IMG/VR virus record: IMGVR_UViG_3300032220_001761
Location: 129,134-190,674 of that record
From: a virus
Taxonomy: Duplodnaviria > Heunggongvirae > Uroviricota > Caudoviricetes
DNA length: 61,541 nucleotides
Reading direction: 5' to 3' (one strand)
Shown in pieces: positions 1 to 61,541 of this stretch. The notes below the pieces were generated by a model. That model saw only the letters and a program-made list of their open reading frames with translations. It was not told the DNA's origin and ran no database searches. A program made the position numbers and the translations under genes. Position 1 is the first letter of the stretch. Every line of letters starts with the position of its first letter.

Positions 1-183
1 AATTTTAATCACCTCCTCATCCTCATCGGTCTTCAGACTCACTAACCCTATGGCTAAATGAGTTTCCAACTTAATAACACCTGGGTCGTTGGGGTGTGGA
101 GCCTTATGCCTCAAAGCCTTACAACAAGAGTGTGCACTCCCAGGTACACCTTCTCTCATTAGACATTTATAGCAATCACTCAC
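1..183 (-). CDS. Cys-rich phage hypothetical protein, runs off the window start
   Basis: Hand translation from GTG at 183, overlapping the stop of 180..473: MSDCYKCLMREGVPGSAHSCCKALRH..., open to position 1. Confidence 0.6.
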   Translation of the reverse strand, partial: MSDCYKCLMREGVPGSAHSCCKALRHKAPHPNDPGVIKLETHLAIGLVSLKTDEDEEVIKI

Positions 184-473
184 GCCCAAGCCAATTGAAA
201 GGTTAATTGCATACCCCAAGGAAGCTTGTAGGCAACAAAACCACCGGTACCTATATTAGTACAGTGATCTTTAGAATAAATCGCATTGGTCAATAACACC
301 CTAGCTTCCATACGGAGCTGGCTAATAGTTGGGATTGCCATACCATCACCAATAAGCCATTGATGATTGACTGAAACCATATGAGCATGCACCTTTTCGA
401 AATTGAAACGATTCATGATAGAATCAACTTGTGCTTCTAATTCTAGCTCGGTGAATTTTGGGTGTACTGACAT
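180..473 (-). CDS. hypothetical protein
   Basis: 97-aa ORF preceded by a TACATTAG host-type promoter motif. Confidence 0.75.
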   Translation of the reverse strand: MSVHPKFTELELEAQVDSIMNRFNFEKVHAHMVSVNHQWLIGDGMAIPTISQLRMEARVLLTNAIYSKDHCTNIGTGGFVAYKLPWGMQLTFQLAWA

Positions 474-501
474 AAAGTGAGTTTATTAATTGGTTATGCC
501 G

Positions 502-540
502 CTAATGTAGAATATTCTATCAAAAGAAAAAAATGTTTTC
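502..540 (-). promoter_or_regulatory. Bacteroidota-type early promoter
   Basis: Minus strand AAACATTTTTTT...TACATTAG; same layout recurs before several minus-strand genes. Confidence 0.55.
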
Positions 541-613
541 TGAATTTTTTTCTTCACATATAGTACAAAATCCAGGATCTCTCCTAGGGTCTTTTTATAA
601 AACAAGCAAGAAA

Positions 614-1186
614 TTAATTCAAATCTGTTCTTAAAGAATTCAATTCTTTCTGAGCCTGAAGACCAGCATCTGAAAAGATCTTAAGATTCTTAGCAAAGTA
701 AGACTCTTTAAAAGATCCCATGTAAATAGCCCATACAATTCGATTGATGATACTAATCTGCTCTCTTATCTCATCATTAATACCAGGAATACCTTCAATA
801 GCATTCTTATCCTGAGTAAATGATAAAATGCCCATTAATAGATTAAAAGGCTCTGCAGGAATATCATTTAAGATTGAAGTATCAAGACCAGATTCTTCAG
901 GTGAAATAAGCATGGTTTTACCAGATCCAGCAACTCCTCCGTTTTTCAGATAAACCTCTTTGTTCCAGAAAGTCTGCATCTCATCATAGTATGGACCGAT
1001 ACCCATGAAGAGATCAAAGTAAGCTCGCGGTGCAAGTAAACATACTGCAAGACCTTGATAGATCTCACAAAGCTGTTTACTTTTTTCTGATCCGTGATTC
1101 TCTAATTGAATAGAGGCATCAAAAATCTGACGTGAAAAAATCATGTTGAATCCTTCTGGAAATCCGGGAAATGCTCTTTGTGACAT
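614..1186 (-). CDS. hypothetical protein
   Basis: 190-aa ORF with upstream T-run/TATATTTAC motif. Confidence 0.75.
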   Translation of the reverse strand: MSQRAFPGFPEGFNMIFSRQIFDASIQLENHGSEKSKQLCEIYQGLAVCLLAPRAYFDLFMGIGPYYDEMQTFWNKEVYLKNGGVAGSGKTMLISPEESGLDTSILNDIPAEPFNLLMGILSFTQDKNAIEGIPGINDEIREQISIINRIVWAIYMGSFKESYFAKNLKIFSDAGLQAQKELNSLRTDLN

Positions 1187-1368
1187 GTCTAAAATTATTT
1201 AATTAGTATGTGGGTTAACGAGCGTAAATATAATAGAATTTTCTAGCACAAAAAAATGTTTCCACCAAAAAGGCCCGAACTTTTCTTGGGTGCAAGAAAA
1301 TTCGGGTGCGCCCCCGAGCGTTTTGGTGTCCTGCGGAGTGGTTTTCTCTCTCCGTTTTCAGGGACCAT

Positions 1369-1400
1369 AAAAAAATCCGACCCCTTTCGAGATCGGATTT
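1369..1400 (-). terminator. intrinsic terminator-like hairpin
   Basis: AAATCCGA/TCGGATTT stem followed by a T-run on the minus strand. Confidence 0.45.
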
Positions 1401-1608
1401 AAACCTACCTAAAATAAATTATGAACTAGCACAAAATACAGCGTTCACCTTTACTGTATTTTATAGGGTAAAAGTAATCAATTATTAAAAAGTAAAAAAT
1501 CTTTTCTTAAATATATAAGAGAAGTAAGACAAATACGGCTGACGGAGTAAGCTTCGGGGGTTCCCCGGTTAAAGCCCCTAAGCCCTAAACACTTCTTCTT
1601 TAAAAGTT

Positions 1609-2034
1609 ATGAACATTAAACTATTCGAAAATTTCGGGGAAGATCCGGAATTCACACAGAAGATCAGCTCAGATGACGCCTATCTTTCTCTCTACTCTGA
1701 ACCCTACTCTCTAAGATCCGGCTCCGTTGTAGGTGGATCCGTCTCTTGGAAATGCGAGATGAACTACCGAAAATGGGGGATAGAAATGGAAGCTGTTCGC
1801 CTCACCAAACTCTCCTTCAATGTGGAAGTGGAAGACGAAGATAACGAAGATGAAACCATCATCAAAGAGATCGTGGTTCCTTCGGAAGCTCTACAAGATC
1901 CATTAAGAATCAAATATAAAGTGGAGGGATTTCCTCTGACAATCACATCCCTAGATATCACAATGAGAAACTCTGAGGATCCTGAGGATTGGAAATATGA
2001 GATCATAATAGGTGAAGAGAGAGATAACTACTAA
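1609..2034 (+). CDS. acidic hypothetical protein with N-terminal IKLFENF motif
   Basis: 141-aa ORF; AATATATA at 1510-1517; terminator downstream. Confidence 0.75.
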   Translation: MNIKLFENFGEDPEFTQKISSDDAYLSLYSEPYSLRSGSVVGGSVSWKCEMNYRKWGIEMEAVRLTKLSFNVEVEDEDNEDETIIKEIVVPSEALQDPLRIKYKVEGFPLTITSLDITMRNSEDPEDWKYEIIIGEERDNY

Positions 2035-2052
2035 AACCCCAACAGAAAACAC

Positions 2053-2085
2053 AAAGAAACCCCAGCAACCCTGGGGTTTTTCTTT
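2053..2085. terminator. bidirectional intrinsic terminator
   Basis: AAAGAAACCCCAG / CTGGGGTTTTTCTTT inverted repeat between convergent genes. Confidence 0.7.
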
Positions 2086-2220
2086 GGACTAAGCCTAAAT
2101 TTACCTCCTACACCCGCGCATTCGCAAGGGGTCCCTATGACGTCCCCCTAATGAAAAAGGCCACCCAATTAAGGATGACCTTTCTCTGTCTAATCAAAAC
2201 CCCTTACGGGCAGAGGGGAA

Positions 2221-2844
2221 TTAATTGTGCATTAAGATGTTTGTACCTTCTGGGGTAACATTCATAGTGACACTCACTCCGAAATCACGAACCAAAGCAG
2301 CCAACTCTCGAAGATTAACTTCATTCTTAGGAGCATTACCAGGGATAGGCTTAGTAATCACTGTATCAACAATGACAGGAGTTTCTGCTCTAACAGGAGC
2401 AACAGGTAAGCTACGACGAGTACGCTTAATACCAGTAGGCATATTAAAGCGTGTGTCCTGAATGAATCCCTCATCCATCAGCTGGCTCTTACGACAGTAG
2501 ACAGACTGTTTAGAACGACCCAACAAATCCGTGGTCTCCTTAACAGTAAACTTACTGTAGACAGCATCTCTCAATAGCTCATCCTCACTGCGTGACCAAC
2601 GACGATTAGCATTAGGAGTAGCCTTATTAGGATCACGCTCCTTACGCTCCTTAGCGAAAGGCAAGGTCAGAACTCCGTTGGTGTTCGGACGTCTTCCTTT
2701 CTTACGAATTTTACCTTCTGCAAAACGGCGAAGGGTTTCTACCGACATTCCATGTCTTTCGGATACCACTCTTAGTGATTCTCCTGAGGTCACATAGTCC
2801 TTGACTGCTGACACTCTTTCTTTTGCGCTAATTTTTCTAGGCAT
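2221..2844 (-). CDS. DNA-binding protein (N-terminal HTH plus Myb/SANT-like WSxxEDxxL motif)
   Basis: ESLRVVSERHGMSVETLRRF HTH; RRWSRSEDELLR...LGRSKQSVYCRKSQL. Confidence 0.65.
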   Translation of the reverse strand: MPRKISAKERVSAVKDYVTSGESLRVVSERHGMSVETLRRFAEGKIRKKGRRPNTNGVLTLPFAKERKERDPNKATPNANRRWSRSEDELLRDAVYSKFTVKETTDLLGRSKQSVYCRKSQLMDEGFIQDTRFNMPTGIKRTRRSLPVAPVRAETPVIVDTVITKPIPGNAPKNEVNLRELAALVRDFGVSVTMNVTPEGTNILMHN

Positions 2845-2871
2845 CTCAAGTTATATTTAGGGGTTTACAAA

Positions 2872-3195
2872 TTACAGATCCTCAACAAAAAACATAGCCA
2901 TAGTAATACGCTTCCCGTTAGCACGAGCTATATGTCGTGCTGCACGAGCCATACTCTTGGCCTGATCTCTTGTGGTTACTACAGGTACCGGTGTTCCATT
3001 AACAACACCCGGACTAACCCGTTCTTTTTTTGCTTTCATTTTTATTTGCATTTGTGATTTACGAAATCCTACCGCCCCAGGTGTTCTTCCAAGAACCTCG
3101 GAGATCTCTTTATTAGTCTTACCATCTTTGCTCATGGACTTCAAAATTCGAATCTCCTTCTTGGTCCATGCTCTTTTGTTTTCCGTCTTATTCAT
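2872..3195 (-). CDS. small Myb-like/HTH DNA-binding protein, related to 2221..2844
   Basis: RAWTKKEIRIL...EISEVLGRTPGAVGFRKSQM. Confidence 0.65.
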   Translation of the reverse strand: MNKTENKRAWTKKEIRILKSMSKDGKTNKEISEVLGRTPGAVGFRKSQMQIKMKAKKERVSPGVVNGTPVPVVTTRDQAKSMARAARHIARANGKRITMAMFFVEDL

Positions 3196-3221
3196 ACCTG
3201 GGATGTTTAATAATTATAAGG

Positions 3222-3260
3222 CAAATGTAGAAACTTCTCACGAGAGAAAAAAAAGTTTTC
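3222..3260 (-). promoter_or_regulatory. Bacteroidota-type early promoter
   Basis: Exact TAnnTTTG (TACATTTG at 3229-3222) with upstream T-run. Confidence 0.65.
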
Positions 3261-3370
3261 GAATATTTTTTTAACATTAGTTTCCCTTCCATTGAGATCT
3301 TAATATAATAAATCTTTCTCAAATAAAAAAATTATCCACCAACAATTTTGCGCGGACCTCCGAAAATTAT

Positions 3371-3538
3371 CGGGGCAACTCCGAGTCTCCTAACTCTCTG
3401 GGAAATCCCCACGGGGAAATTCCAAGAATCCAAGAAGATATTCCCAGAGGAGGCACCTCAGATACCTAGCCATCTGGGGCAACTCCGAGACATTAAAGCT
3501 ACTCCAAAAAGAAACCAACCAACCGGGGAAACTCCGAA
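3371..3538 (+). repeat. dispersed GGGG(C/A)AA(C/T)TCC repeats (4 copies)
   Basis: Copies at about 3371, 3412, 3476 and 3524; the best copies form CGGGG-CAA-CTCCG mini-hairpins. Confidence 0.7.
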
Positions 3539-3680
3539 ACAGCAGAGAAACTTTTCTTTCCCTAGTTTAGCAAAAATCTCTTTTGCGCATTCGCGTGGGG
3601 TCCCCCTGGGGGCCTATCCGGGGCACACGTAGAAAGTGGGTTTAATCTCTCACAGTTTGTAGTATATTCTACGGACCTTC

Positions 3681-3733
3681 TTACTGGGACGATATAGGAT
3701 CTTTACTGGGACGATATAGGATCTTTACTGGGA
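3681..3733 (+). repeat. 22-bp tandem direct repeat (2 full copies plus a partial)
   Basis: TTACTGGGACGATATAGGATCT at 3681 and 3703, partial at 3725. Confidence 0.9.
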
Positions 3734-4247
3734 TATCTTGGATGCTCGGGTATGCCTATAACTCCCTTTAAAATGTGGTTTAGTATTGGGGAAGGTTTAG
3801 GGATCTAGGAAGGGGCACTTCGGCCCCACAAGAGGGTGTGTCTATAGTATGGGTATGTCCTATATAGTAGAGATGGTGTCATATAGTATATGGATAGGCT
3901 TCTTATATAGTACTAGGGTAGTCATGTCTATGTGTATATGGATAGAGTTATTTGTTATTGTGGTTTTTTTAATGGTTGGTGTGATTATAGGTATGAGTAT
4001 GACATATGTGTATACTATAGGGGTAGGTACTAGTCTATGTCTAATGAGTGTGCTATACTATATAGTAGGGTTGATGGTTTTATTGGTGTTTATTCTGTTA
4101 GGTTGGGAGGGCGGTGTTTGGCGGTATTTTTGGGTTTTATCCCCCCTTTTTTACTGGTGGATATTTCTGAGGATTTTGTGGTGATTTTTGGCCGAGTAAA
4201 GTAGAGATTTCTATAACCGCGTGTAGTTCCTATTTAGGTAAGGATAT

Positions 4248-4350
4248 CGGGGCGAACTTGTATAATGACGGGGAACGGGGCGAAAAGCGGGTGGTAATTC
4301 GGGGCGACGGGGCGGATAGTTATGGTGGTTCGCCTCGGGGATCGAGGCGG
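4248..4350 (+). repeat. cluster of CGGGGCG(A/G) repeats
   Basis: Copies at about 4248, 4276, 4300 and 4308 in a non-coding G-rich tract. Confidence 0.7.
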
Positions 4351-4372
4351 TGTGAGGAATGATATATAAGGG

Positions 4373-5086
4373 ATGAGACACATTAAATTATTTGAGTCTT
4401 TCTTGGAAAAGAAACACCAATATAAAAAACCCGAATACGAGTTTAAGGAGTTTTATAGGGTATTTAAGAATCATGTGGAATTAAGATCGATGCTTCCTTC
4501 CAATATAGATCAGGAAATATTTGATGTTATGGGAGGGGGATTTGACAATGAGCCTAAATGGATAGAGAATCATTTTGATCCACCTAACAGATCTGGGGAA
4601 ATAGGAACAGATGATCTTATTGAGATAGCCAAAGAGGAGGATCCTAGATTTATTCCTTTTATTATTTGGTGTCGTGATTTATTTGAAAGTGGTAAGATGG
4701 AAAAGATTGAATTGGATTGGATAAGACCAAGATTAACTACTAAGTTTAAAAATCACGATTGGGATGTTTTACAAGATGATCCGGACTATTTGGGTAGTTG
4801 TGAAACCGAATACAAAAAAGCAATTGCTGCTGGGTTAGATGATGATACTCTTAATGGAACATTAGGGCTTGTACAAAAATACCCCAATATAAATATTAGA
4901 CAAGCACAGTACTGGTCTTATATAAAAGGATCTATAGCTCACTTTAATAAGGTTGAAAAAATCGGGGGGCAATTACCTTGTACACAATTCATATTATATA
5001 AAGGTAACTATTATACTGTAGGTGGTAGAAGAAGAATGTTCTGGCACTTCTATAATGGTGTGGATCCTACTGTTTGGATGATGTAA
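4373..5086 (+). CDS. hypothetical protein with MRHIKLFESF leader; possible ParB/Srx-like C-terminus
   Basis: GATATATA at 4361; C-terminal YYTVGGRRR resembles the ParB GxxR motif. Confidence 0.7.
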   Translation: MRHIKLFESFLEKKHQYKKPEYEFKEFYRVFKNHVELRSMLPSNIDQEIFDVMGGGFDNEPKWIENHFDPPNRSGEIGTDDLIEIAKEEDPRFIPFIIWCRDLFESGKMEKIELDWIRPRLTTKFKNHDWDVLQDDPDYLGSCETEYKKAIAAGLDDDTLNGTLGLVQKYPNINIRQAQYWSYIKGSIAHFNKVEKIGGQLPCTQFILYKGNYYTVGGRRRMFWHFYNGVDPTVWMM

Positions 5087-5099
5087 AACAATTACAAAA

Positions 5100-5960
5100 A
5101 TGACAAGAGAAGAATTTATAAGGGTATTAGACGAGAAAGGTTACTCTTATAAGATAGAGGGTGAAAAGATCGTAATAACACGTAATGGTAATATAGTTTT
5201 GTATAGTAAATCTATACCACCAGATGTTGTGTTTAATAATAAGAGAGATGTCAATTTGGAATCAATTAAATCTATACCACCTGGTATTGTGTTTAATAAC
5301 AAGAGAGATGTCAATTTGGAATCACTTGAATCTATACCACCAGATATTGTGTTTAATAATAAGGGTAATATAAATTTGAATTCGCTTGAATCTATACCCC
5401 CCGGTTTTGTGTTTAATAATAATGGTGATGTCTATTTGGGATCACTTGAATCGATACCACTTGGTGTGGAGTTTAATAATGGAGGTAATGTCAATTTGGG
5501 AAGACTTAAATCTATACCACCTGGTTTTGTGTTTAATAATAATGGGAGTGTCTATTTGGGATCACTTGAATCTATACCACCTGGTTTTGTGTTTAATAAT
5601 GGAGGTACTGTCAATTTGGGAAGACTTAAATCTATACCACCTGATGTTGTGTTTAATAATGGAGGTGAGGTCAAGTTGGATTCACTTAAATCTATACCAC
5701 TGGGGGTAGAGTTTAATAATAAGGGTTTTGTCTCTTTGAATTCACTTAAATCTATACCCCGGGGGTTTGTGTTTAATAATGAAAGTTCAGTCCATTTGGA
5801 TTCACTTAAATCTATACCACCTGGTGTAGAGTTTAAGGGGATAGGGAATAGGTTTAGGGGTGTTTATTTCGATGAATTCAGTACTGATAGTTCTGATGCT
5901 TTCCAAATAGATGGTATATCTCCTTTTAGAGTTTTAAATATAATGTGCAAAAGATTATGA
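5100..5960 (+). CDS. solenoid/LRR-like protein with 20-aa tandem repeats
   Basis: About 11 units of (K/E)SIPPGxxFNNxGxVxLxSL. Confidence 0.8.
   Translation: MTREEFIRVLDEKGYSYKIEGEKIVITRNGNIVLYSKSIPPDVVFNNKRDVNLESIKSIPPGIVFNNKRDVNLESLESIPPDIVFNNKGNINLNSLESIPPGFVFNNNGDVYLGSLESIPLGVEFNNGGNVNLGRLKSIPPGFVFNNNGSVYLGSLESIPPGFVFNNGGTVNLGRLKSIPPDVVFNNGGEVKLDSLKSIPLGVEFNNKGFVSLNSLKSIPRGFVFNNESSVHLDSLKSIPPGVEFKGIGNRFRGVYFDEFSTDSSDAFQIDGISPFRVLNIMCKRL
5208..5835 (+). repeat. 60-bp coding tandem repeat (about 10.5 units)
   Basis: TC(T/G)ATACC recurs every 60 nt, 11 times. Confidence 0.9.
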
Positions 5961-6325
5961 CTAGAAAGGAATTTATAAGGGTATTAGAAGTAATGGGATA
6001 TGTCTATAAGATAGAGGGAAATAGGATAGCAATAGTAAATGATGGTGGTGTTAATCTGGGATTAATTAAGTCCATACCTCCGAGAGTGTCTTTTAATAAT
6101 TCTGGTAGTCTATGGCTGGATATTAAATCTATACCTTCTGGTGTGGAGTTTAATAATGGAGGTAATGTTTATCTGTATTCTCTTAGGTCTATACCTCCTG
6201 GTGTGGAGTTTAATAACTCGGGAGATGTTTTCTTTAACGGACTTGACACTACAAGTTCAGATGTTTTTAAAATAGATGGTATATCACCGGTGAGGGTTTT
6301 AAATGTAATGAGTAAAAGATTATGA
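5957..6325 (+). CDS. short paralog of 5100..5960 (about 3 repeats)
   Basis: Start re-assigned to the ATG overlapping the previous stop (ATGA); shares MTRxEFIRVL and IDGISPxRVLNxMxKRL ends. Confidence 0.8.
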   Translation: MTRKEFIRVLEVMGYVYKIEGNRIAIVNDGGVNLGLIKSIPPRVSFNNSGSLWLDIKSIPSGVEFNNGGNVYLYSLRSIPPGVEFNNSGDVFFNGLDTTSSDVFKIDGISPVRVLNVMSKRL

Positions 6326-6711
6326 CAAGAGAAGAGCTTATAAAGATATTAGACGAGAAAGGTTATTCCCATAATATGGATAAGAAGGATAACTTGGTTC
6401 TGGACGATTACAAAAATGTTGTTCTGGATGAGGTCGACTCTATACCTTCTGATGTGGTGTTTAGAAATAGAGGGAATGTTTGGCTTGATTCTATGACTGT
6501 TATTTCTCCAAGGGGTTATTTTGAGAATAATGGTAATGTTATTCTTGATTCAGTAAAGAGCATACCACCGGGAGTAGCATTTAACAATACTGGAAGAGTT
6601 CATTTAAAATCCTTAATTGGAGGGCCTATTGATGGGTGGAGTGGTAATATAGAAGGGATCAATCATAAGCATCTATTGAATCTCATGATTAAAAAAGGGC
6701 TATTCGAATGA
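6322..6711 (+). CDS. third paralog of the 20-aa-repeat family
   Basis: MTREELIKILDEKGYS start; SIPSDVVFRN and SIPPGVAFNN repeats; ATGA overlap. Confidence 0.8.
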   Translation: MTREELIKILDEKGYSHNMDKKDNLVLDDYKNVVLDEVDSIPSDVVFRNRGNVWLDSMTVISPRGYFENNGNVILDSVKSIPPGVAFNNTGRVHLKSLIGGPIDGWSGNIEGINHKHLLNLMIKKGLFE

Positions 6712-7133
6712 GAGATGAAATTTTGGATCTAGGACTATTTGAAATAATGCCTAATACTATTAAGGCAGAGTATTATAGTGACCTAAAAAAAGAGATAGAG
6801 AAATTGGGAGAGGGATGGGAAATGTCGGTGTATGCTATTTCTAAGTACCTAATGTCAATGTCTAAGGAATTGAAGATAAAAGAACACATCATTGGGAAAT
6901 ATGGCTACGAATTCATCTCTCAGATAGAGGTCATCATCGATAACGATTATGGGGGTAAGCCCTTAATTATAGAGGATGATGAGGACATTAAGAAATTTAT
7001 GGATGAAGATGAAAAGGAAGATGCTATAGGCTGGGATCAGAATGGGAATGATTATGAAGTTAGCAGATTTAGTTCTAATGTTCTTCACTATGAAATAGAA
7101 AAAGGGATATACTTCATATACAGAAAGAAATGA
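6708..7133 (+). CDS. hypothetical protein, possibly a diverged DUF1566-like protein
   Basis: ATGA overlap; LGLFEI...EKLGEGW resembles the 11037..12127 family. Confidence 0.65.
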   Translation: MRDEILDLGLFEIMPNTIKAEYYSDLKKEIEKLGEGWEMSVYAISKYLMSMSKELKIKEHIIGKYGYEFISQIEVIIDNDYGGKPLIIEDDEDIKKFMDEDEKEDAIGWDQNGNDYEVSRFSSNVLHYEIEKGIYFIYRKK

Positions 7134-7148
7134 AAAATATATAGCACT

Positions 7149-7661
7149 ATGAAATCTATAAAAAGCTTTGGCGATTTTGTTAAGATGAATGAGGCAGGAT
7201 GGGATTCTTTTGATGACCTAGGCTTTGTACTGATTAATGGAATTGAGATTGAAACTAAGTATGTGTGTTTTTATGATACACCTAATACAATCACTTATAA
7301 TGTCTACATTGAACCAACTCCACAAGAGATGATTAAAATGAGAGCTTGGAGTCAAAACTATAGTGACTTAGCTGACGGGAGGATTTATTTATATGACAAC
7401 GGTAAGGATCTTACAGAAGAGGAACTAAGTTCTATGGGAGCACAAAGTGTTAGAGATATAGATGATAGTGACATCTCCGGTTATTTTGAAACCGACTATC
7501 TTGAAAAACTTCATAATGAGGATATGACAACAGAGCAATTTATTGAACTTGTAAAAAGCTATGACGTCAATGAGGATATATTTGATATAAGAAATATCGA
7601 GGATGACGAAGAGGCTAAAGGTTTTGGTCTTCTTGGTAATTTTGGGGTTTTTGATTCATAA
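7149..7661 (+). CDS. putative virion-internal protein (N- and C-terminal motifs)
   Basis: MKSIKSFGDFVKMNE start; KGFGLLGNFGVF end; AATATATA upstream. Confidence 0.7.
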   Translation: MKSIKSFGDFVKMNEAGWDSFDDLGFVLINGIEIETKYVCFYDTPNTITYNVYIEPTPQEMIKMRAWSQNYSDLADGRIYLYDNGKDLTEEELSSMGAQSVRDIDDSDISGYFETDYLEKLHNEDMTTEQFIELVKSYDVNEDIFDIRNIEDDEEAKGFGLLGNFGVFDS

Positions 7662-7673
7662 TATATAGAGGTA

Positions 7674-8765
7674 ATGGGGCACTTAAAATTATTCGAAGAA
7701 TTTGTTAATCTGAGGAGATCTGCTTGGGACATAAGTGAATCCACCGATCCACAGAGTAGATTTGAAATTATAGATGCAATTAAGAATACCGATGCGGGTA
7801 AGCTTTTACAGAGAATTTTAAAAGTGAAGCCTGAAGGGAGTGGAACTTACCTAGATTTTGATAAAGTGTTTACTCCTGTTAAAACAGGAAGGGTTTACAT
7901 TGGTGCAGGGTATGGAGGAAAAACTAGGATTTATAAAAACTATGGAACGTGGTGGCAGGAGAGTGAAGCTTCTGGCAATATTTATAACTCTGGAAAATCT
8001 GATACACTAGAGGGGATTATTAAATATTGTGTCATCAGATATGTTGAAACTAGTCTAGAGAGAGGTATTGATAAAAAGGATATAGTGGAATGGATGAAAA
8101 ATAATTGGAGTCTTCTTTACACCCTATCGTCAGTCCAGGAGATCCTTGCTGAATACAAGATGAGTAAAGGAATGGATACTATGATTATGGATGCTTCTGT
8201 TATACCTACTCTTAGTAACTATAAGAATTTTAAGGACCTCCTTAAGTTTAACCCTGAGATTTATCCTAATAACATTAGACTTCATTTTGACATTGATCCT
8301 TTTAATCTAGGATTTGATAAAAAAAGATACACTCATTTTGTTATTAATTTCAAGCTAACCAATAAAAACAAGTATTCTGCTACCAAGGGTAACTATGGTG
8401 ATTTTGTAATAACAATTGGTGCTTCTAGTATGGAGGATCTAAATGATAAATTCCTAAAAGGACTTAAATACGGAGTCAATAAATATTATGATGCGATAGA
8501 TCCTAACGGGGATAATCCAGATTCACAGGTTTCTAGAAAAATAGTAATGTCTCTCCTTGGAGACAAAAAGAATGATCCTGATTTTACGTACAACTATTTC
8601 ATAAAACTTCATTCAGAAGAGCCCATGATTTTTTCTAAAGCATTTAATATTCTAAAAACTGTAGATCCTGTGGTTTCAGATTTAATCTCTAAAGAAATAG
8701 GTGAAAAGGATATTGATGATCTAAGAAAAGGCTCATCTTTATTAGGTAAGTTTGGAATAGAGTAA
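7674..8765 (+). CDS. putative virion-internal protein (N- and C-terminal motifs)
   Basis: MGHLKLFEEFV start; KGSSLLGKFGIE end; AATATATA at 7660. Confidence 0.7.
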   Translation: MGHLKLFEEFVNLRRSAWDISESTDPQSRFEIIDAIKNTDAGKLLQRILKVKPEGSGTYLDFDKVFTPVKTGRVYIGAGYGGKTRIYKNYGTWWQESEASGNIYNSGKSDTLEGIIKYCVIRYVETSLERGIDKKDIVEWMKNNWSLLYTLSSVQEILAEYKMSKGMDTMIMDASVIPTLSNYKNFKDLLKFNPEIYPNNIRLHFDIDPFNLGFDKKRYTHFVINFKLTNKNKYSATKGNYGDFVITIGASSMEDLNDKFLKGLKYGVNKYYDAIDPNGDNPDSQVSRKIVMSLLGDKKNDPDFTYNYFIKLHSEEPMIFSKAFNILKTVDPVVSDLISKEIGEKDIDDLRKGSSLLGKFGIE

Positions 8766-8774
8766 ATCTCTAAC

Positions 8775-8879
8775 CTCTACAGGTAATGATCGTTTTAGCT
8801 AGTCCTTTTTCAAAGACCTTGGTTTGATCATCACACATCATTTTACTATTCAGTGCGTTTATCATCTCGCCACCTGACT
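8775..8879 (-). ncRNA. degenerate or truncated tRNA-like element (5' half only)
   Basis: AGTCAGGTGGCG identical to the 5' end of the 9250..9446 element; D-arm GCG..CGC; GTGATGATC/GATCATTAC stem; no matching 3' acceptor strand. Confidence 0.45.
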
Positions 8880-8977
8880 ATTTTACCACATTTATGGCAT
8901 TTAAAATGGGTCATTCCTAGAAACCATCCAATGCGATTTTCGTGATTACAAAATAATTGTTTTAGCCAATTTTTCAT
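8846..8977 (-). CDS. small putative Zn-binding protein (CxH...CxxC), 43 aa
   Basis: Hand translation MKNWLKQLFCNHENRIGWFLGMTHFKCHKCGKIVRWRDDKRTE; below the ORF-track cutoff. Confidence 0.6.
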   Translation of the reverse strand: MKNWLKQLFCNHENRIGWFLGMTHFKCHKCGKIVRWRDDKRTE

Positions 8978-8980
8978 AAC

Positions 8981-9235
8981 TTATTTATTATCTTCTAGCA
9001 TCCTCCAAAACAAAGAAGCCTCGCTAAGTAATATCCATATTGCCATATCGGTGTACCCGTTATCAGTTACATCAGTTTGTCGAAATGCTTTATGAAACCA
9101 ATATCCAGTGGGATCTTCTTCAATCAAACCAGTAATATGTTTCTCGTTTGCTTTTAATAAGTTCCACAAAGCACGTTCTTTATCGAATTCTTTTGTTATC
9201 TTATCTTATTTTTCTAACAATTCAGTTGTTGTCAT
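8981..9235 (-). pseudogene. small ORF with an in-frame TAA at codon 10
   Basis: ATG at 9235 gives MTTTELLEK*DKITKEFDKERALWNLL..., in frame with track ORF 8981..9169. Confidence 0.55.
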
Positions 9236-9249
9236 ATTTTATTTTATAG

Positions 9250-9446
9250 TAGCCAGGACAGGATTCGAACCTATATGAGATGAGGAGTCAACTTAACTAT
9301 CTCCTACGTTTCCCTCGCACATTTCTACGGACTCTTCTGAGTCGGGCATCTCTAGCCTAGATAACTTAGCGTCTACCGTTTAATTGGCTGGGGATTGTCT
9401 CCCCTACAGCGTCGATCTCAGCACCAATTAATTCCGCCACCTGACT
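9250..9446 (-). ncRNA. tRNA-like RNA (Leu-type D-arm and canonical T-arm) with two large structured insertions, no clear anticodon
   Basis: Acceptor AGTCAGG/CCTGGCT; T-arm ATAGG-TTCGAAT-CCTGT; D-arm GCG-GAA..GGTAGA-CGC split by a 52-nt hairpin; GAGATG/CATCTC-closed multibranch; no encoded CCA. Confidence 0.7.
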
Positions 9447-9455
9447 AAGATCTTT

Positions 9456-9797
9456 TTATAGACCTTTGAATACATTAAACACTTCCGAGATAGGAGTAGC
9501 GTTATTGAATACGTGGATCGTATCACCGTTCATAGTACGATCTCTCAATTCGATACTGATTGTCGAGTGATTGTAGTACATCGCGTATCTGTTTTTAGAA
9601 GAATGGAACCATAGGATATTCCCCATTCCACCGTCTTTTACAGACTTAACTTCGATGTCGCCTTCTGATTTCCAGATGACTGCTCCCATTAGGGCAAGAC
9701 AAATTTCTTGGACTCCTTGAGCGTGATGATCTGCACGGTCTAATACACCGTTGAAGTAATCTTTCAGCAATTCAGCTGAGGTCATTGTTACTGCCAT
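9456..9797 (-). CDS. integron cassette protein VCH_CASS14-like
   Basis: GVLDRADHHAQGVQEICLALMGAVIW, YAMYYNH and IHVFNNATP match the recalled family pattern. Confidence 0.75.
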   Translation of the reverse strand: MAVTMTSAELLKDYFNGVLDRADHHAQGVQEICLALMGAVIWKSEGDIEVKSVKDGGMGNILWFHSSKNRYAMYYNHSTISIELRDRTMNGDTIHVFNNATPISEVFNVFKGL

Positions 9798-9893
9798 AGA
9801 TTTTATTTTTTATTAATATACTAAACCAAATATAAGAATTCAAATCAAGATAAAAAAATATTTCTATAGAAAAATCCATAAAAAAATGTTTTC

Positions 9894-10490
9894 TTAAACT
9901 TTTTTCAAAATATTGTAAATGGTAGCTGTTGAGCATTCGTATATCCTGGAGATCTCCGTTACACTTACTCCCCACTTTTTCATCTTAGCTATACGCTTCA
10001 TGTTTTTCTTATCCCATGCTTTACTCCTGAGACTATCATAATACCCAACCTTTTCGTTATGGGCTTTTAGAGTGAGAGCATTCTCTGGATACCTCTCAAG
10101 ATTTGTTTTAGAATTCTGTGAAGCTGTTATCCATTTAAGATTTGATGCTCTATTATCCTCATAGTTATTATTGATATGAGTTACGTAGATGTGTTCGGGA
10201 CTTGGTCTTTTAATAAATGCCTCAGCTACGAGTTTGTGCACATAGGCAGTTTTGTTTTGACTTGAGATCTCATCAGAATAAAGAGAGACAAATAAATGTG
10301 GATATTTTCCTCTTCGGGATTTAACTATCCTAGGAGATTTCCTGTAGGTGTATCGGTTGTTGTTACCACCCCTAGTAACCAATCTTCCTTTGGTCCTTAA
10401 TCTTCCTAAATTACTAACTTCGTAATAATCTTTGAAATCTGGATGATTTACATCTTTCCATATTTCTTCTGGTTGCTTTCTATTGAGCAT
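9894..10490 (-). CDS. NUMOD4-HNH homing endonuclease with C-terminal HTH
   Basis: EEIWKDV..YEVSNLGR (NUMOD4); VHKLVAEAFI..VTHINNNYEDNRASNLKW (HNH); start placed at ATG 10490 downstream of the promoter motif. Confidence 0.85.
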   Translation of the reverse strand: MLNRKQPEEIWKDVNHPDFKDYYEVSNLGRLRTKGRLVTRGGNNNRYTYRKSPRIVKSRRGKYPHLFVSLYSDEISSQNKTAYVHKLVAEAFIKRPSPEHIYVTHINNNYEDNRASNLKWITASQNSKTNLERYPENALTLKAHNEKVGYYDSLRSKAWDKKNMKRIAKMKKWGVSVTEISRIYECSTATIYNILKKV

Positions 10491-10571
10491 GACGATTTTA
10501 TTTTGTCGCAATAATAGAAAAATCTATCATAATAAAAAAATTTTCCCGGTTTTTATTCGGATATATAAAGA

Positions 10572-11015
10572 ATGAAATTCGCAGACAGTAAAGACATCAA
10601 AAGAGCACAGGATCTCGGCAAGCACTCAGGTGCAGTAAACTCATCTCAAATGGAGATTGCCAGAGGTAAAGCTTCTTCTATGGCTCAAGCCATTACAGAT
10701 AGAAGAAAGATTCTTGGTAGATTAGAAGCTGTTGCCAGTGTATGGAATGACTATAGAGTACTCGAGCCTTTTATGGAAAAGTGTATCTATCTTTGGCCGA
10801 ATTCACAATATTCGACAGCTTTTAATGAGGGGAATAATCAAGGGATCTATTTAAAAACAGCATTAAGATCAATGGGGATTCCTAGAGACTTCCTTCTTAA
10901 TAAATGTCTGATTAATGATGAGACCGGTACATTTATTACTGGTCAGCCTTACGAGTTTGACGAAGTAGCAAGAATAATTTTTAATACGAACCTTAAGAGA
11001 AAACTTAATTGGTAA
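10572..11015 (+). CDS. hypothetical protein
   Basis: 147-aa ORF; GATATATA at 10560. Confidence 0.7.
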   Translation: MKFADSKDIKRAQDLGKHSGAVNSSQMEIARGKASSMAQAITDRRKILGRLEAVASVWNDYRVLEPFMEKCIYLWPNSQYSTAFNEGNNQGIYLKTALRSMGIPRDFLLNKCLINDETGTFITGQPYEFDEVARIIFNTNLKRKLNW

Positions 11016-11036
11016 TCAAGCACATCAGCCCACTGA

Positions 11037-11375
11037 ATGAATAAAAAGAATATCCTATTATCAGGCATTGGACTCGAGATTTACTATGAAAATCTTGGTG
11101 ATACTAATGAGTGGACTTATCCAGAAGCATTATACCAGCTTAAGTTTCTAGAAGGTGACGGGTGGAGATTTCCCACTGTCGATGAGATGAAATATATTGA
11201 TAATCTTTCTGATCTAGAAGTTGTCTATTTATATTTTGGTCAGTATTGGTGCGGTCAAAAGGATGATGGTACTTATCTTTATTACTCACTTGAGGAATTT
11301 GGAAAAAACTATAGTGCGTCTGTTTTGGATCCTCATATAGATAGAATGGTAAGACCTGTAAGAAATATACAATGA
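11037..11375 (+). CDS. DUF1566/C-type-lectin-fold-like protein
   Basis: WTYPEA...GWRFPTVDEM...YW...VRPVR. Confidence 0.65.
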   Translation: MNKKNILLSGIGLEIYYENLGDTNEWTYPEALYQLKFLEGDGWRFPTVDEMKYIDNLSDLEVVYLYFGQYWCGQKDDGTYLYYSLEEFGKNYSASVLDPHIDRMVRPVRNIQ

Positions 11376-11752
11376 TGGAAGTAGGTGATATAAAAAATTT
11401 AGGTCCTTTCTCTATAAGAAGGCCTCTACCTATATATTACAATGAAGAAGGTGACTTAGTAGCTAAGGATATCCAATTAGAAGCAGCAATGACCTATAAA
11501 GAAGCTGTTAAAGTTGCGGAAGATCATTACCCAGGATGGAGATTACCTAATGCAAAAGAATTCTCTTACATTCATTCTTTATATCAGATGGGAATAACCG
11601 GATTAAAAGATAACTACTATTGGGTTGAAACTGATCAAGGAAGAGACCAAAAGGTTTTTTTTAATCCTATGGTTAAATTTATAACACAGGCTTTTGGTAT
11701 GCTTCAAGGTGGAAATAAATTAATGGTGATTCTAATTAAAAATAATTGGTAA
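11372..11752 (+). CDS. DUF1566/C-type-lectin-fold-like protein
   Basis: MTYKEA...GWRLPNAKEF...YYW. Confidence 0.65.
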   Translation: MMEVGDIKNLGPFSIRRPLPIYYNEEGDLVAKDIQLEAAMTYKEAVKVAEDHYPGWRLPNAKEFSYIHSLYQMGITGLKDNYYWVETDQGRDQKVFFNPMVKFITQAFGMLQGGNKLMVILIKNNW

Positions 11753-11755
11753 TTT

Positions 11756-12127
11756 ATGTTGATGTCTTTAGAAGAAAGAATAGATCGTGCTAAACAGAAA
11801 ACATTTTTTGTATCTGGTTTAGGAATAGAGGTAATGGGTGAAGACATAGTTAAGGCAAGTTACGAGATTGCAAAAGAAGCAGAAAAAATTGCATCCCCTG
11901 AAGGATGGAGATTACCAAAAGCTGACGAGTGTTTTGTTTTATGGAGCATAAAGCAGTCTGGCTGTGGAAATATAAAAGATTCCTATTATTGGACAGGGGA
12001 AGAAAGAGATGCTAGTTCCTATGGAGATAAGGATAGAATGGCATTCATGTTTAAAATGGATACTCCTTTTCTAGGAACAAGAAGTAAACAAGACTTCTAT
12101 TATATCAGATTAATAAGAGACATATAA
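11756..12127 (+). CDS. DUF1566/C-type-lectin-fold-like protein
   Basis: GWRLPKADEC...YYWT...IRLIR. Confidence 0.65.
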   Translation: MLMSLEERIDRAKQKTFFVSGLGIEVMGEDIVKASYEIAKEAEKIASPEGWRLPKADECFVLWSIKQSGCGNIKDSYYWTGEERDASSYGDKDRMAFMFKMDTPFLGTRSKQDFYYIRLIRDI

Positions 12128-12174
12128 AAAGTATCCCAATCAAAAAGGATATATAAATAACATAAAATAAAAAA

Positions 12175-12738
12175 ATGGAAAATCTTGTTCCCTTCGAATC
12201 CCATGTGAGTGGATTAAAAGAAAAAAAAGAATGGATAGCAAAAGCAATCAAAGGTGGTGAAGGCAAACTAAGAGCTCAGTTAGGTCTTGATAAAGATGAG
12301 AAAGTTACTAAAACTCTTTTAGGAAAAGAGATAACCAAACTTAAATCTCAAGACACAGATCCTGATAAACCAGGAGCTCAATTGCCTCCAGCTAAAGAAA
12401 AAAAATACAAGAGATTAAATCTTGCGAAGACCTTGCTTAAGTTAAAAGAGAATCACTCTGAAATGAAAAACTATATGTTCTTTCAGAATGTGATCAATCT
12501 AATAGCTATGTGTGAGGATCTACTAGAACTAGATCCAGTGGAGGTTGATTCAATCCTTGGGGATGGGCACGATTGGGCTACCGATCATATTGCAACTTCT
12601 AAAGATGACGTTGAAGAAGTATTTAACTTCCTTAGAGCTTCAATTAAAGGTAATAAATATGCTCATGGTGAGGAAGGTGATGATACAGAAACAGAGATGG
12701 AGCCTGAATTAGTTATAACTGATAATAAAAATTGCTAA
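12175..12738 (+). CDS. hypothetical protein, probable virion-internal
   Basis: GATATATA at 12148; WIAKAIK..GKLR and GHDWATDHIATSKDD motifs. Confidence 0.7.
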   Translation: MENLVPFESHVSGLKEKKEWIAKAIKGGEGKLRAQLGLDKDEKVTKTLLGKEITKLKSQDTDPDKPGAQLPPAKEKKYKRLNLAKTLLKLKENHSEMKNYMFFQNVINLIAMCEDLLELDPVEVDSILGDGHDWATDHIATSKDDVEEVFNFLRASIKGNKYAHGEEGDDTETEMEPELVITDNKNC

Positions 12739-14664
12739 ATGATACATTTATCCCTATTTGATGACTTTACTAAAGTAGAAGAATCTTTTAATTTCGATAG
12801 TTCGCAATTATTTGAATCCAAGATCAACCAGATGTTTTCTTTGATAGAAAACAATAATATGGTTGCTTGGTCTATAGATCAATTCAAAGACTTCTTTGGT
12901 GGTAAAATATTTGAAGGACACACAGAAGAAGAAAGCAATCTCCTTTTAGAAAAAGCTTATTTCAATTATGAAATGGGTATGCTTTATGAAGCTAGATCCG
13001 AATGGTTTGATAGAGAAAAAGATCTATACGAATTTGGAAGAGGAGCTATATCATATTTAAAATCAGATAACGGATACTATTTATTATTCAAGAACGGTAA
13101 AGGATTTATGATCTCTGAGAAAAGCATGGAAATGCTTAAAAATAAAGAGAACCTAATTCTAGAGGGATGGTTTGATGATGCTTGGAACTGGGCAGGAAAT
13201 AAATTAAAGCAGGCAAAAGACTGGACACAGAAGAATGTAATAGAACCAATTAAAACTAACATTGTAGATCCTGTTGTTAATAAGACAAAGGAAATTTGGG
13301 GAATTGTATCTGATGGAGCTAGAAAAGTTTGGGAATTCTCTAAGGAGATAATATCTGCAACACTAGAATTCTTAAAGGAGAACTGGACTGATATCCTATT
13401 CTATATTTCTTTAGTTCTACAAGTGATAGCAGGGATAGTATCATTCATACCTCTTGCTGGTCAAGCTTTGGGTCCAATACTATTAATCATAGCAGGAGCA
13501 ATCCAAGTTACTACAGGAGGAGCAGACATTTACAAAGGATTTAAAATCATAAAAGAAGCTCCTTTTGAACCTGAAGAAACAGGTGCTTCTGAATTTATAA
13601 AAGGTGGAGCTAAACTTTTTAGTGGAGCTATAAGCATGCTACTAGGAATTTATGAGGTTTCAACTTCAGCTAAGGCAGCGGTACCTGCTGCGGGAGCTGT
13701 TGATGCAGCTGTTGGAGGAGCTACTAAAACGTGGGTTAAGACCACTGTTAAGTCTCTAAAAACAACCAAGTCATACGTTGCTATGTTTAAAACTGTTGTT
13801 GAATGGATTACATCAAAGATAGCTGGACTAGCAACAAAAGCAGTTTCTTCCGTTGGTGCCAAAGAGGTTGTTAAGGTGGGTACAAAAGAAACAGTCAAGG
13901 CAGTAAGTAAATTAGCAGGTAAAAAAATTGGAGAATATGCAAATAATGCAATAATACCTGTTATTTGTATGGCTGGATCATATGGGATGTCTTGGGTAAT
14001 GGAAACAATTTTAAAAGCAGCGGCAGGTGCAGGAAAGATATTTGATACAATGCTTTTAATGCCTAAAAAGTTATCCTCATCTATCGACAGTTTTCAAAAA
14101 AATCACACTGGTTCATGGATCGGTAGAACTATAGGTAGCGCATTATCAGGATTTGTAAAACCAGCAGCAGATGTTGTTGGTAAATTCGCAGAGGATAAAA
14201 TTAGACCTTTAACTAAACCAGCAACAGATTGGCTTACATCATTACCTGAGGCTAATAAATTTACTAAAGATAGAGTTGAAAAAGAGGAAAAACTTTATGC
14301 CTGTTTAACAGGAAACCCCGTACCTAATCCAGGTGAAGTTAAAACACCAGCACAAAATGTTAAAGTAACCAAGCAAGACATAGTTGCTATGGATGCTATC
14401 GATGGAAACAAAGAAACTAAATCAATTAATAAGAATTTTGCAAAGAAAGAGGGTGGATTAGATCTATGGAATAAAATTGCTTCTGTTTCCAAAGAGGGAA
14501 GAAAAAAAGCTAGGAAGGGAAGAGAAAATAGAGATGAATGGAAAAAAGCAAAAAAAGAGGTGAATAAAAAATTTAAAGATTACGATCCTAGTTTTATTTC
14601 AAAGAGTAAAGATTTTGCTTCTTTAGACCTTAAAAACATAAAAAGTCGCTACGATTTTATTTAA
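12739..14664 (+). CDS. large protein with amphipathic and transmembrane helices; candidate ejected membrane protein
   Basis: MIHLSLFDDF leader, several xxE sites, W-periodic helix, hydrophobic hairpin ILFYISLVLQVIAGIVSFIPLAGQALGPILLIIAGAI. Confidence 0.6.
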   Translation: MIHLSLFDDFTKVEESFNFDSSQLFESKINQMFSLIENNNMVAWSIDQFKDFFGGKIFEGHTEEESNLLLEKAYFNYEMGMLYEARSEWFDREKDLYEFGRGAISYLKSDNGYYLLFKNGKGFMISEKSMEMLKNKENLILEGWFDDAWNWAGNKLKQAKDWTQKNVIEPIKTNIVDPVVNKTKEIWGIVSDGARKVWEFSKEIISATLEFLKENWTDILFYISLVLQVIAGIVSFIPLAGQALGPILLIIAGAIQVTTGGADIYKGFKIIKEAPFEPEETGASEFIKGGAKLFSGAISMLLGIYEVSTSAKAAVPAAGAVDAAVGGATKTWVKTTVKSLKTTKSYVAMFKTVVEWITSKIAGLATKAVSSVGAKEVVKVGTKETVKAVSKLAGKKIGEYANNAIIPVICMAGSYGMSWVMETILKAAAGAGKIFDTMLLMPKKLSSSIDSFQKNHTGSWIGRTIGSALSGFVKPAADVVGKFAEDKIRPLTKPATDWLTSLPEANKFTKDRVEKEEKLYACLTGNPVPNPGEVKTPAQNVKVTKQDIVAMDAIDGNKETKSINKNFAKKEGGLDLWNKIASVSKEGRKKARKGRENRDEWKKAKKEVNKKFKDYDPSFISKSKDFASLDLKNIKSRYDFI

Positions 14665-14692
14665 AATAGATATATACAAATAAAAATAAGAC

Positions 14693-15520
14693 ATGCTTAA
14701 ACACATCAAATTATTTGAAAGCTTCAATCTTACAGATCAAGATATAGCAAACACCATATATGAAGAATGGAAAAGTTCATTACCAAGTGATATAATTTCT
14801 TTAATAGAGGGTAAGGTAAACGAATCTGATTATTTTGAAGAGGAATCAGAATTAACACCAGGAGAAATGAGAGCTTTAGCTAGAGAAATGCAAATCATTT
14901 CTAAGCCTCAATTAGCTGCTTTATATCTTTTTGCTTTAGGTAAAGCTGAAGATGATTCTTATAAATACATTTTAAGAATTCCAGGAATGCTAGATTTTGC
15001 AGATACGGACAATTCTGGAAATCCAACAATTACATACGCTGCTTTTGCTGATGCAATCGGGGCAGAATCTTTAACCACTGTATCTAGAACAATTAACAAA
15101 TTCAGAAATCTTATCGATGGAGTTGGTGAAACACCAGGTGAAGTAGTTTACCCTAAAGTTATCCAAGCATACGATGCTTTCAAGTCAATGAATACAGATA
15201 CTTTAGCGAGTGAGGCAGGTGAATCAATTCAAGATGCTACTTCTTCTATGAAAAATAGAGAGGCAGCTTTAGCATCTTCAGCAAAGGGTGCAGCAAGCAG
15301 AGCAGAGGAGAAAAAGAAGGCTGAAAAATTCGGAGCTGAAATCTATAGACTAATTAATCAATTAAGAGCTAATCCAAAATTCAGTGATCTTAAAAAAGCC
15401 CAGTCATTTGCAGTTAATATTATATCTAGCGATTCAAAGATCCCAACAAATAAGCTTTTAGGATATTACGAGACATACCTAAAAAGTAAAGGTATCTTTA
15501 ATAGCCTATACTATGCATGA
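14693..15520 (+). CDS. putative virion-internal protein
   Basis: MLKHIKLFESF leader; GATATATA at 14669. Confidence 0.7.
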   Translation: MLKHIKLFESFNLTDQDIANTIYEEWKSSLPSDIISLIEGKVNESDYFEEESELTPGEMRALAREMQIISKPQLAALYLFALGKAEDDSYKYILRIPGMLDFADTDNSGNPTITYAAFADAIGAESLTTVSRTINKFRNLIDGVGETPGEVVYPKVIQAYDAFKSMNTDTLASEAGESIQDATSSMKNREAALASSAKGAASRAEEKKKAEKFGAEIYRLINQLRANPKFSDLKKAQSFAVNIISSDSKIPTNKLLGYYETYLKSKGIFNSLYYA

Positions 15521-15986
15521 TAAACTGAATAGATAGATAAGACAATACATACAAAGCCACTATGGAAATAAAATAGACATAGTGGCTTTTTAGTTTTTTA
15601 AGGAAATTAGTTTTTCTAACCTCTGCCGTAGCATCTACAAAAATGTAATGTCTGTCATTATCAGTAACATGTGCAGGGTCTTCAGGAAAATGAGGATCTC
15701 CACCGTCTCTTTCTAAACACATGGCAAAATAGATTTCTTCGGATATACAAGTATCTAATACTCGATTACGCATAAGCATAATCACACCATAATCAAAACA
15801 AAATATCAGTGTGAAGATAGCATGAAGATGATACATTGGAAAGGCATATTGTAGCAAAGCAGAAATAAGAATAGTTGCCACTATAAAAGTAAGAGGACGG
15901 ACTAATGGAAGGTCGAAAATTCCCAAGACGTATCCTGTTTTTTTGTTCGAGTCTAAGTACTCCAAATAGATTTTATCTGTTGCCAT
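15498..15986 (-). CDS. membrane protein (about 3 TM)
   Basis: Hydrophobic segments; TACATTTG promoter at 16003-16010. Confidence 0.7.
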   Translation of the reverse strand: MATDKIYLEYLDSNKKTGYVLGIFDLPLVRPLTFIVATILISALLQYAFPMYHLHAIFTLIFCFDYGVIMLMRNRVLDTCISEEIYFAMCLERDGGDPHFPEDPAHVTDNDRHYIFVDATAEVRKTNFLKKLKSHYVYFISIVALYVLSYLSIQFIMHSIGY

Positions 15987-16043
15987 ATTTTTTTATTTAA
16001 TGCAAATGTAGATACTTCTACTTAATAAAAAAAATGTTTTCAT

Positions 16044-16071
16044 AAAAAAAGGTCCCGAAGGACCCTTTTTT
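16044..16071. terminator. intrinsic terminator
   Basis: A7-GGTCC-CGAA-GGACC-C-T6. Confidence 0.75.
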
Positions 16072-16092
16072 AGTAAACCTGAAGTTTTAAAA

Positions 16093-16323
16093 TTAAGCGT
16101 TAGCCCAACGGAAACCTCCAGCTGTTTGGCAAATACCTCTAACTACTTTAGAAATAGAACCAGTATTAACCCCTGTGTTAGCCGAAGCCTCACAGATAGA
16201 TTTGTACTTTTTAATTCTACGACCACGCTCAGTCATTTGGATAACTGGTGTGGTAACTCTTGATGGCTTAGCAGCCTTTTTACTTTTAGCTTTCATAGAA
16301 GCTTTTACTGTTTTTGTACTCAT
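16093..16323 (-). CDS. stand-alone NUMOD1 DNA-binding protein with basic N-tail
   Basis: PVIQ..IKKYKSICEAS..ISKVVRG..TAGGFRW. Confidence 0.75.
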   Translation of the reverse strand: MSTKTVKASMKAKSKKAAKPSRVTTPVIQMTERGRRIKKYKSICEASANTGVNTGSISKVVRGICQTAGGFRWANA

Positions 16324-16412
16324 TTTATTTTTTTTTAAGTATATTTATTATATCCAAAAACCATAGTAAAGTTTCGTTTTAAACACTTTAGAGTGAGGAT
16401 ATATATAGCAAG

Positions 16413-17228
16413 ATGAAAAGCAAGAAAAGACGTGTTAACAGCTTTAAAAACTGGCTACTAGCGAGAGATTCAGCTAGCCGTATATCAACCTATCCTAAGT
16501 ATCATAGCTTTTTGGAAAATTTAGATCCTATCGAGAGAGATAGATCACAAGTAATGGATCTATTTGATTCAATTACAGACTCTAAAACCTTCTACAAGTT
16601 TAATCAAATAGTTAATCCTGGCTTAACCAAAGACGCTAAGCAGAGGAAGATTACAATCTGGATAGCAAATAAAGACCAGCAAGGAGGTATCATAGATTTC
16701 TTAGAATGCTTTAATCCACCTTCAACAAATATGAAGACTAGCATATGGATTACACTAGATGATAATGTGAAGGAAACTGAAATAGGAATTGCTGATTACC
16801 AGAGCCCAGATTCTAGATTCATATATGCTAAGATACCTTCATCTTTTGACGACAGAAAAATAGTTGCTGAATCTAAAAAGGTAATACAATATTGGATTGA
16901 AAAAATAGACTTTTGGGAAGAAACAGCTAACAGCTTTTTTAAATGGTGGATGGAGAATTACATAATGGTTCAAGAAAAATATAGTAACTTCCTGAAGTCA
17001 TTCGAATCTGCTGTGGTTGAATGGATGAGAACTGTTTCTCCAGAGGTAGCAGAAAAAGCATACCTAATGATAGTAAACAATTCAAAGGATACAAAAATAA
17101 GGAGAAGAAGAACCAGTCTTGGTACTAAAGAAATAATAGATCATATAGATCAGGGTATAAAAGAGTTTAATATTCCTATAAGTGATGTAAAAAAAGGAAT
17201 TGGGTTATTAGGAAATTTTGGTATTTAA
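16413..17228 (+). CDS. putative virion-internal protein with C-terminal motif
   Basis: Ends KKGIGLLGNFGI; GATATATA at 16398. Confidence 0.7.
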   Translation: MKSKKRRVNSFKNWLLARDSASRISTYPKYHSFLENLDPIERDRSQVMDLFDSITDSKTFYKFNQIVNPGLTKDAKQRKITIWIANKDQQGGIIDFLECFNPPSTNMKTSIWITLDDNVKETEIGIADYQSPDSRFIYAKIPSSFDDRKIVAESKKVIQYWIEKIDFWEETANSFFKWWMENYIMVQEKYSNFLKSFESAVVEWMRTVSPEVAEKAYLMIVNNSKDTKIRRRRTSLGTKEIIDHIDQGIKEFNIPISDVKKGIGLLGNFGI

Positions 17229-18200
17229 TTTTTTATAAGAAACCTTAGCCTGTCCTATCCTGTCAAGAACAAAGAAATTAAGATCCTCTTGCCTGTAAAT
17301 TTGAAAAGGACTTTTCTTATTCTTCTTTTCGTAAATAATTATAGAATCTAGTCCACACAAAACAAAGTACTGATCAAGAGGTATAGGGGGAAGATTTCCA
17401 TAACCCATTAGATTGTTAACGTATTCAGTTAATTCCTTCTTTTGTATTCTAGTAGTTCTTGTCGGATCAATAATGTTTGCTAGTTGAACACTAAGCATAC
17501 CCCTACCTAACCAGTTTCTTAATGAGTTTCTTACCACTGAGTAGTTAACCATATCCCTTGATGCTTCCGGGCTTATTCTAAAAACCATAGTGTTCTCATC
17601 CTTTGACTCCAGCTTCCAGATCTTACTATTAAGTTCTATGTAACCCCTAGGACAAAGGAATGACTCACAGAAATGCCTAAGACCTTTCCTTATATCATTA
17701 TTGTTTATATCAGTAAGACTGTTTAAGAACCCACCTTGAACGAGTGCCTGTATTATAGTTCCAAGATCAGTAAAGAAAGAAGTTGCTTCTGTTAATCTGA
17801 AATTTTCCGCATATGATTTAATCTCTATTCTCCTATCAGATCCTCTAAAAAGAACATCTGGATATTTTTTACCACCCGAATAAGAAGCTGAAGAAATGAG
17901 AAGACACATTATCTCTCCTGGTCCCAAATAAGAGTGACTCCACTCGATGATAAAAGTAAATGTTTTGAATCCCTTTCCCTTTTTTATTAGTAGGGAATTA
18001 AGTTTTTGTATGGATTCTTCCACGGGAAGATCCTTAACAGTAATTATAAATCTCCAAAAATCAGAAAAAGATCTAGGGTTCTCCTCTATGTGTTGATTAA
18101 AAGAACTTAGAAATTTTTTGCTTATTGTCGGACTTATAGATTTACTTGAAAAATATTCATCAAAATCTCTTCGATATTTTAATAGAACACTTTGAGACAT
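17208..18200 (-). CDS. PD-(D/E)xK restriction-endonuclease-like protein
   Basis: LGPGE...YPDV...RIEIK spacing typical of the fold. Confidence 0.5.
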   Translation of the reverse strand: MSQSVLLKYRRDFDEYFSSKSISPTISKKFLSSFNQHIEENPRSFSDFWRFIITVKDLPVEESIQKLNSLLIKKGKGFKTFTFIIEWSHSYLGPGEIMCLLISSASYSGGKKYPDVLFRGSDRRIEIKSYAENFRLTEATSFFTDLGTIIQALVQGGFLNSLTDINNNDIRKGLRHFCESFLCPRGYIELNSKIWKLESKDENTMVFRISPEASRDMVNYSVVRNSLRNWLGRGMLSVQLANIIDPTRTTRIQKKELTEYVNNLMGYGNLPPIPLDQYFVLCGLDSIIIYEKKNKKSPFQIYRQEDLNFFVLDRIGQAKVSYKKLNTKIS

Positions 18201-18260
18201 CCATATATTATATCTCTAAGTATCCAAGAAGTTACGAAAAATTAGAAAGACAGATTTATC

Positions 18261-19328
18261 TTAATTTTCATCTCCCTTATACCAAAAAGGCTTCTGATAA
18301 ACTGGTCTGATATTCTTCCAGATGATCTCGGAATAATCCTTACCGTCCAGCATACAGAATATTATAGCCTTATTCATAGAAGTTTGGGTATTTAAGATCT
18401 CCGCTATTTCTTTTCTTGATAGATCCTTTCCTGTAATATTCCCCTCGAGAATTTCTTTAGCTCTGTCTTCTCTTACCTTGAACTTGATCTTAAGATCCTC
18501 AATTGTATTTCTAACCCAGCTATCAAATTCATCTGGCACTTTTTCTAGCATAAGGTTAAGATCCTTGCCCAACATAAGGCTTTCCCAAATATCAACATTA
18601 GAGAAGTTGGTTAGAAGTCTATGCAATCTGACATACTCTTCTCCTTTAATTTTCATCCTCTGTCCAGATTCGAATTTAATCACAAACCCTTCTTGGTCTT
18701 CTTTGATTATCTTTTTCAGATCCCTGTAGTCTTCTATTCCGTCATAAACCTTAACCACTAGATCTGGATGATACCAGGAATCTACCATCCATGTATGGTG
18801 ATATTCAATTCTATGATCCATCATTGCAAGGAGAACTAATTTCTCCTCGTCTCCATAATCACAGACTATTCTGTTTTCTGGATAGATGATTTCACAAAGA
18901 TAGAAATTGTGTACGTTTAGATTGGACCCATATTTCTCTTCCTGCTTTTTTAGTATCTCCATACCTCTCTTAGCCTGGTCTGAAGTAAATGAACCACGTG
19001 TTGCTAAGATCCATTCATCAGAATAATAAAATAATATTCCCAATGATCCATCCATCTTTTCGAAAACATCAAAAGGTTCATTGGGAATATTATCCATCTC
19101 CTCCATATTGAAGAATTTAGGAAACCCCCTAGCAATTACATTTCCAGATTGGTCTAGTATGGTACCTCTCATGTTGAGAGTTATGTTATCCCACTTAGAT
19201 TCAAATTGGCAATCTCTTGTGTAATTGTAAATAGAGATAGGATGAACCGGGTGATCGTTTTTTTCGACCAACCCGGAATCAATATATTCTTGTAATACGT
19301 TTAAATCATACTTTAAGGTCTTTTCCAT
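18261..19328 (-). CDS. rnlA: T4 Rnl1-type RNA ligase
   Basis: RGFPKFFN, EKMDGSLG (motif I), EIIYPENRIV, EGFVI, KIKGEEY. Confidence 0.9.
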   Translation of the reverse strand: MEKTLKYDLNVLQEYIDSGLVEKNDHPVHPISIYNYTRDCQFESKWDNITLNMRGTILDQSGNVIARGFPKFFNMEEMDNIPNEPFDVFEKMDGSLGILFYYSDEWILATRGSFTSDQAKRGMEILKKQEEKYGSNLNVHNFYLCEIIYPENRIVCDYGDEEKLVLLAMMDHRIEYHHTWMVDSWYHPDLVVKVYDGIEDYRDLKKIIKEDQEGFVIKFESGQRMKIKGEEYVRLHRLLTNFSNVDIWESLMLGKDLNLMLEKVPDEFDSWVRNTIEDLKIKFKVREDRAKEILEGNITGKDLSRKEIAEILNTQTSMNKAIIFCMLDGKDYSEIIWKNIRPVYQKPFWYKGDEN

Positions 19329-19846
19329 TTCCAGGATTTTTCTAGATTATTAAGGTCAAACTCTTCTAACATATTATCTGCCGCACCAAGGATTTCAAGT
19401 TTACTCCAATGAGGTCTTGACATGAACTCCTCTTGTTTGGCTCTTCTCATCTTATCAAATTGATGAAATCTCATATGGTCTCTGCACAAATCTGCAACTG
19501 TACTAACCTCACCTCCTAGACTTTTAATCCATTCTTGTACCTCAATGGATGCTAATATAAACTTAGCTACCTCAGTATCGTGTCCAGGACAAGTTGGATA
19601 TCCATTCTTTGGATTTATTCTAACAGTGTCATGTTTAAAAAGATCGTGCAAACATCCCGCTAAAATAAGATCGGAATCTCCTGTAGGTATAAGTCTTTCA
19701 GTAACTATTTTTATATGTTCAAAAGCACTTTCCTCCGGATGAAAGTCAGGTCTTTCTCTTAAGCCCTTTAATGCCTCTAATCTAGAAGTAACAGATTGAG
19801 GAGGACTTGTGGTTTCGATTAATTCCAAAAATGTTGTAAATTTCAT
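19313..19846 (-). CDS. HD-domain phosphohydrolase
   Basis: FHPE..FEH, LHDLFK, GHD, DHM, AD motifs; start re-assigned to MKFTTF at 19846. Confidence 0.75.
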   Translation of the reverse strand: MKFTTFLELIETTSPPQSVTSRLEALKGLRERPDFHPEESAFEHIKIVTERLIPTGDSDLILAGCLHDLFKHDTVRINPKNGYPTCPGHDTEVAKFILASIEVQEWIKSLGGEVSTVADLCRDHMRFHQFDKMRRAKQEEFMSRPHWSKLEILGAADNMLEEFDLNNLEKSWKWKRP

Positions 19847-19874
19847 GTCGCAATTATAATAGATTTTTCCCAAT

Positions 19875-19903
19875 AAAAAAACCCAATTCGTTAAGAATTG
19901 GGC
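19875..19903 (-). terminator. intrinsic terminator-like hairpin
   Basis: CCCAATTC/GAATTGGG stem with adjacent A-run. Confidence 0.5.
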
Positions 19904-20058
19904 TCTTGATATATGAAGAAGCAAGAAGAAGGTTTTACCCTTCAGCTGCCGAGGATATAAATAATACTGCAAAGGCGATAAAAAATTTCAATCCTTTTTG
20001 AAAAATTCTCGGAGTCCGCGAGTAAAATGAATATATAAAGGAAATAGAAAGTATTAAA

Positions 20059-20664
20059 ATGAAAAAATACCAAGAATTTAGAACCATAAGAGAGGCAAGA
20101 AGGCCTAAAAAATGTCCAGTTCTTAACTTTAAGCCCATAAGAGAATCTGAGACTTATAAAGATATGATGGCAATGGGCTTTGTTGAAAGATTAGCTGATA
20201 ACCCTGAAGGTATAGAAATTGCAGGAACAGAAGAGCAAAGATACTTTAAAGATAGATTAGGTAACATCGCTTTTTTCCATCCTTCATTAGCAAGCAAGCC
20301 TAATTATCCTTACTACAATATTATGCACAACGGTAGCATCAGAGTATGGATCGGTAGTTCTAAATCTTCTGAATATGCAGGTTTATCAACAGACTTAAAA
20401 AGAACCTGTATGACTGTGGAAGATTATCTTTTCAAGATGGGATTTTTAATAAAATTACTTGCTCAGAGACAAGGTTTCCCTATTAAAGATGCTGAATTAA
20501 TTAACAACGAAAGCTATAAGGATCTAATCAGAAGAAAAATGGAAGAGGATCCATCAGTTGTAGGTAAATTGGAAGTACTTCCTCCTAGCTTAAAGCAAGA
20601 GGATCTAGGAAAAGGAGCAGGAATGCTTAAGAACTTCGGAGTTTTTGGTGACGACGAAGATTAA
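20059..20664 (+). CDS. putative virion-internal protein
   Basis: MKKYQEFRTIRE closely resembles the T4 CTS MKTYQEFIAE; ends KGAGMLKNFGVF. Confidence 0.75.
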   Translation: MKKYQEFRTIREARRPKKCPVLNFKPIRESETYKDMMAMGFVERLADNPEGIEIAGTEEQRYFKDRLGNIAFFHPSLASKPNYPYYNIMHNGSIRVWIGSSKSSEYAGLSTDLKRTCMTVEDYLFKMGFLIKLLAQRQGFPIKDAELINNESYKDLIRRKMEEDPSVVGKLEVLPPSLKQEDLGKGAGMLKNFGVFGDDED

Positions 20665-21310
20665 TTACTTTTTACTTTCAAAAATAAATTTACCAAAGAT
20701 TGTGAATCTCGAAATATTACAAATTATAATCACGGGGATATTTTCCTTAGGAGTGGCACTAGGATCAGTGTGGCTTAAGCATTCTTTAGACGTAAAAAAG
20801 AAAGCCAACGATGATGCTAATTATGAAAGGATATCTCAGCAAGATGTTGATACCATGTTAGAGATTCAAAACTTTATAGATGATTTTAGAAACCAATGGG
20901 ATTTAGATAGGGTAGGTATATTTCAATTCCATAATGGTGGTAAGTTTTTTCATGGTGTTCCAATGAAAAAATACTCACAAACTTTTGAATCTGTCTCTCA
21001 CGGAGTTTCGAAATCTAAGGAGCACAATCAAAGTGTATTTGTAACTGAACATCCTTCACTAATGAAGAATCTAAGTGAGAAACAATTTTTTTATGTGAAT
21101 GCAGAGGATCCTGTTTTGGATTATATCAGAGGAAGGGTAACTGAAGATGGTATTTTACAGGTAATCTCTTCTCCAATCAGAACTCTATCTGGTCAATTGA
21201 TAGGCTTTATCCAACTTCATACAGTTAAAAAAAGGATCAAGATTACTAAAGAACTTGAAGATGACGTTATTAATCTTGTTGCTAATATTTCAGGATATCT
21301 AATAAAATGA
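20645..21310 (+). CDS. single-TM protein with GAF-like C-domain (holin candidate); true start may be a downstream GTG
   Basis: IIITGIFSLGVALGSVWL TM; DRVGIFQFHNGG...ISSPIRTLSGQLIGFI GAF-like pattern. Confidence 0.5.
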   Translation: MVTTKINYFLLSKINLPKIVNLEILQIIITGIFSLGVALGSVWLKHSLDVKKKANDDANYERISQQDVDTMLEIQNFIDDFRNQWDLDRVGIFQFHNGGKFFHGVPMKKYSQTFESVSHGVSKSKEHNQSVFVTEHPSLMKNLSEKQFFYVNAEDPVLDYIRGRVTEDGILQVISSPIRTLSGQLIGFIQLHTVKKRIKITKELEDDVINLVANISGYLIK

Positions 21311-22215
21311 GGATTCTAAGAATTAACGAGCAAGGTTCTAGCGATCGTGATATCCAAGATTGGTTTACTAAGAATTGTAGATCAATCTATCCTTGGAATT
21401 TTTATTCACACGTAGATATAAAAGAAGATGGTGTTCATGTAAAAACACACATCAATTTTTATCGCATGCAATCACCGCCTCCTTTTAAAATAGCATTCTT
21501 AGCAGGTGATGTTAAAATAGAATCCTCGATCATAGAGGATTTTTCTTTTCTACCTAAGACAATAAATGGAGGTCTACATTTAACCACTACTGACATCAAA
21601 TCAGTAGAAGGATTTCCTACAATGATCTATGGAAATTTAGAGCTATCTAATTGCATGTTAATAGAATCATTTGAAAATGTGTCAACCTTAATAACAGGAA
21701 GTATACATATAAACTCAGTTCCATCTTTAAAAGAGCTAAAGGCAGAAAATATAAAATTTAGAGGTGCAGGGGTAATAATAAAGAGTACAGGTATTACTTC
21801 TTTGGTAGGTCTTCCGGTATCTACTAGATTAAATTATAAAGAAGCACCATACTTTCATGTCAGTGATTCAAAAATAAAAAATCTAATAGGACTCCCAGAA
21901 ACAGTTAGTCATCTTTATATCTCTAAGTGTCCTTTAGAATCTATAGAAGGTATACCATTTAATATAACTGAAGGGTTTAGATCTGCGGTAAACGTATCTG
22001 CATCTAGGGAGGGGAATCCAGAAAAGGTAAACAACCAAATTGGTATCTACTACGATTTATTGGAAAAGGAATATCCTAAATCAGGAGAAACCCGAAAGGA
22101 GTATATAAAAAGAGTTATAGACATCGATCCAGAGATTTCTTCTATAATACCAAAAGAAGAGATGCCTGAAAATTATTCAGGACATAAAATTCTGAAGAAA
22201 TTTGGATTTTTTTAA
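21307..22215 (+). CDS. LRR-like protein (SLxGxP repeats) with N/C motifs
   Basis: SVEGFP, SLVGLP, NLIGLP, SIEGIP; starts MRILRINE; ends KILKKFGFF. Confidence 0.7.
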   Translation: MRILRINEQGSSDRDIQDWFTKNCRSIYPWNFYSHVDIKEDGVHVKTHINFYRMQSPPPFKIAFLAGDVKIESSIIEDFSFLPKTINGGLHLTTTDIKSVEGFPTMIYGNLELSNCMLIESFENVSTLITGSIHINSVPSLKELKAENIKFRGAGVIIKSTGITSLVGLPVSTRLNYKEAPYFHVSDSKIKNLIGLPETVSHLYISKCPLESIEGIPFNITEGFRSAVNVSASREGNPEKVNNQIGIYYDLLEKEYPKSGETRKEYIKRVIDIDPEISSIIPKEEMPENYSGHKILKKFGFF

Positions 22216-22454
22216 AAAGGTAGATCCAAAGCTACCTTTTCTATGTGCTCTTCTTTAGCACCATATTTTTTCATAGACTCTATCATTTCACCCTTAGACA
22301 TCTTATTGAATAGTGTGTTTTTGTCTTCCACTATACAATCTGCTTCTTCTTCACTGAGGGAATTATCCCACACTTCATAGAAGTAACCCAATGCGTGGTC
22401 AAATCCATAGATAAATTCTTTTTGCTCTCCTAAGTTTACTAAAAATCTACTCAT
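22212..22454 (-). CDS. hypothetical protein
   Basis: 80-aa ORF in a tightly packed minus-strand operon. Confidence 0.7.
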   Translation of the reverse strand: MSRFLVNLGEQKEFIYGFDHALGYFYEVWDNSLSEEEADCIVEDKNTLFNKMSKGEMIESMKKYGAKEEHIEKVALDLPF

Positions 22455-22678
22455 GTTCTTTCTTTTATAAATTGATCAATTTCTTGGTTGTTAAGGTCAT
22501 AATATATGCTAGGGGATCTTTCTATTTTTAGAACGATATTTCCTGGTTTTATTTCCTCAGCTTCTTTATAGATCTGTACTCTCCTTCTTTGAAGGACCTG
22601 CATCTGTTTACAGATTTCTGACCATTCCTCATTGAGGTCCTTATACCTAATTTCCTTGTCCATCTTTTTTATATTCAT
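22451..22678 (-). CDS. hypothetical protein
   Basis: ATGA-type overlaps on both sides. Confidence 0.65.
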   Translation of the reverse strand: MNIKKMDKEIRYKDLNEEWSEICKQMQVLQRRRVQIYKEAEEIKPGNIVLKIERSPSIYYDLNNQEIDQFIKERT

Positions 22679-23067
22679 GGTATAATTTCTCCTTGTTGAA
22701 TTGGGTCTAGGATCTCCCCTCCTATAACTTGTACCTTATATTCTGGAAACCATTTACCTTTCCTTGATTCAAGTATAATTCCTACTCCTCTTTTCTTTGT
22801 TAGCTTCACTTTTTCACCTTCCTCGAATTTTCTAAAGGTGATTTCAGCAGTATTCTTTTTTAGCCAATCCTCTAGATTTTCTCTTTTATCACTCTCCCAC
22901 ATTTCCTCATCCTCGTCATATCCCCAAGATTGGATAGTAAACTCATTTGAGGGCTGGAATTTTTCTAGACCATCATTGCATCTTTTACACATAATGTTTT
23001 GTCTGTGCCTTCCCACCTCTTCTTCTCCTTTGAATATCGTGTATTCTATAACATTTGCTGATGTCAT
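22675..23067 (-). CDS. hypothetical protein with C-terminal SH3/KOW-like segment
   Basis: FEEGEKVKL..GIIL..YKV. Confidence 0.65.
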   Translation of the reverse strand: MTSANVIEYTIFKGEEEVGRHRQNIMCKRCNDGLEKFQPSNEFTIQSWGYDEDEEMWESDKRENLEDWLKKNTAEITFRKFEEGEKVKLTKKRGVGIILESRKGKWFPEYKVQVIGGEILDPIQQGEIIP

Positions 23068-23068
23068 T

Positions 23069-23428
23069 TTATATTAATTGTTTTTGTTTGTTTTTAAGCT
23101 CGTTATTGAGATATTTTGCTATCACTTGACCATGACAAAGGAAAGTCTTTTCAGATCCGTCTGCGGGCTTATTACAGCACCAGCAGCCAAGTACTTTACC
23201 CCTTAATTCACCAATGTCATTAATCAACCCAGATGAATGAAGATATTTCTCAAAATTCTCTATGGCTTCTTTTCTTGATGCAACCTGATATTCAGCTTTG
23301 GTCTTATCAACATCCTTATGAGTGAAAGGATTAGCCCACTTGGATGGTCTACCGATATAGACATCGTGGTTGTACTTTTTAAAGTGCACAACGTAGGTTA
23401 CTCCTTCTTTTCTTTCGAATTCTTCCAT
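23069..23428 (-). CDS. DUF4326 family protein
   Basis: VYIGRPSKWANPF...LRGKVLGCWC...CHG; start set at MEEFER. Confidence 0.85.
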   Translation of the reverse strand: MEEFERKEGVTYVVHFKKYNHDVYIGRPSKWANPFTHKDVDKTKAEYQVASRKEAIENFEKYLHSSGLINDIGELRGKVLGCWCCNKPADGSEKTFLCHGQVIAKYLNNELKNKQKQLI

Positions 23429-23468
23429 TATTTTGAACAAAAATAAGAAAAATCTACAGAAGAAAAAA

Positions 23469-23909
23469 TTATTCCTGCTTTTTTTTAGTTACGAGCTTTT
23501 CGACACGCTCAAGTAAAATGGAAACAACAACCAGTCCTATTGTTAAAATGATTGGCTCTCTAATGTATCCCAATCCTGACATGATACCCATCGAACTTGC
23601 TATCCACACAAAAGCTGCTGTTGTGATCCCATGGATTTTGTCGTCGTTCTTTAATATAGTTCCTCCACCTAAAAAACCTATCCCAGTTATGATCTGTCCT
23701 ATTATTCTTGTTGGATCAACACCAGCAGAACTAATAGAAATATCTTTAGAGACCCATGTTAGAATAGAGCATCCAACAGATATTAAAATCATAGATCTTA
23801 TACCCGCTGGTTTTTTCTTTATCTCTCTTTCAACCCCAATAATAAATGCACAAATAGTTGAAGTTATTACTCCGTACCAAAGATCCTGGTGTATAAAAAT
23901 TTCATTCAT
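23469..23909 (-). CDS. mgtC: MgtC/SapB family membrane protein (TM domain only)
   Basis: IGVERE..KPAGIRS, DPTRIIGQIITGIGFLGGG, GITTAA. Confidence 0.9.
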   Translation of the reverse strand: MNEIFIHQDLWYGVITSTICAFIIGVEREIKKKPAGIRSMILISVGCSILTWVSKDISISSAGVDPTRIIGQIITGIGFLGGGTILKNDDKIHGITTAAFVWIASSMGIMSGLGYIREPIILTIGLVVVSILLERVEKLVTKKKQE

Positions 23910-23929
23910 CCCAAATTATTACATTAAAC

Positions 23930-23959
23930 AAAAAAAACCCGTCTTAAGTGACGGGTTTA
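23930..23959 (-). terminator. terminator of tmRNA
   Basis: AAACCCGTC/GACGGGTTT stem plus T-run directly after the CCA end. Confidence 0.8.
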
Positions 23960-23962
23960 ATC

Positions 23963-24446
23963 TGGTGGACCATGTGGGATTCGAACCCACGTCTTGCTCA
24001 ATAAGTTAAATGCGCTCATTCACAGGCTTAGATCCGGTTTATCAGACTCCGGTCAAACTGTGTAGCTATCTTTTTTTGGACTGGCTTTAGCTTCAGCCAG
24101 CGAACCTACACTATCAGCGCTCCTTGGATTTCTCCGTGGACTGTTGCCTTTCGACTCAGGGGCTCTGGTGGTTTTCTATTGTGAGGTACTGTAGCCCCTT
24201 TTTCCCTCGGTTTTCAAATTTCTGTTCCTAGGTAATTGAGACCCGGTGGTTAAGCTGCTAATAGCATCTCTACCTCATCCATCACTGAAGCATTAGCTAC
24301 AGATCCAGATTCCATGATGTTCATCACATCAAGGACATTATAAACGTTGCCGTTTGTGATTTTAATAGGGGATTTAAGTGTTTCCATCTAACACTGCCTG
24401 TATCACGTCAAAGAACTTTCATTGCCAATCAATTCCGATATGGCCC
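23963..24446 (-). ncRNA. ssrA: tmRNA (transfer-messenger RNA), 484 nt
   Basis: 5' GGGCCAT pairs with 3' ATGGTCC-ACCA with G3:U; T-arm GTGGG-TTCGAAT-CCCAC; internal tag ORF ending LLAA-stop. Confidence 0.9.
24250..24351 (-). other. tmRNA proteolysis tag ORF (A)GNVYNVLDVMNIMESGSVANASVMDEVEMLLAA*
   Basis: Hand translation; GGC resume codon inferred from its position about 95 nt into the RNA after an A-rich stretch. Confidence 0.75.
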
Positions 24447-24461
24447 ATTTATTATATATAC

Positions 24462-25193
24462 TCAGCTTCCGCGAAAAATTTCATCCGCCAAGCCTAAAGA
24501 AACAGTTTCTTCTGGAGTAAGGATAGTATCAAAATTAAGTAGCTCTTTTAAAACTCCCCTAATCTCTTCTCTTCTTGCTGGGATACTTCTAGAAAATTTA
24601 TAATTAACATCAGCAGGTTTTGGATGCTCCAGTGCTTTCTGTTTATTCATGATTGAGCTTAGTACCTTAGCCATATACCCTGTTCCCTCCTCTTCTTCCT
24701 TTTCCATCATCATATCAAGGTAAATATTCTCCATGTCATAGTTAATCCTTTTACCCTCATCAGACCATTTTTCAAATATCTTAGTGTGACCAATATTTCC
24801 GTTGTATCCGTAATGAATCATGAATCTACTATTGGGCATCATTATCCTGTGGTCTGCAGATTGTAATATGATACTTCCCATACTCATCGCATGTCCATAA
24901 ACCTTAATAGTGCAGTGGCAGTTTGAGTTTTTAATCGCATCATAAATAGCCATTCCATGGTACCAATCTCCTCCTGGGTTATTCATGATTACAAAGATCT
25001 CTTTATCCGCTCCTCTAGATTCTAGAAGGTGCATTCCCTTTATAAAATATTCAGTCATTAAATGATCTACACCAGTTTCTCCCCCGTCGTAATTGTATCC
25101 CAAACTACCCATGTAGATCGTCCTTGTTTCAAGATCTAGGTTATGATCGAACCAAGTCCATACAAAATCGTTGTCTCTAATTCTTTTAGCCAT
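24462..25193 (-). CDS. clpP: ClpP-family protease subunit with insertion
   Basis: MNNPGG, GHAMSMGS (Ser), FMIH (His), FDTILTPEETVSLGLADEI (Asp). Confidence 0.85.
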   Translation of the reverse strand: MAKRIRDNDFVWTWFDHNLDLETRTIYMGSLGYNYDGGETGVDHLMTEYFIKGMHLLESRGADKEIFVIMNNPGGDWYHGMAIYDAIKNSNCHCTIKVYGHAMSMGSIILQSADHRIMMPNSRFMIHYGYNGNIGHTKIFEKWSDEGKRINYDMENIYLDMMMEKEEEEGTGYMAKVLSSIMNKQKALEHPKPADVNYKFSRSIPARREEIRGVLKELLNFDTILTPEETVSLGLADEIFRGS

Positions 25194-25197
25194 ATTA

Positions 25198-25226
25198 TTT
25201 ATACTATCTCTTGGACTAGTTGTTTC
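25198..25226 (-). promoter_or_regulatory. phage middle-type promoter GAAAY-N18-TAnnAW
   Basis: GAAAC-N17-GTATAAA; identical spacing at 10 or more other gene starts. Confidence 0.6.
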
Positions 25227-25229
25227 TAC

Positions 25230-25619
25230 TTAGAGCTTAAATTCAAAACGGTCCCTCATTATTTCTATGGTGTTCTCTGGAACCCCGTGGGTATTTTTAC
25301 CCCCGTGGTGATTTTCCACGATAGCTACGAAGATTTTGTACCCTAGTTCCTTCCCAAGAAGAATGTATGGTTCCATCTCCCACTCACGGGTAAAAGTGTT
25401 AGAAACAACTACAATTGGTTCTCCATCTTTCATAGCATCCATCACTTTATGTCTACACCAATTGTGCGCATCACTCAATTTAGACCCATCAAATTTGTAT
25501 TCGCTATTTTCGTCCATAAAAAACATGTCTGCTTCGTAATGAACCCCACCTAGGGACTTAGCAAATGTGGACTTACCACTTCCTGGTAATCCCCTAACTA
25601 TATAGAATTTTTTTTCCAT
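25230..25619 (-). CDS. P-loop kinase (AAA_33, polynucleotide kinase-like)
   Basis: RGLPGSGKST, EADMFF, VSNTF, NTHGVP. Confidence 0.85.
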   Translation of the reverse strand: MEKKFYIVRGLPGSGKSTFAKSLGGVHYEADMFFMDENSEYKFDGSKLSDAHNWCRHKVMDAMKDGEPIVVVSNTFTREWEMEPYILLGKELGYKIFVAIVENHHGGKNTHGVPENTIEIMRDRFEFKL

Positions 25620-25623
25620 AGGT

Positions 25624-26055
25624 TTATTCGAACGTTTTTAGTTCTGTTTGTAGCTTGGTTGGAGGTAATGAATAATCAGAAGATGCTGTCCTCGTTCTTC
25701 TGAAATCGTTCAAACTTGTTTCTAAAGAAGGCACCAAGTTTTTAAGAAATCCAGAAGAAACAGATCCGTAAATAAATCCTATTGATACCCCATCTCTACT
25801 TCTTATTTCTGTTACACAGCTATCAGATTTTATGGTTTTGAAAGAAAAATTACAGCAAAGATCCGCATCTTTTCTTAGTCTGGTTAAAAATAAAGTGTCA
25901 CTAGGAGAATTCCATTTTATTATCAACTCCATTGGAGGGGGATCTATGTTATTGATGTTAGCACCAAAAAATGATGGAGTAACCAACATAAATAAAAAAA
26001 TCATAGCAGGCCAAATAACAACTGTATTTCCTGTGCGACGTATAGATATCTTCAT
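25624..26055 (-). CDS. hypothetical protein with N-terminal TM/signal
   Basis: Hydrophobic N-terminus; GAAAT-N17-ATAATAA upstream. Confidence 0.6.
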   Translation of the reverse strand: MKISIRRTGNTVVIWPAMIFLFMLVTPSFFGANINNIDPPPMELIIKWNSPSDTLFLTRLRKDADLCCNFSFKTIKSDSCVTEIRSRDGVSIGFIYGSVSSGFLKNLVPSLETSLNDFRRTRTASSDYSLPPTKLQTELKTFE

Positions 26056-26089
26056 AAATCTTTTTCTTTATTATCAGTAAATTAAAGAT

Positions 26090-26305
26090 TTATTTCGACT
26101 CAAAATCGTTAATCATCTCTTTTTTTATGATTTCAGGATCATCTGTCAGATAATTTTTCTTAGCCAACCATTGAAATACATCATTTATAGTAAAGCCGTT
26201 AATAGACTTAGTCATAATTTCTTTGTATTCACTTGAGGAGTTTTTGAATTCGTGACCACACTCACAAGGGGTGGACCAACATTCTATACAATCGCTTAAT
26301 GACAT
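26090..26305 (-). CDS. small Cys-rich protein
   Basis: MSLSDCIECWSTPCECG. Confidence 0.7.
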   Translation of the reverse strand: MSLSDCIECWSTPCECGHEFKNSSSEYKEIMTKSINGFTINDVFQWLAKKNYLTDDPEIIKKEMINDFESK

Positions 26306-26306
26306 A

Positions 26307-27002
26307 TTAATAAACCTTTCTGAATAATTGTATTACGTCCCATGCATCCTCTAAAGAATCATGACTTACGAATGGATCTAATCCAGCTCTTTCTTTACAG
26401 ATAGTTAGATCAGGTAGTGCTGTATCGCTTCCCCAATTAGTGAATAAAACACTAGGATCTAATACCCTTTGACGAAATCTTACGAAGTGATAAAATTTGT
26501 CTATTTGATCTATAAACTTCTTATCAAATGTTGCAAAGTTTTTTCCTGCAACATTAATAGTTACTGGCCCTGCAACTTCTCTAAGAGCGGATACTTTCTT
26601 AATCGAATTCTCAGTTGCTTTAGAATTACCCCATTCAATAGGATCCAAATATGATTCATACTCTTTGATCCCTTGATGATGTACAAGGGTCCAAACATAA
26701 AAGTAATGTGGAATTGCTTGAGGGTAAAGAAAAATACATCCAAGGGATTCTCTTAGTCCAGCTTTCTCTTCCTCAGTCTTTAGATTTTGGTATCTAGAGA
26801 TTGATGCAATTATTCTCGAGTTCATATTGATAGCAAATGGACTTCCCAAAATCTCATCCCTAAGGATATAGATGTTTATTTTTGGACATTTGTCCAAACC
26901 TAATTTTTGGTTGGTATCTTCAAGGATACCAGAAAAAGTTAGGATTTGATATTTCTCAGCATTTAGACCTGTAGTTTCTAGGTCCATTGAAACGTATTTC
27001 AT
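26307..27002 (-). CDS. DEDDh 3'-5' exonuclease (DnaQ-like)
   Basis: DLETTG, GKNFATFD, HDSLEDA. Confidence 0.85.
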   Translation of the reverse strand: MKYVSMDLETTGLNAEKYQILTFSGILEDTNQKLGLDKCPKINIYILRDEILGSPFAINMNSRIIASISRYQNLKTEEEKAGLRESLGCIFLYPQAIPHYFYVWTLVHHQGIKEYESYLDPIEWGNSKATENSIKKVSALREVAGPVTINVAGKNFATFDKKFIDQIDKFYHFVRFRQRVLDPSVLFTNWGSDTALPDLTICKERAGLDPFVSHDSLEDAWDVIQLFRKVY

Positions 27003-27523
27003 TTATTTTTTGGATTAAAATTGTAAACTTTTTCTGCGTATGAATTAATGCAAGGCTTTCCGGTATTGTAGCAACCGAAGACTAATTTCCAGTCACGGTA
27101 TTTGTCATAAAGATAACGAAGAAGCTTCATAGAAGTTTCCACATTAAAATCTATATCGCTCAATATTTTATCCTTAGGGATTTTCCCCCCCCACATCCAT
27201 TTAGCTGTCCCTGGCATTATTTGCATAGGACCAAGAGCACCTGCTGGTGATACCCTCTCGTGCTTGTAATCCCAATCAAAAGGTCCCTCATATCTAGTTT
27301 CACTGTAAGCAATCCCTAAGGCATACCTTAAAGGTATATCATATTCGCTGGAATACTTTTCTATGCAGGAAAACATTGTAATACAAGGAGGAGTATCCTG
27401 AACTACATCTGAAGACCTCTTCTGTACAATTTTACCTATTTGTGAATCTGACAGGTAATGCCTTATTGGTACACTTATGATACCAAATAAAGCAAAAAAT
27501 AAGATCAAATTTCTATTTTTCAT
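26999..27523 (-). CDS. lytic transglycosylase (SLT domain) with signal anchor
   Basis: AYSET, SPAGALGPMQIMP, CYNTG. Confidence 0.85.
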   Translation of the reverse strand: MKNRNLILFFALFGIISVPIRHYLSDSQIGKIVQKRSSDVVQDTPPCITMFSCIEKYSSEYDIPLRYALGIAYSETRYEGPFDWDYKHERVSPAGALGPMQIMPGTAKWMWGGKIPKDKILSDIDFNVETSMKLLRYLYDKYRDWKLVFGCYNTGKPCINSYAEKVYNFNPKNK

Positions 27524-27527
27524 AGTG

Positions 27528-27839
27528 CTATTTTATTTCTTCATATTTGGATTGTATCCCGTTAGCATAAAGGACAAAGATAGATTTTCCTACGGAATCC
27601 TGGTAGACAGTATACTCGCCAGTTTTCCGGTCGATAATCAGCATCTCTCCCCTTTCATTTATAGCAACGGAAGTTTCTGATATCTTTTTTACCTCTTTGG
27701 CTGTAGATGGCTTTTGTTTAGTGTAATGGTAAATTTCACAAACTGAGTAACCAATAATAACAGCAAAAGAAAAAAGGATTACCTTACCTAATTTAGATAG
27801 ATAATCCTTTGCTTTTGAGAGAATTTCTTGCTTTTCCAT
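27528..27839 (-). CDS. single-TM hypothetical protein
   Basis: VILFSFAVIIGY TM; TATCTTTG promoter at 27866-27873. Confidence 0.7.
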   Translation of the reverse strand: MEKQEILSKAKDYLSKLGKVILFSFAVIIGYSVCEIYHYTKQKPSTAKEVKKISETSVAINERGEMLIIDRKTGEYTVYQDSVGKSIFVLYANGIQSKYEEIK

Positions 27840-27908
27840 CTTTGTTCATTTTTTTTATTCAAAGACAAAGATAATAGAAAAATCTAAAGAAAAAAAACTT
27901 TTCTTAAA

Positions 27909-28187
27909 TTATTCAGCATCAGAGGGCAGCTGGAAAGAAGATTCATCCGCTGAACAGTTAGACTTCAATTCATCAGGAATCTCCTTGGCTTTCTCCCAGA
28001 AGAATCTAGGAACCTTACCACATCTCTTACAGATTATAACTTCTGCAGGTAAAAGTTCTTCCTTCCCTGAAGGACTCATTAAAGCAGATAATTTTTTAAA
28101 AAGCATAGAGGAATCCCATAATAGATTACCTGCTTCACATTTAACCCAAGGGGTTGATGTTAGATCGATTTTTATTTTTTCTTCCAT
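27909..28187 (-). CDS. small Zn-ribbon-like phage protein
   Basis: KC...KKLSALMSPSGKE...CKRCG. Confidence 0.7.
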   Translation of the reverse strand: MEEKIKIDLTSTPWVKCEAGNLLWDSSMLFKKLSALMSPSGKEELLPAEVIICKRCGKVPRFFWEKAKEIPDELKSNCSADESSFQLPSDAE

Positions 28188-28546
28188 TTGTGTTTATTTA
28201 TTAAGTTTTTGTATGTAAAGTAATGTTCTGGCCATTTATTAAAAAATAGATTGACATATTTTTCGATAGAACCAAAATGTTCTTTTGAGTTTTTTTCGTT
28301 GGAGCAAACCTTTATACACTTAATTAGGTCAATAACAAACTCCTCAGAATTGCTTAAAGAAAGATATAAAAATATCCTGTCTTCCTCTTCAAGCTGAAAA
28401 TATAGGTCTAAAAAATATGACGAGAATTTGTCTTTTGATATATGAGCATCAGGTTTTACTATCCACCTGTTAAAATTCTCATACCCGTATGATCCTGCAA
28501 ATTCGAAAAATTTTTCCTTGTCAAAGTATCTTTTATTGAATGACAT
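28172..28546 (-). CDS. hypothetical protein
   Basis: MSFNKRY start; GAAAC-N17-GTATAAAT upstream. Confidence 0.7.
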   Translation of the reverse strand: MSFNKRYFDKEKFFEFAGSYGYENFNRWIVKPDAHISKDKFSSYFLDLYFQLEEEDRIFLYLSLSNSEEFVIDLIKCIKVCSNEKNSKEHFGSIEKYVNLFFNKWPEHYFTYKNLINKHKWKKK

Positions 28547-28582
28547 ATAATTTATACGCCTTTCAATATACTAAGTTTCAAA

Positions 28583-29527
28583 TTAATCGAATAGACCAAA
28601 TTTATTAAGAAGTCCTGCTCCTTTAGATAAATCACTATCAAATCCTTCTTCAGGAGGTGGAAGATATAAAACAAGCTTTGGATTATTGTTTACAAGCTCC
28701 TTAGTGATCCTGTCATACTCTCCAGGATTTTCGGTATAGGACTTTATAATTTTATTAGTCTCTTTCCTAGACATACCGCCTACATTTTGTAAAGCGCTTC
28801 TAAGAATATAAAAATAAACATAGGTAAGTTTAACATTGAAATCTTCCTCGCTATAATTAGGAGATACAAGCTCAGGCTTTGTAGTTAAAGGTGCAGGTCT
28901 ATCACCTAGAGATCTAATATAGCCATTAGGAAAAATACCTATATTTGAAGTAGTAGGAGTATCTAAAACTAGTACACCTCTTTTTTTCTGAATCTCACTA
29001 GAAGCTATTTTTACATTCATTTTTTCTAGCTTCTTAAAAATGTCATTATCATAGATGTCGATGTCAGTAAAAGGATTAAAAAAAGTAGAGTTCTTTCTAG
29101 ATGCAGTTATTAGAACGTCTATTAAACTATAAAATGGATCTAATTCGTATTTTCTTGAAGGAGATTGATACTGTCCAAATGGTGTGGAATAATATCCAGG
29201 GGATATTGAATTTACTAGATTTTCTATATCTTGATTCTCAGAAGGATCTAATTTAATTTCAGAAGTCAGTGGATTAAAAGTAAAGGAAGGAACCCTTATT
29301 TTATTTTTATCCCATATTATATAAACATTCTGGAGACTTGGATTTTTTGGACTAGCATCTAAATACATACCTCCAAATTTAGCATCTCCTGTTAATTGCC
29401 CCATGGCTCTTTTTCTTACTTCCTTAATTATGTGGGCCTCTACAGAATCTGGTAAATTAACTCCAGGATAGCTAACTGCTTCGTTAATAAATGAGGTAAA
29501 GTTTAATATATTTTTCATTTTTTTCAA
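28583..29527 (-). CDS. putative virion-internal protein; C-half resembles 20059..20664
   Basis: KNILNFTSFINE leader; ends KGAGLLNKFGLFD. Confidence 0.75.
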   Translation of the reverse strand: MKKMKNILNFTSFINEAVSYPGVNLPDSVEAHIIKEVRKRAMGQLTGDAKFGGMYLDASPKNPSLQNVYIIWDKNKIRVPSFTFNPLTSEIKLDPSENQDIENLVNSISPGYYSTPFGQYQSPSRKYELDPFYSLIDVLITASRKNSTFFNPFTDIDIYDNDIFKKLEKMNVKIASSEIQKKRGVLVLDTPTTSNIGIFPNGYIRSLGDRPAPLTTKPELVSPNYSEEDFNVKLTYVYFYILRSALQNVGGMSRKETNKIIKSYTENPGEYDRITKELVNNNPKLVLYLPPPEEGFDSDLSKGAGLLNKFGLFD

Positions 29528-29529
29528 TT

Positions 29530-30387
29530 TTAGAATCCTAGATCTCCTAGATCTGCGGCAGTATCTATATTTGGTAATAACTCTTTTATCTTATCGAATA
29601 AAGGAATATTCATTTTTCTAATCTCGTCTGCTTTTCTGAATGTCTCAGGATCATTGCTAGAAAAATAATTTATTACAACCTCGTCCATTAAAGGAGGAAA
29701 TATTACATTTTCAAAAGTTCTGATTTGGTTTTTACCGATTTCTTCTAATAGGGAAATAAATTTTCTAGACAAAGCATTAGGATCTTTTTCCATCTTACTA
29801 TATCCATATAGAGAATTCTCTAAACCCTTAGTAATACTATCTTCAATATTATATGAGTTCCTAGTTTCTTCATCTAATAGGTCAAGGCATTTTAAAGTCT
29901 CTATATTTTTTAAATATCCTGGCCAGAATATGTTTTCAAGTGTATTAGATATAAGATTTTTGTACACATTAGAAATACAATCTTTTATTGCCTTGTCGTA
30001 AATACCCTTAACAGGCCCTGCAGAAAATAAACAAGACCCTATAGCATCTATTAATCCTTTCATTTGCGGATATTTAAAAGCTTCGTCTTCAAAATTAAAT
30101 CCCTCAGGATTAACATCCATCGGATTAATTAGCTTAGATTCGTATTCTTGAATTCTGTTTTCTTTCTCTTTTTGTAAAAATCCAAAAGCAGACCCTTCTG
30201 AAAGAATTTGTTTATAAGAATAATTTACCAACCATCTTCTAAAATCTTTGTATCCATTTGCCTTTTGTATTTCATTTTCGAAAAAAGCAAGACAATCCAT
30301 ATAGGTTTCAACATCCCAAATTTTCTTGAGATCTATGTCCTGTAATTTTATTGATTCAAATAGAGCAAAATGCTTAATGTATTTCAT
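29530..30387 (-). CDS. putative virion-internal protein
   Basis: MKYIKHFALFES leader; ends AADLGDLGF. Confidence 0.7.
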   Translation of the reverse strand: MKYIKHFALFESIKLQDIDLKKIWDVETYMDCLAFFENEIQKANGYKDFRRWLVNYSYKQILSEGSAFGFLQKEKENRIQEYESKLINPMDVNPEGFNFEDEAFKYPQMKGLIDAIGSCLFSAGPVKGIYDKAIKDCISNVYKNLISNTLENIFWPGYLKNIETLKCLDLLDEETRNSYNIEDSITKGLENSLYGYSKMEKDPNALSRKFISLLEEIGKNQIRTFENVIFPPLMDEVVINYFSSNDPETFRKADEIRKMNIPLFDKIKELLPNIDTAADLGDLGF

Positions 30388-30399
30388 CTTTGTTTTTAT

Positions 30400-31296
30400 T
30401 TAATAACCTCCTACTGGATCAAATCCTCCTCTATCTATGGCACTTGGAGGGGCCATAAATATTTTACCAAACGGTGGCGGATTGTAAAGTTCTGTAGAGC
30501 ATATAAACCAAAATACCTTCTTTATATATTTTCTTATACCGTAATCGTTTGGATCTGGCATATCGCCGCCGGTGTCAGTTAAATATATAAATATAGATGG
30601 TTTAATTTTATGATCTTGTACCCATTTGAAAGGAGGATCAAATCCAAGATCATTACCTCCAGTAGATTTCATCTTTGTGAAATCCGGTTTACCACCTTTT
30701 TTAATAACGTCTACTCCATCTATATCATCGCTACAGTAAATAATAATTGTTTCATCTGCATCAAAGGTTTTACACAAATACATTATCTCATTCAGAAATA
30801 TTTTAATCTGTGTTTTGCTTATAGATCCTGATGTATCAACTGCTGCTACAATGGTCTTTAATGTGTCTTGTCCTGTTTGTTTTCTTCCGTAGATTGTGTC
30901 TCCACCTGATAGCAATCTTTTATTAGGTAAAACCCATTCAACTGATTTAAAAGTCTGGTCAAAGAATTTTTTAAGTTCTTTTTTCCAGTTAACTGCAGGC
31001 TCTTTTGTTTTAAGATCCTTCAATATTTTTTTAGCCTTATCTGATAAAGAACTAGAATTTCTACTTAAGGCCTTGCTAGATAAATCTCCCCAATTTGGTT
31101 TTTTACCAGGAGGTATTATTTTACTAGGTTTATCTGGAGTTATTTTTTTTGCCTTTACTGGATCTATTTCTCCATCCTCAGGTCCTCTGTAATATTTATC
31201 GCTATCGTTAGACTTGCCTGTTGAAGGAGCAATCTTTGAATCCTTTGGATCTTCCTCCTTTTTTATTATTGAATAGTCACCTTTCTTAATTAGCAT
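30400..31296 (-). CDS. VWA-like domain protein (DUF2201 C-terminal type)
   Basis: VNWKKEL, AVDTSGS MIDAS, STGGN, IYLTD. Confidence 0.85.
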   Translation of the reverse strand: MLIKKGDYSIIKKEEDPKDSKIAPSTGKSNDSDKYYRGPEDGEIDPVKAKKITPDKPSKIIPPGKKPNWGDLSSKALSRNSSSLSDKAKKILKDLKTKEPAVNWKKELKKFFDQTFKSVEWVLPNKRLLSGGDTIYGRKQTGQDTLKTIVAAVDTSGSISKTQIKIFLNEIMYLCKTFDADETIIIYCSDDIDGVDVIKKGGKPDFTKMKSTGGNDLGFDPPFKWVQDHKIKPSIFIYLTDTGGDMPDPNDYGIRKYIKKVFWFICSTELYNPPPFGKIFMAPPSAIDRGGFDPVGGY

Positions 31297-31297
31297 A

Positions 31298-32422
31298 TTA
31301 GTCTAAATTTACTTCTATATCTCCGTTAGGGTAAATATTGGTTACAGTTCCTTGTCCTTTATTTGTCATTACCTTATCTCCAACCACAACTTTTATAGTT
31401 TGTTTTTCATCTGGTTCTCCTGGTTCTCCCGGTTCTCCTGGTTCTCCCGGTTCTCCTGGTTCTCCCGGTTCTCCTGGTTCTCCCGGTTCTCCTGGTTCTC
31501 CCGGTTCTCCCGGTTCGCCTGGTTCTCCTGGTTCTCCTGGTTCTCCTGGTTCTCCTGGTTCACCTGGTTCACCTGGTTCTACATCACCAGTTTGTCCACC
31601 TGTTGGTCCATCACCAGTTGCACCACCTGTCTGTCCGCCTGTTGGGCCATCAACATCACCTGTCTGTCCACCGGTTGGTCCATCATCTGTCTGTCCTCCC
31701 GTTTCGCCGCCACCGGTTGGTCCATCTTCTTTTGAATCTGGATCTTGATCAGTCTCTTTGTTATCATAATCTTCTTCAGATTTTTGATAATCCTCGTCAC
31801 CTTGTAAATAAACGATAAGCTCTGGATCTGGGTTTGGGATAGGATCAGTATAATCTATTACAAATCCTGTATCAGCCTGATTTATATTATTATTACTTCC
31901 CCTTGATTGCATAAGAATTTCGTAGATATCCTCAACTCTCGTACCTTCTAGCTGTTTATCATATATAAAAGCTTTCTCCCCAGATTTAGTAATAGGAGGT
32001 TCTATTCCATCCTCATCTTTGAGCATTGGATTTATAGCGTAGTCACAAGCTATATTCCACATTTTTATATCTCGGTTTTCTCTCTTATCGTAATGCTCGC
32101 TAATGCAATGTAATATCTCGTGCATTATAGCAAACCTTAAAGCTTTATCACTTTGATTAATTACAAAATCTGGATGGAAAATTATATCTCTTCCGTTTGT
32201 TGTAATAGTATTAGGTTCAAGATCGTAAGATCCCCAAAGATTTATGTGGCTTAGAAGTTCACCATAGAATCCCTTATTGATTGATAGCCATAGAGTTGCT
32301 CTATTTATTTTTTTAACTACCTCTTGAGCATTATATGATTGTGACTCGTTAAGATATCCTACGAAATTAGAAAAAGATGTTATGACCTTTCCTGATTTAT
32401 ATTTAGATTCAATAATTTTCAT
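31298..32422 (-). CDS. DUF2201 N-terminal-type metallopeptidase with collagen-like linker and SH3/KOW-like end
   Basis: [21 protein letters not shown]; (GEP)18. Confidence 0.85.
31412..31579 (-). repeat. 9-bp coding tandem repeat encoding (EPG)18
   Basis: 18 full YGGTTCNCC units plus a partial. Confidence 0.95.
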
Positions 32423-33918
32423 TATCCCTGTAATCCTTTTTGTTTAGCTTGACTGGTAACCATTAAAGCAGCATCATGTTTTAGCTTATCTTCTGGACTT
32501 TGAACACCAGCTCCACCAAATTTAAACTCAGGGAATTTGTGTATTATTGCTTTATAAAGCCATCCTAATGAATCCAATTGGCTATATCTATTAAAATAAG
32601 ACATAACATTATAAGCTTTTTGTGGGTCATATGAATCTAGTCTTTTAAGAACTGTCTCCATTAAACCGTAAATAACGCTTTTTTGTTTTAATCCTTCTTC
32701 TATTATTTTTGCATTGTCTGGATCATTCAATATAGTTTGAATATCTACATCGGTTACTCTTTTAATTACACTTAAGAAATCTGTAAATTTAGAAGCAGCC
32801 TCAGGACCAACTTGGTCATAAAATATATTGTAGATAGTATCAATCGAAATATCTCTCCAAGATTTAGCTCCGCTATCCATAATTTCGTCATTCAAAACAA
32901 GAGCACCATCAGTCCATGATCTAGGAGTAGGATAGTTAAGAACTTTTTTATCTGTGTCCAGATGATGGAAAAGTTCTTTGTTGAATGTTAGGAATGTAAC
33001 TAATTCAGGTAATATCTTTTCATTCTTTTCTGCCCAAGAAGCCCATCTTTCCACTGTCGGAACATAGTTTTTAATCGTAAATCTATCTGCTAATGCAAAA
33101 TCGAAATCTGCTACACCTTCAGCTTCTTCTGGTCTGTTACCAGCTGCTACTATTACCCATTTGTCAGGTAATTGATATTCTCCGATTCTCCCTTGTTGAA
33201 CGAACTGCATGATTGAATTAAGAACCACTTTATTAGCTCTGTTCATTTCGTCCATGAATATGATTCCGCCTCTTCCATCTTTACCATTATCTTGTGGTAA
33301 AATTCTAGGAGGATTAGCTCTTGTGAATCCTGCTCCAGGATCTACTAAAACACCATCTTCAACTTTAGTTTGTCTTATATCATGTTTACTAGGTATTCCT
33401 AAGAAATCCTCCGGGTTCATAAACTGAAGATCAAGCTTTAAAACTGGAACCTGTAGTTCATCACCTGCTTGACCAACTATTTCAGTTTTACCAATACCAG
33501 GTGCACCGTAAATAAAAATAGGTTTTGCTCTACCGCCTCTATCTTTACTTCTATAAAGTTTTAGAATATCATTCTTTAGATCTTCAGCAGAGATATTTCT
33601 TACGCTCTGGTCCTCACCAGTATATTCCAAAGGTATCTTTGCCTCTGAAAGAGGATTTATACCTTTATGGAATTTAAGCATTTGTTGGTATATCGATCCG
33701 TTTTCAGGAAGGAAGAGCATTGCAACAGGCATACCCTTCATTGGACCAGAAGGAATAGGTTTTATCATTCCTTCTGCTATTGCTTTTAAGAATGATCCTG
33801 CCCATCCTCCAACTTTTTTAATAAGCGATGCTATAGAAGAAAAAAATCCTTCATTTAATTCAGGATTATATGATTCGTTTACAAAGCCTTTAAAGTCTAA
33901 AATTCTTTTATTTTTCAT
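32422..33918 (-). CDS. MoxR-type AAA+ ATPase (copy 1)
   Basis: GAPGIGKT, IIFMDEMNR, AAGNR, ALADRF, PTPRSW. Confidence 0.9.
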   Translation of the reverse strand: MKNKRILDFKGFVNESYNPELNEGFFSSIASLIKKVGGWAGSFLKAIAEGMIKPIPSGPMKGMPVAMLFLPENGSIYQQMLKFHKGINPLSEAKIPLEYTGEDQSVRNISAEDLKNDILKLYRSKDRGGRAKPIFIYGAPGIGKTEIVGQAGDELQVPVLKLDLQFMNPEDFLGIPSKHDIRQTKVEDGVLVDPGAGFTRANPPRILPQDNGKDGRGGIIFMDEMNRANKVVLNSIMQFVQQGRIGEYQLPDKWVIVAAGNRPEEAEGVADFDFALADRFTIKNYVPTVERWASWAEKNEKILPELVTFLTFNKELFHHLDTDKKVLNYPTPRSWTDGALVLNDEIMDSGAKSWRDISIDTIYNIFYDQVGPEAASKFTDFLSVIKRVTDVDIQTILNDPDNAKIIEEGLKQKSVIYGLMETVLKRLDSYDPQKAYNVMSYFNRYSQLDSLGWLYKAIIHKFPEFKFGGAGVQSPEDKLKHDAALMVTSQAKQKGLQG

Positions 33919-33967
33919 CTTTTCTCTTGGGATTATATATGTCCATTATATATCCAAAAGAAAGAAA

Positions 33968-35137
33968 TTAAAAAAGAGCTCTTACTAATAGAAGGTTAGG
34001 GGAAAGAGGGGCATAGCCCATTGCTTCAATAAATCGATTTATCGGATCAAGAATAACACGATTGAATTGTTCATCAAAATCTACAGGCGGAGCATACTCA
34101 TAAGGATAAGATCCATTAAGATATCCAAAAACATTATTTTCTGCTTCGCTTTTAGTTTTTACGTAGTAGAATTTAATCTTCTCCGAAGATCTAATCAAGC
34201 TGTATTTTGCTTTGTATTTGGAATTGTTTAGAACGTAATTGTGATATCCTGCTGCTCTAACGTGCATTGGACAGCCTTTAGCAACTTCAAATTTATTGGT
34301 ATCGTTTACTATGAATTTTTCAAGGTTGTTTACTGATGTTCCTATAGCAATCTGATCCGGATTCTGTATCTTAAATTCATTTTTAATCTCCTTTAAGATC
34401 TTTACGAACTCTCTTATATCAAAACTCTTACCTTTTTCGAAAATGTGCCTTAAAAGGAACGTAAGCTTCTCTCTTGCAAATGGTGCAGTACCTCCTTGAG
34501 CTAATTCTATACCTGTTGATTTAATTTTAGAGAGTCTAGGAAATAAGTCCTTGTTAGGATCTTGCCATGCTATGTGCAATACGTATTTTTTCTTACCTAA
34601 GAATACACCTGCATAAGATAGACTCTCTAGCTCAAAATCTTGGTAGTTTTTAGTATTCCATTTTTCAGAGTAGATGTCATAACACTTCTTAATATAATCC
34701 TTGAGTCTATACTCATTTAATCTTTTTACGAATTCAAAATGATCATAATCAAATTCACATGAATCCATAACTGCACCAAGATTGATGTAGTTAGAATCTG
34801 TGTCACCGTAAATGATAAAATCTAGGTTTAGCTTCCGTACGTTTCTAACCTCCATTTTTTCATGCACCTCTGTGTCTAAGTGCCACATCTCATTGAAATA
34901 TCGGTTAACTATCTTTTCAGCAAACTTCCAGATATCTTGACCCTGTAATGTTACGCTTTCTGCAACATCTGGGTTGAATAAAGCAAAGTATTGATTTCCA
35001 GTCGCTCCGTATATACTGTTAAGAGTTAACTTAATACCTTGCTCTGTATTATAGAAATCAGAAGATTTTTTTTGCATCTCTAGAAGCTTCTGATTAAGCT
35101 CATCTAGAGACATTGACATGTAATCTATTTCTTCCAT
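33968..35137 (-). CDS. family B DNA polymerase, C-terminal subunit (gp43B-like)
   Basis: KLTLNSIYG (motif B), YGDTDS (motif C), KKKY. Confidence 0.9.
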   Translation of the reverse strand: MEEIDYMSMSLDELNQKLLEMQKKSSDFYNTEQGIKLTLNSIYGATGNQYFALFNPDVAESVTLQGQDIWKFAEKIVNRYFNEMWHLDTEVHEKMEVRNVRKLNLDFIIYGDTDSNYINLGAVMDSCEFDYDHFEFVKRLNEYRLKDYIKKCYDIYSEKWNTKNYQDFELESLSYAGVFLGKKKYVLHIAWQDPNKDLFPRLSKIKSTGIELAQGGTAPFAREKLTFLLRHIFEKGKSFDIREFVKILKEIKNEFKIQNPDQIAIGTSVNNLEKFIVNDTNKFEVAKGCPMHVRAAGYHNYVLNNSKYKAKYSLIRSSEKIKFYYVKTKSEAENNVFGYLNGSYPYEYAPPVDFDEQFNRVILDPINRFIEAMGYAPLSPNLLLVRALF

Positions 35138-35138
35138 A

Positions 35139-35906
35139 TTATACCTCCACTAGACCTATAGCAATTATTGAATCTGATTCTGTAGATTTGATTAAAATCC
35201 TATTCTCATGGAAATGAATTTCAGAATTCTCTTGGTCTATGTAGGAAAATTGGTTTTTGTAAATAGTGTAAACTCTAGGGTCTGTAAATCCGTTAGCAGT
35301 TCTACCTTTTATTATCTGGTATTGAAACGAATTACCCCTAACAGTTACTCCGCTCTCGTGAACATCGAAATTTAAAAGTTCCTCTTGATTAGATTCTATA
35401 CCTGTTAGTGAAGAAACCTTTTGGAAGCTTTCTCTTGATATTTCAAAATTAACTTCTGACCCTTCTGTTGAATGAATGGTCTTTTGAATGTTATCATCAA
35501 TATAAGCAAGAAGACTTATATCTGCACATTTGATAAAAATGTTAAGAGAGGTAGAAGAGAATTTTATGCTAGTAGCTATTAAATCTCCTTCATAAGGTTG
35601 TGATTCAATTATAAAGTTAAGCTCCTCTTCTGGACCGAAATATTTAAAAACGTCTATCAATTTTCCTATCTCCATAATACCAACCTTTAATCTGCTGGGA
35701 GGCATTTCACCTTCGAGGATCTCTGATAAATCTACATTTACATATTTAATTACAGATTTATCTGGAGTTCTAACTTTAGCAAAAAGGTTACTTCCTTCCA
35801 ATTCAAGGGGAACGCTTTTATCTACCAGCTTAAGCTTTTTCAAAAATGCTATAAAATTAGCCGAGTTGGCTATTTTAAAATTCCAAGTTTGTGTTTTTTT
35901 ACTCAT
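35139..35906 (-). CDS. probable sliding clamp (gp45-like)
   Basis: 255 aa, alpha/beta pattern, located between topoisomerase and polymerase. Confidence 0.55.
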   Translation of the reverse strand: MSKKTQTWNFKIANSANFIAFLKKLKLVDKSVPLELEGSNLFAKVRTPDKSVIKYVNVDLSEILEGEMPPSRLKVGIMEIGKLIDVFKYFGPEEELNFIIESQPYEGDLIATSIKFSSTSLNIFIKCADISLLAYIDDNIQKTIHSTEGSEVNFEISRESFQKVSSLTGIESNQEELLNFDVHESGVTVRGNSFQYQIIKGRTANGFTDPRVYTIYKNQFSYIDQENSEIHFHENRILIKSTESDSIIAIGLVEV

Positions 35907-37311
35907 TTTCTATATTTGTTTCTAATTGTTCTTCTTCGTTATCTTGTTCATCCTCTGGATTCCAAATTCTTATCCCTTCATAAAATTCATCCTTGCTCTC
36001 TCCCATAAGTGATGTTTTTCTTGATGACTTTCGCATTGCAGCTGAATTGTTTTTTTCAACCTCTTTATACTTTTTATTCTGCTCCTTAATGTCTTGAGCT
36101 TTTATCTTTATACTTGATTTGCAAGAATTAATTTCTTCTTTTGTTTTGTTAATTTCCTCTTTGGTGAGTTTAGTTAAAGATATAGATTCCAGCTTTCTAA
36201 CTATCTCTTTCTTATAGTCGTTCATGAACAAAGATACTTCTTCTGCGGACCTTTTCTTTTCCGACATAAACACTAAAAATTTAAGCTTTGCCTCTAGAAA
36301 CTCTAATTCTTCTTCTAAATAAACAAGATCTTTTTCTAACCTTTTCAGTATAGTTTTTTCACGGTGTACTATAAAATCCTCGATATAATCCTCTAGGTTG
36401 TCATATTCTAAAACATTACCGTCTTTCACAAAGACAATATTCTCTGTGACTATCTGCTTAGTCTCTTTAGATATACTTTCACAGATTTTTTTAAAATCCT
36501 GATCCGTACATCTGAACTTTATACTGATCTTTACTTCTTCTGTAGAGAAGTTGTCCATTTTGTAATTTAATCCACTTCTCTCTAAAGCGATATTTAATCT
36601 TGTGAAAAATGACTCATACCTTTGTAATGGAGATATAGAGTTGATCTTAAACGTTCTTGCAGTTACATCAATCTCAGTTTCTCCTTCAATCAGCCAGGCA
36701 CATTTAAGAGAATCCATTTTAGTGATCTTTCCTTTGAATCCTTTAAAGTAGGGCTTAAGCTTTTTGGTCTTATTCCCTTCCATAAAAGATACTATCTCCT
36801 CAGGCTTTCTTGGTAGGATGTTAGATTTGTATCCAACTGCAATTCCAACTATATGAGTTGAAAGACCCATAGGGTAATCTACATGGATCCAATCGAATCC
36901 ACCCTCCTCATTAGGAACATTTAGATCCTTATATTTTTCAATTGCTTCCTTGTATTTCGGTGAGATCTTAACCTGTGTATATCGTGGAGCGGAAGGAACA
37001 GGATTAACAGGAGTACCAAAGAATCCGTCTCCTAGAAGTATTTGTTCAGAACACCCAAAGGGTCTAGCGAGTTTACAGATTGCTTGAGCCATAGATGAAT
37101 CCCCGTGGTGATAAAGACCTGTACTAAAAACCTCACCAATAACCCCAACGGTCTTTTTAAAATTATTCGGGGAGTTTTGTAAGATTAATCTTTGTACTGG
37201 GGTTAGACAATCATAGAAATTTGGTATACCCCTACTTTGTATAACATATAGAGCATATTTTCTGTAATCGTTATCAATCTGCTCTGAGATTGTTAAATTC
37301 TTTTTATCCAT
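35899..37311 (-). CDS. type II DNA topoisomerase, GyrA/ParC-like subunit (gp52-like)
   Basis: RGIPNFYDCLTPVQR, YHHGDSS, SAPRYT catalytic Tyr, GIAVGY. Confidence 0.9.
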   Translation of the reverse strand: MDKKNLTISEQIDNDYRKYALYVIQSRGIPNFYDCLTPVQRLILQNSPNNFKKTVGVIGEVFSTGLYHHGDSSMAQAICKLARPFGCSEQILLGDGFFGTPVNPVPSAPRYTQVKISPKYKEAIEKYKDLNVPNEEGGFDWIHVDYPMGLSTHIVGIAVGYKSNILPRKPEEIVSFMEGNKTKKLKPYFKGFKGKITKMDSLKCAWLIEGETEIDVTARTFKINSISPLQRYESFFTRLNIALERSGLNYKMDNFSTEEVKISIKFRCTDQDFKKICESISKETKQIVTENIVFVKDGNVLEYDNLEDYIEDFIVHREKTILKRLEKDLVYLEEELEFLEAKLKFLVFMSEKKRSAEEVSLFMNDYKKEIVRKLESISLTKLTKEEINKTKEEINSCKSSIKIKAQDIKEQNKKYKEVEKNNSAAMRKSSRKTSLMGESKDEFYEGIRIWNPEDEQDNEEEQLETNIENE

Positions 37312-37363
37312 ATAAAAGATACTGTGATCTTATCATCTTACCTAATAAACTAAGGTTTATTTC

Positions 37364-37391
37364 AAAAAAAAAGCCCTTACGGACTTTTTTT
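37364..37391. terminator. intrinsic terminator-like hairpin
   Basis: A-run, short GC stem and T-run after 37396..38913. Confidence 0.5.
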
Positions 37392-37395
37392 ATTT

Positions 37396-38913
37396 TTATG
37401 TTGACTCTTTATCTCTGAATTTTAGATCCTCTAGTTCCGAAGAACTTAAGAAACTATCTAAATCATCCCAAAGATTTGATCCGTAAACATTCTTAAGTTT
37501 TTTCCAATCTGCATCAGATCTTATAACTTGGTTATATCTACTAATAACTGATTCCTCGTCTGAATTAGTCTTTTCCTTTTCGGTCTTAATAAATTTAGCA
37601 AGTCCTTTTATTTCTTCAGTGTTGTCGTCCACTTCTTCCGCACCATCCTGATTTTGTACAGCATCATCTGCTTGTAGATTAGCAGCGTCCTCCGCTTTAG
37701 CCTCTACATCAATAGGAGATATACCATTCATAGCGTTATTCATGACGTCGGCTGGGACATCATCCAATTGGATCAAGGCATAAATAAATTTACCCGCGTT
37801 CATTGATTCTTTTTCAGCCTTAGAGATAAATTCTTTAAATTCCTCATAATCTGCAAAAACCTGACACCCTGCTGACCAAGGACCTACACAAACACCAACC
37901 CCTTTAGTTGATGATCTGTGTATTTCCATTCCGCATGATTCATTATAAACATCTGATGGCTTATACGTTTCAAATTTTGTAACACCTATGGGATATCTTG
38001 CAACGTTAATTTTTTCACCTTCTACCATCATCTTATATTTCCCGTGTCCCAAAGTGTGTTCTTTTAAGAAGTATAAAGTGTCACCAGGAAGCTTTATCCC
38101 TGTTCCTTTAGGATTTAATGGGTCTTTACCATAAAATGCTAAACTAGGAACAGTTGTTATTTGATAAGGTAAAAATTTATCACCTAAAGTAATAGATCCG
38201 GCAGCTGTTCCAGTAGCACCAATAGCTGCTCCTGTAGATGCTCCTGTAGCTGCTCCTGTAGCTGGTGAGCCAACTCCTCTTTTTAATCTTGAAAAAACGT
38301 CGTCGTCATCTTCATACAATTTAGAAAAATCACTAAAAGATACTATTCTAGATTCGTTAGATCCCTTAGGAGCTAAAGGACCTTTAGGTCCTGTTGTATT
38401 TGCTGCTAGTAAATCGGATCCGCTTTTTGTTCCCCCTGGAATGAAGTATAAAGCATCTATAAATCTATCCTGATTTATGGATTCTTTTTTGATATCTAAT
38501 TTATTTCTTAATCCTACAATTAATGCCCTTTTTTCATCCAATTCTTTTATTGCCCTGCTATAGTTACCTACTTTTTTCTCGTTTAGATAATTTAAGATTA
38601 TTTTAAACGTATCAACTGATATAGGGGTTTTTTCAAATTTAAAAGGCTCGCTAGTTCCACATCCTTTATAAGGCAAAGAATCCTTTACCTCAGGGGTCAT
38701 TCTTATTTCCCCGTCTATTGATCCAGTAACTCCACTGACGTCACCAAAAAGACTCTTCACTAAGCTTGCAGCTATTCTTGATTTAGCTTCTCTCTCCGTT
38801 TCAGGTCTTGCTGGATCGGTACCTGTAGTTGTTGTTGTAGTGGATGATCCAGTTGCTGAATCAGTTTCGTCCTCGTTTATAAAATTTCTGAAAGAAAGTA
38901 AGGGTTTTCTCAT
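37396..38913 (-). CDS. putative virion-associated peptidoglycan peptidase (L,D-transpeptidase-like His/Cys)
   Basis: GMEIHRS...WSAGCQVF; MRKPLLSFRNFINE leader. Confidence 0.6.
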   Translation of the reverse strand: MRKPLLSFRNFINEDETDSATGSSTTTTTTGTDPARPETEREAKSRIAASLVKSLFGDVSGVTGSIDGEIRMTPEVKDSLPYKGCGTSEPFKFEKTPISVDTFKIILNYLNEKKVGNYSRAIKELDEKRALIVGLRNKLDIKKESINQDRFIDALYFIPGGTKSGSDLLAANTTGPKGPLAPKGSNESRIVSFSDFSKLYEDDDDVFSRLKRGVGSPATGAATGASTGAAIGATGTAAGSITLGDKFLPYQITTVPSLAFYGKDPLNPKGTGIKLPGDTLYFLKEHTLGHGKYKMMVEGEKINVARYPIGVTKFETYKPSDVYNESCGMEIHRSSTKGVGVCVGPWSAGCQVFADYEEFKEFISKAEKESMNAGKFIYALIQLDDVPADVMNNAMNGISPIDVEAKAEDAANLQADDAVQNQDGAEEVDDNTEEIKGLAKFIKTEKEKTNSDEESVISRYNQVIRSDADWKKLKNVYGSNLWDDLDSFLSSSELEDLKFRDKEST

Positions 38914-38917
38914 GTAC

Positions 38918-39253
38918 CTATATATCCTTCTTTGTCATCTTAATTATAAGAGAAAGAAGTACTGATAAAAATGATACTAAACCTGAACCGATGAATCCCC
39001 AAAGAAGAAAATCCAGACTTATTCTTAAGCCAAAAAATTCGGAGCTAATTGTGTTCAATCTTAAATCATTGAATACAAAATAAATGATTATTGAAGTCCA
39101 GAAAGAAGTGCATTGATAGCAATTCAGAAGTTCTCCCCAGAAGGGAGATTTAATTAATACCCAATCTCTAAGAGATGAAAATATTCTAGAAGAAACCAAT
39201 ATGTGTGTTAATCCCCACACACATGCTATATAAAAAAAGAAAGAAGTTATCAT
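38918..39253 (-). CDS. DUF1360-like membrane protein
   Basis: IFSSLR...[12 protein letters not shown] plus 3 hydrophobic segments. Confidence 0.7.
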
Positions 39254-40284
39254 TGGAAAATTTTATTATCTTTTTGATCTTTTAGCCATTCTTTTTGATC
39301 TTCAGTAAGATCATTAGGAATTTTTACATTCAATTCTATTAGGAAATCTCCCTTTCCTCCGTATCCCATATTCGGTATACCTTTTTGACCAAATCTAAGA
39401 ACAGTTCCTGGTATTGTTCCTGGATCTACCACAGTAGTAACGGTCTCTCCCCCTGGCATTGTAACATCTATATTAGTTCCTAAAACTGCATCTATAAATG
39501 TTATTTCTCTAGTTGATATTAGATCTATTCCTTTTCTTATAAATACGGGATCTTGGTTCTCTTTTATCCTCACATAAAGATCTCCTGCTTTCCCTTGACC
39601 TTTAGAGTCATTACCCTTGCCTTCAATTACAAATTGCATTCCGTCAGAAGAACCTGCAGGTATTTTTATATCAACTACCTCCTCCTCTTTTTTTAACCCA
39701 GCACCATAGCAATATAGACAAGCTTCTAATACAACCTTTCCTGATCCTCCACATGCGTTACAAATCTGTACACTGTTTATCTGAACGAATCCCCTATTCT
39801 GATTAACCGTTAGATATCCGCTTCCATTACAATTACCACAATTTTGAAAAGATCTTCCCTCTTCTGCACCAGTACCAGAACAAGGTACACACTTCTTATC
39901 TCTCTTTATTTTTATTCTCTTCTCAATTCCGTTGAGTACGTCACTTAAATTTATATGTAGCGATATATTTAAAGAGCTTCCTTTTTGTGTAGGTTGAGGA
40001 TTTTTCCAGACATTATAATGATCATTAAAAGGATTATCCCATCTCATGTTACCAAAAAGATCATCAAACCTTCCCTTTGACATTCTATCGGAATCATATT
40101 TGCTTTTTTTGGAAGCATCACCTAATACCCCATAAGCTTCTGATATTAGTTTAAACTTTTCCTCTGCCTCCGGGGAGTTGTTCTTATCTGGGTGGTATTT
40201 TAAAGCGAGAGATCTATATGATTTTTTTATCGCTTCAGTATCTGCGTTTTCAGGTACTTCTAATATTTTGTAATAGTCTTTCAC
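39250..40284 (-). CDS. dnaJ: chaperone DnaJ (J-domain, Zn-finger, C-domain)
   Basis: DYYKIL..HPDKN; four CxxCxGxG. Confidence 0.95.
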
Positions 40285-40419
40285 TTCTTGGTTATTTTTT
40301 TAAGGTAAGAAATCAAATCACCTAAGACTTTATTTATTTCTAGGAATATAACACTAAAGAAAACCAAAATCCCAAGAAAAAAGAATCCCATAATTATAAA
40401 GATGTTCTTTATAAAATTA

Positions 40420-40638
40420 TTAGTTTTCATCGTCTGGGTATTTTTTTGCTAGCGTATTAAGAAGCTTATTCAATTTGCTTCTTTGTAAAAGATCTGATTC
40501 TTTAAGTTTAATCTCTTCCAATTCCTTTTCTAAATCAGCTTGAGGATAATTATCCTTTATAGATTCTTTGATGGAACGTAGATAGATTTCATCATCCATA
40601 CTCCAGCTTGCTTTTGTTAAATCCATTTCTTCTGACAT
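40420..40638 (-). CDS. hypothetical protein
   Basis: 72 aa; GAAAT-N17-GTATAAT upstream. Confidence 0.65.
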   Translation of the reverse strand: MSEEMDLTKASWSMDDEIYLRSIKESIKDNYPQADLEKELEEIKLKESDLLQRSKLNKLLNTLAKKYPDDEN

Positions 40639-40703
40639 ATGTCTTTTTAGACATTATACATGGATTCTCCGCTATAATTTCATAATAATTTACGGGGAAG
40701 AGA

Positions 40704-41618
40704 TTAAATTGTCTGAAGATATTTTAGAAGGGCTAGATCTTTCATTTTAACCTCTAGCTCAATATCTATAGATTTCCCGTAAGTTTCTATTTTAGACCAG
40801 ATCCAATCTGAATGTGCAACCTCTTTAGAATTTGTATCCTCAAATATTTTTCTAGAGTCAGAGAAATGTGTAAGTGCAACTATACCGGAGGGCCAGGTAG
40901 AAATACAAAGATCTAATGCCTGTTCCTCATTTAATAAATCTGGGTTGCATTTATGATGCAGATAATCATAAGTGATAGGAATTCCGATCTTTTTATGCAG
41001 CATCTCGTAAAGATCAGTAGGTGTAAATTGGCTTTTTTTGTCATCATTTTCAACAACCAATCTAGATCTAACAGATTCATTTAACTGCGAGTATATCTTA
41101 CAAAATCTATCAGAAGATTCCTCTTTTGACGGTTTAGTAGTATTGATGTGGATATTTATTGGGTAATGATGACTTCTATCCAAACCCATTAAATCCATTA
41201 TCTGTGCGTGCTGATTAAGTTCCTTTATGGATTTTTTTACAACATCTTCTCTTTCCGATGCTATAACACAATAGGGAGATGGGTGAAAGCTTAATCTCTG
41301 ATCCAATGATTTTGCTTTATCTCCTGCAATTTTAAGGAGAGGATAGATTGTTTCATTGAACCCCGGTAGTTCTTCTATTTCATATTCAGAACACCAAGGA
41401 AACATATCTGAGCTCATCCTGTACATTTTAATCCCGGATGCTCCATTGAACTCTATTATCTTAATAAGACCCTCGAGGTTTTTTATAACTAACTCAGAAA
41501 CATAAGGTAATCCTTTTTCGAGAAAAGTTCTTTTAACCATTCCTCTATTTGTTGTAACTCCTTCACTCTCTAAAGAAAGGCAAAGACAACAATACCCCAT
41601 TCTGTTTTTGTAGATCAT
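40704..41618 (-). CDS. uvsE: UV-damage endonuclease
   Basis: MGYCC, YRMSSDMFP, RLSFHP, INIH, LVVENDD, DYLHH, AHSD, EVKMKD. Confidence 0.92.
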   Translation of the reverse strand: MIYKNRMGYCCLCLSLESEGVTTNRGMVKRTFLEKGLPYVSELVIKNLEGLIKIIEFNGASGIKMYRMSSDMFPWCSEYEIEELPGFNETIYPLLKIAGDKAKSLDQRLSFHPSPYCVIASEREDVVKKSIKELNQHAQIMDLMGLDRSHHYPINIHINTTKPSKEESSDRFCKIYSQLNESVRSRLVVENDDKKSQFTPTDLYEMLHKKIGIPITYDYLHHKCNPDLLNEEQALDLCISTWPSGIVALTHFSDSRKIFEDTNSKEVAHSDWIWSKIETYGKSIDIELEVKMKDLALLKYLQTI

Positions 41619-41632
41619 ACTACAAATGTAAA

Positions 41633-42379
41633 TTAAAATGTTTTAATAGACTGGATAATTTTGAATCTTTCTCTTGCATTGAGATCGTCTAGGTTATCCT
41701 TACCTGTTGCTCTTTTTATAATCTTCCTGAATTTTTCAGGATTAGATGTGATTCCAGATTTTTGAGCAAATTCTCTTACGTCCCTTCTAGATGGAACTAA
41801 ATCTATAATCCAAACCTTTATTGGTATATTGTATTGGAGTGCAAGATTTACAATTCTGTTTCCTGAGAAAAGATAATAGCTTGATTCCGCAGATGTTCTA
41901 GTTTCGCCGAAATTTATAAATCTAACTACTATCGGAGCAGGCAAATCTAAAGATCCTTTCTTTTTTAAATCATCTGATATTTTAACAAGAACGTCACCGT
42001 ATGCTTTTCCGTATGCTCCTGTAACTATATTGTCATACTCATAAGCCATTAAATTCTGTATACCGTTTACATTGAAGTTATCCTCTGAAACGATAGGTAG
42101 TGTTTCGTATCTACCTTTTTTAAATGGCTCAGAAATGTATTTATAGAATTTGGTCGATCTTGGTGAAACCTTACCAATATCCTTATTTCCTATAGTTATA
42201 TTGTGCTGATAAAATTCCAATTTAGCCTTATCATCATAGTGCTGAATCTCCTCCGCAAGGTCAGGCTTCTCCCAATTGATGGATAACTTACCAGTCGGAA
42301 TTTCCTTTGGCTTAATATCCTCAACATCAGCAGTTTTAACCTCCTGCTCAATAACAAAATCTTTTAGACGCAAAATCAT
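41633..42379 (-). CDS. hypothetical protein, possible ParB/Srx-like domain
   Basis: LPAPIVV...YYLFSGNR; GATATATA upstream. Confidence 0.6.
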   Translation of the reverse strand: MILRLKDFVIEQEVKTADVEDIKPKEIPTGKLSINWEKPDLAEEIQHYDDKAKLEFYQHNITIGNKDIGKVSPRSTKFYKYISEPFKKGRYETLPIVSEDNFNVNGIQNLMAYEYDNIVTGAYGKAYGDVLVKISDDLKKKGSLDLPAPIVVRFINFGETRTSAESSYYLFSGNRIVNLALQYNIPIKVWIIDLVPSRRDVREFAQKSGITSNPEKFRKIIKRATGKDNLDDLNARERFKIIQSIKTF

Positions 42380-42397
42380 TAAACTATATATCTTTTT

Positions 42398-44185
42398 CTA
42401 CTTTTGATTTGATAACCACTTCTTCCTAGATTCAGAAGAATCTCCAAAAGCCATTTCTAATTTATCTTTACTATCCGGACCATCCTCTATAGTGATCAGA
42501 GTTTTATCCTTCATAACCCATTCCCAATCATCTAAAGCTAATGACCCTAATCCTTTTAAATATCTTATATTACCTGAAGGCTTCGATGATCTGAAATCGT
42601 CCATGTCCCAAAAATATCTTCTTTTTTTACCATCACCAACTGACACTAGTGGAATCTTTAAAGAACTTAATCTTTTGTTTACAACCACGGTAGGAAACCA
42701 TTTATAGAAAAGATTTATCAATAGTGAAGTTATATGTGATCCGTCAGGATCAGGATCGGTAGCAATAACTATTCTCTTGTAGCCAACGATCTCAGAATTT
42801 CTTGCAGATGGATCCAGTCCTAATATGTGCATAAGTTCTAAGATCTCTTTGTTGTCAGATAGGTCACCCAGATTTTTACAATTCTTAATCTTTCCCTTTA
42901 AAGCATAAACCCCATCCTCCTTAGGATTTCTTTTCTGTAGGATTGACCCCATCGCAGAAAGTCCCTCCACTATAAAAAGATTTTCCGCTATAGATTTCTG
43001 AGCAGGGAAATATTTATGTGAATGTTTAAGATTTACCTTTCTCTTTTCAGCTCTTAGCTTTTTTACATACCCTTCGTTTTTTCTTTCCTCTACTTTTTTA
43101 AGTATTCTTTCGTATAAAGGTGTCTTAAAAAAGTTCTGTAATTTGGAACCAAACTTATTGGTTAAAAGTGATTCTATCTCCTCTCTGGTGGTAACGAATC
43201 TTGTCTTATTTTGGTCTCCAAATTTTACATATTTTGGAGGAAGGTTTAGAACTATTAGGCAATCATAAAAATGATGTCCTAATGTATCTTCTAGCTTTTC
43301 ATTTATGAAATCATTTACTATCTTCTGGTGTATACCGGTACATAAAGCGGAGTTAACAAAGCTAAGGGATCCTGATCCCTCGTACTTCTCCCAAATAGTT
43401 ATTTGTCCTATATCAGTATTGATTCTAAAAGAATCCTCAGAAACAAAAGACGGCTGAAGATCTATACCCTTTCCGTCCCAATTTAGTTCTATCTCAAGCT
43501 TTCCTAATACTGGATCTCTTTTAATGAGGTCATACTTTAATATCAAGATTGAAGACAAAACCTCTTTATCCCATTTAGAATATCCGAAAACTTCAGATAA
43601 AGGTATAAAGGCAACAGTAGTTCCTGATTTCATTCCAGGAGTTTTACTAGACTTTTGAGGCTCATTAGCTTCGTAATTTTTCCAATCTTGAAAATAGTAA
43701 AATTTATCGTTTATAGTCTCAATACTGAAGTATTTTGAAAGAACGTTGACTAGACTAACTCCCATGCCATTAGTTCCAACTAAAGACTCCTCAACATCGT
43801 CATTTTCAAAATTAGAACCAGCTCTCAATTGAGAAACTGCAGTTTCAATATTACTTTTTCCACTTGTTGAATTTATCTCAGTTCCCTTGTAGAATCCATT
43901 ACCTGTATCCTTTATTGAAACTGAATTCTTTGATGAATCTATGCTGATGGAGATCTTTTGCATCTTACCCCCCATCCTTTTAGCTTCGTCTAGTGAGTTT
44001 GAAAAAACCTCATCAAATAATTTATACATCCCTACAGAAATTGTTCTCTGTTCAACGTATAATTTTCCATCTTTTATAATAGGAACTTTTTCGTCTGTTG
44101 GTTTAACACTACCTACATATACTGTAGGTCTTAATAAAATGTGATCTCTCTCTGATAATACTTTAATTTCCTTCTTCGAAGACAT
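42398..44185 (-). CDS. type II DNA topoisomerase, GyrB/ParE-like subunit (GHKL plus TOPRIM)
   Basis: HILLRPTVYVGS, EVFSNSLD, GTNGMG, VEGLSA, DPDPDG, RYLKGLG. Confidence 0.92.
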   Translation of the reverse strand: MSSKKEIKVLSERDHILLRPTVYVGSVKPTDEKVPIIKDGKLYVEQRTISVGMYKLFDEVFSNSLDEAKRMGGKMQKISISIDSSKNSVSIKDTGNGFYKGTEINSTSGKSNIETAVSQLRAGSNFENDDVEESLVGTNGMGVSLVNVLSKYFSIETINDKFYYFQDWKNYEANEPQKSSKTPGMKSGTTVAFIPLSEVFGYSKWDKEVLSSILILKYDLIKRDPVLGKLEIELNWDGKGIDLQPSFVSEDSFRINTDIGQITIWEKYEGSGSLSFVNSALCTGIHQKIVNDFINEKLEDTLGHHFYDCLIVLNLPPKYVKFGDQNKTRFVTTREEIESLLTNKFGSKLQNFFKTPLYERILKKVEERKNEGYVKKLRAEKRKVNLKHSHKYFPAQKSIAENLFIVEGLSAMGSILQKRNPKEDGVYALKGKIKNCKNLGDLSDNKEILELMHILGLDPSARNSEIVGYKRIVIATDPDPDGSHITSLLINLFYKWFPTVVVNKRLSSLKIPLVSVGDGKKRRYFWDMDDFRSSKPSGNIRYLKGLGSLALDDWEWVMKDKTLITIEDGPDSKDKLEMAFGDSSESRKKWLSNQK

Positions 44186-44342
44186 TATCTATAGATTTTT
44201 TTAAAATTGAAATATACGTTCCATTATACCACCCAAAGACCTCATCATTAAATTCCCTTGTTATAATAAATAGATCCATATCAATCTGGCTGTCATGCCA
44301 GAGCAATTCATTAGAGAGTCTAATTTTTAAAAGCCTGGTCAT
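44163..44342 (-). CDS. small hypothetical protein, 59 aa
   Basis: Hand translation MTRLLKIRLSNELLWHDSQ...; GAAAC-N17 motif upstream. Confidence 0.55.
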   Translation of the reverse strand: MTRLLKIRLSNELLWHDSQIDMDLFIITREFNDEVFGWYNGTYISILKKSIDNVFEEGN

Positions 44343-44375
44343 AAAAATTTAAGAGAGGAATGAAGGAAAAGTTTC

Positions 44376-44741
44376 TTAAAAATGTCTGTATATCAATCCT
44401 TCGTTGATATTATTTTTTTTACAAGTACCACCTAAGAGCTCTATAACTAAGTCAGAAGACTCACACTCATATTTTTTACAGTCTTCTCCTTTACACGGAG
44501 GACAATTGTGGAAGATCTTTTTTATTTTTCCGCCTTCTAAAAATATGATATCCAACGGAATAACACATTCTCCCATGTGGAATGATCTGTCACCAGTCGC
44601 ATCAAAAAGAAAAAGCATCCCCTCATTTTCATGGAGATGCTCTCTTTTTGAAAGTCCTTCTAAGTGATCTCTACATTCTTCTAATAAAAAAGCATTATCG
44701 CCTATTTTTATTAAATGGAAATCTAAAAAATCATTATTCAT
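44376..44741 (-). CDS. DUF192 family protein
   Basis: GLSKRE..EGMLFLF..FHM..IPLDIIF..VIEL. Confidence 0.85.
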   Translation of the reverse strand: MNNDFLDFHLIKIGDNAFLLEECRDHLEGLSKREHLHENEGMLFLFDATGDRSFHMGECVIPLDIIFLEGGKIKKIFHNCPPCKGEDCKKYECESSDLVIELLGGTCKKNNINEGLIYRHF

Positions 44742-45253
44742 TACTTAACGAAAACTTCGTCGATCGTATCTGGATCTAATTCTACAACTATATTTTTTCT
44801 TCTTAAAGAATAAGGAACTCCAAGGATTACACCTTTAGTCATATCTATGTCTTTAACAACGAATTCAGAATCTACGAAGATGTTTTTTTCTTTCTCTTCG
44901 TAATCCATCTTTTTATATTCTCCTGTTTCTGGATCATATACATCATCCTCAATTTCTAGAGAATCGTCATCCATTTTGGATTCTTCCCCGTATCCAGACA
45001 TTCCCATTTCTTTATACATGTCTTTGACATATTGAGGAGCATTTTTACCTTGAGAAGGTATATCAGCAAGAACTGTTAATTCTGAAATAGAACCAGACAT
45101 AACTTGTCCTAATAGATCCTGTAATTCTGGAAGTAATCTATTTCTTTTTATTGTTCTTTCTGGGTTGAAGTTAGTCCCTCTGTATAAAGGAATCCCTGAC
45201 TCGTTAAGAGAAAATGATTCATTAACAAATTGTTCAAATCTTAAGATATTCAT
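44741..45253 (-). CDS. putative virion-internal protein
   Basis: MNILRFEQFVNESFSLNE leader; GATATATA upstream. Confidence 0.7.
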   Translation of the reverse strand: MNILRFEQFVNESFSLNESGIPLYRGTNFNPERTIKRNRLLPELQDLLGQVMSGSISELTVLADIPSQGKNAPQYVKDMYKEMGMSGYGEESKMDDDSLEIEDDVYDPETGEYKKMDYEEKEKNIFVDSEFVVKDIDMTKGVILGVPYSLRRKNIVVELDPDTIDEVFVK

Positions 45254-45280
45254 TTTATAGCTTTTTATGCTATATATATC

Positions 45281-46510
45281 TTAAGCTTCTGTAACTTCCT
45301 CTTTTACTTGATCGTTAACTTCCGATTCTGGATTTAGTGCTTTAGTATAAAAATCCATGTTCTTCATCACTCTATCTTTCTCCATTGGCGGGAGTGTGTT
45401 AAATACAGAGGATTTGATTATGATCTCAGTTGTATTATAAGCTTCCTGTGCATTTCCGTTATAGTAAGCCAACACTGAATATTCATCAGGCATTCTCCAT
45501 TTCCAGATATCATCCTCAACAAATAGAATATCTGAGCAAGGACCAGTTTTCATACCGATACTAGATAAAGCAAAAGCTAAAGCATATCTTTTCTTAGATC
45601 CTAGGAATTTGATAAGATGGTATAAAGCTTCTAATCTATTAGGTCTGTATTCCCAAGCCTGTAGATATGCGTCGATAATCTCATTATCAGGCTTACCCAT
45701 AGATTGTTTTTGTCTAGCGATCCAATATTTAGAAATATAAACTTCTTCCGCCCATCCTCCAAGATCGCTTCTTCTTTGGTAAGCTTCTATAGATCTTTCA
45801 AACATTCCAGCATCTCTGTAACTTTGTGCTTGATAGAAAACGTATCTTCTTTCCAAATCAATCGGAAGATCTTCTTTTGGTGTAGTAATAAGAGCTCTTT
45901 CGAAAGTTAAAGCATCATTGTGATATTTTTCCTTTCCTTTAATATCTCTATTATGACCAGAAACAGAAGCGTGCATTTCTGTATACTCTAAAAATTCTTC
46001 TTCTATCCTTACATCTGTTGGGCCAGAAATGTACTCATGCAGAACCCCAACATATTTCCAATCTTGATCACCTCTAACTAATTGAGTTCTATAATAAGCT
46101 AGTGAGTTTAATCTGATTTTAATTTTATAAGAATCCTTGGTAAGATCAAGGAAAGGATTTTTTCCTTCCTCAACAACTAAAACGTCGTCTGCATCTATTA
46201 CCAATCTGTAATCAGATTTACCTTTAGAGTATTGCAAACTTTCAGTTCTATTATGACCGAAATCTACCCAAGGTCTTTCGTGTAATTCCCCTGGTATATT
46301 GTATTCAGCCATTATATCCTTAATTAACTGCTGAGTACCGTCAGTTGATCCAGTATCAACTATAACCCAATGATTGATGTAATCTCTAACGGAATCTATA
46401 CATCTTCTGATGACATTAGATTCATTTTTTACGATCATTACAAGGCATATTGAAGGCCTTTCCTGTTTAACAGATTCATTAATTACTTCTGTGCTTTTAC
46501 TGCGAGCCAT
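45281..46510 (-). CDS. GT2 glycosyltransferase with TPR-like C-terminus
   Basis: MIVKNE, VDTGSTDGT, IDADD, GVLHE. Confidence 0.88.
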   Translation of the reverse strand: MARSKSTEVINESVKQERPSICLVMIVKNESNVIRRCIDSVRDYINHWVIVDTGSTDGTQQLIKDIMAEYNIPGELHERPWVDFGHNRTESLQYSKGKSDYRLVIDADDVLVVEEGKNPFLDLTKDSYKIKIRLNSLAYYRTQLVRGDQDWKYVGVLHEYISGPTDVRIEEEFLEYTEMHASVSGHNRDIKGKEKYHNDALTFERALITTPKEDLPIDLERRYVFYQAQSYRDAGMFERSIEAYQRRSDLGGWAEEVYISKYWIARQKQSMGKPDNEIIDAYLQAWEYRPNRLEALYHLIKFLGSKKRYALAFALSSIGMKTGPCSDILFVEDDIWKWRMPDEYSVLAYYNGNAQEAYNTTEIIIKSSVFNTLPPMEKDRVMKNMDFYTKALNPESEVNDQVKEEVTEA

Positions 46511-46545
46511 ATTTTGTATTTTAAAATTATAGATTAGTTGATTGA

Positions 46546-47178
46546 TTAAATTTCATCAAGATTGGAAAGGATTTCCTGTGTGATCTCTTCTAGATTATTT
46601 TCTCCGTTTACTTCTTTGAAGGTCTTATATTTCTTCATACTTTTTATCATAGGAAGAGTTTGATCGTTATATTCCTCCATTCTCACTTTGAAAACTTCTG
46701 GATCCTTATCATCAGATCTACCAGAAGTCTTTCCTCTTTCCTTAATTCTTTCCTTAAGGATTTTTTCAGGAACGGCTAGATAGAAAATATTGGATATCTC
46801 TAAATTATTATTATCTAATATTTTTTCCAATATTGATTTCTGTGCTAAATTTCTAGGATATCCATCGAATATAAATCCCTTTGAACCTTTATTTTTTTTA
46901 AGGAAAGATTCAAGTTCTTTTCCAACTAGATCGTCGGGAAGTAATTTTCCGGTCTTCATTAATTCTTTAATCTCAAGATCCTTAGATTTTCTAAGAATAT
47001 CTCCAGTAGAAACATGAATGTATCCCATTTTATCCGAGAGCATCTCAGATTGGGTTCCTTTACCGCATCCAGGAGGTCCAACAAAAATAACCACAGGAGC
47101 GGATAATCCACTACCTATATTTCCGTAATTTTTTTTAAATTTTTGGAAATTTTCAATGTGCTTAGGATTGTTTTTCAT
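46546..47178 (-). CDS. adk: adenylate kinase (short LID type) with N-terminal extension
   Basis: GPPGCGKGT, STGDILR, FDGYPR, GRSDD. Confidence 0.92.
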   Translation of the reverse strand: MKNNPKHIENFQKFKKNYGNIGSGLSAPVVIFVGPPGCGKGTQSEMLSDKMGYIHVSTGDILRKSKDLEIKELMKTGKLLPDDLVGKELESFLKKNKGSKGFIFDGYPRNLAQKSILEKILDNNNLEISNIFYLAVPEKILKERIKERGKTSGRSDDKDPEVFKVRMEEYNDQTLPMIKSMKKYKTFKEVNGENNLEEITQEILSNLDEI

Positions 47179-47187
47179 TTTCTTTAA

Positions 47188-49551
47188 TTAAGATCCGCAT
47201 GCAATGCAATCGTCAGGATTGTCTATGCTGCAAGTAAGATCTAGCATATTTTGGTCCTCGTCTTTGGTATCATATTTAGAAACATCGATACCTAATCCTT
47301 TAATAGCAGTGGTTGCTGCTTTGGTTCTTATATAATAGCTACCAGTTTTTAAACCCTTATCCCAAGAATAGAAATGGGCAGAGGATAATTTAGCAAAGTT
47401 AGCATCTTGAACAAACAAGTTCATACTTTGACTCTGACAAATAAATGGTGCTCTAATAGCAGCATGATCGATAATAATCTTCTGACTCATTTCCCATGCA
47501 GTTTTATATACTGCTTTTATATCGGAAGGGATTTCTTCAATCTCTTGGATTGATCCATTATTTATAATAATCTTATCTCTTAATGATTCACTCCATAGAT
47601 CAAGTTTAACTAGATCCTTAACAAGATGTTTATTAACTACTGGAAATTCCCCAGATAATGTTTTTCTGATATAAATGTTTGAAGTGAAAGGCTCAAAGCA
47701 TTCGGTATTTCCTAGAATTTGACTTGTAGATGCTGTGGGCATAGGAGCAAGTAATAGCGAATTTCTAGCACCAGACTTAATTACTCTAGCTCTTAGAGAT
47801 TCCCAATCCCATCGGTCTGAAGGTTTTTCGTTCCATAGATCAAATTGGAATAGACCTTGAGATAAAGGAGATCCGTTAAATGATTCATAAGCACCCTCTT
47901 TCTCTGCAAGATCCACAGAAGCTTCCATAGCTCCGTAGTATATTGTTTCGAATATGTCTCTATCTAATTGTTTAGCCTCTTCAGAATCGAATGCAATCTT
48001 CATTATAGCAAAAGTGTCTGCTAGTCCTTGTACACCTATACCGATAGGACGATGTTTGAAATTTGAGGCCTTAGTTTCTTTTGTAGGATAGTAGTTAACA
48101 TCTATTACACGATTAAGATTAAATGTGCATGTATATGCTATATCTTTTAGTGCATTAAAATCGTACTTAGGTTTTTTGCCAGGAATTATAAATTTAGGCA
48201 AAGCAATAGATGCTAGATTACAAACTGCGGTTTCTTTTGAGTCTGAATATTCAATAATCTCTGTGCAAAGATTTGATGACTTAATAGTTCCTAAATTTTT
48301 CTGGTTTGATTTTTTATTAGCAGCATCTTTATAGAGGATATAAGGAACTCCTGTTTCTATTTGAGCTTCTATAATTTTGTACCAAAGATCTTGAGCTTTG
48401 ATGATTTTTCTTCCTTTGTTTTGCGACTCATATTTAAGATAAAGATTCTTAAACTCGTCACCATAAACATCAGATAAACCAGGAGCTTCATCAGGCGAGA
48501 ACAAAGTCCAATTACCATTTTCTTTAACTCTCTCCATGAATAGATCTGGAGTCCATAAAGCTAAAAATAAATCTCTTGCTCTTAATTCCTCCTTACCGTG
48601 ATTTTTTCTAAGGTTTAAAAAATCCTCCACGTCACAGTGCCAAGGCTCTAAATATACTGCGAAAGATCCTTTTCTTCTTCCGCCACCTTGATCAACATAT
48701 CTAGCGGTCTCATTAAATACTCGAAGCATAGGTACAATTCCATTAGAATTTCCATTGGTTCCCTTAATGTAAGCGCCAGTTCCTCTAATGTTATGGATGT
48801 GTATTCCTATACCTCCGGCATTCTTTGAAATTTGAGCTACATCAGATAGAGTCTTATAAATCCCTTGGATTGAATCATCATGCATAGAAATTAAAAAACA
48901 AGAAGATAATTGTGGTCTTCTTGTTCCTGAATTAAAAAGAGTTGGAGTTGCATGTGTAAAAAATCCCTGACTCATTAAGTCATAAGTTTTATAGGCGGAA
49001 GCTAGATCATTCTTGTGAATACCTATTGCGACTCTCATTATCATCTGCTGAGGTCTTTCCGCTGGATGACCATTAATTTTAAGGAGATAAGATTTCTCTA
49101 GAGTCTTATATCCAAAATAATCGTAGTCTAAATCTCTGTCGGTAATTATTTGAGAATCAATATCTTTTGAATTATCCATTATGATCTGATAAACATCATC
49201 AGCAATCATAGGAGCCTTTTGCCCGGTTTTAGGATCAATGTAATTGTACAACTGATCTATAACCTGTGAAAAACTTTTTGGAGTAGTTTTATGAAGAGAT
49301 GTTATAGAAATCCTTGCTGCTAGAATAGAATAATCAGGATGGGTTGGGGTTAATGCTGCTGCAGTTTCTGCCGCAAGTGTATCTAGTTCAACTGAAGATA
49401 TTCCATCATATAATCCATGAATAACTTTTTTAGCAATTTCCATTGGCTCTATGTAATCCATATTTAGACCATAGCACTGCTTCTTAACTCTGTTTAGGAT
49501 CTTGTCTAATTTTACTCTCTCCTTAGAGCCATCTCTTTTAATTACTTCCAT
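47188..49551 (-). CDS. nrdA: ribonucleotide reductase class Ia alpha subunit
   Basis: ATP cone VIKRDG, TPTLFN, SNLCTEI, APMPTAS, C-terminal CxxC. Confidence 0.97.
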
Positions 49552-49617
49552 TTTGTTTTTTATATTTTTGTTTTACCGACTTTTTATCCTACGGTTTCTA
49601 TGTTTTTAAAAAATAAT

Positions 49618-50232
49618 TTACTTGATTTGTAAAATATTAAAGTAAAGGGAACCAGTTTCAAGCAAACAATCAGACGATGTTGCATTTGTGAATCTTAATT
49701 CTAATAAATCACCAGTAGAAAAAGTATAATAACCATTCCAAGATGCGTTCTGGTAAGTTAGGGGGAAAAATAATTTAGAATTAACCGAAGAGTTTACTAG
49801 TATATAAACGTAAAGTGGATTAGCTATATCTAGTGCATTAGTAAATGTCGTTATAACATTAGCAGAAACTCCTATGCTGTACGTTCCAGTATTAGAAATA
49901 GTAAATGAAGCGCTAATAGAAGATCCATTCCCGCTAGTAACAGTAGTCGCATTATATTCACCAGCAACCCCTGTATTCCATTTCCAGTTAGATCCAGAAA
50001 GAATTGTTTGTGAAAAAGACCCTACTGATATGTCAGAATATAATTCTCCAAAATCACCGCCCAAAAATGGACCAGTTGCTCCAGTTGCTCCAGCTGCTCC
50101 GGTTGTTCCTGATACTGATCCATCATCCGAAATATTCCATGTACTATCGATAAAATCTGAGAAGTCTTGTTGAGAAGGAATAACTCCTTGCGCAAAAATA
50201 GACTTTAATTGGGTTCTGCTTTTTTGAGACAC
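49618..50232 (-). CDS. fibre-like structural protein (short GAT repeats plus beta-rich C1q-like domain)
   Basis: RTQLKSIF..PSQQDFSDFIDS; GTTGAAGATGATGP; GATATATA upstream. Confidence 0.55.
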   Translation of the reverse strand: MSQKSRTQLKSIFAQGVIPSQQDFSDFIDSTWNISDDGSVSGTTGAAGATGATGPFLGGDFGELYSDISVGSFSQTILSGSNWKWNTGVAGEYNATTVTSGNGSSISASFTISNTGTYSIGVSANVITTFTNALDIANPLYVYILVNSSVNSKLFFPLTYQNASWNGYYTFSTGDLLELRFTNATSSDCLLETGSLYFNILQIK

Positions 50233-50280
50233 TTCTAATATTTTTATTTATATATCAGGATAGATTAATCTACTATAAAA

Positions 50281-51261
50281 TTAAAAATCCGCGTTCATAG
50301 TGAATTCTTTACTACTACTATTTCCTTCTTTTGCGCTATCCATAACGCCAGATTTCTGATATGAACCCACTCTACCTTCAAAGAAGTTTCCTTTATTTTC
50401 TAAAGCAATATTGGTCATGAAATCGAAAGGACATTTAGATTCGTACATTTTAGAACATCCAAGAGAAATTAACAATCTGTCTGCAACGAATTCTATATAC
50501 TGACACATAAGATCAGAATTCATACCGATTAATCTAACAGGTAAAGAAGCAGTAACAAACTCTTTTTCGATCTCTACAGCTTCATTAATTACTTGTTTAA
50601 TGGTTTCTTCTGGAAGTTTATCTTTAATGTGTTTAGTGTAAAGTAAACAAGCAAAATCACAATGTAATCCCTCGTCTCTAGATATTAGTTCATTAGAGAA
50701 TGAAAGGCCTGGCATAAGACCTCTTTTCTTAAGCCAGAAAATAGAACAAAATGATCCAGAAAAGAATATTCCTTCAACTGCTGCGAAAGCTATTAACCTC
50801 TCTGCAAAAGATCCGTTTTCAATCCATTTAAAAGCCCAATCAGCTTTTCTTTTTACTGAAGGAACCGTTTCAATAGCATTAAAAAGATGTTCTTTCTCTT
50901 CTTCGTCAGTAATATAAGTGTCAATTAAAAGAGAATATGTTTCGCCATGAATGTTCTCCATCATGAGTTGAAATCCATAGAAACAACGTGCTTCTGGATA
51001 CTGTACCTGATTAAAAAAGTTAGAGGCAAGGTTTTCATTGACTATGCCGTCAGAGTTGTTAAAAAAGGCTAATACGTGCTTTATGAAGTACCTCTCGTTA
51101 TCATTTAATTTCTCTCTCCAGTGAGTTACGTCTTGTGCTAAATCTATCTCCTCTGCGGTCCAGAATGAAGCCTCTGCAGTTTTATACATTTTCCAGATAT
51201 CAGAATGCTGAACTGGAAGTAATGAGAATCTTTTTGAATTTGGTGTCAGAATTTTTTCCAT
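50281..51261 (-). CDS. nrdB: ribonucleotide reductase class Ia beta subunit
   Basis: [30 protein letters not shown]. Confidence 0.97.
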
Positions 51262-51272
51262 ATAATTTTTTT

Positions 51273-51740
51273 TTAGTATCCTCTTTCTTGTCTTTGTTTG
51301 TTTTCCTCTGCTTTTGCGAAATAATAATTATAAACCGTTTTAGCATCTAATCCAATAGAAGCTGCATAGTTAATAAAGAAATGTAGGATATCTATCCATT
51401 CCATGAAGAGTTCCTTCTTGTCATTTTCAGAAAGATCTGAAATTTTCATATTCTCATATTTCTTGTGGTCTTTCTTCCAGTATTTCCATACTGCATTACC
51501 ACTTCCGTCTTTAATACCTCCCAGAGCATCAGTCATTTCATGGATCTCATCGATAACTGCATGAGTGTTAACATGCCAGAATTTCATGATGTCACTGATG
51601 GTCATTTCATTAAACTTAATTCCATAAGTTTCTTCTTGCATTCTTTTTTGGTGGTCCATGATGTCTGCAAGGTGAGATGTTGATTCTTCATAGAAATCTT
51701 TAATCTCTAGATCTTTACATTCGTTGTCTATGTTTGCCAT
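51273..51740 (-). CDS. dimeric dUTPase / T4 gp56-like dNTP pyrophosphatase
   Basis: [31 protein letters not shown]. Confidence 0.8.
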
Positions 51741-51749
51741 TTTTTTATT

Positions 51750-51914
51750 TTAAAGTAATTTTTTTAATACTGTAATAATTTCTTCATCGGTTTTATTTTC
51801 TTCTCTCATTCTTAAAACTATTTCTTCTGGCTGGAATCCACCATTAAAATCCCAATAATTTTTAAGTAGATCAAGAAGATCCCTGATTTCTTTTTCTTCC
51901 GTTTTTTCTTCCAT
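51750..51914 (-). CDS. small hypothetical protein, 54 aa
   Basis: Hand translation MEEKTEEKEIRDLLDLLKNYWDF...; fills the operon gap. Confidence 0.55.
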   Translation of the reverse strand: MEEKTEEKEIRDLLDLLKNYWDFNGGFQPEEIVLRMREENKTDEEIITVLKKLL

Positions 51915-51917
51915 AAT

Positions 51918-53324
51918 TTATGATTTTGATTTTATTGCTTTTTTAATTTTTTCAATTTCCTTTTCACATTCAAAGTATTTTTTCTTTGTAGCTTTTCTCT
52001 GAGAATAAAGGTCTTGTAGAATCTCTCTCAACATTGGCTCCTTTCCTTCTTTACTGTAGAATACTGCACCCGATGAAGTTTTAATAGCTCCTTCTGGTAT
52101 TTCCTTTAAATTTTTACCAATATAAATTTCTGGTGAAATCCCCCATTGCATCATGGTATTAGGATATAGAGAAGCAAAGTCAAAACATGCTATCCATTCG
52201 TATAATCCTTTCTCAGGCTTCTTAACATAAGCACCTTCGAATTTAACATGTGTCTCTTCTTTTCTCTCACTTATAATAACTCTTTTTCGGTCTAAGAATT
52301 TCTTTAACATAAGTACCTCAGTGGTCCAAACAGGCGAAAGGGCTCTGTTAATCTCCACTCCACTTACTTCTGCGATCTTAAAAAATGTAGATATTGTATC
52401 AAGTCTTTGGTCTATGTAATGAACCAGACCACAGTCAATAGCATTATAGAAAATAAAAGTGTCGAAGTCAGATTCATATAAATCCTTCAGTGTTCCTTGG
52501 TAATGTATTTTCTTTATACCTATCGCCTGATTTGCAACATAATCCAAAGAATTGGATTCTCTGATTTTAATAACCCTGTCCCATTTCTTATAGATGTCCA
52601 GATAATCGACCATAAGAATGTGCATAGGTATTTGATTTTTCCCTAGAAGAGTTCCACTAGGAGAAGCTATCTTCGGATCTATACCAAGTCTTTTACATCT
52701 GTTGATTATATAAGGCCAGTCATATCCAAACCAGTTCCATCCAGTGACTAAAGGCATCTTATGGATCAATTTAGCCAGAAATGTGTAAAGCATATCAAAT
52801 TCGCTTTCAAATTTTCTGTAATTAAAAGTCCATTCGCCCTTCTGTCCCTTAAAGTGCTCTTTTATTCTCTTCTCAATTTTTAAGATCCTTTCAGAATCCA
52901 TATCCTCTAATCCTATAACAAGTATTTTTCCTTGCGAGGATGCCATACCTATTGAGAGGATTCTATTCTTAGCGTTTTCTGTATCTAAAGAATCCGCTCT
53001 ATTATCCGTGATCTCAACCTCTATATCGACGAAATATTTTTTAGGAGTTTGATATTCCCAAAGGGGACTGGTTATTTCTTTGTCAAAAGATGCCAGAATC
53101 TCAGTAACTCTGTATCGATCTAATTTATAAGTCTGAACTTTTTTAATTGGAGCTCCGTCCCACGAAAGCCATTCCTTGTCTCTTGATTTATCAGAAGCTG
53201 TGGTTTTTTGCCACACGAATTGCTGAGATTTAGGAACTTGTAATTTAAGATAATCTACATCACCATCTTTTGTATAATGAGAAACGATTAAATTAGATCC
53301 TGCGGTTTCTATATCAATTATCAT
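51918..53324 (-). CDS. family B DNA polymerase, N-terminal subunit (3'-5' exonuclease plus motif A; gp43A-like)
   Basis: DIE (ExoI), GWNWFGYD (ExoII), YNAID (ExoIII), FDFASLYP (motif A); ends in the fingers helix. Confidence 0.92.
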   Translation of the reverse strand: MIIDIETAGSNLIVSHYTKDGDVDYLKLQVPKSQQFVWQKTTASDKSRDKEWLSWDGAPIKKVQTYKLDRYRVTEILASFDKEITSPLWEYQTPKKYFVDIEVEITDNRADSLDTENAKNRILSIGMASSQGKILVIGLEDMDSERILKIEKRIKEHFKGQKGEWTFNYRKFESEFDMLYTFLAKLIHKMPLVTGWNWFGYDWPYIINRCKRLGIDPKIASPSGTLLGKNQIPMHILMVDYLDIYKKWDRVIKIRESNSLDYVANQAIGIKKIHYQGTLKDLYESDFDTFIFYNAIDCGLVHYIDQRLDTISTFFKIAEVSGVEINRALSPVWTTEVLMLKKFLDRKRVIISERKEETHVKFEGAYVKKPEKGLYEWIACFDFASLYPNTMMQWGISPEIYIGKNLKEIPEGAIKTSSGAVFYSKEGKEPMLREILQDLYSQRKATKKKYFECEKEIEKIKKAIKSKS

Positions 53325-53328
53325 AACA

Positions 53329-53357
53329 ATCTTACACCAATAAGTGATAGAGGTTTC
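53329..53357 (-). promoter_or_regulatory. phage middle-type promoter of the polymerase operon
   Basis: GAAAC-N17-GTAAGAT. Confidence 0.6.
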
Positions 53358-53376
53358 AAGAAAGAATATATAATAC

Positions 53377-53688
53377 GTGAAAAATATTCTAACCTATAAA
53401 TTATTCGAACAGGTTTATCTAAACGACCTAAATCCATTTGACAGGGTTTCCAAATATCCCAAGGGTCTCAGGTTCGTTAATAAAGATGAGGCATTAAAAT
53501 CGGTTCGTAGATTACAAGAAATGCTAAACAAGAATGAGATAGAGGTTAAGGATGCTATAATAGCTTCTTACATTATGTCACAAAGAGCAGAGTTCCATAA
53601 ATTTCCTAAACCTGGTATAAAAGAGGGAATGCAAGTATGGAAAAACTTTTTGTCGGAACTTAAGAAGAAAGACAGTCTATCATCTTAA
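53377..53688 (+). CDS. hypothetical protein with YKLFEQ leader
   Basis: AATATATA at 53365; GTG start. Confidence 0.65.
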   Translation: MKNILTYKLFEQVYLNDLNPFDRVSKYPKGLRFVNKDEALKSVRRLQEMLNKNEIEVKDAIIASYIMSQRAEFHKFPKPGIKEGMQVWKNFLSELKKKDSLSS

Positions 53689-53713
53689 AATACCCACAAA
53701 AAATCCTATAAAA

Positions 53714-54058
53714 TTGGAACTTCACAAGAAGATCGTACAAGCTTGGAAAAATGAGTTTGGCGACATAAAAAATTCGTCCTCAGTTTTAAGCTCTCTATTA
53801 ACATCCAAATTTAATGGGGGAAAAGGAGAACCAACTTCAGAGGAAGTTTCAAAAGCTCTTAAAGATCTCTTAGATGTTCCTAAAATAGCTCCTCTAGTAG
53901 CAATAATTTTAGCATCTCCTATACCGGGAAGTTCTATCGGATACCTAGCATTAATGACGTCTCTTAAAAAGATATCAAAAAATAAAATAGACCTGGTACC
54001 AAAAAGATTTGGGGAGATATTCGAGAAGGATAAAAAAGATCCTATAGATCCTTCTTAA
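53714..54058 (+). CDS. hypothetical membrane-associated protein
   Basis: IAPLVAIILASPIPGSSIGYLAL. Confidence 0.55.
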   Translation: MELHKKIVQAWKNEFGDIKNSSSVLSSLLTSKFNGGKGEPTSEEVSKALKDLLDVPKIAPLVAIILASPIPGSSIGYLALMTSLKKISKNKIDLVPKRFGEIFEKDKKDPIDPS

Positions 54059-54641
54059 AGAATGTAATAAATTTTAGAAGTATATCTTCCAATTCTCTAG
54101 AATCTGTGGAAGTTTTAGATTCTATTTCTTGGTTACTCTTTTTAGAAATTTGCTTTAGGTAACTTACAAAAGCTTTATAAGTTGAAGGCAATTGATCAGA
54201 AGAATCAGATTCTAAAACCTCTTTCATAGCTTTAGAAGCTCCCATTACAAATACATCAGAACTTTCTTTAGGTGCTTTCTCTAAGTCTGAATAATCTAAA
54301 AATACCGATAGTATCTCCAATACATTATCGATAGTTATAAATTCAAAAGATTTTTTTGCTCGGTCTTTTCCCTCTCTTGTGGTTATTTTAACCTCACACA
54401 TACTTTTTTTATCAGGAGAGAAATTTTTAGAAGGATAGAACTCAAGTCTTGCTTCTTCACCTTCAGATCCCTTTTTCAAATAGAGCATTGTGAAATTACC
54501 CTTCTGATTAAATATCAGATATCCTCCCTCCTCTTTTTTATCAAAAGAGCTTTCGTTATTTATTATAAACCAATTTGATGTTATTGGTGTTATTTTTTCA
54601 TTGACAAGAAAAAACTTGCTAAAGTCTATTAGATGATTCAT
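54042..54641 (-). CDS. putative virion-internal protein
   Basis: MNHLIDFSKFFLVNE; AATATATA upstream. Confidence 0.7.
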   Translation of the reverse strand: MNHLIDFSKFFLVNEKITPITSNWFIINNESSFDKKEEGGYLIFNQKGNFTMLYLKKGSEGEEARLEFYPSKNFSPDKKSMCEVKITTREGKDRAKKSFEFITIDNVLEILSVFLDYSDLEKAPKESSDVFVMGASKAMKEVLESDSSDQLPSTYKAFVSYLKQISKKSNQEIESKTSTDSRELEDILLKFITFFKKDL

Positions 54642-54652
54642 GATGTATATAT

Positions 54653-55036
54653 TTACAAGGAATCAATATACATCTTTAATTTTTTATCTCTTGGTATAAA
54701 ACTGGTGTTCTTATCAATAAATATCCTCCATGCCTCTCTTCCGTAATCTCCTATACCAGGAAGCTTTTGCGGATCCCTATTTCCCTTTGCCCACTCATTA
54801 GAGAACTTTATTATTCTGTCCGCCTTTATATTTTGAAAACCTGTAGGTTTTATAAAGTTCGAAATGATATCTTTGTCTTCTGGTATGACAGAAAAAGAGT
54901 TAGGCCACTTTATGAAAAAATCTTCTATAAGCGGCCTAACCTGTTTGTTGTTTGTTTGATTTAAGAGTATACAACATATAAGGACTTTCCAAGGATCGTC
55001 CGAATATCTTTCCTGTATAATATCATATTTAGCCAT
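54653..55036 (-). CDS. HhH-GPD DNA glycosylase, MBD4-like
   Basis: IQE..DPWKVLICCILLNQT, LPGIGDYG, PRDKKL. Confidence 0.85.
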   Translation of the reverse strand: MAKYDIIQERYSDDPWKVLICCILLNQTNNKQVRPLIEDFFIKWPNSFSVIPEDKDIISNFIKPTGFQNIKADRIIKFSNEWAKGNRDPQKLPGIGDYGREAWRIFIDKNTSFIPRDKKLKMYIDSL

Positions 55037-55045
55037 GGTGCTAAA

Positions 55046-55378
55046 TTAAGAAATATCTACAGTAGTTTGTTTAGCTCTTTTAGATTTTTTTAAATTGATA
55101 AACAAAAGACCGTTTTCAACCTTTGCAGTAATTGGATCATCTGAATTTAAAGATCCAGCAGGTAGAATGAATTTACTATCGATTTCATAGGTTTCACCTA
55201 AGATTTCTTTTTTACCTTTAACATGGACGATATATCCGTCCAAGCTAATTTTTAAATCTTCCTTAGAGAACCCAGGAACTTCTATCAACATTACACCCTC
55301 TTTGATGGAATACCCAGTTAATGTTTTTCCTAAATTTTTAATTAGGAATGGTAGTTCTTTTTCTAATTCTTTAAACAT
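55046..55378 (-). CDS. small heat-shock protein (Hsp20)
   Basis: EVPGFSKEDLKI, AKVENGLLFI. Confidence 0.85.
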   Translation of the reverse strand: MFKELEKELPFLIKNLGKTLTGYSIKEGVMLIEVPGFSKEDLKISLDGYIVHVKGKKEILGETYEIDSKFILPAGSLNSDDPITAKVENGLLFINLKKSKRAKQTTVDIS

Positions 55379-55430
55379 GTTTTTATTTTTAGCTCTAATA
55401 TATCAAATTAAATACCGACCAATATAAAAC

Positions 55431-55462
55431 AAAAAATCCAAGTGATTTTGTCACTTGGATTT
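55431..55462 (-). terminator. intrinsic terminator
   Basis: 12-bp stem AAATCCAAGTGA/TCACTTGGATTT with T-run on the minus strand. Confidence 0.75.
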
Positions 55463-55483
55463 GAATTTTTATGTCAATATTTC

Positions 55484-56014
55484 TTATTTGGGTTGATTCT
55501 TCTTGCTATTTGTAACGAATGTTTTAAAATCCATCAACGAAATATCCAAAGGGTTTGGAGTTCTAACAGTTGTAGTTTTTTCAACAGATCCGGTAGTTCC
55601 AGCAAAGTCAGTCATTTTCTTTTTCTTCTTTCCTTTCGCTGCTGGTGTTCCAACTGAAAGGGAAGGAAATTGATCACCTGATCCCTCTTTCCCAGGAGTA
55701 GGTGGAACTACGTTTCCCATACCGGGAGTTGACGGAAGACTAGCAAGTGCTCCGCCACTCTCACTTAGAACGTCAGAGATCTTATTTTTAAATACTCTAT
55801 AAGATCCTCTATCCCCTTCTATAACATACCCAATCACCTCTCCTGTGTTATTTCTGATTGAATCATCAACCATTCCACTTCTACCGTCAACTAAAGAAAC
55901 TCTTTTGCCAACTAAAGGATCCTGTGAGTATCTAGGGGTGCTTGATCCAGCATAACTTCTGATGTTGTCTGTAGTAGATCCACATCCGCAATCTTCGTTT
56001 AATTCTTCTTTCAT
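55484..56014 (-). CDS. hypothetical late protein
   Basis: ELNE start; TPGMGNVVPP..GSGD; C-terminal LMDFKTF motif. Confidence 0.7.
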   Translation of the reverse strand: MKEELNEDCGCGSTTDNIRSYAGSSTPRYSQDPLVGKRVSLVDGRSGMVDDSIRNNTGEVIGYVIEGDRGSYRVFKNKISDVLSESGGALASLPSTPGMGNVVPPTPGKEGSGDQFPSLSVGTPAAKGKKKKKMTDFAGTTGSVEKTTTVRTPNPLDISLMDFKTFVTNSKKNQPK

Positions 56015-56019
56015 AATGA

Positions 56020-56385
56020 TTATTTATTTTTTCTTGAAGTAAATTCTCTATAGTCAGCTAGGTTTTGCATTTTAGCTGAGGGTGATTTTTTACTTGGTTT
56101 ATTTGATTCTGGTTTAAGGTATGTATAAATGGTAGGAACTTCTTCTTCTCCCATGTAATCCTCCTTCACCTCTGGTAATTTTTTATGCTTTGTAGATGCG
56201 TATGCTTTTAAGGATTTCTTTTTATCCCATTCTTTAGCCATACTAACTATCTTATCTCTGTATTCAGGATTAACATCCTTAGGATCTAACCCCTCTTTAC
56301 CGTCAGAGTCCATAAATTTACGAACTCCGTAAACCTGACCCATTAATCTTTGTTGACTTTTAGAAACCGATTTTTCGTTAATCAT
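56020..56385 (-). CDS. DUF3008-like basic protein
   Basis: SVSKSQQRLMG...ASTKHKKLPE. Confidence 0.65.
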   Translation of the reverse strand: MINEKSVSKSQQRLMGQVYGVRKFMDSDGKEGLDPKDVNPEYRDKIVSMAKEWDKKKSLKAYASTKHKKLPEVKEDYMGEEEVPTIYTYLKPESNKPSKKSPSAKMQNLADYREFTSRKNK

Positions 56386-57155
56386 AATAGCTCCATTATT
56401 TTTTCTTTCACTACATGGGGTTCTTTCTCTATCAAACTGCCATCGAACCTAATAACTATATATCCCAATTTTTTCAATTTACTAGTTTGTATTATATCCT
56501 TATCCCTCCTCCCGGGTAAATTGTGCCAATAATCCCCGTCAGCAAATATTAATAAATTATCTATCTTAAAATCAGATACTGATATGTTTTCTATCGGATA
56601 CTGTGTTTGATATTTTATATCTAGGCTAATTAAAATCTCCTCTATAATTTTTTCAATATTAGTTGATACTTTATTAGAAAATTTTACTATCCCTATACAA
56701 TGGCATTTTCTAGAACAATATTTAGCTGGTGATTTATAATTTTTTGATCTTTCAAAGATTTTGTTACATATAATACATTCATGTTTAATTCTATCAATCC
56801 TATTTTTTCCAGCTAAATCGGTATGTATTTTTTTCAAAGAACATTCCTTACTGCAGTATTTTCTTTTAGAATTTTCTCTTACTTTAAATACCGAACCACA
56901 AAATATACAACATATCTCTTTCCTTTCCTTCCATAGTGGATGTTTTTCTAACCTATGCCCTTTTTTTAAACGACTTTCTTTGTTTTGTGAAGATTCAATA
57001 AACCTTATTTTAAAATCTGTATCCTCCAATCTTTTCTTTCCGTTGAAAATCCCGTTGCACGTTCGGGAGCAAAAATTTTTACGAATAACGTCTCTTTTGT
57101 TCTGGATTTTTAATTCAGAGTTACAATTTTTACAAAACTTTTTTCCAAAATACAT
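56382..57155 (-). CDS. Zn-finger-repeat Vsr/DUF559-like homing endonuclease
   Basis: Three CxxC..(F/Y)CSxxC units; DFKI..ADGDYWH..D..L..LGY.V.R. Confidence 0.8.
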   Translation of the reverse strand: MYFGKKFCKNCNSELKIQNKRDVIRKNFCSRTCNGIFNGKKRLEDTDFKIRFIESSQNKESRLKKGHRLEKHPLWKERKEICCIFCGSVFKVRENSKRKYCSKECSLKKIHTDLAGKNRIDRIKHECIICNKIFERSKNYKSPAKYCSRKCHCIGIVKFSNKVSTNIEKIIEEILISLDIKYQTQYPIENISVSDFKIDNLLIFADGDYWHNLPGRRDKDIIQTSKLKKLGYIVIRFDGSLIEKEPHVVKEKIMELL

Positions 57156-57156
57156 T

Positions 57157-57330
57157 TTAGTCCTTTGGAAATTTTGGTTTTTTACCCAGGAAATCCTTCC
57201 AAGACCAGATAAACCTTCTGTAATGATCTTTGACAGTTTTGAATCCTGTATCTCCCTTAGGTATTTTTACTGGAGATACCGGCGGTTCGTAAGAACTAGT
57301 CTCTGCTGATTTTCTTTTCTTTTTTGTCAT
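57157..57330 (-). CDS. small basic protein
   Basis: Start re-assigned to MTKKKRK downstream of the hairpin; IWSWKDFL motif. Confidence 0.55.
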   Translation of the reverse strand: MTKKKRKSAETSSYEPPVSPVKIPKGDTGFKTVKDHYRRFIWSWKDFLGKKPKFPKD

Positions 57331-57344
57331 ATTGATTAGGGAGC

Positions 57345-57391
57345 AAACAAAAACTCCCAATAGTATATATTCCTATCGGGAGTTTTTGTTT
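57345..57391 (-). terminator. long terminator hairpin with the late-promoter motif in its loop
   Basis: AAACAAAAACTCCCGATAG-GAATATATA-CTATTGGGAGTTTTTGTTT on the minus strand. Confidence 0.75.
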
Positions 57392-57405
57392 TATGACAAA
57401 TAGAA

Positions 57406-57636
57406 TTAAGATTTTAAATGTACAACCGACTCAATTTTAGATTGTGATACGGATGTAACTTCAAAGTCTAAATGTGCAGAAGAAATATCTCCACTTAAAT
57501 GCTTATGAAGATTCGCTTCAGCCTCAGTAACGCTTTCAGCCTCTACCAAAATCTCAGATTTTGATGCTTTGGCTTTTCCGGTTGTTTTAGAAACCTCACC
57601 GGTAAAAAAACTAACTTTACAAAGATAATATCCCAT
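57406..57636 (-). CDS. DUF4494-like protein (Bacteroidota type)
   Basis: YYLCKV...ILVEAESVTEAEA...FEVTSV..SKIESV. Confidence 0.75.
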   Translation of the reverse strand: MGYYLCKVSFFTGEVSKTTGKAKASKSEILVEAESVTEAEANLHKHLSGDISSAHLDFEVTSVSQSKIESVVHLKS

Positions 57637-57639
57637 TAC

Positions 57640-57819
57640 TTATGCTTTAGTGTTTTTAGTTTCCTGAACGTTAACACGTAGCTCTTGAGATAATTTTTTA
57701 AGGTCTTGGCAAGCAGTGCGAACTCTTGTTCCTGCTGACTTGTTACCTTTTACGTAGAATGCTTCGACATCTTTAGCCATGCTCTCTACCAAACTTTGAA
57801 TTTTGTTGTAATTTTCCAT
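57640..57819 (-). CDS. histone H1-like nucleoid protein (Hc1 family), 59 aa
   Basis: Hand translation MENYNKIQSLVESMAKDVEAFYVKGNKSAGTRVRTACQDLKKLSQELRVNVQETKNTKA. Confidence 0.85.
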   Translation of the reverse strand: MENYNKIQSLVESMAKDVEAFYVKGNKSAGTRVRTACQDLKKLSQELRVNVQETKNTKA

Positions 57820-57896
57820 TCTTTAATATTTTATTATTCTACCACAAACATACCAAAATGTTTCAAAATTAGACGTTAATAAAGGGTTCAGTGAAA

Positions 57897-58217
57897 TTAT
57901 ATAGAGTTTTCGCTAAGGTTAGACACTCTTAATACCCTTCTTCCTAGAGGTGTTAAAGAAAAATAATTAGCTTCGTCTTCTTGTACCTTATATTTTATGT
58001 ACTTCTTCTGGCCTCTAACCCAACTCATAGTGGGTTTTTTACCAGAAGCATCTTCAGGTATACTATCTAAGAATTCCATAAGCTCTTTTTTGGTTACCTT
58101 TTCTTTTTCCCCTATAAAAGAAAGTACCTTTATAGCGGTAGTAGAAGGTTTAGCCCAAGCTATAGGAATCCTTGATTCGTTTATAAATTCTTCGTATGAA
58201 AGAATATTATTAATCAT
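57897..58217 (-). CDS. winged-helix-like protein with leader motif
   Basis: NILSYEEFINE; VLSFI..VTKKEL..FSLTPLGRRVL. Confidence 0.65.
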   Translation of the reverse strand: MINNILSYEEFINESRIPIAWAKPSTTAIKVLSFIGEKEKVTKKELMEFLDSIPEDASGKKPTMSWVRGQKKYIKYKVQEDEANYFSLTPLGRRVLRVSNLSENSI

Positions 58218-58743
58218 GATCTCTTCTAGAATACATTAAGGTTCTATTTGCTGAAGCTTCTTGTAAACTCCATTTTTCGTAAGACCAAGACGACATTAAA
58301 CTTTTAATTCTGTTTTTGTATTCGTCAAAATCCATCTCTATATTTAAAGGCATCTCATCATAAATAATAGAAACCTTAGGGTTATTTTCTAAGTAATCTT
58401 TTATTGCTTCACCTACTATCTTATATGTTCTCATTAACTCTGAATCAGTCAGTTCAAACATTTCATCTTCTCTAGATTTAAAGTCTGAATCTTTAACAAG
58501 ATAATCGTCCATTGCAGCTATACTTATAGGCTGGATAGATAAAACAGCATAACTATTTTCTGCGGATTCTATTGTTATATTTCTAGAAAGCTTTCCAATC
58601 TCTAGAATAAAACCAAGATCTTCTTCTTCACCTTCTATTTTAAAAAAGTACCTATAGACCTTTCCGTCTTTTTCTTTTACGAAGTAGTCTCTTCCGTACC
58701 CATCTTCATTTAGGAAATTTTCGTATAATTTAATGTGTTTCAT
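58210..58743 (-). CDS. putative virion-internal protein
   Basis: MKHIKLYENFLNE leader. Confidence 0.75.
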   Translation of the reverse strand: MKHIKLYENFLNEDGYGRDYFVKEKDGKVYRYFFKIEGEEEDLGFILEIGKLSRNITIESAENSYAVLSIQPISIAAMDDYLVKDSDFKSREDEMFELTDSELMRTYKIVGEAIKDYLENNPKVSIIYDEMPLNIEMDFDEYKNRIKSLMSSWSYEKWSLQEASANRTLMYSRRDHD

Positions 58744-58746
58744 ATT

Positions 58747-59022
58747 TTAGCTATCACCTTTTTTTGGAAATACTGCTGATGTATTAGGTATATATTTATT
58801 TTTTCTTCTTTTAAATATTTCTCCTCTAACAGCGTTGCCATAGTATCTATCTATTAAATTCCATCCTTCCTCTAATTCAGATAGATCTATATCCTCCATT
58901 TTTGAAAATTCTTCCTTCACGGATTTTATATTTCTTATTGCATCCTCTAGAATCTTCATACTATTAGAAAGGTCATACTTTTTGGTATGACCTTCCTTAA
59001 CTATATCTGTGTATTTTTTCAT
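58747..59022 (-). CDS. hypothetical protein
   Basis: Start re-assigned to MKKYTDIVKE directly after the ATPase stop. Confidence 0.6.
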   Translation of the reverse strand: MKKYTDIVKEGHTKKYDLSNSMKILEDAIRNIKSVKEEFSKMEDIDLSELEEGWNLIDRYYGNAVRGEIFKRRKNKYIPNTSAVFPKKGDS

Positions 59023-59024
59023 TA

Positions 59025-60575
59025 TTAAGAAGCTACGTCCATTCCTAAATCTGCTGACCATTGATCTGCCAATGGAGCTATACATTTTACAGAAGGTGTA
59101 TCTTTCTTTAAATAAGGATGCAATGCCATTAAAGAAGCTATACAAGAAGCTCCCCATTCTGGATCATTCACTCTTCTTAACCAAGTTGCGTAATTACAAA
59201 CCTCAGCTGATGTAAGCTTCATCTCTGTGCTTTTTCTAAGAACTGCAGAGAAAAGAGCGTGAGCGTAATCTGGTCTATTTTTTCCTTTATCGGTTGGAAG
59301 AGGAGCTTTTTCTGGATCAGTAAAAGGTAAAGCTAAATCCTTAACAGGAATATCCTTAGCAACCTTATAGAAATTTAAGAAAGCTACCGCTGCATCTTTA
59401 CCAACAGATTTAGTGAATTCTCTTATTATAACTTCATCAGGTAAAGTAACTAAATCTTTTCCTTTTGCCTGAGCCTCTGCCTTTAATTCATCAATTGCTC
59501 TTTTTAATGCAAAAGAAGCATCTACCCAAGCTCTAGGAGTTGGATATTTAGTTTTCTTAACAGCAGGATCTAAGTTATGGAACCATTCAGAATCGAAATC
59601 AATAAAGTCCATTAATTCTGGGATAACTACATCTTTCAATCTACCTCCTTCGATAAATGATCTCCATCCTTTAGGTGTAGGTACGTAGTTAACAACTTCG
59701 AAACGATCTCTTAAAGCTGTACCAAGTTCTTTTACGTTTCTAGGATCATCTTCTTTTCTGTTTCCAGCTGCAACGATATACCATCTAGAAGGGATGTTAT
59801 AAGATTGACCTAATCTTCTGCTTTGAGCTAATTTCATAAATATCTTTATAACCTGCTCTGGCATCCTGTTTAATTCATCAATAAATATGATTCCTCCCCT
59901 GTCACCAGGACCATTATCAAATGGAAGCTGATCAACCGAGATATTAGATCTTGTAACACCTCTACCGAATGGAGATTCCTCACTTGGCTCTTCTACATCA
60001 ATAACTTTAGGAACCCCAGTGAAGTCAACTGGTTCTGCATTTTCACCGTCTACGTTATATAGATTTAATGGTGCTCCATATAATTCCTGTCCTAGCTCAT
60101 CGCAAACCTGTGCAACTATCTGGGTTTTACCAATACCTGGTGCACCAAAGATAAAGTAAGGTTTAACATCAAAAACCGCTTTTTGATCTCCGGCTTCAGC
60201 AGCTTTAAGAATAACTCTTAGATTTCTCTTAATGTCTGCTTTAATTTGTTTCTCTGATGAATCTATTACGTCATCTTCTATAGGATAGCTAAGAGGAACC
60301 TTAGCTTCAGTTACTGTAGAAGGATCGTTTAGATTATTCATTTTACCGTATTCAGATCCAGCATAAAATTTTTCCACCTGGCTTGAGATTGATCCATCAT
60401 CACCAGAGAAAAGCATATAAACGGGTAATCCCTTTTTAGGTCCTGATGGTATCAATCTTGCTATACCTTTTTTGATAGCATTTTTAATAGAAGATGCCCA
60501 TTTGGATATGGTTGCTCCTATTTTTTCTAGATATCCTTCATTAACAAATTCGTTAAAGTTAGCGATTCTTTTCAT
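59025..60575 (-). CDS. MoxR-type AAA+ ATPase (copy 2)
   Basis: GAPGIGKT, IIFIDELNR, AAGNR, ALRDRF, PTPRAW. Confidence 0.9.
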   Translation of the reverse strand: MKRIANFNEFVNEGYLEKIGATISKWASSIKNAIKKGIARLIPSGPKKGLPVYMLFSGDDGSISSQVEKFYAGSEYGKMNNLNDPSTVTEAKVPLSYPIEDDVIDSSEKQIKADIKRNLRVILKAAEAGDQKAVFDVKPYFIFGAPGIGKTQIVAQVCDELGQELYGAPLNLYNVDGENAEPVDFTGVPKVIDVEEPSEESPFGRGVTRSNISVDQLPFDNGPGDRGGIIFIDELNRMPEQVIKIFMKLAQSRRLGQSYNIPSRWYIVAAGNRKEDDPRNVKELGTALRDRFEVVNYVPTPKGWRSFIEGGRLKDVVIPELMDFIDFDSEWFHNLDPAVKKTKYPTPRAWVDASFALKRAIDELKAEAQAKGKDLVTLPDEVIIREFTKSVGKDAAVAFLNFYKVAKDIPVKDLALPFTDPEKAPLPTDKGKNRPDYAHALFSAVLRKSTEMKLTSAEVCNYATWLRRVNDPEWGASCIASLMALHPYLKKDTPSVKCIAPLADQWSADLGMDVAS

Positions 60576-60618
60576 TTTGTTTATTTTTTCTTATTTGTTC
60601 TATATATCTTTTATACCT

Positions 60619-61541
60619 TTATATTCTAGTGATAGATTTATTTGCCAACGCAATGTCTATTCTTTCTCCAAAAGGCTGATCGTTAGGATAAGGCTCAGAA
60701 TTAAAAGTTAGGAATACCCAAATACATCTATCTGCATATGTTTCTATAGAGTAATCGGTTTCCTTTGGAAACGTAGCTTCACCATCTGTAAAGTATATAA
60801 ATACAGTTGGGGTTTCTCCTTGATCCAACATATTCTTCTCTACCCATTTAAAAGGAGGCCAGAAATTAGTACCACCGCCACCAGCTATTTTACTGAAATC
60901 TGGTTTTTCTCCCGGCTCTATAATATCTGGTTCATAAACTTGGGTATCACAATATAGGATAATAGTTTTCTGTGGATTATATGCCTCGCCTATCGCAATA
61001 ACTTCTGAAAGAAACTGCTCGATCATGGTTCTATTAATAGATCCGGAAGTATCAATAGCAACTACTATATTTTCAAAATCCTCTTTGTAATTTTTATATC
61101 CGTACTGTGCTTCTCCTTGAGCTAAGAATCTCCTAGCTGGTAGATCGTATTTAGTTTTACTTATAGCTTCGTCAATGTATCTTTCTAAAGCACTCTTCCA
61201 GTCAATTACTGGTGCTTTTAATCTTTGTAATGCTCTTTTAATAGATGCTGGTGCATTCCCAGGATTAGCACTCTTAGTCCATTGATCCCATGTCTCTGCG
61301 ATCTCTTCTGCAGTAGGTTTCTTATCTTCGATCCCATCATCTCCTCCGGTATCACCCAATTCACCAGGTCTTAAAATTTCTCCTGGATTAAAAGTTCCTT
61401 TCCCCTTTTTAGGATTATAATCTTTTACCTCTTCAAAATCTTTCTCACCTTCTTTTTCTTTAGGTTCGCTTTTTGTGGGATCTGGTGGAATAGGATCATC
61501 TGGAGGGAGTTTTATAACATTCTCTGGATCTCCTACCGGTG
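60619..61541 (-). CDS. VWA-like (DUF2201-type) protein, 5' end outside the window
   Basis: IDWKSAL, AIDTSGS, GGGTNF, YFTDG; frame stays open to the window end through a Pro/Asp-rich linker. Confidence 0.85.
   Translation of the reverse strand, partial: PVGDPENVIKLPPDDPIPPDPTKSEPKEKEGEKDFEEVKDYNPKKGKGTFNPGEILRPGELGDTGGDDGIEDKKPTAEEIAETWDQWTKSANPGNAPASIKRALQRLKAPVIDWKSALERYIDEAISKTKYDLPARRFLAQGEAQYGYKNYKEDFENIVVAIDTSGSINRTMIEQFLSEVIAIGEAYNPQKTIILYCDTQVYEPDIIEPGEKPDFSKIAGGGGTNFWPPFKWVEKNMLDQGETPTVFIYFTDGEATFPKETDYSIETYADRCIWVFLTFNSEPYPNDQPFGERIDIALANKSITRI

Follow-up and report, generated by a model that had tools for sequence, protein, structure and literature searches.

A gene encoding a 197-nt, anticodon-less RNA shaped like a leucine tRNA (tRNA-Leu) was identified on the minus strand at 9446..9250 of the window, the whole 61,541-nt stretch of freshwater phage DNA that was analysed. 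The element, whose length includes the discriminator A at 9250, is best explained, with about even confidence, as a non-decoding RNA gene that keeps the acceptor, D and T arms of tRNA-Leu and most likely serves as a tRNA-shaped carrier. It is recognized from its sequence, from a full-length match to a covariance model and from RNA contigs. The family to which it belongs is very large and combines a constant scaffold with a hypervariable middle; its members are likely to be stable carriers or decoys and not decoders.

Structure of the element

The original prediction described an intact acceptor stem, T arm and D stem at 9250..9446, and all three are present, on the minus strand. The acceptor stem consists of the 5' strand AGUCAGG (9440..9446) and the 3' strand CCUGGCU (9251..9257), which pair in the folds. 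The G at 9253, which produces one U-G pair, is a minority base; most relatives have A at this position, and T at 9253 (A in the RNA) was found in 28, 13, 11 and 36 contigs of the DNA runs. The D arm (9369..9437) is of the bacterial tRNA-Leu type, with a stem GCG...CGC (9437-9435 paired with 9371-9369) and a loop GAAUU[insert]AAACGGUAGA that includes A14, A15 and G18G19. The T arm (9258..9274) reads AUAGG-UUCGAAU-CCUGU and is directly preceded by U at position 48. The tRNA features of the element are a 7-bp acceptor stem, a D arm and a T arm with a UUCRANY loop.

Two inserts are carried by this body. A 52-nt hairpin (9380..9431) lies in the D loop between U17 and G18, and folding recovers it as originally described, with 9 bp formed by UUAAUUGGU/GCCAAUUAA and an inner GGGGA/UCCCC hairpin. 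The second insert is a 94-nt branched "cargo" (9275..9368) that replaces the anticodon and variable arms and contains the helices GACUC/GAGUC, CGUA/UGCG and AGGAG/CUCCU. The multibranch domain proposed for this region was recovered in part: GACUC/GAGUC and AGGAG/CUCCU were found in the free fold and in the scaffold-constrained fold alike, whereas GAGAUG/CAUCUC was found in the free minimum-energy fold only.

The folding z-score of the whole molecule is just -0.67, so that the fold draws its support from comparison and not from energy. Covariance modelling, proposed with the original prediction as a check, was carried out with a model (R1) built from 48 relatives with the window left out. R1 recovers the element from end to end (model positions 1-106 of 106; 45.3 bits, E 9.6e-9), compared with at most 29.5 and 25.2 bits for the ordinary tRNAs of phages T5 and T4. 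The window carries the family signature of acceptor AGUCAGG/CCUGRCU, T arm NNAGG-UUCGAAU-CCUGU, A73 and C74, with AUAGG in place of ACAGG. The family D arm, GGCGGAAU(U)GGUAGACGC, is kept as well, though the 52-nt hairpin interrupts it between U17 and G18.

No hairpin with a 5-bp anticodon stem and a 7-nt loop (U33, R37) occurs after the D arm, past position 26. ARAGORN reported no tRNA genes in the window, and the tRNA model RF00005 did not match the element at its gathering score or at E values up to 10. No Rfam family matched the element, including the group I intron family RF00028.

The family of tRNA-Leu-shaped RNAs

About 1500 IMG/VR stretches contain the 3' 21-mer that spans the T loop and the acceptor 3' strand, in many cases with several copies per contig and with up to 7 in 3.5 kb. 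Among 185,579 prokaryote genomes it occurs in just 20 stretches, all from metagenome-assembled genomes (MAGs). This near-absence led to the rejection of a host tRNA mimic, as did the real tRNA-Leu(UAA) in a multi-copy contig, which has another acceptor stem. The 7-mer AGUCAGG lies upstream of 142 of the 164 family 3' motifs, and a D stem is present in 131 of the 164 members (44 in shuffles). The D stem covaries across the family, with GCG/CGC in 83 members, GUG/CAC in 8 and GCA/UGC and GCU/AGC in 3 each, and the acceptor variants GAGAUAG/CUAUCUC and UGUAAGG/CCUUACA occur in co-located relatives. A73 is present in 129/139 members and C74 in 136/139, and A14, A15, G18G19 and U48 are each conserved in at least 90% of the family.

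The claim that the element is not a decoding tRNA is supported by the family as a whole. Pairing of an anticodon stem at the canonical position was at chance level (6/76 elements against 5.8 expected), as were anticodon-like hairpins anywhere in the middles (5/164 against 6.5 +/- 2.2). A hidden anticodon arm was likewise rejected, given this chance level across the family and the lack in the syntenic relatives L005 and L007 of any counterpart to a GUUAAGU loop seen in the window. ARAGORN calls a tRNA in 30 of 143 members; the anticodons it assigns are scattered, and some are 2 or 4 nt long. Shorter members score 31-50 bits on RF00005 (cut-off 29 bits). Knowing what these RNAs do would improve annotation, since tRNA finders miss such genes or assign them spurious anticodons.

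Ordinary tRNAs are present in the fetched flanks of 35 of 136 loci, and all 85 of them are co-oriented with the element; many family members lie within pure tRNA arrays in which there are no ORFs to separate. A blastn search of the L007 element against 50,697 cultured-phage records yielded no full member and only partial matches to ordinary tRNAs, and the window region had no match in these records. The sole match to the pattern GGTGGCGGAATTAATTGG was a coding sequence in L002/L003. A literature search that did not extend to paywalled articles on the T4 and T5 RNAs found no paper describing the family. VIPR guide RNAs, which are GGYNN tandem units, are unrelated to it, and the skipping-rope, DUF2693-FD and salivarius-1 RNAs are also different RNAs.

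Variable middles and signs of selection

Unrelated middles occupy the same genomic position in the window, L004, L005 and L007, and in syntenic relatives the scaffold is shared but the middles, of 120-140 nt, are unrelated. Family middles have a median length of about 100 nt, and no relationship is seen among 140 of the 164. This hypervariability need not mean that middles are swapped or diversified, because neutral DNA would be unalignable in any case at the 77-84% identity of the neighbouring protein. No conserved motif was found in the family middles; additional hairpins resembling a T arm were seen in 3 of 164, against 0.26 expected, a number too small to carry weight. The middles fold slightly better than shuffles (mean z -0.66, with 9% below -2, in 148 elements). 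Such weakly folded, unrelated middles also fit unconstrained filler.

The 52-nt D-loop hairpin is lineage-specific. It is missing from L005 and L007 and from a variant of about 90% identity in the DNA runs X4 and X9, and its 22-mer core has no other occurrence in IMG/VR. These comparisons show the hairpin to be a recent gain in the lineage.

Two compensatory changes were found in the 94-nt insert, A105-U116 to G-C in an RNA run (X20, record 13) and C118-G131 to U-A in a DNA run (X4, record 15). A single contig has no changes over 9279-9446 (168 nt) beside 4 synonymous changes at 76 third positions in the neighbouring gene (p ~0.009). These compensatory changes and missing substitutions, which come from a few metagenomic contigs, point to selection on the inserts. 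A role as an antisense regulator of the phage's own genes was rejected, as the longest complementarity of the element to the rest of the phage genome is 11 nt, which is the chance level.

Presence in RNA libraries

Freshwater metatranscriptome contigs of 178, 184 and 182 nt from three studies match the element without differences at 9259-9436, 9256-9439 and 9254-9433, respectively, and contigs from a fourth metatranscriptome study cover 9279-9455. The RNA contigs retain both inserts and show no splice joint, although contigs do not reveal RNA ends and rare spliced forms could escape them. One RNA contig (X20, record 15) extends 9 nt past the 5' end of the element. No RNA contigs were seen over either flanking gene, whereas the DNA runs do cover the flanks; contigs being no proof of absence, this gap is a weak hint even when taken together with the DNA control. 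The places where the contigs stop likewise give a weak hint of a discrete stable RNA. Splicing to an ordinary tRNA, or an element neither transcribed nor conserved, had been named beforehand as outcomes that would count against the original prediction; instead, the element belongs to a conserved family, occurs in RNA libraries and keeps both inserts in the RNA contigs.

Neighbouring genes and the remnant at 8879

The gene upstream of the element (9456..9797, minus strand) encodes a 113-aa protein of the VCH_CASS14 family (PF18315, E 4e-26) and ends 9 nt ahead of the RNA gene. L005 and L007/L008 share this synteny, with a family element 9-13 nt behind the homologue. The next downstream start lies about 14 nt beyond the element on the same strand. 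No promoter- or terminator-like sites were found between the element and its neighbours, the site count of the region being 7 against 7.8 in shuffles. A 62-aa ORF downstream (8981..9169, minus strand) matches just the C-terminal half of DUF7238 / phrog_1451. Recoding of the in-frame TAA (codon 10) upstream of this ORF was rejected; the coding density under table 11 is 90%, and reading the TAA as X added no homology to DUF7238 or phrog_1451. The next ORF (8846..8977, minus strand) encodes a 43-aa CxxC...CxxC protein (phrog_4188).

A second copy had been described at 8879, with the same start, a different interior and no 3' strand. A 12-mer is indeed common to the two sites (8879-8868 in the second) and has no other copy in the 190,674-base genome, and the T arm is absent. 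The copy (8778..8879, minus strand) scores only 19.6 bits on R1 (E 0.014) and retains the 5' acceptor strand, a D-arm-like GGCG-AGAUGAUAAA-CGC and a trace of the 3' strand. Its 5' half is identical to the family consensus at 21 of 25 positions, counted by eye. RNA runs cover only 8868-8889, with contigs of other family members. The copy at 8879 is a decayed remnant and no second working element. Each copy had also been said to follow a small ORF. The intact element follows the 113-aa gene and precedes the 62-aa ORF; the remnant sits inside the 43-aa ORF, which overlaps its 5' half, and the 5' part of the remnant now encodes the C-terminus of that ORF.

Proposed function and alternatives

The element is probably co-transcribed with the upstream gene, because the two are 9 nt apart and no promoter-like site lies between them. 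Cleavage by host RNase P and by the enzymes of tRNA 3'-end maturation would then release the RNA from the joint transcript, and its L-shaped top would make it stable. The review PMC9976931 gives A73, A15-U48 and G18G19 as the leucine determinants of E. coli, and the set, including the A15-U48 Levitt pair, is complete in the window sequence. The review also states that tRNA-Leu without its anticodon and variable arms is still charged. Since A73, A14, A15 with U48 and G18G19 are kept, as in the E. coli leucine identity set, the RNA is predicted to be chargeable by leucyl-tRNA synthetase (LeuRS) without codon reading. The 52-nt hairpin adjoins G18G19 and might interfere with the elbow and with recognition by LeuRS. 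The lineage-specific inserts may form the working surface, which would bind or titrate a factor of the host or of a rival phage.

A wider proposal, which is speculative and rather improbable as a whole, is that phages of freshwater and other habitats keep thousands of such predicted leucine-chargeable, anticodon-less shells as a modular display. Each shell would present a different selected insert and would be processed and stabilized by the host tRNA machinery. The shells would make up an RNA toolkit for counter-defence or host takeover that turns over by insertion and replacement, with the 52-nt hairpin as a step in progress.

An unlikely alternative to the carrier reading is that only the tRNA top matters, as a decoy or sponge for a host factor that recognizes tRNA bodies or 3' ends, with the middle as filler. 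Candidate targets include a defence enzyme that modifies acceptor ends or cleaves tRNAs, LeuRS, RNase P and EF-Tu. Conservation across the family is limited to the scaffold, nearly all middles are unrelated (140/164 distinct) and weakly structured, and up to 7 copies per contig suit a dosage effect. The phage also encodes an Rnl1-like RNA ligase and a Pnk-like kinase, a tRNA repair pair of the T4 type, which makes a tRNA-directed attack by the host plausibly relevant to it. The compensatory changes and the absence of substitutions beside 4 synonymous ones, however, speak for selection on the inserts, and deletion-prone phage genomes should shrink filler, whereas the middles have a median length of about 100 nt and 52 nt were recently added in this lineage. 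The functions offered in the original prediction, namely an RNase P/Z signal, a decoy for anticodon nucleases, a scaffold releasing small RNAs and a cassette recombination site, are at best candidates, and the anticodon-nuclease decoy is unlikely, since no anticodon loop is retained in the family. Compensatory change within the inserts counts against a decaying or intron-bearing tRNA-Leu, that is, an insertion-riddled pseudogene or a tRNA-Leu(UAA) with removable inserts. This reading can point to the Leu-type D arm and to the GUUAAGU loop (RNA positions 150-156) on a stem with 4 of 5 bp (RNA positions 145-161), identified by eye. Some family members, L091, L105 and L141 among them, resemble plausible tRNA-Leu(UAA), and the copy at 8879 shows that members decay. 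It is nevertheless highly improbable, as the scaffold is intact over about 1500 stretches and anticodon hairpins are at chance across the family. An intron-bearing tRNA was rejected, there being no match to group I introns or any other Rfam family and no joint in the RNA contigs, which retain the inserts.

Two further readings place the function outside the RNA itself. The element might act in cis as punctuation: RNase P and RNase Z would cleave the polycistronic transcript at the element, separating the VCH_CASS14-like gene from the downstream small ORFs and setting mRNA ends and half-lives, with the RNA as a by-product. In favour of this, the element is squeezed between genes on its own strand, with gaps of 9 nt on the upstream side and about 14 nt to the next start and no promoter- or terminator-like site between, and L005 and L007 conserve its position. 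The reading has a low probability, since many members lie in tRNA arrays with no ORFs to separate, a minihelix would suffice without the Leu-type D arm, A73 and selected inserts, and the RNA libraries hold RNA of the element but not the neighbouring mRNAs. Still less probable is a role at the DNA level, in which the conserved halves would be homology arms or nuclease targets for cassette exchange or preferential inheritance, as with the homing endonucleases in T4 tRNA clusters. The gene content of relatives diverges right at the element, and contigs in three DNA runs join ~8883-8885 to ~9232-9249 and thereby omit the two-ORF segment of about 350 bp that separates the element from the remnant, although this is weak, the sides of the joints measuring only 28-35 nt. 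A gene for an HNH/NUMOD4 endonuclease is found 450 nt upstream of the element, and T4 segB lies within the T4 tRNA cluster. Covariation in the D stem and the acceptor variants, however, reflects selection on RNA pairing and not on DNA sequence, the RNA is found in RNA libraries, and the 85 neighbouring tRNAs all share the element's strand. Of these readings, a tRNA-shaped carrier remains the preferred one.

Related RNAs in known systems

That phage tRNA clusters encode "stable RNAs of unknown function", among them T4 species 1 and T5 RNA1 and RNA2, has been known for about 50 years. The present family indicates that tRNA-like phage RNAs are no oddity of two model phages; they form a very large family, unmatched in Rfam 15, with a strictly conserved leucine-tRNA top and an ever-changing middle, and this member at least is found in natural RNA samples. 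In the engineered "tRNA scaffold" used for RNA expression in E. coli, and in the tRNA-like leader elements of murine gammaherpesvirus 68, a tRNA body processes or stabilizes an attached RNA; the former is man-made and the latter eukaryotic, and in both the role of the cargo is known. If the inserts are the working part, the engineered scaffold would have a counterpart in nature, and the family would represent a new class of effector RNA in phages. If the top alone matters, its members would be tRNA decoys against host tRNA-directed systems. Either answer would fill a long-standing blank in phage genome maps.

Bacterial class II tRNA-Leu (RF00005) shares with the window element the acceptor, D and T arms, A73, A14, A15-U48 and G18G19; the element differs in its lack of an anticodon arm, its length of 197 nt and its 52-nt D-loop insert. 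The tmRNA (RF00023) has a similar top of acceptor and T arm, no anticodon and a large non-tRNA interior, but it has no true D stem, and its alanine identity (G3-U70), its pseudoknots and its tag reading frame set it apart. RF00023 gave no match at 8600-9700, and a tmRNA-like gene of the same phage lies at 23963-24446.

T5 RNA1 and RNA2 (NC_005859, 30501-30644 and 32959-33083) are annotated as "tRNA-like stable RNA with unknown functions" and lie in a phage tRNA cluster with homing endonuclease genes nearby. RNA1 resembles the window element in its acceptor-like stem, Leu-type D arm CCGGAAUUGGUAGACGG, T arm GAAGG-UUCAACU-CCUUC and middle of about 80 nt without an anticodon arm, and RNA2 in its 3' end GCAGG-UUCGAAU-CCUGU. 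Both differ in their acceptor sequences and have no D-loop hairpin. Their likeness to the element is one of architecture; homology in sequence and structure is weak, RNA1 scoring 17.4 bits and RNA2 24.2 bits on R1, below ordinary T5 and T4 tRNAs. The T4 species 1 RNA (rnaC, NC_000866, 70908-71046) and species 2 RNA (rnaD) are small stable RNAs at the end of the phage tRNA cluster. The rnaC RNA ends in a canonical T arm, CCGGG-UUCGAAU-CCCGG, and has an acceptor-like closing stem around a large structured interior (z -4.6), but it has no Leu-type D arm and its acceptor pairing is imperfect (19.3 bits on R1). It occurs as one copy per genome and not as a hypervariable multi-copy family.

An unannotated element in the Bacillus phage SPP1 (NC_004166, 6647-6756) scores 29.0 bits on R1 (E 5.7e-5). 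Its D arm GGCGGAAUAGGUAGACGC all but equals the family consensus, and it has a 7-bp acceptor stem AACACGG/CCGUGUU and a 54-nt middle without an anticodon arm. It differs from the family in its atypical T loop UGCAAAU, its 6-bp T stem and the U instead of A that follows the acceptor. SPP1 is cultured and genetically tractable and, together with T5, offers a laboratory system for RNAs of this kind. The SPP1 element lies between head genes and outside any tRNA array, and a doubtful minus-strand "gene 10" is annotated over it.

Structure of the element

The element (window 9446 to 9250, minus strand by sequence reading) is a conserved, transcribed and unspliced tRNA-like RNA that has no anticodon arm and carries lineage-specific inserts. 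Its acceptor stem consists of AGUCAGG and CCUGGCU, including one U-G pair, and U8 and G9 follow the 5' strand directly. The D stem is GCG/CGC in sequence and fold, and the D loop (GAAUU...AAACGGUAGA) is that of a bacterial tRNA-Leu D arm (GGCGGAAUUGGUAGACGC) split between U17 and G18. The T arm (AUAGG-UUCGAAU-CCUGU) has a U just before it, and the discriminator base, A, precedes a C. The 52-nt hairpin that the original prediction had placed in the D loop was confirmed by sequence and folds at 9431-9380 (minus); it is closed by 9 bp (UUAAUUGGU/GCCAAUUAA) and encloses a GGGGA/UCCCC hairpin. The D arm and T arm are separated by a 94-nt middle domain (9368-9275, minus). Two of the helices proposed for it, GACUC/GAGUC and AGGAG/CUCCU, are common to the free and scaffold-constrained folds, as is CGUA/UGCG, whereas the third proposed helix, GAGAUG/CAUCUC, appears in the free MFE only. 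The tRNA-like constrained fold (-54.3) carries a penalty of just 1.7 kcal/mol relative to the MFE (-56.0), and the folding energy of the element is unremarkable (z -0.67).

Size and spread of the family

The upstream gene (113 aa; PF18315, E 4e-26) ends 9 nt before the element, and five viral contigs (L004-L008) encode homologues with 77-84% identity. In L005 and L007/L008 the same acceptor, D arm and T arm lie 9-13 nt after the homologue, in elements of 120-125 nt that have no D-loop insert and whose middles are unrelated to one another and to that of the window. L004 contains a family element further downstream with another D-loop insert, and L006 stops too early for its presence to be judged. 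A 21-mer spanning the T loop and the 3' acceptor strand (GGTTCGAATCCTGTCCTGRCT) was detected in at least 136 stretches in 6 of the 64 parts of IMG/VR, from which about 1500 stretches are estimated for the whole database; multi-copy contigs contain up to 7 copies per 3.5 kb. AGTCAGG occurs within 400 nt upstream of the 21-mer in 142 of 164 distinct occurrences, and the family elements measure 53 to 360 nt (median ~100). Among 185,579 prokaryotes (one genome per species) the 21-mer was present in just 20 stretches, all MAG contigs and mostly labelled Bacteroidota, and it is therefore regarded as phage sequence and not as a host tRNA. No complete family member was found by blastn in 50,697 cultured-phage records. 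The T-arm and acceptor segment common to the family (window 9233-9273) reached a summed contig depth of 107-1337 in four DNA metagenomes from freshwater, compared with 3-8 on the flanks, and as many as 36 different contigs covered it in a single run; it follows that these waters contain very many family members.

The covariance model R1, derived from 48 members other than the element of the window, specifies three scaffold helices and nothing else. R1 matched the element over its full length (45.3 bits, E 9.6e-9), and ordinary T4 and T5 tRNAs scored at most 29.5 bits. No further intact copy was found with R1 in the rest of the phage genome.

Scaffold conservation and absence of an anticodon arm

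The D stem, which was not required by the search, is present in 131 of the 164 members compared with 44 in shuffles, and it covaries (GCG/CGC, 83; GUG/CAC, 8; GCA/UGC, 3; GCU/AGC, 3; others). In the alignment of 48 sequences, conservation reaches 90% or more at each of A14, A15, G18G19 and the U preceding the T stem; 129 of 139 members have A73, and the next base is C in 136 of 139. Co-located relatives are built in the same way around different acceptor pairs (GAGAUAG/CUAUCUC, UGUAAGG/CCUUACA and UGACAGG/CCUGUCA); their acceptor pairing was a search criterion, and only their D arms are independent evidence.

At the canonical anticodon-stem position, at least four of five pairs were formed in 6 of 76 parsable members versus 5.8 in shuffles, and anticodon-like hairpins anywhere in the middle were seen in 5 of 164 members (6.5 +/- 2.2 expected). 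ARAGORN called 30 of 143 members, with anticodons scattered over many amino acids and including 2- and 4-nt "anticodons". On the element itself both programs were silent: ARAGORN reported zero tRNA in the window, and Rfam gave no match at gathering score across the window; in 8600-9700, relaxing the threshold to E 10 yielded no tRNA-like hit. The prediction that this is not a decoding tRNA is thus supported. Shorter members score 31-50 bits on the Rfam tRNA model, above the cut-off, so automatic annotation would label them tRNAs. Ordinary tRNA genes are present in the fetched flanks at 35 of 136 loci, all 85 of them on the strand of the element, and one contig contains 7 elements interleaved with tRNA-Leu, Gln, Glu, Ser, Ile and Lys genes.

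The middles are highly diverse: 140 of 164 share no 8-mer cluster with one another, no enriched motif was found in the middles of the 164 members, and folding is slightly better than in shuffles (mean z -0.66, 148 elements). The middle of the L007 (2881-2927) and L016 elements (AAGGUUAAC...GUAACCUYGAAAUACCC) resembles intergenic sequence in nine cultured Cellulophaga phage records (79% over 47 nt, E 0.4). The counterpart in phage phi10:1 (KC821618 3010-3057; L171 401-448) has no tRNA scaffold visible around the match, and some inserts may therefore be free-standing RNA modules. In another phage, an IMG/VR contig end (L018) carries three family elements beside a group I intron match (58-286, minus; RF00028, 97.8 bits) and a tmRNA (281-642, minus; RF00023, 49.2 bits, above the cut-off).

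Relation to known phage RNAs

Phage tRNA-like stable RNAs have long been known and are unexplained. RNA1 and RNA2 of T5 are annotated in the T5 record as "tRNA-like stable RNA with unknown functions", and RNA1 has an architecture like that of the element, with a Leu-type D arm, a T arm and a middle of ~80 nt. T4 rnaC (species 1 RNA) has a canonical T arm, an acceptor-like stem at its end and a strongly structured interior. These RNAs share architecture with the element, but common descent is not supported because they score 17.4-24.2 bits on R1, lower than ordinary tRNAs. SPP1 contains an unannotated element (6647-6756, plus) with the D arm of the family and no anticodon arm (R1 29.0 bits, E 5.7e-5). 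It is overlapped on the opposite strand by 'gene 10' (NC_004166 6525-6734, minus), for which the record itself flags a conflict with the conceptual translation; this ORF is possibly an annotation error.

Rfam 15 lacks a family of this kind, and no description of it was found in searches of the literature other than the older subscription-journal papers on the T4 and T5 RNAs. The excerpted text of a survey of structured RNAs in IMG/VR refers to "tRNA-like" candidates that it does not specify, and the supplementary tables of that survey might list family members (PMC10690425). The element is real and adds a new member to a large, undescribed family, itself a variant of the long-known phage tRNA-like stable RNAs; the details that are new are its gain of the D-loop hairpin and its occurrence in natural RNA samples.

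Expression

Contigs of four metatranscriptome runs, each from a different study, were compared with 8700-9900. RNA contigs of 178, 184 and 182 nt correspond to 9259-9436, 9256-9439 and 9254-9433 with zero differences, and RNA of the fourth study covers 9279-9372 and 9343-9455. In further RNA contigs, 70-135 nt separate the 5' part of the scaffold from the 3' part, and other family members are therefore represented too. No bin of the flanking genes had RNA cover in the four runs, a weak hint given that only contigs were compared; the sole covered flank stretch (8868-8889, 22 nt) derives from contigs of other family members. In the DNA control, four DNA runs cover the flanks, and in run X2 the depth is 6-8 over 8905-9232 and 9479-9888, with contigs bridging both ends of the element. 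Contigs cannot reveal RNA ends; one RNA contig extends 9 nt beyond the 5' end of the element.

Age and constraint of the inserts

The D-loop hairpin is, judged from contig comparison, a recent gain. DNA contigs of runs X4 and X9 are ~90% identical over 9249-9374 and after 9374 read TCCATTCCGCCACCTGACT, which leads straight into GGAAUGGA and the acceptor strand with the hairpin missing. The 22-mer core of the hairpin has no other occurrence in IMG/VR. In the middle domain, two pairs formed in both free and constrained folds show compensatory changes: A105-U116 to G-C (9342 T>C with 9331 A>G; RNA run X20, record 13) and C118-G131 to U-A (9329 G>A with 9316 C>T; DNA run X4, record 15). The listed differences of the X4 variant, read by eye, shorten the GACUC/GAGUC hairpin and keep the pairing as GAC/GUC. 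In a near-identical X2 contig (record 5, 9279-9682), all four differences are synonymous third positions of the upstream gene and none falls in 168 nt of the element (p ~0.009 under equal rates).

Probable decayed copy

AGTCAGGTGGCG has its sole other occurrence in the genome at 8879-8868, where it is followed by GGCG-AGAUGAUAAA-CGC; by a by-eye count 21 of 25 positions agree with the consensus 5' half, and G18 is lost. The region 8879-8778 scores 19.6 bits on R1 (E 0.014), has no T arm and retains a 3' strand reduced to CCUG--UA. The first portion of the region is also coding sequence, for the C-terminal end of a 43-aa CxxC...CxxC ORF (phrog_4188). The second copy that had been proposed here is real in its shared start, which lies within this ORF, and we read the region as a whole as a decayed family member without a T arm.

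Possible roles

It is an even call whether the element is a carrier with cargo. It would be co-transcribed with the upstream gene. RNase P, together with the tRNA 3'-end pathway, would then cut it out; the strand, the arrays and the N73-C trailer are common to the family and real tRNAs. As given in the excerpted text of PMC9976931, the E. coli leucine determinants are A73, A15-U48 and G18G19, the anticodon and long variable arm are non-determinants, and tRNA-Leu without anticodon and variable arms is still charged. The conserved positions of the family coincide with this identity set as described there and charging tolerates the loss of both arms, so the shell is a predicted LeuRS substrate. 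A decoy formed by the tRNA-like body by itself is a considerably weaker candidate. The phage encodes an Rnl1/Pnk pair, and attack on tRNAs is therefore plausibly relevant to it; the strict anticodon-nuclease decoy of the original prediction is unlikely because no anticodon loop is kept, and the RNA could be a decoy for factors reading the tRNA top or 3' end. To judge from a small number of observations on metagenomic contigs, selection acts on the inserts in addition to the scaffold. In the carrier-with-cargo reading these constrained inserts would form the working surface.

Punctuation of the message in cis is improbable. In favour of punctuation, the element lies 9 nt after one gene and ~14 nt before the next frame, and no promoter-like or terminator-like sites were found between it and its neighbours, site counts of the region being at shuffle level. 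Still less is expected of a DNA-level role in recombination or homing. An HNH/NUMOD4 endonuclease gene is located 450 nt upstream, and DNA contigs of three runs join ~8883-8885 to ~9232-9249, omitting ~350 bp with two small ORFs, a hint that the segment between element and remnant may be an indel, with sides of just 28-35 nt in a repetitive scaffold; the sequence of the element is present, unspliced, in RNA libraries of several studies, in which its neighbours were not assembled. A pseudogene or intron-bearing tRNA is the least credible explanation. Members L091, L105 and L141 look like plausible tRNA-Leu(UAA) and may be a trace of the ancestral state; in the RNA contigs both inserts are present with zero joints reported, and splicing to an ordinary tRNA is not seen.

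Genome and neighbouring genes

The window is the final 61.5 kb of a 190,674-base IMG/VR virus record with an estimated completeness of 68%, and its DNA occurs in freshwater, lake and river metagenomes. The coding density is 90% under table 11, which argues against global recoding. The gene set is that of a large T4-like phage, with a split family-B DNA polymerase, topoisomerase II and ribonucleotide reductase, and several HNH endonucleases, an Rnl1-like RNA ligase (18261-19328, minus; phrog_562, E 1e-58) and a Pnk-like ATPase/kinase (25230-25619, minus; phrog_2071, phrog_505) are also encoded. The latter two genes are the T4-type repair pair for nuclease-cut tRNAs.

Downstream of the element, a 62-aa ORF is reached via a short frame starting ~14 nt after it (ATG at 9235, TAA as codon 10; 9208-9235, minus). 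The ORF matches the C-terminal half of DUF7238/phrog_1451 only, no homology is gained by reading the TAA through, and it is probably a truncated gene.

A tmRNA-like gene (23963-24446, minus) aligns in full length with RF00023 (41.4 bits, gathering score 47; E 8.5e-15) and was not called by ARAGORN. Its 3' end (...GGUUCGAAUCCCACAUGGUCCACCA) is followed by a terminator hairpin, and its open frame ends in ...EMLLAA*, a typical tag ending. An odd tRNA-like gene of the same genome, outside the window (C1:77528-77608, plus; L001 1501-1581), scores 25.1 bits on RF00005 (cut-off 29); its D stem has 5 bp and its anticodon loop 9 nt (CCUCUAAAA), and the loop would present CUA if closed by a C-A pair. 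The polymerase genes (33968-35137 and 51918-53324, both minus) lie ~17 kb apart and match phrog_262 positions 498-839 and 86-497, respectively. Several HNH endonuclease genes are located near them, two of which match halves of phrog_1314.
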